IMG/VR virus record: IMGVR_UViG_3300031788_000074
Span: 1-31,524 of that record
Source: a virus
Taxonomy: Duplodnaviria > Caudoviricetes
Length of the DNA: 31,524 bases
Strand: one strand, 5' to 3'
Part shown: one piece after another, positions 1-31,524 of the stretch
Position numbering within the stretch: position 1 is the stretch's first letter
How the letters are laid out: each line of letters opens with the position of its first letter
Notes under the pieces: generated by a model
The model's database searches: none
Told to the model about the DNA's origin: nothing
The model's input: the letters and a program-made list of their open reading frames with translations, nothing else
Position numbers and translations under genes: made by a program

Positions 1-477
1 AATCCGACCGTAAGCTCGGAAGGCGCATACGCGGTGGAAATGGCATATCAGAAAGCATTCAGCGATTCCCTCGATCGCGTAGGAGGCACGATCAAGCTCC
101 CTTCGAATCTTCAAGATATGTTCGGCGGCAAGAGCGAAGTGGGCATCGATGAGTTCAATAGCATATATAGCAAAGCGATCAATTCGCGGAACCTCACGAT
201 GATGGCGCAGAAGAATCTCGACACCGGACTCGTCGGCCGCATGTTCGGCATCTTCGCGGGAAGAATGCTGGGCGAGGCCATTATGCCGGGTGTGGTAGGA
301 GAAGTGGCAGGTATGACCGTCGGAGAAATAGCGTCGAAGAAAGCGCTTGGACTCATTCGCAACGTGGGTGAGAAGGTCGCGGCCGGTTCAGGTACGCCGG
401 GCGTGGTGGCGAAGGCGGCGACACAACTCCCAAAGGTCATTCAAGGGAGTACGAATGAAGCGCAGCAGAGCCAATAA
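1..477 (+). CDS. C-terminal part of a large virion/DNA-ejection-type protein (5' truncated)
   Basis: Frame 1 is open from base 1 to TAA at 475-477. The Gly/Ala-rich helical C-terminus is typical of podoviral internal proteins. Function is inferred from position only. Confidence 0.5.
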   Translation, partial: NPTVSSEGAYAVEMAYQKAFSDSLDRVGGTIKLPSNLQDMFGGKSEVGIDEFNSIYSKAINSRNLTMMAQKNLDTGLVGRMFGIFAGRMLGEAIMPGVVGEVAGMTVGEIASKKALGLIRNVGEKVAAGSGTPGVVAKAATQLPKVIQGSTNEAQQSQ

Positions 478-478
478 A

Positions 479-547
479 TCAACGAGTGTCGTAGCTGACG
501 ATGCAGATGCAGACGACAACAAAGATGATAAGAAGGATTGTTCCCAT
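479..547 (-). CDS. 22-aa single-transmembrane peptide MGTILLIIFVVVCICIVSYDTR (not in ORF track)
   Basis: ATG at 547 and TGA at 481-479. It fills the intergenic gap almost exactly, has a long hydrophobic run, and sits 6 nt downstream of TGnTATAAT. Confidence 0.6.
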   Translation of the reverse strand: MGTILLIIFVVVCICIVSYDTR

Positions 548-553
548 AAAAAA

Positions 554-582
554 ATTATACCATAACCAATGAAATACGTCAT
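554..582 (-). promoter_or_regulatory. sigma70-type extended -10 promoter for the leaderless 22-aa peptide
   Basis: Minus strand reads ATGACG-17 nt-TATAAT with TG extension (562-561). The -10 is at 559-554. Confidence 0.6.
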
Positions 583-1933
583 CTTCACATTCTCGGGCGA
601 AGGACTGGCACTCGCTGATCAGCTTCAGCGCGAAGGCCAGGACGTTACGGTCGCGCAGATCAACGACCTCAAGAAGATCTGCCTCAAAGAGGAGCTAAAA
701 GGACTCGACCCCGAACCGCCAGAGAAGAAAAAGGCGCGTCTCTCGATGTTTGATGGCGTGATAAAAAAGCACGATGCAGATCAGGTGATCGCCGCGCTCA
801 AAAAGGTAAAGAAGACCGAGGAGTATTTCATATTCTTCGACTTCAATCACTGCTTCCAGTATGCCGAGCAGATCTCCGGCATGGGGTTCCACGGTAACTT
901 CCCAACGGAAGCAGATCGTCGCTTCGAGACGGACCGGGACGCCGCAAAGGACTTCGTGAAGAAAAACTATACCGGCGTGAAGATCGGCGAAAAGCATGAG
1001 TTCAAGACGATCGACGAGGGCAAGGCGTTCCTCGAGGAAACCGACGAGCTGTGGGTGCTGAAGCCGTTCGATGACAACTCCGACGCAAAGACGAAAGTGC
1101 CGGACGCAACGGATCCCGAGCAGGCATCGAAAGAACTGATCACCGCACTCGACGCGCACAAAGAAGGGTTCGAATCGCAGGGATACGTGATGGAGCTGAT
1201 GATCCCAGACGCGATCGAAATAACGCCGCAGCGCATCTACTACAACGGCAAGCCAATCTATACCTCCTGCGATATCGAGCTGAAGCGCCTCGGGTCGGGC
1301 ATTGGCCCCATGACCGGATGCACGGCGGATCTCGTGTTTCAAATCGCCGACGACTCAAAGCTTGCAAAAGTGGCATTCCCGGAGATCGTGGAAGCGATGG
1401 CAAAAAAGCACAAGGGAATGTTCGTGTGGGATATCTCGATCCTTTGCAATCCGCACAACGGAAAGCTCTACATGGGCGAGTTCTGCCCAAACCGGGTGGG
1501 ATACAATGCCTTCTATACCGAAACGTCCCTCGCATGGGCCGTATCGGACTACTTCGAGGATCTCGTCGCCGGCGTGAACCCGCTTGAGGGCGCGAAGCAA
1601 TTTGCGGCATCGGTGCGCATGTTCCTGATCCGCGAAGGAGGCGTGAAAGAAGATGTGGGCATTACCGTCGACCGGGAGGCGTTGGACGATATCTGGTTCG
1701 TCGACATGAAGAAGGGAGAGAGTGGTATAATGACAGCAGGATATATCTGGGACGTCTGCATTGCGACCGGCCAAGGTGACACGATCGAGAAAGCGGCCGA
1801 GAACGCCTATCATCACTCGGAGGCGGTGCAGTTCGACAATAAATATCAACGTCAGATGTTCGACTTCCTGTCGGAAGAACCGGACTCACTCGTAAAACGA
1901 TACGATTATGGCAAAGAAGCGAAACTCTATTAA
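569..1933 (+). CDS. PurD (phosphoribosylamine-glycine ligase)-like ATP-grasp ligase
   Basis: 454 aa. FETDRDAAKDF, WVLKP, GIGPMTG (compare PurD GPNTGG), EFCPNRVGY (compare EFNxRFG), and a C-terminal ATGQGDTIEKAAENAY...QRQ segment like the GARS C-domain. Divergent from true PurD. Confidence 0.75.
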   Translation: MKYVIFTFSGEGLALADQLQREGQDVTVAQINDLKKICLKEELKGLDPEPPEKKKARLSMFDGVIKKHDADQVIAALKKVKKTEEYFIFFDFNHCFQYAEQISGMGFHGNFPTEADRRFETDRDAAKDFVKKNYTGVKIGEKHEFKTIDEGKAFLEETDELWVLKPFDDNSDAKTKVPDATDPEQASKELITALDAHKEGFESQGYVMELMIPDAIEITPQRIYYNGKPIYTSCDIELKRLGSGIGPMTGCTADLVFQIADDSKLAKVAFPEIVEAMAKKHKGMFVWDISILCNPHNGKLYMGEFCPNRVGYNAFYTETSLAWAVSDYFEDLVAGVNPLEGAKQFAASVRMFLIREGGVKEDVGITVDREALDDIWFVDMKKGESGIMTAGYIWDVCIATGQGDTIEKAAENAYHHSEAVQFDNKYQRQMFDFLSEEPDSLVKRYDYGKEAKLY

Positions 1934-2355
1934 CGACGATGCGGGCAGTAACCCTTCATTCCCAACGCATGATTACAATTAGCACACAGCAATCGATATT
2001 TTTCAGGATAGGCTTCATTCTTGGCGATTTGATAGATAGATGTACCAGTGGATTTTCTATGTTTGTTGCCGCCACCGGCGACGTGATCAACTTCCAAAAA
2101 CTCATCAGTCGTTTCGCCGCAGCAAGCACATTTGCCTCCGTAAGCATTCAAACATTCTTTTCTCAATTTAAGTCGGTATTTCTTTTGTACAGCGCGATGT
2201 TTTTCGGATCCCCACGTCGCAACGCGGTTTTTGTCATAAGCATCTCTGCATTTTTTACAGTCGTTAATATAGCCATCCTTCATAGTGGAGTTCTTATAAA
2301 AATCACTTAATGGCTTGACCTTGCCACAGGTCCTACAACATTTATGAACATTCAT
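1930..2355 (-). CDS. HNH homing endonuclease with N-terminal Cys4 zinc finger
   Basis: CRTCGKVKPLSDFY...CKKC, then CACCGE...LEVDHVAGGG...LLCANCNH. AT-rich and antisense to its neighbours. Likely start is ATG 2355, 6 nt after TATAGT. Confidence 0.85.
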   Translation of the reverse strand: MNVHKCCRTCGKVKPLSDFYKNSTMKDGYINDCKKCRDAYDKNRVATWGSEKHRAVQKKYRLKLRKECLNAYGGKCACCGETTDEFLEVDHVAGGGNKHRKSTGTSIYQIAKNEAYPEKYRLLCANCNHALGMKGYCPHRR

Positions 2356-2721
2356 ATAAAAACTATACCTCACAATAAGCAAAGATACGATACATGCGGA
2401 GATTGGATTTTTAAGAACGGAAAGCTTGATAAAATTCTAGTGTCGGACATGAAGAATGATGACTACGCATTTCTAATAGGCATCCACGAAGCGGTCGAGG
2501 CGTGGTTGTGCCAAAAGAGAGGCATCACGGAAAGGCAGGTCAACAAGTTCGATATGGATTACGAGAAAAATAGAAAGAAGGGAGATCTCTCGGAGCCGGG
2601 CAACGATCCGATGGCGCCCTATTTCAATGAGCATCAGTTCGCCACGCATATCGAAAAAATGCTTGCGCGAGAGATGGGCATTGACTGGAAGAAATATAGC
2701 GACGTCGTCGACAATTTATAA
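2344..2721 (+). CDS. Small HExxE...H putative metallo-hydrolase
   Basis: 125 aa with QRYDTCGDW, IGIHEAVEAWLC and EPGNDPMAPYFNEHQFAT. Substrate unknown. Confidence 0.55.
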   Translation: MNIHIKTIPHNKQRYDTCGDWIFKNGKLDKILVSDMKNDDYAFLIGIHEAVEAWLCQKRGITERQVNKFDMDYEKNRKKGDLSEPGNDPMAPYFNEHQFATHIEKMLAREMGIDWKKYSDVVDNL

Positions 2722-2739
2722 ATTAAAACAAAAAACACC

Positions 2740-3636
2740 ATGATTGAATTTACAAAGCTAGGCGCAGTCCACGAAGAAGATCCTCAAGGCTTCAAACTTG
2801 GACAGATCCAGGTACCGGTCGCGGGAATCCCAGATCAATACCTCTGCAACGACGATGGGCCACTCGTGACCGATCTCCCGATCCTTATGCAAGGCCAGTC
2901 GCCGGAGTGCGGCGGGTTCAGTCTCGCAACCCTGATCAACTTCTTCAAGAAAGCCGGTGCATCGCTCTCGGGGAGCTTCACCTACGCATTCGAAAAGACC
3001 GTGGACGGATTGCCGACCATCCAAGGAACCCTCATCAGCGCCGTTGGTAAAGCTGGAGCGCAGGCAGGATCCTGCCTCGATACGCTATTCCCAGATGACG
3101 GCGCCGGAAACACGTTCGTAGAAAATCCGATATTCTCAACCGCCAGCCCTGAAGCGGTAGCGGATGGAAAGACACGTCTCATGGGTACCCCATTCCTCCT
3201 CGATGACCTCTCAATCGCGGGCATCCAACAGGCGCTCTACCAGAATGGCGCCGTGATCCTCGAAGTTCAGGTGGGCAAGGAATGGTGGACGGCCGCCAAC
3301 GGCGCTACCTCATGGAACGCCGAAGACATTCTCCCGATCCGTCCGCCGGCAACCGTGATCGACTCGCACTTCATCTGCGTCATCCCTTACGACCAGAAAA
3401 ATGATCGCCTCTGGTTCGCTAACACGTGGTCAACCGAATGGGGAAAGAACGGCTGGGGATATCTCCAATCGAACTACGCGCCATTCATCAAAGCCGGCAT
3501 AGCATTCAAGAATATCCCGCCGAGCGTGTTCAAAGCGCTCACCATGGGGCAGATCGAAATCGCGCAGCAGATCCTCTCCGACTTCTCGGCGGTCTTGAAA
3601 GATATCGCCGCAGAAGCAAAGGTCGCAACCCAATAG
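2740..3636 (+). CDS. Papain-like (C1 family) cysteine peptidase, possible lysin
   Basis: QGQSPECGGFS (oxyanion Gln, catalytic Cys), SHFICV (His) and FANTWSTEWGKNGWG (Asn motif). Adjacent to a holin-like gene. Confidence 0.85.
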   Translation: MIEFTKLGAVHEEDPQGFKLGQIQVPVAGIPDQYLCNDDGPLVTDLPILMQGQSPECGGFSLATLINFFKKAGASLSGSFTYAFEKTVDGLPTIQGTLISAVGKAGAQAGSCLDTLFPDDGAGNTFVENPIFSTASPEAVADGKTRLMGTPFLLDDLSIAGIQQALYQNGAVILEVQVGKEWWTAANGATSWNAEDILPIRPPATVIDSHFICVIPYDQKNDRLWFANTWSTEWGKNGWGYLQSNYAPFIKAGIAFKNIPPSVFKALTMGQIEIAQQILSDFSAVLKDIAAEAKVATQ

Positions 3637-3643
3637 CATCATC

Positions 3644-3952
3644 ATGAACATACTCCTTCAAACGTGGGCGGTCATCGGCCCCTATGCCATCACCGGAGCA
3701 GTGGTCAGCTTGATCGTGCAATTTACGAAGAGTTTCTTCGCAAAGAGCGCACACAAGCTCCTTTGGGCGATCGTGATATCCATTCTGGGCGGCGTCGTCC
3801 TCCAGTTTGTGTATCTCATCCCGACGAATTGGTTCGGCACGATCGTGGCGGTTCTCGCTTCGGCGAACACCGTCTATCTCGTCGTCATCCAATGGTTCGA
3901 GAGCGATACCCCGGCGCCAGCGGTAACTGCATCGGTCGCAGCAACGAGTTAA
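3644..3952 (+). CDS. Holin-like membrane protein (3 predicted TM segments)
   Basis: 102 aa with three hydrophobic stretches. Follows the peptidase and precedes a terminator. Confidence 0.65.
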   Translation: MNILLQTWAVIGPYAITGAVVSLIVQFTKSFFAKSAHKLLWAIVISILGGVVLQFVYLIPTNWFGTIVAVLASANTVYLVVIQWFESDTPAPAVTASVAATS

Positions 3953-3956
3953 AGAC

Positions 3957-3986
3957 AAGCGCCCCATTTTCGTGGGGCGTTTTCTT
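3957..3986 (+). terminator. Intrinsic terminator ending the late/lysis operon
   Basis: Stem aagcgcccca/tggggcgttt with a short TTTTCG loop, followed by a T-rich tail. Confidence 0.8.
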
Positions 3987-4016
3987 CAGCTCATTGAGAA
4001 CTGAAAAGGAGAAACC

Positions 4017-4220
4017 ATGTGTCCGCAAAAGGTCTGTCCGAAGTGCTGCCTACGCATTCCCGCTCACGCAACGGAATGCACGACCAACGGCTGTCATCAT
4101 ATCTTCGACGACTCCCAACCGAGCGTCGCGCCCATCGGCCGTACCTACCCCGCCGGGATCAATCCCGACCTCGACGGCGCGAATGAGGACCGGATCCTCC
4201 GGCACTACTATCTCAACTGA
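4017..4220 (+). CDS. Small Cys-rich zinc-ribbon protein
   Basis: CPKC...CTTNGCHH. Canonical SD AAGGAG (4006-4011) lies 5 nt before the ATG. Confidence 0.6.
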   Translation: MCPQKVCPKCCLRIPAHATECTTNGCHHIFDDSQPSVAPIGRTYPAGINPDLDGANEDRILRHYYLN

Positions 4221-4223
4221 AAG

Positions 4224-4236
4224 GGAGGTGATCCAA
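4224..4236 (+). other. 13-nt complement of the 16S rRNA 3' end (GGAGGTGATCCAA)
   Basis: Reverse complement of the 16S tail TTGGATCACCTCC. 4223-4230 can pair with cgcctccc at 4256-4263. Confidence 0.6.
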
Positions 4237-4452
4237 ATCTAAGGGAGTCCCAAAACGCCTCCCACAAGGGGACATTCGCGCCAAACAGCCGGATGTCCCT
4301 TTTTCTATCAAAAAACGAAATAAGCCGTTCATAAGGGGCAAAAGTGGCATAATAAAACGCCCCTTGAAGCTCAATAAATGGGCTGGGGCGTACCTGGGTA
4401 CTGAATAGAACGTATAGCGACACAAAAAGAAACGCGCGGCAAGGGGTAAAGG

Positions 4453-4498
4453 TTATGCACAGTTAGCCGTTGACGGCTAAAAGAAATTGGAGCATACT
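4453..4498 (+). promoter_or_regulatory. Early promoter with DnaA box and palindromic operator
   Basis: TTATGCACA 4453-4461, then TTGACG 4470-4475, 17 nt, CATACT 4493-4498. A perfect inverted repeat TTAGCCGT-tg-ACGGCTAA (4463-4480) covers the -35. Confidence 0.75.
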
Positions 4499-4608
4499 GA
4501 TCAAGACGAGTGGAGGGGGCGGGAATGATGCCCTTCGGGGAACGCATGAAACCCCAGAGTCCCCCACCCCGTCCAAACTAAAGGTCGGAAAGCGAAACGT
4601 AACGCACA

Positions 4609-4764
4609 ATGAAAAAAAAGAAGAACGCCCTCGCTGGAGGGAAAGCACTATACAAAAAACGCGGAAGAAGCTGGATGCAAACGCTCGGGAGAAGGAGTGC
4701 GGCAAAGCGAAAAAAAGCGCTAAAGATGCTCGAAGCATCGGAGAAAAATAAAAAGAAGAAATAA
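4609..4764 (+). CDS. 51-aa basic protein with KGG-repeat-like motif (not in ORF track)
   Basis: MKKKKNALAGGKALYKKRGRSWMQTLGRRSAAKRKK... Its stop overlaps the next start (TAATG). Confidence 0.7.
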   Translation: MKKKKNALAGGKALYKKRGRSWMQTLGRRSAAKRKKALKMLEASEKNKKKK

Positions 4765-5390
4765 TGGAAACCGCTATAACAATAAAATCAGTAGAACAGA
4801 TCGAGAAGGACAAGGAAGTGAAGACCTTGGTCCAGGGAGCGACGGCGATGATGGCGGCGATCAGCGATCATGAAGTGAAGGATATGGAGTCGAGCAATGA
4901 AGCGAACAAGATGCTCCTCGACGCCCAGCAGATCCTGAAGACCATCGACGCTCGGAGAAAGTTCTTCGTGGATCCATACAAAGCGGTGGCGAAGGGGATC
5001 GACGCGATCTTCAACCGCACATACGATCCGCTCGATGTCGCAGTACGCTCACTGCGCACGAAGATGGGAGACTACGCGATGAAGGTGGAGCGCGAGGCTC
5101 GGGAAAAGGAAGCGGCCATCCTCAAGAAAGAGGCCGAAGGAAGGATCAAGCCGGAGACGGCAGTGAAGCAGATGGCGAAGGTAGAGACGATCGCACCGAT
5201 CGCACGAAGCGAAGCCGGATCGATCAGCTACCGCACCGACCAGAAGCTCCGTATCGTGGACGCAACGAAGATCCCGCACGAATACATGGTGCCGAACGAA
5301 GCCATGATCTTCGCAGCACTGAAGGGAGGGCAAAAGGTCGCCGGCGCCGAACTCTACGAAGTGAAAACCCCAGTGGGTCGCAAATACTAA
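4764..5390 (+). CDS. Siphovirus Gp157/Gam-like coiled-coil protein
   Basis: Long helical region and C-terminal IVDATKIPHEYMVPNEAMIFAALKGGQKVAGAEL signature. Confidence 0.7.
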   Translation: METAITIKSVEQIEKDKEVKTLVQGATAMMAAISDHEVKDMESSNEANKMLLDAQQILKTIDARRKFFVDPYKAVAKGIDAIFNRTYDPLDVAVRSLRTKMGDYAMKVEREAREKEAAILKKEAEGRIKPETAVKQMAKVETIAPIARSEAGSISYRTDQKLRIVDATKIPHEYMVPNEAMIFAALKGGQKVAGAELYEVKTPVGRKY

Positions 5391-5391
5391 G

Positions 5392-5619
5392 ATGATCATC
5401 GAAGAAAAAGACTTCAAATACATGTCATCGGCCGCTGGCGAAGAAGACCTCTGTGGATTCATCATCGAAACGCTCGGCGACGCATGCGAGATGGCGAAGA
5501 AGAACTACAACGCCGATCCCGGCAAGATGAGCGACAAAGCCAAGCAGGCATTCTACTGGAGAGCGAAGATGCTTGAGCATGCGATGCTATACGTCGAAGA
5601 CTGGAAAAATTCAATATAA
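5392..5619 (+). CDS. Hypothetical protein
   Basis: 75 aa, tightly packed in the operon, phage-like codon usage. Confidence 0.7.
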   Translation: MIIEEKDFKYMSSAAGEEDLCGFIIETLGDACEMAKKNYNADPGKMSDKAKQAFYWRAKMLEHAMLYVEDWKNSI

Positions 5620-5621
5620 CC

Positions 5622-5843
5622 ATGGACCTCGAACGCAACCCCAGCCAAGACTACTGGACGATCAAGGCCATGACGACATACGGCGGGGGATTCGTGAAAG
5701 CCCTCGGCCACGCGGCCGCGCAAGCCGACGACAACAACCTGCGAAGGATTAAAGCGGCCTTCCCCGAATACTGGAAGCAATACGCCGACATGGGGACGCA
5801 CCTCGAAACTGCGGACGCCGCGAAAAGAATAAAGCAATCATGA
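5622..5843 (+). CDS. Phage hypothetical protein (YGGGFVKAL...ADxxN...AFPEYW type)
   Basis: 73 aa with an ATGA overlap to the next gene. Confidence 0.7.
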   Translation: MDLERNPSQDYWTIKAMTTYGGGFVKALGHAAAQADDNNLRRIKAAFPEYWKQYADMGTHLETADAAKRIKQS

Positions 5844-6358
5844 AGAAATATAAATTGACAGAGGAAACGAAGATCAGCGAATGGTCTGGTAGAAAGGTGA
5901 CGCGCATTGAGGCAATCATCGACTTCGGACTGGTCAAGGCGGGTACGAAAGGTGGTTTCGTCGAAGACGAACGAAACCTCAATGTTGAAAAAGAAGCCGG
6001 CAACGCTTGGGTGTACGGCGACGCTGAGGTGTCCGGCAACGCTTGGGTGTCCGGCAACGCTCGGGTGTACGGCGACGCTTGGGTGTCCGGCGACGCTCGG
6101 GTGTACGGCAACGCTCGGGTGTACGGCGACGCTTGGGTGTCCGGCGACGCTCGGGTGTACGGCGACGCTTGGGTGTACGGCGACGCTTGGGTGTCCGGCG
6201 ACGCTCGGGTGTACGGCGACGCTTGGGTGTCCGGCGACGCTCGGGTGTACGGGAAAATAAAATGCGAGACCGGCTACTACTTTGCCTTCAAATCGAAGGA
6301 ATGGAAAGTGACCGAGATCGAGCTTGAGGACGGCGATAAGGTCCTCTACCACGAATAA
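5840..6358 (+). CDS. Hexapeptide-repeat (G[DN]A[WR]V[YS]) beta-helix protein
   Basis: KKYKLT...RIEAIIDFG...GGFVE N-terminus followed by 14 hexapeptide repeats. Confidence 0.85.
   Translation: MKKYKLTEETKISEWSGRKVTRIEAIIDFGLVKAGTKGGFVEDERNLNVEKEAGNAWVYGDAEVSGNAWVSGNARVYGDAWVSGDARVYGNARVYGDAWVSGDARVYGDAWVYGDAWVSGDARVYGDAWVSGDARVYGKIKCETGYYFAFKSKEWKVTEIELEDGDKVLYHE
5999..6250 (+). repeat. 14 x 18-bp tandem repeat GGC[A/G]ACGCT[T/C]GGGTGT[A/C]C
   Basis: Read directly from the sequence. One unit has GAG at the fourth codon. Confidence 0.95.
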
Positions 6359-6359
6359 C

Positions 6360-7163
6360 ATGAGAAAAAAAATAACCAAGAAGGATACCTCGCTTGCCAT
6401 CGCCTCCGAGAACAAGGATATGACGCCAATGGCTCTCATGGCGCTCGCGGTGGCGAAAGGAGATACCTCGATCGAGATCATGAAGGGCATTATGGATCTT
6501 CAAGACCGGCATGAAGCGAAGATGGCAAAGAAAGCATTCGACGAAGCCATGGCACGATTCCAAGCACTCTGCCCGACCATCAAGAAAGACAAGGCGGTGC
6601 TGAACAAGCCGGAGAAAGGCGGCGGACTACGCTATAAATTCGCACCTCTCGACAGCATCGTGGGGCAAGTGAAGAAGATCCTGCAAGAGTGCGGGTTCAG
6701 CTACACGATCACGGCGAAGATGGAAGGAAATCAGATCACGGCGATCTGCAAAGTGACACATCAGCTCGGCCACAGCGAATCATCAAGCTTCCAAGTCCCG
6801 ACGGATCCGGACGCATACATGAACGTGCAGCAGAGAGTGGGCGCCGCGCTCACCTTCGCAAAGCGATATGCCTTCTGTAACGCCTTCGGCATTATGACCG
6901 GCGACGAAGACAATGATGCGAACCAGGCGCCTCCGACGATCGGAAAAGGAGCGACAGCCACTGCGCCGGCGAAAGGGCAGGAACCGGAGAATAAGATGGA
7001 CGCTACCCGGATGAAATACATCGGGACGCTCGCCGCGAAGAAGGACGTGAAGGGACTCGAACAGCTCCGCGAGCAGATCAGTGAGAACGTCGACCTCACG
7101 AATCAGGAAAAAATGAAGTACATGGGCCTGATCAATGACCACCTCAAGAGCCTCAAAAAATAA
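6360..7163 (+). CDS. erf: ERF-family single-strand annealing protein
   Basis: YKFAPLDSIV and QQRVGAALTFAKRYAFCNAFGIMTGDEDND. Likely start is ATG 6360. Confidence 0.9.
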   Translation: MRKKITKKDTSLAIASENKDMTPMALMALAVAKGDTSIEIMKGIMDLQDRHEAKMAKKAFDEAMARFQALCPTIKKDKAVLNKPEKGGGLRYKFAPLDSIVGQVKKILQECGFSYTITAKMEGNQITAICKVTHQLGHSESSSFQVPTDPDAYMNVQQRVGAALTFAKRYAFCNAFGIMTGDEDNDANQAPPTIGKGATATAPAKGQEPENKMDATRMKYIGTLAAKKDVKGLEQLREQISENVDLTNQEKMKYMGLINDHLKSLKK

Positions 7164-7863
7164 GCTCTGGTGGCCCCGGCCGTACATCAGCTGGAGCGCA
7201 TTCGAGAAGTGGACCGGCAGTCCGAATGAGTTCGTGAAGCACTACTGCCCGCCTCAATGCCGATCGTGCGGAGAGATCCTCTGGCGGCCGGACTGGGAAA
7301 GCGGGAAGTGCCACACCTGCGGCCAGCCGGTGATCAGCGAATGGACGAACCCCCCGATGCAGATCGGACTCCGGGTGGCGGACATGCTTGAATCGGACGA
7401 TCCGCAGGAAGACGAAATGCTCGAACACTACCGCACCTTGCTACCAAAATATCCGCATAGAGAGTTCGCCATCAACGAGGAGTTCGCGGGCATCCGGTTC
7501 GCCGGCAAGCTCGACGGATGGAACCCCGGCACGATGACGATCGGCGAATACAAGACCGGAAAGGATTGGAGCCAGCGCCGGGCGGACGAACACCGCCAGC
7601 TCGACTTCTACCAGCTCCTGATCTTCCTGCTCTACGGAAAGCTCGCCGAACGCATCAGGCTTCACTGGATGCCGACTCGATTCAACTTCGGGACGATGCT
7701 GCCCGAGCTGACCGGCGCCATAGAGACATTCGAGACCATGAGGACGAAGGCTGACGCGCTTAAAATGGCCTCCGATGCCATAAAGGCATACCAAGAGATC
7801 GGTGAGCGATGCGGAAGCCTACCTATGCCCAGCGGATACACAGGGCTATCCCCAGAAAAATAA
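7135..7863 (+). CDS. PD-(D/E)XK exonuclease with zinc-ribbon insertion
   Basis: YISWS, CRSC...CHTC, GKLDG...GEYKTG and QLDFY. Paired with ERF. Confidence 0.8.
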   Translation: MTTSRASKNKLWWPRPYISWSAFEKWTGSPNEFVKHYCPPQCRSCGEILWRPDWESGKCHTCGQPVISEWTNPPMQIGLRVADMLESDDPQEDEMLEHYRTLLPKYPHREFAINEEFAGIRFAGKLDGWNPGTMTIGEYKTGKDWSQRRADEHRQLDFYQLLIFLLYGKLAERIRLHWMPTRFNFGTMLPELTGAIETFETMRTKADALKMASDAIKAYQEIGERCGSLPMPSGYTGLSPEK

Positions 7864-8022
7864 TGGTAATCCCCAAGATATACACAGGGCAAAGTGAGCA
7901 ACCATATGGCTCAAAATGAAGATTCGATGAATTTTGAGGGGTCGCTAATAACAATAAGTTCTTATCTTCTCTTCAGATCTTAAGATTCTCTTAAATAAGA
8001 TTTGCGGCAAAAAATTAAAAAA
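7823..8022 (+). other. Candidate replication origin: five phased DnaA-box-like 9-mers plus AT-rich tract
   Basis: CTATGCCCA 7823, GGATACACA 7834, CTATCCCCA 7846, TAATCCCCA 7867 and ATATACACA 7878. AT-rich non-coding DNA at ~7946-8022. Confidence 0.5.
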
Positions 8023-8028
8023 ACGACC

Positions 8029-8295
8029 ATGCCAACACCAACAAAAAAGCCGTTCGACATAGCGAAGCACAATGCTCTCTACCTCGAGCGCGGCTGGATC
8101 CATGCCGACGATTGCGCATGCAAGCTCCGGGAGAATCAACCCGGGTACGCGCCGGTCACGATCAAGCCTCAAAAGACGAAGAAGGCAAAAGCAGAACCCG
8201 CCCCGGACGTCGACCAGGACGATGAAAATATACCCGGCACATTCGAGCCGCTGTTCGAACCAGACGAGGACGAGGCCGAGCCACGATTCCTATGA
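8029..8295 (+). CDS. Hypothetical protein with acidic C-terminus
   Basis: ATG 8029 follows an A-rich leader. HADDCAC motif. ATGA overlap with the next gene. Confidence 0.65.
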   Translation: MPTPTKKPFDIAKHNALYLERGWIHADDCACKLRENQPGYAPVTIKPQKTKKAKAEPAPDVDQDDENIPGTFEPLFEPDEDEAEPRFL

Positions 8296-8621
8296 TCCAA
8301 GAAACATCCGTAGAAGCGAGGAACAAAATGAACATGGGCAGATTGGCGAAAAATTATAAAGCCCTCTTGGAATCGAAGCTGTCACTCACCGATCAGGAAG
8401 CCGGCATGCTGATGGAAATAGCACCATCGACGATATCGGGCATCCGATGCCCACTCGTCCGCACCGGCGCCGTGGTGAAGGATATAAAGCGGAAGTGTCG
8501 AGTCACCGGCAATACCGCCTTCTCATGGAAACTCGCACCATTGCAAAAAGTCGAAACACAGCCGATCGCGCACGACGAGCTGATCCCCGGCCTGAGATTC
8601 ATCCAAGGACCACTGCTATGA
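8292..8621 (+). CDS. Winged helix-turn-helix DNA-binding protein
   Basis: LTDQEAGMLMEIAPSTISGIRCPLVRTGAVVKDIKRKCRVTGNTAFSWK. Confidence 0.7.
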   Translation: MIQETSVEARNKMNMGRLAKNYKALLESKLSLTDQEAGMLMEIAPSTISGIRCPLVRTGAVVKDIKRKCRVTGNTAFSWKLAPLQKVETQPIAHDELIPGLRFIQGPLL

Positions 8622-8674
8622 AATTCATCACGAACATGCTCGTTATCAACCAAAAGAATACCGCTCCAGTATGA
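8618..8674 (+). CDS. 18-aa bridging mini-ORF
   Basis: ATGA overlaps at both ends (8618-8621 and 8671-8674), which suggests translational coupling. Confidence 0.4.
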   Translation: MKFITNMLVINQKNTAPV

Positions 8675-9003
8675 ATAGGAGAAATTACCGAAAGCTGATG
8701 TACGTGAAGATCGATCGCATCGTGTCGACGAATAGCAAACTCGACCGGGCCGTGATCGAAGAAATCAAGAAGGATATCGACCTCGAAAAGCTCACAGCAT
8801 TCCCAGCGTGGCACGATGGATCCCGAAACGAATGGGTCATCACGGACGGCAATCATCGCCTCCAAGCGCTCAAGGAGCTGGAATACGCATACGTGCCGAT
8901 CGTGGAGATATCCCGGAAGGAGTTCGATCTGATCGCGTGGGAGAAAAAGGAAATCGACATCATCGTCGTGGTGCCGAAAAAAATAAAAGTAATAGGTATA
9001 TAA
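8671..9003 (+). CDS. Stand-alone ParB/Sulfiredoxin-like domain protein
   Basis: WVITDGNHRLQALKELEYAYVPIVEI. Confidence 0.8.
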   Translation: MNRRNYRKLMYVKIDRIVSTNSKLDRAVIEEIKKDIDLEKLTAFPAWHDGSRNEWVITDGNHRLQALKELEYAYVPIVEISRKEFDLIAWEKKEIDIIVVVPKKIKVIGI

Positions 9004-9005
9004 TC

Positions 9006-9203
9006 ATGGAAATAAGAGCGAGAAAAGTGAGCGCGGAGAAGCGGCAGCAGGTTCGGGAAATGCTTAAATTCTACCGACGGCAAAATGGCACGGCGCTGGC
9101 AGTCAACCCAGACCTCGCCGTGAAGCTCCGGGAGAACAAGATCAACCCCGAGCTGTACGCGATCCGCATGACGGAAAAGGTCACCGCGAATATAAACGCA
9201 TGA
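9006..9203 (+). CDS. Hypothetical protein
   Basis: ATG 9006, 65 aa, ATGA overlap with the methylase. Confidence 0.6.
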   Translation: MEIRARKVSAEKRQQVREMLKFYRRQNGTALAVNPDLAVKLRENKINPELYAIRMTEKVTANINA

Positions 9204-10612
9204 AAATAACGCACATAGACCTATTCTCCGGCATCGGCGGAGCAAGCATAGCAGTAGATGAAGTATTCGGAAAAAATAACGTAACCCACATATTCTGCGA
9301 CAATGAACCATTCGCCCAAGCAATCCTCAAAAAACACTGGCCCGAAGCACCTATCATCGGAGACATCCGGGCCTTTACTACCAACGCCGACATCAAGCGA
9401 CGCGTTCACGGGGAATCTAAAAAGCAGTCAGCAAAAACCCACAACGAAACACTCAGTGAATTTATCGCAAGCGTTGGATCACCCTTTATACTCACCGGCG
9501 GCTTCCCATGCCAACCCTTCAGCCAAGCCGGACGAAGAAAAGGAACGGATGATGACCGTTATCTCTGGCCGGAAATGCTTAGGGTTATTCGAGAGTTCAA
9601 ACCTCAATGGGTCATCGGTGAAAATGTTGCGGGACTACTTACTTGGGACGAGGGCGTGGTACTCGAACAAGTGTGCCTTGACCTGGAAGGTGAAGGTTAC
9701 GAAGTACAACCGTTCGTTATACCAGCTGTCGCCGTCAATGCGCCGCACCGAAGGGACAGGGTCTGGATTGTTGCCCACCGCGAGAGTGGGAGGGAACGGT
9801 TCGGCAAGCAAAAAGGAAATTGCAATGGGGAATCCAAAACACAGATTAGAAACGACAATCGAGATGCTTCCAACGCCAGTAGTAAAACCCACGGAAGATG
9901 TTGTTATTGTCCCGGTTGCGATAAAGGATGGGATGAATGTACCTGCGATGCTTCCCACGCCAGACAGCCACATGGAACGAGGAGTAGCGAAAGAGTGGAA
10001 GCCAATAAGACCGAGCGGAGCGCACGCATCGTTTCCTCTGAACGAGGCAGTAGCTGGGACGAAAACTGGCTTGAAGTTGCAACCTGGCTTTGTGGAGTAT
10101 TTAATGGGCTATCCGAAGGATTGGACAAAGATATGAGTGATGGGGTATTATTGAAGTATGCCCCGACCCTCAATGCTATTACCCGACAAGATTTGCCCTA
10201 TCTGTGGAAAGGTTTTCAATCGAAAGCGTTTCAATGGCGTATTGGAAGATTCGACACGGTACAAGACCCGGATTACGTGTTCGCAGTCCTGTGGAAACTC
10301 AAAAATCGAGCCGACAAGCAAATCTGCCTTCCGTTCGAAAGCGAAGAAGTTCAAAACGCTTATATGCGAAATGTGTGGGACGACGAAAAATCTCGACGCG
10401 CATCACGTGGACCGGAATATCAAGAACAATACGCCAGAGAACATCAAGACACTTTGTCATCCATGTCACATGAAGTCGCACTGGCGGCGGCGGAAATCCA
10501 AAAGTCGTTTTTGAAAGATAGGAACGCTCGGCTCAAAGGACTCGGCAACGCCTGGGTCCCACGGGTGGCGGAGGAAATCTTTGCCGCCATTAAACATATC
10601 GATCGAACATAA
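9200..10612 (+). CDS. DNA cytosine-5 methyltransferase, catalytic (alpha) polypeptide
   Basis: Motif I DLFSGIGG, IV GGFPCQPFS, VI GENVAG, VIII PHRRDRVW and X RLKGLGNAWVP. No motif IX or TRD is evident in this frame. Confidence 0.9.
   Translation: MKITHIDLFSGIGGASIAVDEVFGKNNVTHIFCDNEPFAQAILKKHWPEAPIIGDIRAFTTNADIKRRVHGESKKQSAKTHNETLSEFIASVGSPFILTGGFPCQPFSQAGRRKGTDDDRYLWPEMLRVIREFKPQWVIGENVAGLLTWDEGVVLEQVCLDLEGEGYEVQPFVIPAVAVNAPHRRDRVWIVAHRESGRERFGKQKGNCNGESKTQIRNDNRDASNASSKTHGRCCYCPGCDKGWDECTCDASHARQPHGTRSSERVEANKTERSARIVSSERGSSWDENWLEVATWLCGVFNGLSEGLDKDMSDGVLLKYAPTLNAITRQDLPYLWKGFQSKAFQWRIGRFDTVQDPDYVFAVLWKLKNRADKQICLPFESEEVQNAYMRNVWDDEKSRRASRGPEYQEQYAREHQDTLSSMSHEVALAAAEIQKSFLKDRNARLKGLGNAWVPRVAEEIFAAIKHIDRT
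9303..10136 (+). CDS. Overlapping-frame methyltransferase beta polypeptide (TRD-like repeats plus motif IX)
   Basis: 277-aa ORF in the +1 frame, with LLPTPTSSD, LLPTARVG, MLPTPVV and MLPTPDSH. Ends LQPGFVEYLMGYPKDWT (motif IX-like). Confidence 0.8.
   Translation: MNHSPKQSSKNTGPKHLSSETSGPLLPTPTSSDAFTGNLKSSQQKPTTKHSVNLSQALDHPLYSPAASHANPSAKPDEEKERMMTVISGRKCLGLFESSNLNGSSVKMLRDYLLGTRAWYSNKCALTWKVKVTKYNRSLYQLSPSMRRTEGTGSGLLPTARVGGNGSASKKEIAMGNPKHRLETTIEMLPTPVVKPTEDVVIVPVAIKDGMNVPAMLPTPDSHMERGVAKEWKPIRPSGAHASFPLNEAVAGTKTGLKLQPGFVEYLMGYPKDWTKI
10122..10151 (+). promoter_or_regulatory. Internal promoter for the nested HNH gene
   Basis: TGGACA-18 nt-TATTAT, then 6 nt to ATG 10158. Confidence 0.5.
10158..10514 (+). 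CDS. HNH endonuclease nested within the methylase gene
   Basis: CPICGKVF...TCSQSC zinc finger, then CEMCGTTKNLDAHHVDRNIKNNTPENIKTLCHPCHMKSH. Confidence 0.85.
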   Translation: MPRPSMLLPDKICPICGKVFNRKRFNGVLEDSTRYKTRITCSQSCGNSKIEPTSKSAFRSKAKKFKTLICEMCGTTKNLDAHHVDRNIKNNTPENIKTLCHPCHMKSHWRRRKSKSRF

Positions 10613-10618
10613 AAAACT

Positions 10619-10834
10619 ATGAACACATCAATATCACTCCTGCTCCAATTGGCACTCTTCATGATCACGAAATATCCGTCGACCACGACGATCGCCATGG
10701 CGCAGCAGGCAGTGACGGTAGCTGAAGAATCGATAGCGGCCGCACCGGCGCCGGTAGCGGAGACGGCGCCAACGCCGGTGCAGACATCAACCCCCGAGCC
10801 GCACATTGGCATCATCGCCATGCCGGCATACTAG
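10619..10834 (+). CDS. Hypothetical protein with hydrophobic N-terminus and Ala/Pro/Thr-rich tail
   Basis: 71 aa, A-rich leader. Confidence 0.6.
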   Translation: MNTSISLLLQLALFMITKYPSTTTIAMAQQAVTVAEESIAAAPAPVAETAPTPVQTSTPEPHIGIIAMPAY

Positions 10835-10836
10835 CC

Positions 10837-11166
10837 ATGAGAAACATCCTGCAAATCACAAACGATCATCTGGCCGATCGACATAACGCGCAGTACGGCA
10901 ATCCGATCGGCTTTGTGATGAAAAAAGCGGAGGAGGTCATGAAGGAAGCCGAGCGGGCAAAGTCGGACCCGAGCTGTCTTGCCCTATCCACGCACTTCGC
11001 GGTAGAATTAGAACAACAGCTCGAAAGTATGGGTGTCAACCTGCCTCCCGGAGTTCTCCGGGGACTGGGGACAAGCGCAATCGCCGTTGCGATCCGCGAA
11101 TGGGAAAAAATAAATCAGGAGTACGAGGCACAGCTCACCCCTCAACAACCAAAACAAATCTCATGA
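10837..11166 (+). CDS. Hypothetical protein
   Basis: 109 aa, packed in the operon. Confidence 0.65.
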   Translation: MRNILQITNDHLADRHNAQYGNPIGFVMKKAEEVMKEAERAKSDPSCLALSTHFAVELEQQLESMGVNLPPGVLRGLGTSAIAVAIREWEKINQEYEAQLTPQQPKQIS

Positions 11167-11375
11167 TCGAAGACTATACCGCCGAGTGCGAAGTGCATAA
11201 GGTCAAGTACAACAAGCGTATCAAGAACCTCTGGTGGTATGGCCAGTGGACGGCATGCAAGCATACGAATGCGACCTACCACGGATGGCGCAATTATATG
11301 GCATGCCCGGACTGCAAGATCGGAGCGTGGAAGGGAATGAAAATGTCGGATCTTGATCGGTCAAACTTCGAATGA
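11163..11375 (+). CDS. Small Cys/His-rich hypothetical protein
   Basis: ATG 11163 with ATGA overlaps at both ends. CEVH...CPDCK. Confidence 0.6.
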   Translation: MIEDYTAECEVHKVKYNKRIKNLWWYGQWTACKHTNATYHGWRNYMACPDCKIGAWKGMKMSDLDRSNFE

Positions 11376-11782
11376 CCATAACACTCCACGGCCATGTGCC
11401 AAGCAAGAAAAACTCGAAGCGCCTCGTCTACGCCGGGCATCGGCCGGTGATGATAAGCTCGAAGGCGCACGAAGCATGGCATACGGTCGCATCATACGAA
11501 CTCAAAAGCCAAGTGAAGGGGTCGGCGAATCGCATCGCGCTCTCCGGCCCCAAGCAAATTTCAATAACTATATTCGGAGCGACACGACGCAAGGAGGATC
11601 TCACGAATAAAGCGGAAAGTCTGATGGATCTTCTTGTGGATAACTTCGTCCTCGCGGACGACAATTGGGAGGAAGTGCCAGAGATCTATCTTCGCTACGG
11701 CGGATACGATAAAGCGAATCCCAGGGCAGAGATAGAGATATCGGCAGTAAAGGTCGGCAAACCAACATCAAAAAAATCATGA
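11372..11782 (+). CDS. rusA: RusA-like Holliday junction resolvase
   Basis: VPSKKNS, EDLTNKAESLMDLLV...LADDN and PRAEIEI. Confidence 0.85.
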   Translation: MTITLHGHVPSKKNSKRLVYAGHRPVMISSKAHEAWHTVASYELKSQVKGSANRIALSGPKQISITIFGATRRKEDLTNKAESLMDLLVDNFVLADDNWEEVPEIYLRYGGYDKANPRAEIEISAVKVGKPTSKKS

Positions 11783-11955
11783 TCCAAATAACCATCACGA
11801 AGAACGACGACGGGACATTCACCGCCGCCTATTTCGTTGCGGGACAGGGTGAGCAGCAGAGCCAGACGTTCGCGGATGTCCCGACCCTCACGGCCGGTCT
11901 TCCCGAGATCCTCGCGCTCGAACTCGCCGCAGAGCAGAAGCAGGCAGGCGAATAG
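11779..11955 (+). CDS. 58-aa HicB-like N-terminal-domain protein (not in ORF track)
   Basis: MIQITITKNDDGTFTAAYFVAGQGEQQSQTFADVPTLTAGLPEILALEL. ATGA overlap with rusA. Confidence 0.5.
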   Translation: MIQITITKNDDGTFTAAYFVAGQGEQQSQTFADVPTLTAGLPEILALELAAEQKQAGE

Positions 11956-11960
11956 TACGA

Positions 11961-12083
11961 TCGGGGGCGCGGGAGATTCCCCGAGCAGGGTCTCCCGCTG
12001 GGAAAATAGGCGAACCACGCCGCGGCTGGTCTTTTACTTCTACCCAGGTACTCCCCACCCGCCGGGTATCAGGCCGCCCCCGA
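11961..12083 (+). ncRNA. Candidate structured RNA (four-way junction)
   Basis: Closing stem tcgggggcg/cgcccccga with three internal hairpins. G-U pairs favour the + strand. Confidence 0.45.
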
Positions 12084-12108
12084 CACTCCTTTTAAAATGT
12101 TGTATAAT
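12080..12108 (+). promoter_or_regulatory. Promoter for the methylase/terminase operon (leaderless)
   Basis: CCGACA-17 nt-TATAAT (12103-12108), 7 nt before ATG 12116. Confidence 0.6.
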
Positions 12109-12115
12109 ATAATTC

Positions 12116-13325
12116 ATGAAGATCACGCTCATACCAATTGAAGATCTCAAGCCCTACGGCAAAAATGCAAAGAAGCATCCCAAGGGGCAGATAGAGGCGA
12201 TCGCCCGGAGCATCAAAGAGTTCGGGTTCAATCAACCGGTAGTCGTCGACAAAAATAATTCGGTCATCGTGGGTCACGGTCGCATGCTCGCGGCCATACA
12301 GCTCAAGATGTACGATGTGCCGGCGATCAAGGCAACCGACCTCACGGATGCGCAGATCAAAGCGTATAGGCTCGCGGACAATAAACTGAACGAAAGCGAC
12401 TGGGACATGGACCTCGTGATCGAGGAACTGAAGGAGCTGAAGCTCGAAGGCCTCGATATCACGATTACCGGATTCGATGACGATCTCACGATCGAGACGA
12501 AGGAAGACGATGACGCACTCGGGGAAGCCATGGGAACGATAGAGCCGATCGTGAAGGTGGGAGATCTCTGGCGGCTCGGGGATCATCTGCTTTATTGCGG
12601 CGATGCCACGGAAAAGAAGTCATACGATCGCCTGCTGGGCAAGGACCGGGCAAGAATGATATTCACGGATCCGCCCTATGGCATCAAATACCAGGACAGC
12701 GACGGCGAGGGCATCATGAACGACGACAAAAAAGATGCGGCGCTCGTGAAGTTCTTCCAAGATGCTCTGAAACAGATCCATGCATATTCGGCGAATGACG
12801 CCACGCTCTACTGGTGGTACAGCGAACGATTCACGGCGGAGAACCTCGAGGCATGGGGGGGGGGCCGGATGGAAGTGGAGCCAGACGGTGCATTGGCTAA
12901 AGAACGGCCCCACATGGGCGCCAAGCCTCCTGTATCAGCGTCTAAGCGAACCCTGCATGGTGGGATGGAAGAAGGACAAGAAGCATTATCAGGATCTCGC
13001 ATTTTCGAAATTCACGGAGCTATGGGATCTCCCCAAAGCCCGCTTCGCGCAGCATCTCGATTGGTGGTACGAAAAGCGCGACGACCCGAAGACCTATATC
13101 CATCCGACGCAGAAGCCAGTGCAACTCTCCGAACGCGCGATAAAGCGATCGAGCGAGAAGGGAGATATCGTGCTGGATGTGTTCTGCGGATCCGGGAGTT
13201 CGCTCATAGCATGCGAACAGCTCGGGAGAAAAGGTCGTGCGATGGAACTCGATCCCAAGTTCTGTGATCGCATCATAAAGCGGTGGGAGAATTTAACGAA
13301 AAAAACGGCGAAGAAATTAAAATAA
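12116..13325 (+). CDS. ParB-N-fused N6A/N4C DNA methyltransferase, frameshifted at G10 tract (phase-off or sequencing error)
   Basis: ParB domain (IVGHGR) and FTDPPY lie in the 12116 frame. HPTQKPV and VLDVFCGSGS lie in the 12780 frame. Deleting one G from 12855-12864 joins them as LEAWGGAGWKWSQ. Confidence 0.85.
12855..12864 (+). repeat. G10 homopolymer at the frameshift
   Basis: gcat-GGGGGGGGGG-ccgg. Confidence 0.9.
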
Positions 13326-13337
13326 TTCTATCGGAAA

Positions 13338-13607
13338 ATGACCATCACCTGCATCAAGAAGCATATAGTCCTCTCTAAAGATCCGGGCAAAGGAACGATT
13401 CTCATAAAGTGTCGCCCGCACAAAGAATTCGAGGAGATGATGCAGTGTCCGACGAGAGAAGGTCAAAGGGAATATCATCTGCCCTGGGGATTCAATCCGA
13501 AGAAGATCGAGGGCGTGCAATACGTGCCTGATCCTCTGACGGTGATCAATAAGAATATCGACGAGAATGAAAAAGAAAATCGGCAAAAAATCGAAAAAGA
13601 CGCCTAA
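13338..13607 (+). CDS. Hypothetical protein
   Basis: 89 aa between the methylase and TerS. Confidence 0.6.
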   Translation: MTITCIKKHIVLSKDPGKGTILIKCRPHKEFEEMMQCPTREGQREYHLPWGFNPKKIEGVQYVPDPLTVINKNIDENEKENRQKIEKDA

Positions 13608-13950
13608 AAATACCAACCCTGCCATCAGGAAAGAGCAGGATGGAGTTCGTGATCCCAAAACTGGGCTATTCCTTCCCGGCCAATCGGGAAATCCAAGCGG
13701 CCGGCCGAAAGGCGTCTCGATAACGAAAATGCTCCTCGAGACGCTCGAGAAAACGCCTGAAGGTTCGAAGATCACCTACGCTGAAGCGATCCTCAAGAAG
13801 CTCCTCACAAAAGCGATCGCCGAAGGCAACACGACGGTGCTGCTCGAGATATGGGACAAGATTGACGGCCGGTCGAAACAAACGCTCGGGTTCGAAGACG
13901 ATGATCTCGCGGTGTTCCTGCGCGGCCCGGACAAAAAGAAAGAAATATAG
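13567..13950 (+). CDS. terS: Terminase small subunit-like protein
   Basis: RDPKTGLFLPGQSGNPSGRPKG and AIAEGN...IWDKIDGR. Upstream of TerL. Confidence 0.75.
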   Translation: MKKKIGKKSKKTPKNTNPAIRKEQDGVRDPKTGLFLPGQSGNPSGRPKGVSITKMLLETLEKTPEGSKITYAEAILKKLLTKAIAEGNTTVLLEIWDKIDGRSKQTLGFEDDDLAVFLRGPDKKKEI

Positions 13951-13952
13951 CC

Positions 13953-14114
13953 ATGACACGATACTGCTCACACTGCCAAATAAGGCTCGGAAGAATATAC
14001 CTCGAGGCACCGGTCACGCGCACCGGAAAAAAGCGCTATACGCGTGTGTGCTGGAACAAGGACTGCCCGCTCTTCAAGCAAATAATCAAAAAGAAAACCA
14101 ATGCGCGAGCTTGA
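13953..14114 (+). CDS. 53-aa zinc-ribbon protein (not in ORF track)
   Basis: MTRYCSHC...RVCWNKDCPLF. Fills the TerS-TerL gap. Confidence 0.6.
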   Translation: MTRYCSHCQIRLGRIYLEAPVTRTGKKRYTRVCWNKDCPLFKQIIKKKTNARA

Positions 14115-15516
14115 TATCGATAAGATCTCCAATTTCACCGAGAAGCAGACACGCGCCGAGGGATTGGTGTACGACTTCAAGTACCTGCTCTATGGCGGCG
14201 CAATGGCCGGCGGAAAGTCATACTGGCTCAGGTGGATGCTCGTAAAGCTCCTTGTGTATTGGGCGATCAACGGCGTTCGGCATCCGACAGTCGCTCTCTT
14301 CTGTGAAGACTTCCCAAGCCTCAAGGACCGGCACATATCGCGCATCAAGCATGAGTTCCCGCCCGAGCTGGGAACGTACAACGCTACCGACCACAACTTC
14401 ACGCTGAAGAAGCGGTGGGGCGGCGGCACGATCGCATTCAGAAACCTCGACGACGCGAGCAAATATCAATCGAGCGAGTTCGCCGCGATCGCTGTGGACG
14501 AGCTGACGAAGAACGATCGCAATACGTTCGACTTCCTCCGCACTCGTCTCCGCTGGAAAGGCATCAAGCATCCGAAGTTCATCGCGGCAACCAATCCGGG
14601 CGGGAAGGGATCGCAATGGGTGAAGCAGATGTGGCTCGATCGCATCTACGACCCGAACGAAAAGGAAAGCGACCAGTTCATGTACGTGGCGGCGAAAGCG
14701 AGCGACAATCCGTATATCACCGGCGACTACATGCGCACATTGGAATCGATGCCGGAAGTGCTGCGACGGGCGTTCCTCGAGGGCGACTGGGATGTGTTCC
14801 AAGGGCAATACTTCAAAGAATGGCGGCGGGATCTCCACGTCATCACGCCGAAGATGCCTCTGCGCTACCACAAGAAATATATCTGTGTGGACTATGGCTA
14901 TGCGGCGCCGTCCTGTGCGCTCTGGTTCTACGTCGACGAGTTCGGTCGCGCGATCTTCTACCGTGAGCTGTACAAGACCGGCCTCACCTATCGGGCATTG
15001 ATGGCCGAAATCTGCGCTATGACGCCTCTCGACGAGGAAATCGTGTACATGGTCTGCGATCCCGCTATCTGGGCCAAGAAGGGCGAAAATGACCACGAAT
15101 TGAGCGGTGCAGACATCATGGCGGCCGAGTATCAGCTGATCCGCAAAAGGACGATCATTATGCAGAAAGGAGACAACCGGCGCATACCCGGATGGACGGT
15201 CATGCGCGAATATCTGGCGCCGGCGATGGTGAACGGCGTCCTCTCCCCAAGGATGCTCGTATGCGAAACGTGTCCGAACCTGATCCGCACACTGCCCTCG
15301 CTCATTTACGACGACAAGAACGTGGAAGACTGCGACTCCGACGGCGAAGATCACGCACCGGACGCAGCACGCTATGGCCTCATGAGCAGGCCCCAAGCAT
15401 CGCATGCCGTGGCAACAACCGTAGGCGACAAGGTCGGCCGCCTGCTCGGGCAAAACACCTTCCGAGGCAATAATCAGTACAGTGCCGAGGATCGTAAAAA
15501 AGACTCATTCGAATGA
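14101..15516 (+). CDS. terL: Terminase large subunit
   Basis: Walker A YGGAMAGGKS, Walker B IAVDE, ATNPGG, nuclease CVDYG and EDHAPDAARY. Confidence 0.95.
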   Translation: MRELDIDKISNFTEKQTRAEGLVYDFKYLLYGGAMAGGKSYWLRWMLVKLLVYWAINGVRHPTVALFCEDFPSLKDRHISRIKHEFPPELGTYNATDHNFTLKKRWGGGTIAFRNLDDASKYQSSEFAAIAVDELTKNDRNTFDFLRTRLRWKGIKHPKFIAATNPGGKGSQWVKQMWLDRIYDPNEKESDQFMYVAAKASDNPYITGDYMRTLESMPEVLRRAFLEGDWDVFQGQYFKEWRRDLHVITPKMPLRYHKKYICVDYGYAAPSCALWFYVDEFGRAIFYRELYKTGLTYRALMAEICAMTPLDEEIVYMVCDPAIWAKKGENDHELSGADIMAAEYQLIRKRTIIMQKGDNRRIPGWTVMREYLAPAMVNGVLSPRMLVCETCPNLIRTLPSLIYDDKNVEDCDSDGEDHAPDAARYGLMSRPQASHAVATTVGDKVGRLLGQNTFRGNNQYSAEDRKKDSFE

Positions 15517-15740
15517 GCGGCAACGTATCGGGATTCCCAAAACAGAAAACGCCGGCCGAAGAACTGGAGAATATCCAGGTGCTTCAGGACGCGCTCTCGA
15601 AAGACGAAATGCGGCTCGTCATGGCGTACCGGAAACTGGTGCCGCTATCGACGCTCAAGGTCTCCGTGCGGCAAGGCGGCAAAATTGTCGATATCGTGAT
15701 CACGCATCAAGAGTTCGTGCCTCTTGACGGCAGAGAGTAG
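15513..15740 (+). CDS. Hypothetical protein
   Basis: 75 aa, ATGA overlap with TerL. Confidence 0.65.
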   Translation: MSGNVSGFPKQKTPAEELENIQVLQDALSKDEMRLVMAYRKLVPLSTLKVSVRQGGKIVDIVITHQEFVPLDGRE

Positions 15741-15809
15741 AGTGCTAAAGTTATCTCATAAGCGCTGAAGCCACGGCGAGCGCACCCAAACGAGGTGCGC
15801 TATTTTATT
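15724..15809 (+). promoter_or_regulatory. Late promoter/leader motif/terminator unit 1 (head operon)
   Basis: TTGACG-16-TAAAGT, 12 nt, GCTGAAGCCACGGCGAGC, hairpin AGCGCACC/GGTGCGCT, T-rich tail. Confidence 0.75.
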
Positions 15810-15822
15810 ACCCACAACACAC

Positions 15823-17649
15823 ATGAGCTTTCTGAAGGACATGAACAAATATACGCGCACGGTCACCATGCCGGGCGGGTATGGGCATAACCTCCCCGAT
15901 ACGATCCGCCAGATCGATCGCCACTGGGAGGGAAAGTTCAAAGGCGGAACGCAGGACTCGCAAGGAAAGTACAAATACTGGATGCACACATCGCGGCCAC
16001 TCTCGGAGATGGCCTCGAAGAACGTCGACGTGAACACCTCGATGATCAAGCTGATCGGCATACCGAAGCAAAGCGAGCTATCCACATGGGTGATGGAGCG
16101 CGAGCTTCGCCAATGGCTGACCGAGAACGACTTCGATAGCCTCCTGAACGATATCGTCGAGCAATACCCGAAATTCGGGCATGTGGTGATCAAGAAGCAT
16201 AAGCGCGTCGGCGAATCGATCGGCGTCTCGATCGTGCCGATAGAAAACCTCCGCATGGATCCGAGCAACAAGTGGCTCAAAGATTCCGGGTTCGTGGGCG
16301 AGCTTCACCGCATGAGCCGCGGCGAGATTCTCCGTCACAAGGAATGGGATAAGAACGAAGTGCAACGCCTCTTCAAGATCGGCAAGCAGGATTACGATAT
16401 TTATGAATACTACACAATGGAAGAAGAAGGCTATAAGCGCACGTGGTATGCCTGGGTGATCCGTCCGAACGCATCGAGCGGCGGCAGCACATTCGGCATC
16501 GAAGCGAACATCAACCAGCCGGACAACATGGCATTCCCTCCGATCAAGCTCTACAGCGACGAAGTGGATGAACTGCCATACCGGGAATTGAAATGGAGCA
16601 ACGTCGCTGGCAGGTGGCTCGGAGGCGGAGAGATGGAATACCTCGCCGACAATCAGCGTCATGACAATGAGACTGGCTACCTCGAGCTGAAAGGACTGTA
16701 TCTGAAGGCGCTCAAGATCTTCACGACCGACGACGACAGCCTCGGAGGGAACGTGATACGTGAAATGCAGATCGGGCAGCTCATCAAAACGCAGGGCGAC
16801 CTCAAGATGGTGCAAAGCGACAACACCGACCTCTCGGCATTCAGCCAGAACAACGCGCGGTGGGACAAAAACGCCTCCCAGAAGGCGTTCTCAAGCGATC
16901 CTGCGGGAATGGGCGGCAAGCCGAACAAACAGGCCATAGCGTGGCTCCAGTCGAACACAGCGAGCTACTACAAAAAGAAGCAGGAGAACCTCGGTATCTT
17001 CCTCCGTAAGCTCCTCATGAACGACATCCTCCCGAGCTTCAAGGACGACAAGAAGCGCAAGCACATGTTCACCTTCGTGGGATCGTATGCGGACATCGAT
17101 CAGTTCACGAAATTCATCGTCGAAGCGCAGGTGAATAATGCCGCGCTCGCGTACGTGAAAAAGACCGGGTTCATGCCGAGCCAAGATGAACGCGCGAAGG
17201 AATCCATGCGCATCGAGAAAGCGCTCCGCAACCGGAACAACCACGGCATGGAGATCCCGGCATCGTTCTACGAGAACCTCGTCGCGCGACTCGAGATCGT
17301 GATCACCGGCGAGAACAAAGACCTCCAAGGCATGACGCCGATCCTCCAGCAGTTCCTCACGCTCATTGCGCAAAATCCGGCAGTGCTTCAGAATAAAGCT
17401 ACGAGAGCGATCGCATTCAAGATCCTCGAGTTCAGCGGCATGCAACCGGCCGAACTCGATATGCTCGAGCAGCAAATGACCCAGCAGGCGAACTCTCCGC
17501 AGGCGCAGCAACCGCAAGGACCAGGCGCAGGCCAGCCAGATCCGAACGCTCCGATGAAGCCCGGCGCATCGATGCCTAAAATTGCGCCGCCGGGAGGCAA
17601 TAACGCCCCCGCTGCAGTCGGCGCCGGGCCAACCAGCAAACAACTATGA
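15823..17649 (+). CDS. Portal protein
   Basis: 608 aa directly downstream of TerL. FGHVVIKK, LPYRELKW...GRWLGGG and a Gln/Pro-rich C-terminal tail typical of P22-like portals. Confidence 0.85.
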   Translation: MSFLKDMNKYTRTVTMPGGYGHNLPDTIRQIDRHWEGKFKGGTQDSQGKYKYWMHTSRPLSEMASKNVDVNTSMIKLIGIPKQSELSTWVMERELRQWLTENDFDSLLNDIVEQYPKFGHVVIKKHKRVGESIGVSIVPIENLRMDPSNKWLKDSGFVGELHRMSRGEILRHKEWDKNEVQRLFKIGKQDYDIYEYYTMEEEGYKRTWYAWVIRPNASSGGSTFGIEANINQPDNMAFPPIKLYSDEVDELPYRELKWSNVAGRWLGGGEMEYLADNQRHDNETGYLELKGLYLKALKIFTTDDDSLGGNVIREMQIGQLIKTQGDLKMVQSDNTDLSAFSQNNARWDKNASQKAFSSDPAGMGGKPNKQAIAWLQSNTASYYKKKQENLGIFLRKLLMNDILPSFKDDKKRKHMFTFVGSYADIDQFTKFIVEAQVNNAALAYVKKTGFMPSQDERAKESMRIEKALRNRNNHGMEIPASFYENLVARLEIVITGENKDLQGMTPILQQFLTLIAQNPAVLQNKATRAIAFKILEFSGMQPAELDMLEQQMTQQANSPQAQQPQGPGAGQPDPNAPMKPGASMPKIAPPGGNNAPAAVGAGPTSKQL

Positions 17650-17891
17650 AACTAACCCCTCTCAATACACAGGTTCTGAACACCTATCGCGCGATGAAAG
17701 CCGCGCACCTAGAATACTGCGAGAAGGTGATCGCGGAGATCGGTGACCTCGAGCATCTCTCCAAGGAGGAGTTCGAAAGCGCAAAGATTGCCATTGTCGC
17801 AATACGGAAGTACTTCATCAACCCGGTCAAGCTCTCGGAGCGGGTCGAGCCGGGGCAGGAAGTAGGAAAAACACAGGAAGATTTCGGATAA
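17646..17891 (+). CDS. Hypothetical protein (post-portal)
   Basis: 81 aa, ATGA overlap. Confidence 0.7.
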   Translation: MKLTPLNTQVLNTYRAMKAAHLEYCEKVIAEIGDLEHLSKEEFESAKIAIVAIRKYFINPVKLSERVEPGQEVGKTQEDFG

Positions 17892-17903
17892 TAAAACATC
17901 ACT

Positions 17904-18191
17904 ATGGACGACAATTATAACTTCACCAATATCACGACCCAGACGACGACCATCGTATCGACGACCGGGTCGAAGCTGATCAAGGTCATCATCAATACCC
18001 CGCTCGCAAACGGCGTGGTGACGATCTACAACAATAAAGTCGGAAGCGGCGCAAAACTCGGGACGATTACGCAGGCCTCGGTCTTGACCGCAATCGGACC
18101 GAACGCAGTCGAGTATGGCGTCTCAATGCAGAATGGCATCACGATCGTGACCTCCGGCGCGAACCAGGACATCACCGTTGTGTGGAAATAG
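17904..18191 (+). CDS. Small beta-rich putative virion protein
   Basis: Thr/Val/Ile-rich, ending NGITIVTSGANQDITVVWK. Confidence 0.65.
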   Translation: MDDNYNFTNITTQTTTIVSTTGSKLIKVIINTPLANGVVTIYNNKVGSGAKLGTITQASVLTAIGPNAVEYGVSMQNGITIVTSGANQDITVVWK

Positions 18192-18214
18192 AAAAGTCTT
18201 AGAATAAAAATAAT

Positions 18215-18463
18215 ATGGCAAAACTACCAAGCGAATCTGATGCTGGATCCATGAAGGGATATAACCCGAATCTTGGACTGCCAAAAAATCAGGTTCCCAA
18301 TTCCGGCTACACGCCGAAGACAGGACCGGCCGCACCGAAGATGAAACCCGGTGCGTCTCCGATGAAGATCAATCCGCCCGGCCGCATGCGCCCAACGCCT
18401 ATGCAGAAGCCGGCTCGACGTCGATCGCCTCGTCCGCGATTGAATAAAAAAATGATCGCATAA
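18215..18463 (+). CDS. Basic Pro/Lys/Arg-rich disordered protein
   Basis: 82 aa, A-rich leader. Confidence 0.6.
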   Translation: MAKLPSESDAGSMKGYNPNLGLPKNQVPNSGYTPKTGPAAPKMKPGASPMKINPPGRMRPTPMQKPARRRSPRPRLNKKMIA

Positions 18464-18467
18464 GATC

Positions 18468-18722
18468 ATGGCAAAACACACACCGAAAGGATCCAAAGGA
18501 CAGACCGGAAAGCAGCTCACGAAAGTGCCGCATGCTCCCGGAACGCCCGGCGGAACAGAAGTGCGATCTGGGAAGTATCCTGCGAAGGGTGCGCCCAGAC
18601 GCAGGCTTGCAATGGTCAGCTTGAGAGCTGCGCCAGTGGATGCCCAGCAGAAGGGCAGCAAAAACATGAAGGCCGCAAAATCGGCGTTCAATCGGATGAA
18701 TAAAAAAGGTCGGAAATCCTAA
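18468..18722 (+). CDS. Basic Lys/Gly-rich disordered protein
   Basis: 84 aa with only two acidic residues. Confidence 0.6.
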   Translation: MAKHTPKGSKGQTGKQLTKVPHAPGTPGGTEVRSGKYPAKGAPRRRLAMVSLRAAPVDAQQKGSKNMKAAKSAFNRMNKKGRKS

Positions 18723-18735
18723 CACCATCAAAACC

Positions 18736-19038
18736 ATGGAAACAGCAGGATCAAAACAGGCAAAGAGAGCATTCAACAAGATGACCGGCAATGGACGCAC
18801 GAAGCCGGCAGGTGCGATCACCAAGGGGAAGACGTACCAAGCAGCCTCGAAGCTTACCGGTCACAAGGCGCCGGGCATCACGAAAGGATCTGGCAATCGG
18901 AAGGCCGCGCAAGCGACACGATCTGGTCGCCAAGGTGCTATGCCGGGAGTTCCCGCATCAACCACGACCGGAGGCGGCCGTAAGATGCATTCGCAAGGAC
19001 CGAAAGGTGCAGTGAAGCGCAAAGTCAATCGAATATAA
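18736..19038 (+). CDS. Basic Lys/Gly/Ala-rich disordered protein
   Basis: 100 aa with one acidic residue. Confidence 0.6.
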   Translation: METAGSKQAKRAFNKMTGNGRTKPAGAITKGKTYQAASKLTGHKAPGITKGSGNRKAAQATRSGRQGAMPGVPASTTTGGGRKMHSQGPKGAVKRKVNRI

Positions 19039-19064
19039 ACGGCAGGTCTGGCTCTCTGTACCAT

Positions 19065-19190
19065 GGGCGGAATAAAACCGGCCAAGGCGCTCATGGCACA
19101 GGGAGTCATCCCTGTGAGTCGAGGATCTCTTAAAACCTCCGTCGATCTTCGAACGTCGACGCTAAATCGAGTAACCATCTCTTAAAATGG
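19065..19190 (+). promoter_or_regulatory. Structured leader upstream of the scaffold gene
   Basis: Tandem hairpins. ATCTCTTAAAA is repeated at 19125 and 19177, and the second copy overlaps the ATG inside a CCAT/ATGG stem. Confidence 0.5.
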
Positions 19191-19768
19191 AGAACGAAAA
19201 AACCCCGAATGCCAACGGTAACAATGGCAGTGAGCCAAGCCTCGAAGATCTCATCAAACAAAATAACGAGGCCACCGACTTGGAAACGGTGAAAAAGCTG
19301 AATACGCAAATTTTCGCACGTCTCAAAAAGACGGAAGAAAAACCGAAGGACGATAAGGGTAACGAGCAGGTTCCGCAGAATGGTGACCACAAAGTCACGC
19401 CTCCGGCATCCAACTCGGAGGAAGCGCCAATCACTACGATGGAGCTGATCACCCTGCAAGGTGACGGCTATTCCAACGCAGAGATCATCAATATCGCCAA
19501 ACTGGCGAAGGAGATGAAACTGACGCCCGCAGCGCTGATGGCTAACCCCATCCTCAAAGCCGGCATCGAGGCGCAAAGAAAGCAGACCCGCGGTCGGGAC
19601 GGTACACCCCCCCCGAGCAGTCGCGTTGGTTCGATCTTGTCTAACGACGAGATTCCGGGCTACAGCGATGCGAAGACCCCTGCCGATCGGCAGAAAGCGG
19701 TCATCGATAATGCTCGATCTGTCTTCGAGAAGCGTGTTCAGGGAAAACAAGGGGGTAGCGAAGAATAA
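19187..19768 (+). CDS. Capsid scaffolding protein
   Basis: Charged helical/disordered 193 aa directly upstream of the capsid gene. QIFARLKKTE and TPPPSSR. Confidence 0.7.
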   Translation: MENEKTPNANGNNGSEPSLEDLIKQNNEATDLETVKKLNTQIFARLKKTEEKPKDDKGNEQVPQNGDHKVTPPASNSEEAPITTMELITLQGDGYSNAEIINIAKLAKEMKLTPAALMANPILKAGIEAQRKQTRGRDGTPPPSSRVGSILSNDEIPGYSDAKTPADRQKAVIDNARSVFEKRVQGKQGGSEE

Positions 19769-19788
19769 CCCATCTTTAACAACTTAAA

Positions 19789-20727
19789 ATGGCTAGTTTT
19801 TCCAGTCAGTTTACAGCAGCCAACCTCGCAGCTTCCATCCCGGAAATTTGGACCCCGATCGTACTCGAACAGATGTTCGCGTCGACCGTCGCATCCAACT
19901 TCTTCCTCGATTTGAGCGAGTACGCGACTGAAGGCGGCTCGACGTTCGACATTGCGAACCTCTACACCAACACGTTCTCGGTGCAGACGCAGTCGACGCA
20001 GGGCGCCCAGGTCACACTCGCGGATCCGGCACAGGTGAAGGTGCAGCTCGCGATCAACACGCACAACTACGTTGCCGCCCTCGCAGGCGACAAGGATATT
20101 GCCCAGCTCCAAAAGAGCTTCAATTTCAACGTAGAGTACGCGAATCAGATGAGAAAGACGACTATGAACGCCCTCGAGGTCTCCCTCTTTGGCCTCTGGT
20201 CCTCGCTCTCGACGAACTTGATCACGAACAGCGCCGCAGCCTTCACGGATCAGGAAGCCCGCCAGGCGATCGCCAACATCGAAGCCCAAAACCTCGACGA
20301 CACGGAGTTCGGGAACCTCGCGTTCTTCCTCCATCCGAACGTGTTTTGGAACCAGGCGGCGGCGATCACCAAGTATTACCAGGCCTATTCGTTGAATAGC
20401 CGGGACAATAGCTCCGTTGTGGAATCAGGCACGATCAATGGCAAACCCCATTCGAACGGCCTCCGCGGCGAGATCTATAACATCCCGATCTATGTCTCGA
20501 CGAACGTCGTGGATAACTTGGGAGGCTACCGTAACCTGTTGGCCCACAAAAACGCATTCGGCTTCGGCATTCAGACCCCAGGTGGTTCGAAAGTCCGCGT
20601 TCAGAGCGAGTATCTCCTTGAGAACCTCGGCCTCTTGATCGTGACTGACATCATCTTCGGTACGATCGTCGTCCGCGATCCGTTCGGTGTGGTCATTACA
20701 GTTTCCGATACCGCCACGGTCTCCTAG
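19789..20727 (+). CDS. Major capsid protein (HK97 fold, P22-coat-like)
   Basis: IPEIW N-terminus, FFLHP, GEIYNIPIYVSTN, LAHKNAFG and DIIFGTIVVR. Confidence 0.9.
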   Translation: MASFSSQFTAANLAASIPEIWTPIVLEQMFASTVASNFFLDLSEYATEGGSTFDIANLYTNTFSVQTQSTQGAQVTLADPAQVKVQLAINTHNYVAALAGDKDIAQLQKSFNFNVEYANQMRKTTMNALEVSLFGLWSSLSTNLITNSAAAFTDQEARQAIANIEAQNLDDTEFGNLAFFLHPNVFWNQAAAITKYYQAYSLNSRDNSSVVESGTINGKPHSNGLRGEIYNIPIYVSTNVVDNLGGYRNLLAHKNAFGFGIQTPGGSKVRVQSEYLLENLGLLIVTDIIFGTIVVRDPFGVVITVSDTATVS

Positions 20728-20744
20728 TGAGTCGTGACCCTATC

Positions 20745-20825
20745 TCTTGTGCGCCCTGCCACAGCAGTTTGTGGTGGTGGGGCGAGAGTTGCGCACACAA
20801 ACTCTCTCGCCTCGCATGCACAGGA
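20745..20825 (+). ncRNA. Three-way-junction RNA structure after the capsid stop
   Basis: 20745-53 pairs with 20817-25, 20756-64 with 20769-77, and 20778-88 with 20804-14, with several G-U pairs. Confidence 0.45.
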
Positions 20826-20852
20826 AAAACTAGCCATGGTACACTTAAAACA

Positions 20853-21275
20853 ATGAAATTCCAAAAGCTATATTGGTTCCGAAAGCCGGACGGCAACATC
20901 GTCCAGTTCACGGAAAAAGACGCATGGCAGCCCTATGCGCAATACGAACCTCGCTGGAAGCTCATGGGAGTATCCAATGGGCAGATCTATCGGGAGATGA
21001 CGAAGGTGCCGCGCAATGCGCTCGCCGTATTGATGGCGCAGCGGACCCAGCTCATCAACGCCAAACAGACGATCCCGGCGAAGCTCGAGCGCGACATCGA
21101 AAAGGCAAACTTGGTGTTCAATAAGGCCAATAACGATGCCCAGCGAGCCGAATACACGGCAGCAAAAGGTCACTTTGAACGGCCGCCCCGCAACACGAAA
21201 GTGTACATGGGCGATCCGGAGCTGATCGAGGAGATGCGCAACGGCGGCATCCGCTCGAAACTCTCCGTCGACTAG
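20853..21275 (+). CDS. Hypothetical protein
   Basis: Likely start ATG 20853 (MKFQKLYWFRKPDG). Confidence 0.7.
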   Translation: MKFQKLYWFRKPDGNIVQFTEKDAWQPYAQYEPRWKLMGVSNGQIYREMTKVPRNALAVLMAQRTQLINAKQTIPAKLERDIEKANLVFNKANNDAQRAEYTAAKGHFERPPRNTKVYMGDPELIEEMRNGGIRSKLSVD

Positions 21276-21276
21276 C

Positions 21277-21678
21277 ATGAAGGAGATGACGACAATGCCG
21301 AATATCGGCGGAGGTCTCGACCGCAAGGTCCGGGATCGGCTGATCTGCATCAACAACGAATGCTGGGACGTCGTATCGAAGAAGATCCGCACCGGCCTCA
21401 CGAAAGACACGACGGACTACTCGACGATCAACACGGCCATGGAGCTTCTTGAATCGCGCAGCACTCCCGAAGACAAAAAAGCGGTGTTGCGTCAGCTCAT
21501 CGTGGGCGGGAAAATGACCCCGCAGAAAGCGTCCGAGGTCAATGAGCTATTCGAGCGCGAACTGTCGCTCTGCATGGATACCAAGATCCAAATAGCGATC
21601 AGAAAAGGACTCTTGCCGGCGCCGAGCAAGAACGATCCGATGATGGCACGAATGAACCGGCGCATACCGAAAAAATGA
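21277..21678 (+). CDS. Hypothetical protein
   Basis: 133 aa, packed in the operon. Confidence 0.7.
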   Translation: MKEMTTMPNIGGGLDRKVRDRLICINNECWDVVSKKIRTGLTKDTTDYSTINTAMELLESRSTPEDKKAVLRQLIVGGKMTPQKASEVNELFERELSLCMDTKIQIAIRKGLLPAPSKNDPMMARMNRRIPKK

Positions 21679-21950
21679 CGATCAAACCATTGCGCAACAA
21701 CCTATTCGTCGAACCTCTTGCGGTCGAAAACAAGAGCAAGTCCGGGATCATCATCACCGGCGCGGACGAACCGAGCGGCACGAAAGGAACGGTGAAGTAT
21801 GCCGGGCCTCTCTGCATTGCCGTGAGTGTTGGCGACGTGGTATATTATAAAAAATATGCACCCGAGGAGATCGAGCTTGAAGGCGTGACATACGGCGTGA
21901 TCTCCGAAGATGATGTAATGGCAATCATTCCACAAAATCATGAAGGATAA
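21675..21950 (+). CDS. groES: Co-chaperonin GroES
   Basis: IKPLRNNLFVE, SKSGIII mobile loop, GTVKYAGP, VGDVVYYKKY and ISEDDVMAII. Confidence 0.92.
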   Translation: MTIKPLRNNLFVEPLAVENKSKSGIIITGADEPSGTKGTVKYAGPLCIAVSVGDVVYYKKYAPEEIELEGVTYGVISEDDVMAIIPQNHEG

Positions 21951-22341
21951 AAATAATTTCTACGTGAAGAATCCCCACGGCACAGTGGTCGTGGTGGGAG
22001 AGAGCGAACTCGTGGGCATCAAGCGGAATATCGAAGCCGGCCTGAACTTCGAGATCCTCGGCCCGGTGGCCGCGCAGGAAGGCGAATCCGGAGTGGGAGT
22101 CGAACTACCGGAAAATCAAGACAAGAACCCACTCGAATGCCTAACATGCGGCCACGTGGCGGAAAGCCCGGAATCGCTGACGGAACATCTGATGGAGCAT
22201 CTCCCCGAGTCCGAAAGGTCCTCTACATCGGCAACTTCTTCGCCGACTACCTCACCGAAACCCACCTCTCGAAAAGCCTCGAAGAACTCGGCATCGAAGT
22301 CGTCAGGATCAGCGAAAAAAACTGTAGCGAAAAAGCGATAA
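21940..22341 (+). CDS. C2H2 zinc-finger protein (C-terminal ~40 aa probably a shadow of the next gene)
   Basis: CLTCGHVAESPESLTEHLMEH. Confidence 0.6.
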   Translation: MKDKNNFYVKNPHGTVVVVGESELVGIKRNIEAGLNFEILGPVAAQEGESGVGVELPENQDKNPLECLTCGHVAESPESLTEHLMEHLPESERSSTSATSSPTTSPKPTSRKASKNSASKSSGSAKKTVAKKR

Positions 22342-23150
22342 GAGATGCTGCTGTCGGATGCGATACGGTCTTCTACCAGCGAACATTCGGCATGCCGTTC
22401 GACTTTACCAAGCTGGGCATCCGATCAGTTTCTTACACTCTTGACCTCTATCTCGGGCTTAACCGTGCCATGGGAATGGCAAATAATCCATTTTGGCGGG
22501 CAGACTACGTATTTACTGTCGACGGAGGCCACGATGATATCTTCGAAGCTCGTGGGATCAGGCATCACTATCTTCCTGCAGCGGTATACGGGGCTGAATG
22601 TGGAATGGGTACCGCCAAAGAGGAATACGCATGTGATGTGGCGTTTGTCGGAACCTATCACTACCTGAAGGAATGGCCGTACCGGCGCAAGCTGGTGGAC
22701 TTCCTCAAGAAGACCTATGGCGACCGCTTCAAACTGTTCGGCGACGTGATTGGCAACGAGGATCCGGGCCACAAGATCATGGTGTTCGGAAAAGACCTGA
22801 ATGACGTCTACGCATCGGCAAAGGTGGTGGTCTGCGACAGCCTGAACAGCCGCGAGTACTGGAGCAACCGGGTGTACGAAACGATCGGGCGCGGCGGGTT
22901 CGCCATCCATCCGAAAGTGGTAGGACTCGAGAAAGAGTTCGAATATGGCAAGCATCTCGTGCCATACGATTACGGAGACTTCGAAGGGCTGAAGCGCAAG
23001 ATCGATTACTATCTCGCGCACCCGACGGAGCGAGAACGGATCCGCGCGGCAGGCATGGAGTACGTCTCGAAGCACAAGACCTTCGTGAACCGGGCAGAGC
23101 AGATCCTCAAGGTCATCGCGGGCAAAAAAATTGATCCATACAAAACATGA
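22137..23150 (+). CDS. GT-B glycosyltransferase (CgeB/Glyco_trans_1_2-like)
   Basis: KVLYIGNF, DVAFVG, YWSNRVYETIGRGGF and IDYYLAHPTERERIRAAG...HKTFVNR. Start uncertain. Confidence 0.9.
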   Translation: MPNMRPRGGKPGIADGTSDGASPRVRKVLYIGNFFADYLTETHLSKSLEELGIEVVRISEKNCSEKAIRDAAVGCDTVFYQRTFGMPFDFTKLGIRSVSYTLDLYLGLNRAMGMANNPFWRADYVFTVDGGHDDIFEARGIRHHYLPAAVYGAECGMGTAKEEYACDVAFVGTYHYLKEWPYRRKLVDFLKKTYGDRFKLFGDVIGNEDPGHKIMVFGKDLNDVYASAKVVVCDSLNSREYWSNRVYETIGRGGFAIHPKVVGLEKEFEYGKHLVPYDYGDFEGLKRKIDYYLAHPTERERIRAAGMEYVSKHKTFVNRAEQILKVIAGKKIDPYKT

Positions 23151-23770
23151 TCCTCGATATCCAAGACGACAAAGAGCAAGGCATCTATGACGAGATATGG
23201 GTGGATAAAGTCTACGGCGAACAGCCGGAGCCGGGCCAGATTGTCCTCGATATCGGGGCAAACATCGGCTACTTCACGCTCTATGCCCTCCAGGCGAGCG
23301 CGAAAGTGTACGCATTCGAACCCGAGCCGCACAACTACGACCGGCTGGTGGCGCAGGTCAAAGCCAATGACTTCATATTCGCAAGCGGTTCGGCATTCAA
23401 GATGGCCGTAGCGGGAGATGAGGGCGGCCGCACTCTCTACCTCAACCCGGTGAATATCGGAGGCCATAGGATCGTGGGAGATATTGGCGCCGGCAAGATC
23501 AAGGTGGCAAGCATCACCCTCGACGAGATCTGTAAGGACCTGGACCGCATCGATATGATCAAGATGGACTGCGAAGGCGCAGAGCATGAGATATTCGAAG
23601 CCGCCTCACCCGAGACGATGGCGAAAATCCAAAAGATCGTGATGGAGTTCCACCCGGTGAAGCCGCTCGAGGGATTCCTCGATATCCTGCGGCCATATTT
23701 TGATATTCAGCTGAAGCAAAACAAGTGGGACTCGTCGCTCCCTTACATCTGGGCAACCAAAAAGCAATGA
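23147..23770 (+). CDS. FkbM-family SAM-dependent methyltransferase
   Basis: VLDIGANIG, AFEPEP, IKMDCEGAE and MEFH. Confidence 0.92.
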   Translation: MILDIQDDKEQGIYDEIWVDKVYGEQPEPGQIVLDIGANIGYFTLYALQASAKVYAFEPEPHNYDRLVAQVKANDFIFASGSAFKMAVAGDEGGRTLYLNPVNIGGHRIVGDIGAGKIKVASITLDEICKDLDRIDMIKMDCEGAEHEIFEAASPETMAKIQKIVMEFHPVKPLEGFLDILRPYFDIQLKQNKWDSSLPYIWATKKQ

Positions 23771-24426
23771 AAGAAAAATATCGACATGACGCATTCGATC
23801 TGAAGTGGCTCGTTCGAAACTCGACCGACGAGGCGATCATCCAAGAGGTGTGCGCACAGAAGGTCTATGGCGACACGATCAAGCCGGGCGACAAGGTGAT
23901 CGACATCGGGGCGCAACTCGGGAGCTTTACGGTGTTCGCGGCATCAAAAGGGGCTTCTGTGAGGTCTTTTGAGCCGGATCCCGACAACTACGCCACTATG
24001 CTCGAAAACATCGCCCTGAACGATTTCCAGGCCACTGTGACCCCCTATAACGACGCCGTCTGGTCAAACCATGGCGAAATTACCCTCTATGACAGCTGTT
24101 CGGAGAATTTGGGCGCCCATTCGGCCATATTCGCCCGCGACGCAAACGCATCCGTGAAGGTCCCGGCGATCACGCTCGACGAGGCGATGGAAGGCTGGGA
24201 CGAGGTGGACTTCCTGAAGATGGACTGCGAAGGTAGCGAGTTCGAGATCATGAAAAGCGATCGCGTGAAAGACATCAAAGCATTTTCGATGGAAGTGCAT
24301 GGCTTCGTCACGAACATCGAGGACTATATGAAATTCCGGGACCGGCTTGCGCAGTGGTTCGATCTGCGCGAAGGGGTATGGCATGAGGTTATCTTCTACC
24401 TCCATGGAACGCGCAAAAACCAATAA
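23767..24426 (+). CDS. FkbM-family SAM-dependent methyltransferase (second copy)
   Basis: VIDIGAQLG, SFEPDP, LKMDCEGSE and MEVH. Start ATG 23767. Confidence 0.92.
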   Translation: MKEKYRHDAFDLKWLVRNSTDEAIIQEVCAQKVYGDTIKPGDKVIDIGAQLGSFTVFAASKGASVRSFEPDPDNYATMLENIALNDFQATVTPYNDAVWSNHGEITLYDSCSENLGAHSAIFARDANASVKVPAITLDEAMEGWDEVDFLKMDCEGSEFEIMKSDRVKDIKAFSMEVHGFVTNIEDYMKFRDRLAQWFDLREGVWHEVIFYLHGTRKNQ

Positions 24427-25399
24427 GCGAATAGGATTCATTGCCCGGTGCGATGATACCGGACTCGGCGTCGAGTCTATGGAGTTCGTTGAGCATGTGA
24501 AGCCGGACAAGATCATGACGCTCATGATCGGATACAAGAAGCAGCACCCCGAGCGATTCCCTGGCTCGACCGTGATCAGGGGCGTACCGAGCGAGCATGA
24601 GATCCGCACATGGCTCGAAGGACTCGACGTGGTGTTCGCAATCGAGACTGGCTATCATCCGTTCTTCTTCTCGATATGCCACCGCGCCGGCGTGAAAACG
24701 ATCCTGCGCGTGAATTACGAATACCTCGACGTATGCACCGGCATCAATCGCCCCGATCTCTTCCTGCTGCCGACGCCATGGCATGAAGCTGACGTACCGA
24801 ATCCCAAAAAGGTGCTACCGTTCCCCATCAATACCGATCGCGTGAAAGCGCGGGAGATCAAAACGGCGCAGACGTTCGTCCACATCGCAGGCCACCGCGG
24901 GTATATGGACCGGAACGGAACGGAACTATTCCTCCGCGTGATTCCCTTGGTGAAAAGCCCGGCGAAGTTCATCATCTACGACCAAGCGGGCGGCCTGAAG
25001 ACAAAAGACAAACGCGCCGAGATCAGGGGAGAAGCGAAGCACTACTGGGATATGTATGCCGACGGCGACGTTCTCGTGATCCCTCGAAAGCATTCCGGGC
25101 AATGCCTCCCCATGAGGGAAGCAATGGCGGCAGGTATGCCGACATTGATGCCCGATATGGACCCGCAAAACAAGATCCTCGAGCCGGAGTGGCTCATCCC
25201 GATCCGCCGCGAGCTATCGGTGGATATCAAGAAGCGAATCGAGTATGCGGATATCGATCCGGCAAAGGTCGCACAAAAAATAGACGAATGGTATAATAAA
25301 AATATATGGCAGACTTCCTCAAAGTTGATAAAGAAGGCACAGTCCGAAAATTGGACGGCACTCCTACCGGAGTATCTCAAGCTCCTGCAAAATCTGTAG
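24404..25399 (+). CDS. GT-B (GT4-like) glycosyltransferase
   Basis: IGFIARCDDTGLG, FVHIAG and DVLVIPRKHSGQCLPMREAMAAGMP. Confidence 0.88.
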   Translation: MERAKTNKRIGFIARCDDTGLGVESMEFVEHVKPDKIMTLMIGYKKQHPERFPGSTVIRGVPSEHEIRTWLEGLDVVFAIETGYHPFFFSICHRAGVKTILRVNYEYLDVCTGINRPDLFLLPTPWHEADVPNPKKVLPFPINTDRVKAREIKTAQTFVHIAGHRGYMDRNGTELFLRVIPLVKSPAKFIIYDQAGGLKTKDKRAEIRGEAKHYWDMYADGDVLVIPRKHSGQCLPMREAMAAGMPTLMPDMDPQNKILEPEWLIPIRRELSVDIKKRIEYADIDPAKVAQKIDEWYNKNIWQTSSKLIKKAQSENWTALLPEYLKLLQNL

Positions 25400-25701
25400 C
25401 ACAGAAAGAGCAGGACGCATTGAACGATCCGTGCCAAGCGCTTGTGGATAAGTACCAGATCCCGCAAGAGATCGTGGGCAAGGTTATGAGCCGCAAGGAT
25501 ACGATCGGCTCGATCATCCAAGCGAACCTCGACGGCCTCCAGCGCGACTACATCATGGAAAAGTATTACAGCAAGCAGCTGATCATCAGCACTGCGCAGT
25601 CGCAGGTGTGGCGCCAGCAGCTCGGGGTGATCCAACAGAGCATCAAAGGAAAGGTGGCGATCGTGGAGTACTTGACACCCCTCTACCGGGAGTTAGAATA
25701 A
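25306..25701 (+). CDS. Hypothetical protein
   Basis: 131 aa, overlapping the GT end by 94 nt. TGgTATAAT lies 8 nt upstream of the ATG. Confidence 0.6.
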   Translation: MADFLKVDKEGTVRKLDGTPTGVSQAPAKSVAQKEQDALNDPCQALVDKYQIPQEIVGKVMSRKDTIGSIIQANLDGLQRDYIMEKYYSKQLIISTAQSQVWRQQLGVIQQSIKGKVAIVEYLTPLYRELE

Positions 25702-25754
25702 ATCTATAGTTGCTGAAGCTACGGCGAGCAACCCCTGTCGGGGTTGCTTTTTTT
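25672..25754 (+). promoter_or_regulatory. Late promoter/leader motif/terminator unit 2 (tail operon)
   Basis: TTGACA-16-TAGAAT, 12 nt, GCTGAAGCTACGGCGAGC, hairpin AGCAACCCC/GGGGTTGCT, T run. Confidence 0.8.
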
Positions 25755-25767
25755 ATCCACCAAAACC

Positions 25768-26520
25768 ATGCAATGGAGCGATCCCACTAACCATCAAGGC
25801 ATCATCCAGCGAACATTCTTCAAGACGTTCGGAGATTCGCTCGACCATAGCGCCGATTGGGCGCTGACCGACGTCACCGCATCGGGAAATCTTGCCCTTG
25901 CAAAGATTGCCACCGCACTGTGGAAGGCTTCGGACATTTGGACGTGGGACGACACCAACCAGACCTCGCTTCCGGTCGCCACGACCAATCTCGTGAGCGG
26001 ACAGACCGACTATAGCCTCGGCTCGACGATCCTTCAGATCAAAGGCGTCTCGATCCTCGACATCAATGGCAATTGGGAACCCCTGAACCAGATCGATCCC
26101 CTCGAAATCGAACGCGAGACTGGTATGGACTTCGATTATTACAACAACATTCCGGGCCTGCCGGGCGAATACGCGCTGATCGGCAATTCTCTCTGGCTGA
26201 AGCCAGCCGCCGACAATGGGATATCCTGCACCATGACAAACGGACTCAAGGTATGGGTCGCAAGGTCGACAACGCAATTCGCCGTTCCTGCGAGCTATGG
26301 CACTGCCGATACCACCGTGCCAGGGTTCGATTCAAACTTTCACGATGCTCTCTGCCTGTTCATGGCCGATGATTATCTGAGCGCGAACGGACAGGAGGCG
26401 AAGGGCGCTGGCTATGTAGCACAAGCCAATGCGATCGTTCAAAGCCTCGCGCATGCGACCGGAACACGCGACAAAGATAAGCCGGACGTCGTCGGCATGC
26501 GTCCCGAGAGTATCGAATAA
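25768..26520 (+). CDS. Head-to-tail adaptor / tail tubular protein A-like
   Basis: LVSGQTDYSL, GLPGEYALIGNSLWLKP and PGFDSNFHDAL. First gene of the tail operon. Confidence 0.7.
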   Translation: MQWSDPTNHQGIIQRTFFKTFGDSLDHSADWALTDVTASGNLALAKIATALWKASDIWTWDDTNQTSLPVATTNLVSGQTDYSLGSTILQIKGVSILDINGNWEPLNQIDPLEIERETGMDFDYYNNIPGLPGEYALIGNSLWLKPAADNGISCTMTNGLKVWVARSTTQFAVPASYGTADTTVPGFDSNFHDALCLFMADDYLSANGQEAKGAGYVAQANAIVQSLAHATGTRDKDKPDVVGMRPESIE

Positions 26521-26537
26521 AAAATAACAATAAATCT

Positions 26538-27107
26538 ATGAAAAAAATCACACACTTCATTCTTCATCTGCCCTATGTAGGGCCTGCAATCGGTTTCTAT
26601 TTCGGAGTCAAGGGATATAACCGGATCAAAGCGAAGATCATCCGGCCAGTGGGACAGCATCTCACGATCCGCGATCTATTCCTGAACACCATGCCTTCAT
26701 TCAACTCGCGCGTGAATAAGGGCGCCGACCTCATCGGATCGCTTATCACCGGGACGAGCTTGAACAGCATCACGTCGCCTCTCCCGCCGAAGTACATCGC
26801 GCTCTCGCCGACCGTCCTGACGCCGGCGGCCGGTGATACCACGCTCTCCGGTGAAACAGCAAACTCCGGCCTCGCGCGAACTCTTGGAACGCAGGGAAGC
26901 TACACTGGCCCCAGCTCTCTCGACGGCGCGGCATCATACACGGTGAGCAATACCTTCACCTGCGGAGCAACCCCGACGAACATCAACTCGGCAGCTCTCT
27001 TGGATGCGGCATCGAGCGGCAACCTGTTCGTCGAAGCGAACCTTTCGAGCCAGGCTACCCTCACGAATGGCGTCCAACTTCAGATCGTATGGACGGTAAA
27101 CTACTAA
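26538..27107 (+). CDS. Virion structural protein (tail-fibre N-terminal-like)
   Basis: YIALS...AAGDTTLSGE, SGNLF and LQIVWTV. Confidence 0.65.
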   Translation: MKKITHFILHLPYVGPAIGFYFGVKGYNRIKAKIIRPVGQHLTIRDLFLNTMPSFNSRVNKGADLIGSLITGTSLNSITSPLPPKYIALSPTVLTPAAGDTTLSGETANSGLARTLGTQGSYTGPSSLDGAASYTVSNTFTCGATPTNINSAALLDAASSGNLFVEANLSSQATLTNGVQLQIVWTVNY

Positions 27108-27137
27108 GGTCGAAAAAATAAAACATTAAAAAATATC

Positions 27138-27638
27138 ATGCTTCTTCTTTACCAAAACGGCGCAATGCCAACAACCGCAGCCCCGGTGAAAGTAACGACC
27201 GGAACGGCGATCAAGACGATGCTTCAGCTGAAACTCAACTCGGGCGTCACCGGAAAAGTCGTAGAATGGGGTATCTCATTCGATGGATCGGCCGCCGCAA
27301 CCCCGATCGAGTGCGAGCTGGTCGAGACAGGGACGGTATTCGCCACCGTGACTGCTGCCGTGGCACAAGATATCACCCGCCTCAATCCACTCGAACAAGA
27401 TCCAACGACTGCCTATGTGTCAGTCGGAACGACCGCGACCGGATATACATCGACCGCAGAAGGTTCGATCACGGCAACGCGCGAGCTTGATTATCAGCTC
27501 GTCGCTCCGTCAAACCAGTACGTGAAGCAATTCCCGCTGGGACGTGAGCCTATGCTTAACGCCGCATCCGCGCTCCGCATCCGCGTGACCGCCGGCGCGG
27601 CAGTGAACGCTTACTGTTACGTCATCGTCGAAGTCTAG
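27138..27638 (+). CDS. Beta-rich virion structural protein
   Basis: Thr/Ala/Val-rich. EWGISFDG and QFPLGREP. Confidence 0.65.
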   Translation: MLLLYQNGAMPTTAAPVKVTTGTAIKTMLQLKLNSGVTGKVVEWGISFDGSAAATPIECELVETGTVFATVTAAVAQDITRLNPLEQDPTTAYVSVGTTATGYTSTAEGSITATRELDYQLVAPSNQYVKQFPLGREPMLNAASALRIRVTAGAAVNAYCYVIVEV

Positions 27639-27644
27639 CGATGG

Positions 27645-27671
27645 AAAATCCCCCCCGCAAAAGCGGGGGGA
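27645..27671. terminator. GC-rich hairpin CCCCCCGC-aaaa-GCGGGGGG (T tail only on - strand)
   Basis: Intergenic inverted repeat. Could be an antisense terminator or an mRNA stabiliser. Confidence 0.5.
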
Positions 27672-27698
27672 GTCGGATAAGAATAGAAAAATACCACT

Positions 27699-28418
27699 AT
27701 GGCAATCGCACTAGATAATTCAGGTCAGGGAAACAGCACATCGCAAGCCGCCGGTGTTGCTTTTACTTTTTCCTATACCGTCAATTCAAACGCGAACGGG
27801 ATTTTAGTGATCGCCATTCAGACTGGAGATAACGCTGGGTCAAACCATCAATCGCCATCGGCTGTTAGCTACGGTGGGCAGGCGCTCACAAATACCTCCG
27901 CAAGTTTTCTCGGAGCACAATGCTATATGTGGGTAGGGTATCTCCTCAATCCACCGACGGGATCGAATACGGTATCGGTGACGATCCCCAGCACCGGAAG
28001 CGGTTCGGGAGCGTCGCGCGAAATCGTATATTGCGGATCTTATACCGGAGTAAAACAAACCGGCGAGCCTGACAGCACAACAAACAGTAATGCAACTTCG
28101 GGAAGTACGTTTAGCACAAGTATCACCACTGCCGCAGACAACTCGTGGGCAATAGGACTATTTTTTAATAACCAAGGGCCAGCAATTTCAGCAAGCACGG
28201 GGACAACGTTGCGACAAAGTAGCACCGCCATTGGATCAGGAACACTTTTCGGAGATAGCAACGGCGTTATACATCCTGCCGGAAGTTATTCGATGAGTGT
28301 TACTGGCAACTCGGGATTTTGGGATGGAAGTCTTATATCAATCGCCCCAGCACCCTCTTCTCTTTCTATCCCGCCAATTAATATAAACCAGTCGGTGAAA
28401 CGATCTAATTACTTCTAA
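27699..28418 (+). CDS. Ser/Thr/Gly-rich beta-sandwich virion protein (possible adhesin/decoration)
   Basis: 239 aa with more AT-rich codons than its neighbours. Confidence 0.6.
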   Translation: MAIALDNSGQGNSTSQAAGVAFTFSYTVNSNANGILVIAIQTGDNAGSNHQSPSAVSYGGQALTNTSASFLGAQCYMWVGYLLNPPTGSNTVSVTIPSTGSGSGASREIVYCGSYTGVKQTGEPDSTTNSNATSGSTFSTSITTAADNSWAIGLFFNNQGPAISASTGTTLRQSSTAIGSGTLFGDSNGVIHPAGSYSMSVTGNSGFWDGSLISIAPAPSSLSIPPININQSVKRSNYF

Positions 28419-28420
28419 AA

Positions 28421-28870
28421 ATGGCACGTCACGGTAGAGCATTTCCTATCAAGGCGCACATCGGCAAAATGCCCTTCGTGCAAAATTATAGTTTCGCTCT
28501 CACCGTGACGATGATGAACGCCGCCTCGAGGCTCACGACGCTGTTCGGGCAGCAGATGCAGTTCTTTTTCAATCTCTCGGTCTCGATGATGAACAATGCG
28601 TCTCGCCTCGCGGTCCTTACGACCGGCAATATGAAAATCTTGGTGGTCAACATGATGAATGCCGCCAGCCGCTTCACTACACTGACGCCAAAAATCTTGG
28701 TCTATATCTTCAATTTGAGCGTGAACATGATGTACTCAGTAAACCGACTGACAAAATTCATCGTATCGATCCCCGGCCAATGGAACTTCCGCCCGAAAAA
28801 TATCACCACCTGGACATTCCGCCCGAAAGACAATCTTGGTCCGCAAAACATTCCATCCCAGCCAAACTAA
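28421..28870 (+). CDS. Repeat-containing virion protein (4 x LxVxMMNxASRL)
   Basis: Internal repeats, plus WNFRPKN/WTFRPKD at the C-terminus. Confidence 0.6.
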   Translation: MARHGRAFPIKAHIGKMPFVQNYSFALTVTMMNAASRLTTLFGQQMQFFFNLSVSMMNNASRLAVLTTGNMKILVVNMMNAASRFTTLTPKILVYIFNLSVNMMYSVNRLTKFIVSIPGQWNFRPKNITTWTFRPKDNLGPQNIPSQPN

Positions 28871-28871
28871 A

Positions 28872-29201
28872 ATGACCACCTCCACTATTCTTCAAGATAT
28901 GATGTTCGTGCTTGGGATTCTGGGCGTCATTTTTGGCATATACCAATACTTCAGGAATCCGCAGATCGCAGAGGATAAAAAAGCCGCACTGCTCGCGCAA
29001 GAGGTGAAGACACAGACGAACTCGGTAGATAGCCGATTCGAGGCGATGCAAGAGAATTTCAAAGGCCTTCTTCTCCAGAGTAACAATCACATTCATACCC
29101 TCGAGGTGAAGATCGACGAAATCAATAAAATCATAGGGGACGTTCGGGTGAACGTGGCGACGCTCTCGACCATCATCGACGAGAGGATTCCGAAAAAATA
29201 A
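28872..29201 (+). CDS. Single-TM coiled-coil membrane protein
   Basis: FVLGILGVIFGIYQYFRNPQ, then a heptad-like region ending LSTIIDERIPKK. Start ATG 28872. Confidence 0.7.
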   Translation: MTTSTILQDMMFVLGILGVIFGIYQYFRNPQIAEDKKAALLAQEVKTQTNSVDSRFEAMQENFKGLLLQSNNHIHTLEVKIDEINKIIGDVRVNVATLSTIIDERIPKK

Positions 29202-29202
29202 C

Positions 29203-31068
29203 ATGGCAAAAAAAGGAACGACAACCACAAAGGATCCAAAAAGCACAGGCACTGATAGCGAGAAAGTATACTCGCAATTCGCCGGTGGCCTTCAGCGCGA
29301 TGACAAGTCAGCGATCGCTGGCGGTGGATTGGCGATCGAGGAGCTTGATATCCTCGAAAACGCGAACTTCGTACGCCCGGCGCAGGTATTCTCCGCAGAT
29401 GCTACCGTGCCGGCAAACCAAGCATTCCATTCCTACTGCGAAGATCCTCTTTTGGGGACCGGCTATGCCGTCGGAGGCGATAACAATGGCAACACCTATG
29501 CGCAGGTTTTTTATAATACGGCGATTGGAACGCCAACGGCGAGCGGATGGACGTCGGTGGGATCAAACGCGCCTCTTGTGGCAAACCCCATCTCGGGATC
29601 AGCCGTGCATTATGAGATCGAAAGCGGCGCAACCACTCCTACGCTCGCGGTCTACTTCATCACCGGACAAAACGTGGTGACGCGCTATACGGCATCGGGA
29701 AACATTGCGACGACCGTATGGACGCTCTCGACACTCACCTCGAATATGGGGCATATCTCCTTCAGGGAGATCAATACGATCACCTATATCGCGGCAGGCA
29801 ATTATATTTCAACGATTGATCCGGGCAGCACATCGACCGGCCCGAACTTCAACGAGAAAGCCTTCGCGCTTCCTACCGGATACGTGGCCATCGACATCTG
29901 CCAGGCAGGGCAGTATTACTTCATTCTCGCGGAGACAAGCGACCTCATCTCGAACAAGTCGGTGATCTTCATCTGGGACGGCGTATCTCCTCAATATACC
30001 GATCAGATCCCGGTCCCTATGGGCGGACCCCAGTGGATATATAACTTCAAGCAGACGGTGACGATCTGCTGCACCGCTGGCGGCAAAATGAAGCTGTTCT
30101 ACCTGAATGCGCCGACCGTGGGCGCCCTCTGCAAGGCATATCCGAACATTCAGATCCAAAACGTCCAGCTTCCAAACCAGACGCTGTGGATAGGAGCGAC
30201 CGGAAACCACGGCGTCAACTGGGTGGTGCCGGTATCTCCCTCAAAGTCGGTATTCGTGAAAGACGACATCCTGTACTTTGCATTGTGGAAATTCGACAAG
30301 ACCGCGCTCTATGCGCTGGGCCAGCTCGACTCAAAGAGTCCGTTCGCGCTCTGGCTCGCAAAACGATTCAGCACCGCAGACTATAGCCAAATGGTACCCT
30401 TCGCGGCCTACTGCTTCGGACAGAAAATCTTCGCCGCATTCCAGACCGGCTATTTCACGCAGGGAACGAACGCGACGAATTGCGCGATCTGCGACCCGGC
30501 GATCGCCAACAGAAGCTCTCAAGCGATATTCACCAGCACGTGGGATGACGACGGCGAGCCAATGAACCCGAAAGACCTCATCCGGGCATATATGCAATCC
30601 TATCCGATCCCGCGCGGCTGTTCGCTCCAGCTCAACTTCGCATTCGATTATGGGACGACCTATACGACCATGGTGCAGGCCGGAAATAGCATCATGAATA
30701 CCCTCAACCAGGTATTCTCGATCATGCGCCCGACCGGCGCCCTCAACAAGAAGCTATTCCAGTGGCAGGTAGCATTCACATCGAGGCAATCCGTGGTGAC
30801 GACCCTGAACGGCACTATCACCTCCTCTGCGACGACCGTGGTCATCACCTCTGGGACTGGGTTTGTAAACGGCGACATCATCAGCATCGACCAAGAGCAG
30901 ATGACGATCGTATCGGGAGGTGGAACGACTACGCTCACCGTTACGCGCGGCACAAATGGCACGATACAATACCTTCATACGAGCGGTGTCAATGTGGTAG
31001 ATCTAAGCGTAGCCCCACAGCTCACCGCAGTCGGGATGAGAAAAATAATCAAAGCCCTCGATGCCTAA
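29203..31068 (+). CDS. Tail tubular B / nozzle-like beta-propeller protein with C-terminal beta domain
   Basis: 621 aa, beta-rich, SQFAGGL N-terminus and IFIWDG. Position follows the adaptor genes. Confidence 0.65.
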   Translation: MAKKGTTTTKDPKSTGTDSEKVYSQFAGGLQRDDKSAIAGGGLAIEELDILENANFVRPAQVFSADATVPANQAFHSYCEDPLLGTGYAVGGDNNGNTYAQVFYNTAIGTPTASGWTSVGSNAPLVANPISGSAVHYEIESGATTPTLAVYFITGQNVVTRYTASGNIATTVWTLSTLTSNMGHISFREINTITYIAAGNYISTIDPGSTSTGPNFNEKAFALPTGYVAIDICQAGQYYFILAETSDLISNKSVIFIWDGVSPQYTDQIPVPMGGPQWIYNFKQTVTICCTAGGKMKLFYLNAPTVGALCKAYPNIQIQNVQLPNQTLWIGATGNHGVNWVVPVSPSKSVFVKDDILYFALWKFDKTALYALGQLDSKSPFALWLAKRFSTADYSQMVPFAAYCFGQKIFAAFQTGYFTQGTNATNCAICDPAIANRSSQAIFTSTWDDDGEPMNPKDLIRAYMQSYPIPRGCSLQLNFAFDYGTTYTTMVQAGNSIMNTLNQVFSIMRPTGALNKKLFQWQVAFTSRQSVVTTLNGTITSSATTVVITSGTGFVNGDIISIDQEQMTIVSGGGTTTLTVTRGTNGTIQYLHTSGVNVVDLSVAPQLTAVGMRKIIKALDA

Positions 31069-31524
31069 CGAACTCGAAGACCTCCAAGAACAAATAGACT
31101 TCCTTTTTGCGCAGGTGAACAGCCTGAAGATCAACACGCTCCAATCAAATAGCGGGTATGGATCCGTGCCGATGTTCACAACGGGAGGTGCCGCTTGTGC
31201 AACGACCTTGAGCGCGGCGATAACCTCGATCACGCAGACTGCCATCACGGTGGCCGCAGCGATCAACATTTTGAACACGACCTATATGCTGATCGATGAC
31301 GAAATCGTCCAAGTGACCGCCGGAGGCACTACGACAAGCCTCACGATCCTTCGGGGCCAGTTCGGCACGGTCCCGGCACTCCATGCGAACGGCGCCGTCG
31401 TAGACAATTCGCTCAATCCTTTTACCTATCTTAATCCGCTGAACCACGTACCTCTAAAGATCGCCATGAACGCGAGCTTCGTGATCGGCACGACCACAAT
31501 CGGCATATCGAATGGCATCTATGA
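31061..31524 (+). CDS. Tail/virion protein (3' truncated; not in ORF track)
   Basis: MPNELEDLQEQIDFL...LIDDEIVQVTAGGTTTSLTILRGQFGT...H. Frame is open to the window end. Confidence 0.75.
   Translation, partial: MPNELEDLQEQIDFLFAQVNSLKINTLQSNSGYGSVPMFTTGGAACATTLSAAITSITQTAITVAAAINILNTTYMLIDDEIVQVTAGGTTTSLTILRGQFGTVPALHANGAVVDNSLNPFTYLNPLNHVPLKIAMNASFVIGTTTIGISNGIY

Follow-up and report, generated by a model that had tools for sequence, protein, structure and literature searches.

A recurrent RNA element with an extended complement of the 16S rRNA tail and a near-invariant AUCU downstream of a small phage gene

Extended 16S-tail complements and the phage locus

A few described RNAs carry extended Shine–Dalgarno (SD) sequences whose use departs from ordinary initiation. 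The small mRNAs rreB and rreR have a very long complement of the 16S tail, a 16–17-nt extended SD leading a GTG-started, conserved ORF of 14–18 codons; they make little or no protein, and the accessible part of their report gives their purpose as unknown (Hahn et al., PMC5711450). According to the same text, rreB binds the 30S subunit tightly and is translated poorly, and 20-fold overproduction of ribosome-bound rreB leaves growth unchanged (PMC5711450). The start-less STAB-SD of Bacillus thuringiensis cry3A protects the gene that follows it from a position in the 5' UTR, where it is described, in the sections available, as binding 30S and blocking RNase J1, a 30S roadblock (PMC4113751). In Staphylococcus aureus, infC, cvfC1 and ccpN combine an extended SD with an AUN triplet at start spacing, and the AUU or AUA starts open conserved genes, as far as the excerpted report goes (PMC13009471). 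Why RNAs such as rreB and STAB-SD bind the 16S tail tightly while remaining untranslated is a question for which the element described here offers a short, testable RNA.

The window, by which we mean the whole analysed stretch of 31,524 nucleotides, is one whole phage contig (31.5 kb) with genes including terminase, portal, capsid and recombination functions. Between a peptidase/holin-like pair (2740–3952) and the early operon lies a 67-aa gene (4017..4220, + strand). On the same strand, its stop codon is directly followed by an extended complement of the 16S 3' tail (AAGGGAGGTGATCCA, 4221..4235), by AUCU(AA) at 4237..4242, a near-invariant tetramer at start-codon spacing, by a first hairpin (4243..4263) and by a long hairpin with a U-tract (4266..4306). 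The last is terminator-like in its predicted fold, with a loop beyond the range of a simple terminator scanner. With 4221–4306 the window has its copy of a recurring RNA element, laid out as a stop codon, the 16S-tail complement, 0–4 free bases, (U)AUCU, a hairpin or pseudoknot and often a terminator.

The element resembles each of the known systems in part. Unlike rreB and rreR, it follows a stop codon and stands 3'-most in its unit, has 12–15 bp of complementarity followed by AUCU and a helix, and occurs across phyla and phages. Where those mRNAs have at least 16 nt of perfect complement, the window has 12 contiguous Watson–Crick pairs, or 15 bp with one G–U; in place of a GTG or ATG opening a conserved small ORF it has AUC-UAA, and the frames that follow AUC elsewhere run from 1 to 109 codons (89 sites). 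The Rfam model of rreB/rreR (CC2171) scores the window at 15.9 bits against a gathering score of 75. The window shares with STAB-SD an SD-like complement without a canonical start at proper spacing. It lies, however, 3' of an ORF and is followed by the terminator-like hairpin. Only some 85 nt of structured RNA come before the terminator, and the invariant AUCU with its adjoining helix has no counterpart in STAB-SD. As in the S. aureus genes, an AUN triplet stands at start spacing (ATC at 4237–4239; spacers 0–4), but the element has no conserved downstream frame and the base after the triplet is fixed. By analogy, the element appears to work like rreB or STAB-SD, yet it belongs to neither. Rfam returned nothing at gathering score in the window or at 20 motif loci, E-value hits were weak, and our literature search found no description of the element; papers containing the letters of the motif, judged by their listing, mostly concern 16S primers; subscription journals and supplementary motif tables could hold one.

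An accessory zinc-ribbon gene with its own expression signals

The single terminase relative that carries an organism name among the 120 listed comes from Candidatus Staskawiczbacteria (51% identity), and it points to a Patescibacteria cell as the probable host. SD pairing of −4.5 kcal/mol or stronger occurs at 1 of 41 likely starts, which were picked by hand: the start at 4017 reaches −8.0 kcal/mol, the next strongest −3.7 kcal/mol. The SD of the small ORF, AAGGAG at 4006..4011 (+ strand), is the only clear one among these likely starts, as the preliminary description of this DNA had stated. That description had also noticed the boxA-like leader GCTCATTGAGAACTGAA (3989..4005, + strand). It agrees at 9 of 11 positions with the consensus GYTCTTTAANA, taken from the available text of PMC5725501, and a boxA-like sequence directly 5' of a gene's SD is likewise described there for E. 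coli suhB. The leader of the window differs from the consensus at 2 of 11 positions, has no link to the downstream element, and its Nus binding is putative.

A relative of the small ORF, L013 (72% identity), keeps 3952–4027 almost unchanged, including 16 of the 17 leader positions and, nearly identical, a terminator-like hairpin with U-tract (3952..3986, + strand) that lies 3' of the holin-like gene and forms the 5' border of the accessory unit. The leader is absent from two further relatives, L009 and L010. Nine Patescibacteria rrn leaders hold motifs loosely like it, with best matches at 10–12 of 17 positions; in 5 of the nine these stand between about −87 and −111. NusB is present in 47 of 51 Patescibacteria genomes, the phage host itself being only a presumed member of this group. 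We regard the leader as a separate, plausible input that is about as likely to be functional as not. A scan of the window found no promoter-like site upstream of the small-ORF/element unit; a promoter-like TTGACG-17-CATACT stands at 4470–4498, 5' of the early recombination genes.

The preliminary description had joined leader and anti-16S sequence into a single cassette, and this did not survive a check of co-occurrence. A boxA-like sequence precedes the SD in 6/48 element cassettes vs 13/197 other SD sites, and of the 25 exact matches only the window's own twin has the element beside it. Coupling of boxA to the element was therefore rejected. The boxA-like leader with its SD and the downstream element (4221–4306) are two separate things; the former probably serves to express an accessory gene in an otherwise SD-less phage.

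The small ORF is a real gene: four cysteines in two knuckles (C7, C10, C21 and C26) are invariant in 7/7 sequences, pN/pS is 0.07–0.30 (6 pairs, first 44–45 codons) and a profile search gives 28 hits. Its product is a zinc ribbon of generic type that also carries the conserved motif APIGRTYPxG. The N-terminal 30 residues of its model have a pLDDT of about 89. Near the C-terminus, (V)APIGRTYPxGTxP (window 4128–4160) recurs in most of 19 further homologues and may be a binding motif or a nascent-peptide signal. The cysteine spacing (window 4017–4110) is like that of the eukaryotic ribosomal protein eL40, whose chains account for 22 of the 25 PDB profile hits at an E-value of 1 or below, the best at 7.6e-4. 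The eL40 Pfam score is 16.8 bits, under the cut-off of 23; Foldseek with the model gave nothing at E≤0.001, with hits to the RanBP2-type finger fold not significant; and ESM Atlas hits, all below 0.9, lead to generic zinc ribbons only. The likeness to eL40 is borderline.

Upstream of the small ORF, L009 (2271–2993) and L010 (1777–2487) each carry an SD-led gene of some 240 aa, the two genes being related, and in L300 a similar-looking gene ends directly at the element. All three units resemble mobile cassettes that use SD sequences in phages poor in them. The element also shows that SD-dependent units persist in Patescibacteria and their phages, where the remaining genes have no SD. Elsewhere in the window, the virion region (21675–25399) holds a GroES-like gene, two glycosyltransferases and two FkbM methyltransferases.

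Architecture and recurrence of the element

With the Patescibacteria 16S tail, 4221–4235 forms a duplex of 15 bp including one G–U (−26.7 kcal/mol), the strongest 16S-tail duplex in the window (runner-up −19.8 kcal/mol). The 11-mer GGAGGTGATCC has one match in the window, and 1 of 100 shuffles holds one. The preliminary description had called GGAGGTGATCCAA (4224–4236) a 13-nt 16S complement with no suitably spaced start codon. The site is present, but the contiguous match to Patescibacteria 16S tails is 12 nt; ATG, GTG and TTG are indeed missing, but ATC stands at start spacing. A 12/13 direct repeat (3999 and 4215) also exists as described; since about half of 300 resampled regions hold one, and the second copy is altered in L013, a role for it was rejected. 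The proposed masking helix (4223–4230 with 4256–4263) appears in the minimum free energy fold and was rejected as a functional feature because it is unconserved in L013 and in L240, a further locus with the element.

In L013 and L240, a local hairpin behind AUCUAA takes up the segment that matches the masking arm. When the SD is kept unpaired, CTCCC of the window likewise pairs with 4243–4247, giving the first hairpin (4243–4247 with 4259–4263), which is predicted for an occupied SD as the alternative to masking. In predicted folds of isolated fragments the SD core is mostly paired, with a mean unpaired probability of 0.25 (0.01 in the window). Judged from the sequence, bases 4247–4251 in the loop of this hairpin may pair with 4269–4273 on the 5' side of the terminator-like stem, possibly as an antiterminating pseudoknot; no counterpart is seen in L013 or L240.

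Four independent relatives of the small ORF come with DNA (L013, L010, L009 and L015), and only L013 has the full element, keeping GGAGGTGATCC-NN-ATCTAAGG. L010 has a degenerate copy inside the end of its ORF, and L009 and L015 have at this position an ordinary SD and ATG of a second small Cys-rich ORF. L240 carries the near-identical ATCTAAGGG behind an unrelated ORF.

The preliminary description had called for a search of phage genomes for the motif in non-start contexts. GGAGGTGATCC-NN-ATCT occurs in an estimated 350 viral stretches or so, compared with 44 for a control tail. An unbiased sample was drawn with AAAGGAGGTGATCC and the following bases left free, yielding 120 loci from 9/64 parts, 111 of them distinct. 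ATCT follows at spacer 1–4 in 34 loci, against a background of 1.8. Removal of 12 loci of one coding family, of near-end loci and of frames open for 100 nt on both sides left 48 non-coding viral sites. Here the extended SD is followed by ATCT in 19 cases, restricted to spacers 0–4, by ATG in 12, GTG in 6, GTCT in 4 and ATCG in 2, and never by ATCA, ATCC or ACCT. AUCU after a maximal SD is therefore about as frequent as ATG/GTG in non-coding viral DNA, and it has no Rfam family. An independent pattern in which TCC was left free gave 120 loci (107 distinct, 47 non-coding and start-less). The free spacer positions 1–3 are T, C and C in 32, 33 and 28 of these 47; together with the recurrence in unrelated genomes, this strongly supports the earlier proposal of pairing with the 16S 3' tail. 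U precedes AUCU in 35/86 sites of one set and 23/37 of the independent one. Several of the element counts are inflated by related sequences.

Stops of frames of at least 30 codons fall at −6 to −2 in 42 of 123 pooled non-coding sites, compared with 2–8 in each 6-nt bin farther to the 5' side. Such a frame ends at 42/79 of the stop triplets near the site and at 37/257 of the distant ones. Set against the ATG/GTG class, the stop-codon link is not significant (42/123 vs 2/19, p=0.059), and TAAG or TGAAAG at the stop can arise from 16S-tail complementarity. A terminator-like hairpin follows 35/123 element sites vs 0/19 ATG/GTG sites. The 45 nt after the element are more stably folded than those after ATG/GTG (median −11.2 vs −6.5 kcal/mol; 89 sites). 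A helix or pseudoknot begins 1–3 bases 3' of AUCU, and strong hairpins begin at +4 to +7 in 28 of 36 cases. An H-type pseudoknot-like fold lies right after AUCU in 21/123 sites (shuffles: mean 6.6, maximum 12); the copy in the window belongs to the hairpin class. Nine Erwinia jumbo-phage sequences have an invariant SD core and ATCT with a variable spacer between them, and at 4 of 10 pseudoknot pairs both partners have changed; the nine are related, and the structure was itself derived from them.

A second invariant motif, GCATAGCGC, lies between pseudoknot and terminator in 9/9 of these Erwinia sequences (L622 1690–1745, L023, L080). Separately, a hairpin loop of the form GG(C/T)TAA(C/T)..CC follows the element at 8 of 89 sites (L013, L035, L082, L084, L120, L307, L316 and L394; background 0.0006), and it accounts for 3/5 nearby 7-nt terminator loops vs 4/97 elsewhere.

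The element is found in unrelated phages, cultured Erwinia jumbo phages and Patescibacteria chromosomes. A strict motif occurs in 14/401 Patescibacteria genomes (centre included; reversed control 1) and, for a Bacillota phylum, in 8/301 genomes (control 0). Inspected by eye, the 13 new Patescibacteria hits comprise 7 true elements, the 16S gene itself and five sites within coding frames or on the strand opposite them; of the 9 new Bacillota matches, only 2 appear genuine. The element is real but sporadic. There is one copy per genome, chromosomal copies adjoin housekeeping genes, and in Saccharibacteria (L311, L333, L365) it forms stand-alone short units without an upstream ORF. This presence in host chromosomes leaves the phage-specific late/early switch suggested at the outset unsupported. 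Among cultured phages, the unit of the window has no relative, L061 and L003 are likewise without a match, and L030 matches Streptococcus phages in part only.

Three other readings of the motif were rejected. An extension of pairing into helix 45 would favour ATCC (0/48). Read-through or recoding at an internal TGA is at odds with a TGA closing a long frame in only 13/123 sites and with homologues that cross the motif in different frames. A peptide from AUC, or from GTG inside the SD, finds no conserved frame.

A proposed parked 30S subunit and competing explanations

We favour a reading of 4221–4306 as a whole in which a 30S subunit leaving the upstream gene would be captured by the element and held there without protein being made; the small ORF would bring ribosomes to it. 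The captured subunit would act in cis, probably controlling the stability or the 3' end of its own transcript. We give this reading a probability of roughly 0.55. It is favoured on account of the tight 30S binding, poor translation and lack of growth cost of rreB, combined with the 30S roadblock of STAB-SD. Its parts differ in strength. Binding of 30S through the 12–15 bp duplex is very likely, judging from complementarity, and loading by the terminating ribosome is reasonably probable because of the stop-codon link. Mature 30S, rather than pre-16S, is the expected target because the conserved complement ends about where the free 16S tail ends, which we take to be the helix 45 boundary. RNase J is present in 50/51 Patescibacteria genomes, with the caveat that this group is the presumed host.

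We infer that (U)AUCU makes a second sequence-specific contact, with the 16S 790 loop as lead candidate over a near-cognate start or self-pairing. AUCU(AA) is the reverse complement of 788–793 in this loop, and UAUCU that of 16S 790–794, the sole conserved AGAUA in 14 Patescibacteria 16S sequences; at one locus, L184, the match extends to 11 nt. Such a match is unremarkable by itself: across the same 14 sequences, 55% of all 4-mers and 14% of all 5-mers have a conserved occurrence. An A after AUCU, which favours the 790 loop, is in excess in one set (34/89) and did not repeat in the independent set (13/47). Tapprich and Hill reportedly connected the 790 loop with subunit association in 1986. 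It is exposed on 30S and takes part in that association, as stated in the available portion of a later report (PMC4613259). In a tentative version of the parked 30S, the subunit would be clamped at two points, by its whole free tail and by (U)AUCU(AA) on the conserved 790 loop beside the P site. The helix or pseudoknot would fill the decoding area, and a ribosome ending the upstream gene would be locked as 30S, unable to take initiator tRNA or join 50S. AUCU fits 790-loop pairing better than it fits a start codon, though such pairing is itself rather unlikely. Pairing with the loop would provide a second mRNA–rRNA contact and a compact way of parking ribosomes, and would make the element categorically new; if the clamp is true, an mRNA would naturally pair with 16S rRNA beyond the anti-SD, and phages and bacteria alike would use a ribosome trap that needs no protein.

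Slightly less favoured than the clamp, and improbable in our judgement, is a reading of AUC as a weak, IF3-sensitive start codon that follows an extended SD. A 70S initiation complex would form there (on AUC-UAA in the window) and, by occupying the site, would either open the adjacent hairpin or set off decay, as in rreB. AUC indeed has the same spacing as ATG/GTG within one sample, and the U enriched before it (35/86 and 23/37) agrees with such a start. So do the AUU/AUA starts of S. aureus served by extended SDs and the start codon required for rreB decay, as given in the available parts of the reports (PMC13009471; PMC5711450). The fixed U after AUC (19 vs 2) and the scarcity of ATA (1), ACG (0) and ATT (4) among the 48 sites are left unexplained. 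Neither frame nor length is conserved; a stop directly after AUC in 22/89 is about what codons starting with U give. In addition, a helix from +5 would overlap the A-site codon.

The preliminary description had proposed an abundant trans-acting sponge that sequesters free 30S or pre-16S and shuts down or redirects host translation. Such bulk sequestration is less likely than action on the element's own transcript, and we consider it distinctly unlikely. The strength of the 4221–4235 duplex, the stand-alone Saccharibacteria units and the exposed 790 loop with its part in subunit association (PMC4613259, in the portion available) would suit a sponge. Against it stand the unchanged growth under 20-fold rreB overproduction (PMC5711450, in the accessible text), the single copy per genome, the copies in host chromosomes beside housekeeping genes and the absence of a promoter-like site upstream of the unit in the window.

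Still less probable is self-pairing of AUCU with the SD (AGGU or GAU), or its recognition by a protein or nuclease, with the 16S match as only one state of a switch. AUCU/AGGU pairing is possible through one G–U, C or CC often follows AUCU (33 and 14 of 89), and three jumbo-phage loci have a perfect GUGAU/AUCAC stem; the median predicted self-pairing is nevertheless 0.06, and the better-pairing ACCT is absent (0/48). The least likely reading, a decayed ribosome-binding site of a lost second gene whose ATG turned into ATC, accords with the SD and ATG found there in L009 and L015 but is opposed by L013, which keeps the SD core and ATCTAAGG despite a synonymous difference of 0.57 per site in the ORF, and by the recurrence of the AUCU-helix layout in unrelated genomes and of near-identical ATCTAAGGG behind the unrelated ORF of L240.

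Apart from the non-coding element, one phage protein family keeps AAAGGAGGTGATCC in frame (R-K-E-V-I) at 12 diverged loci, around 351–364 of each (L182, L185, L189, L195, L199, L200, L214, L216, L249, L253, L257 and L294). ATCT, GTCT or TTCT often follows AAAGGAGGTGATCC in these loci, which were chosen by the motif; the in-frame copy is possibly an internal pause or recoding site.
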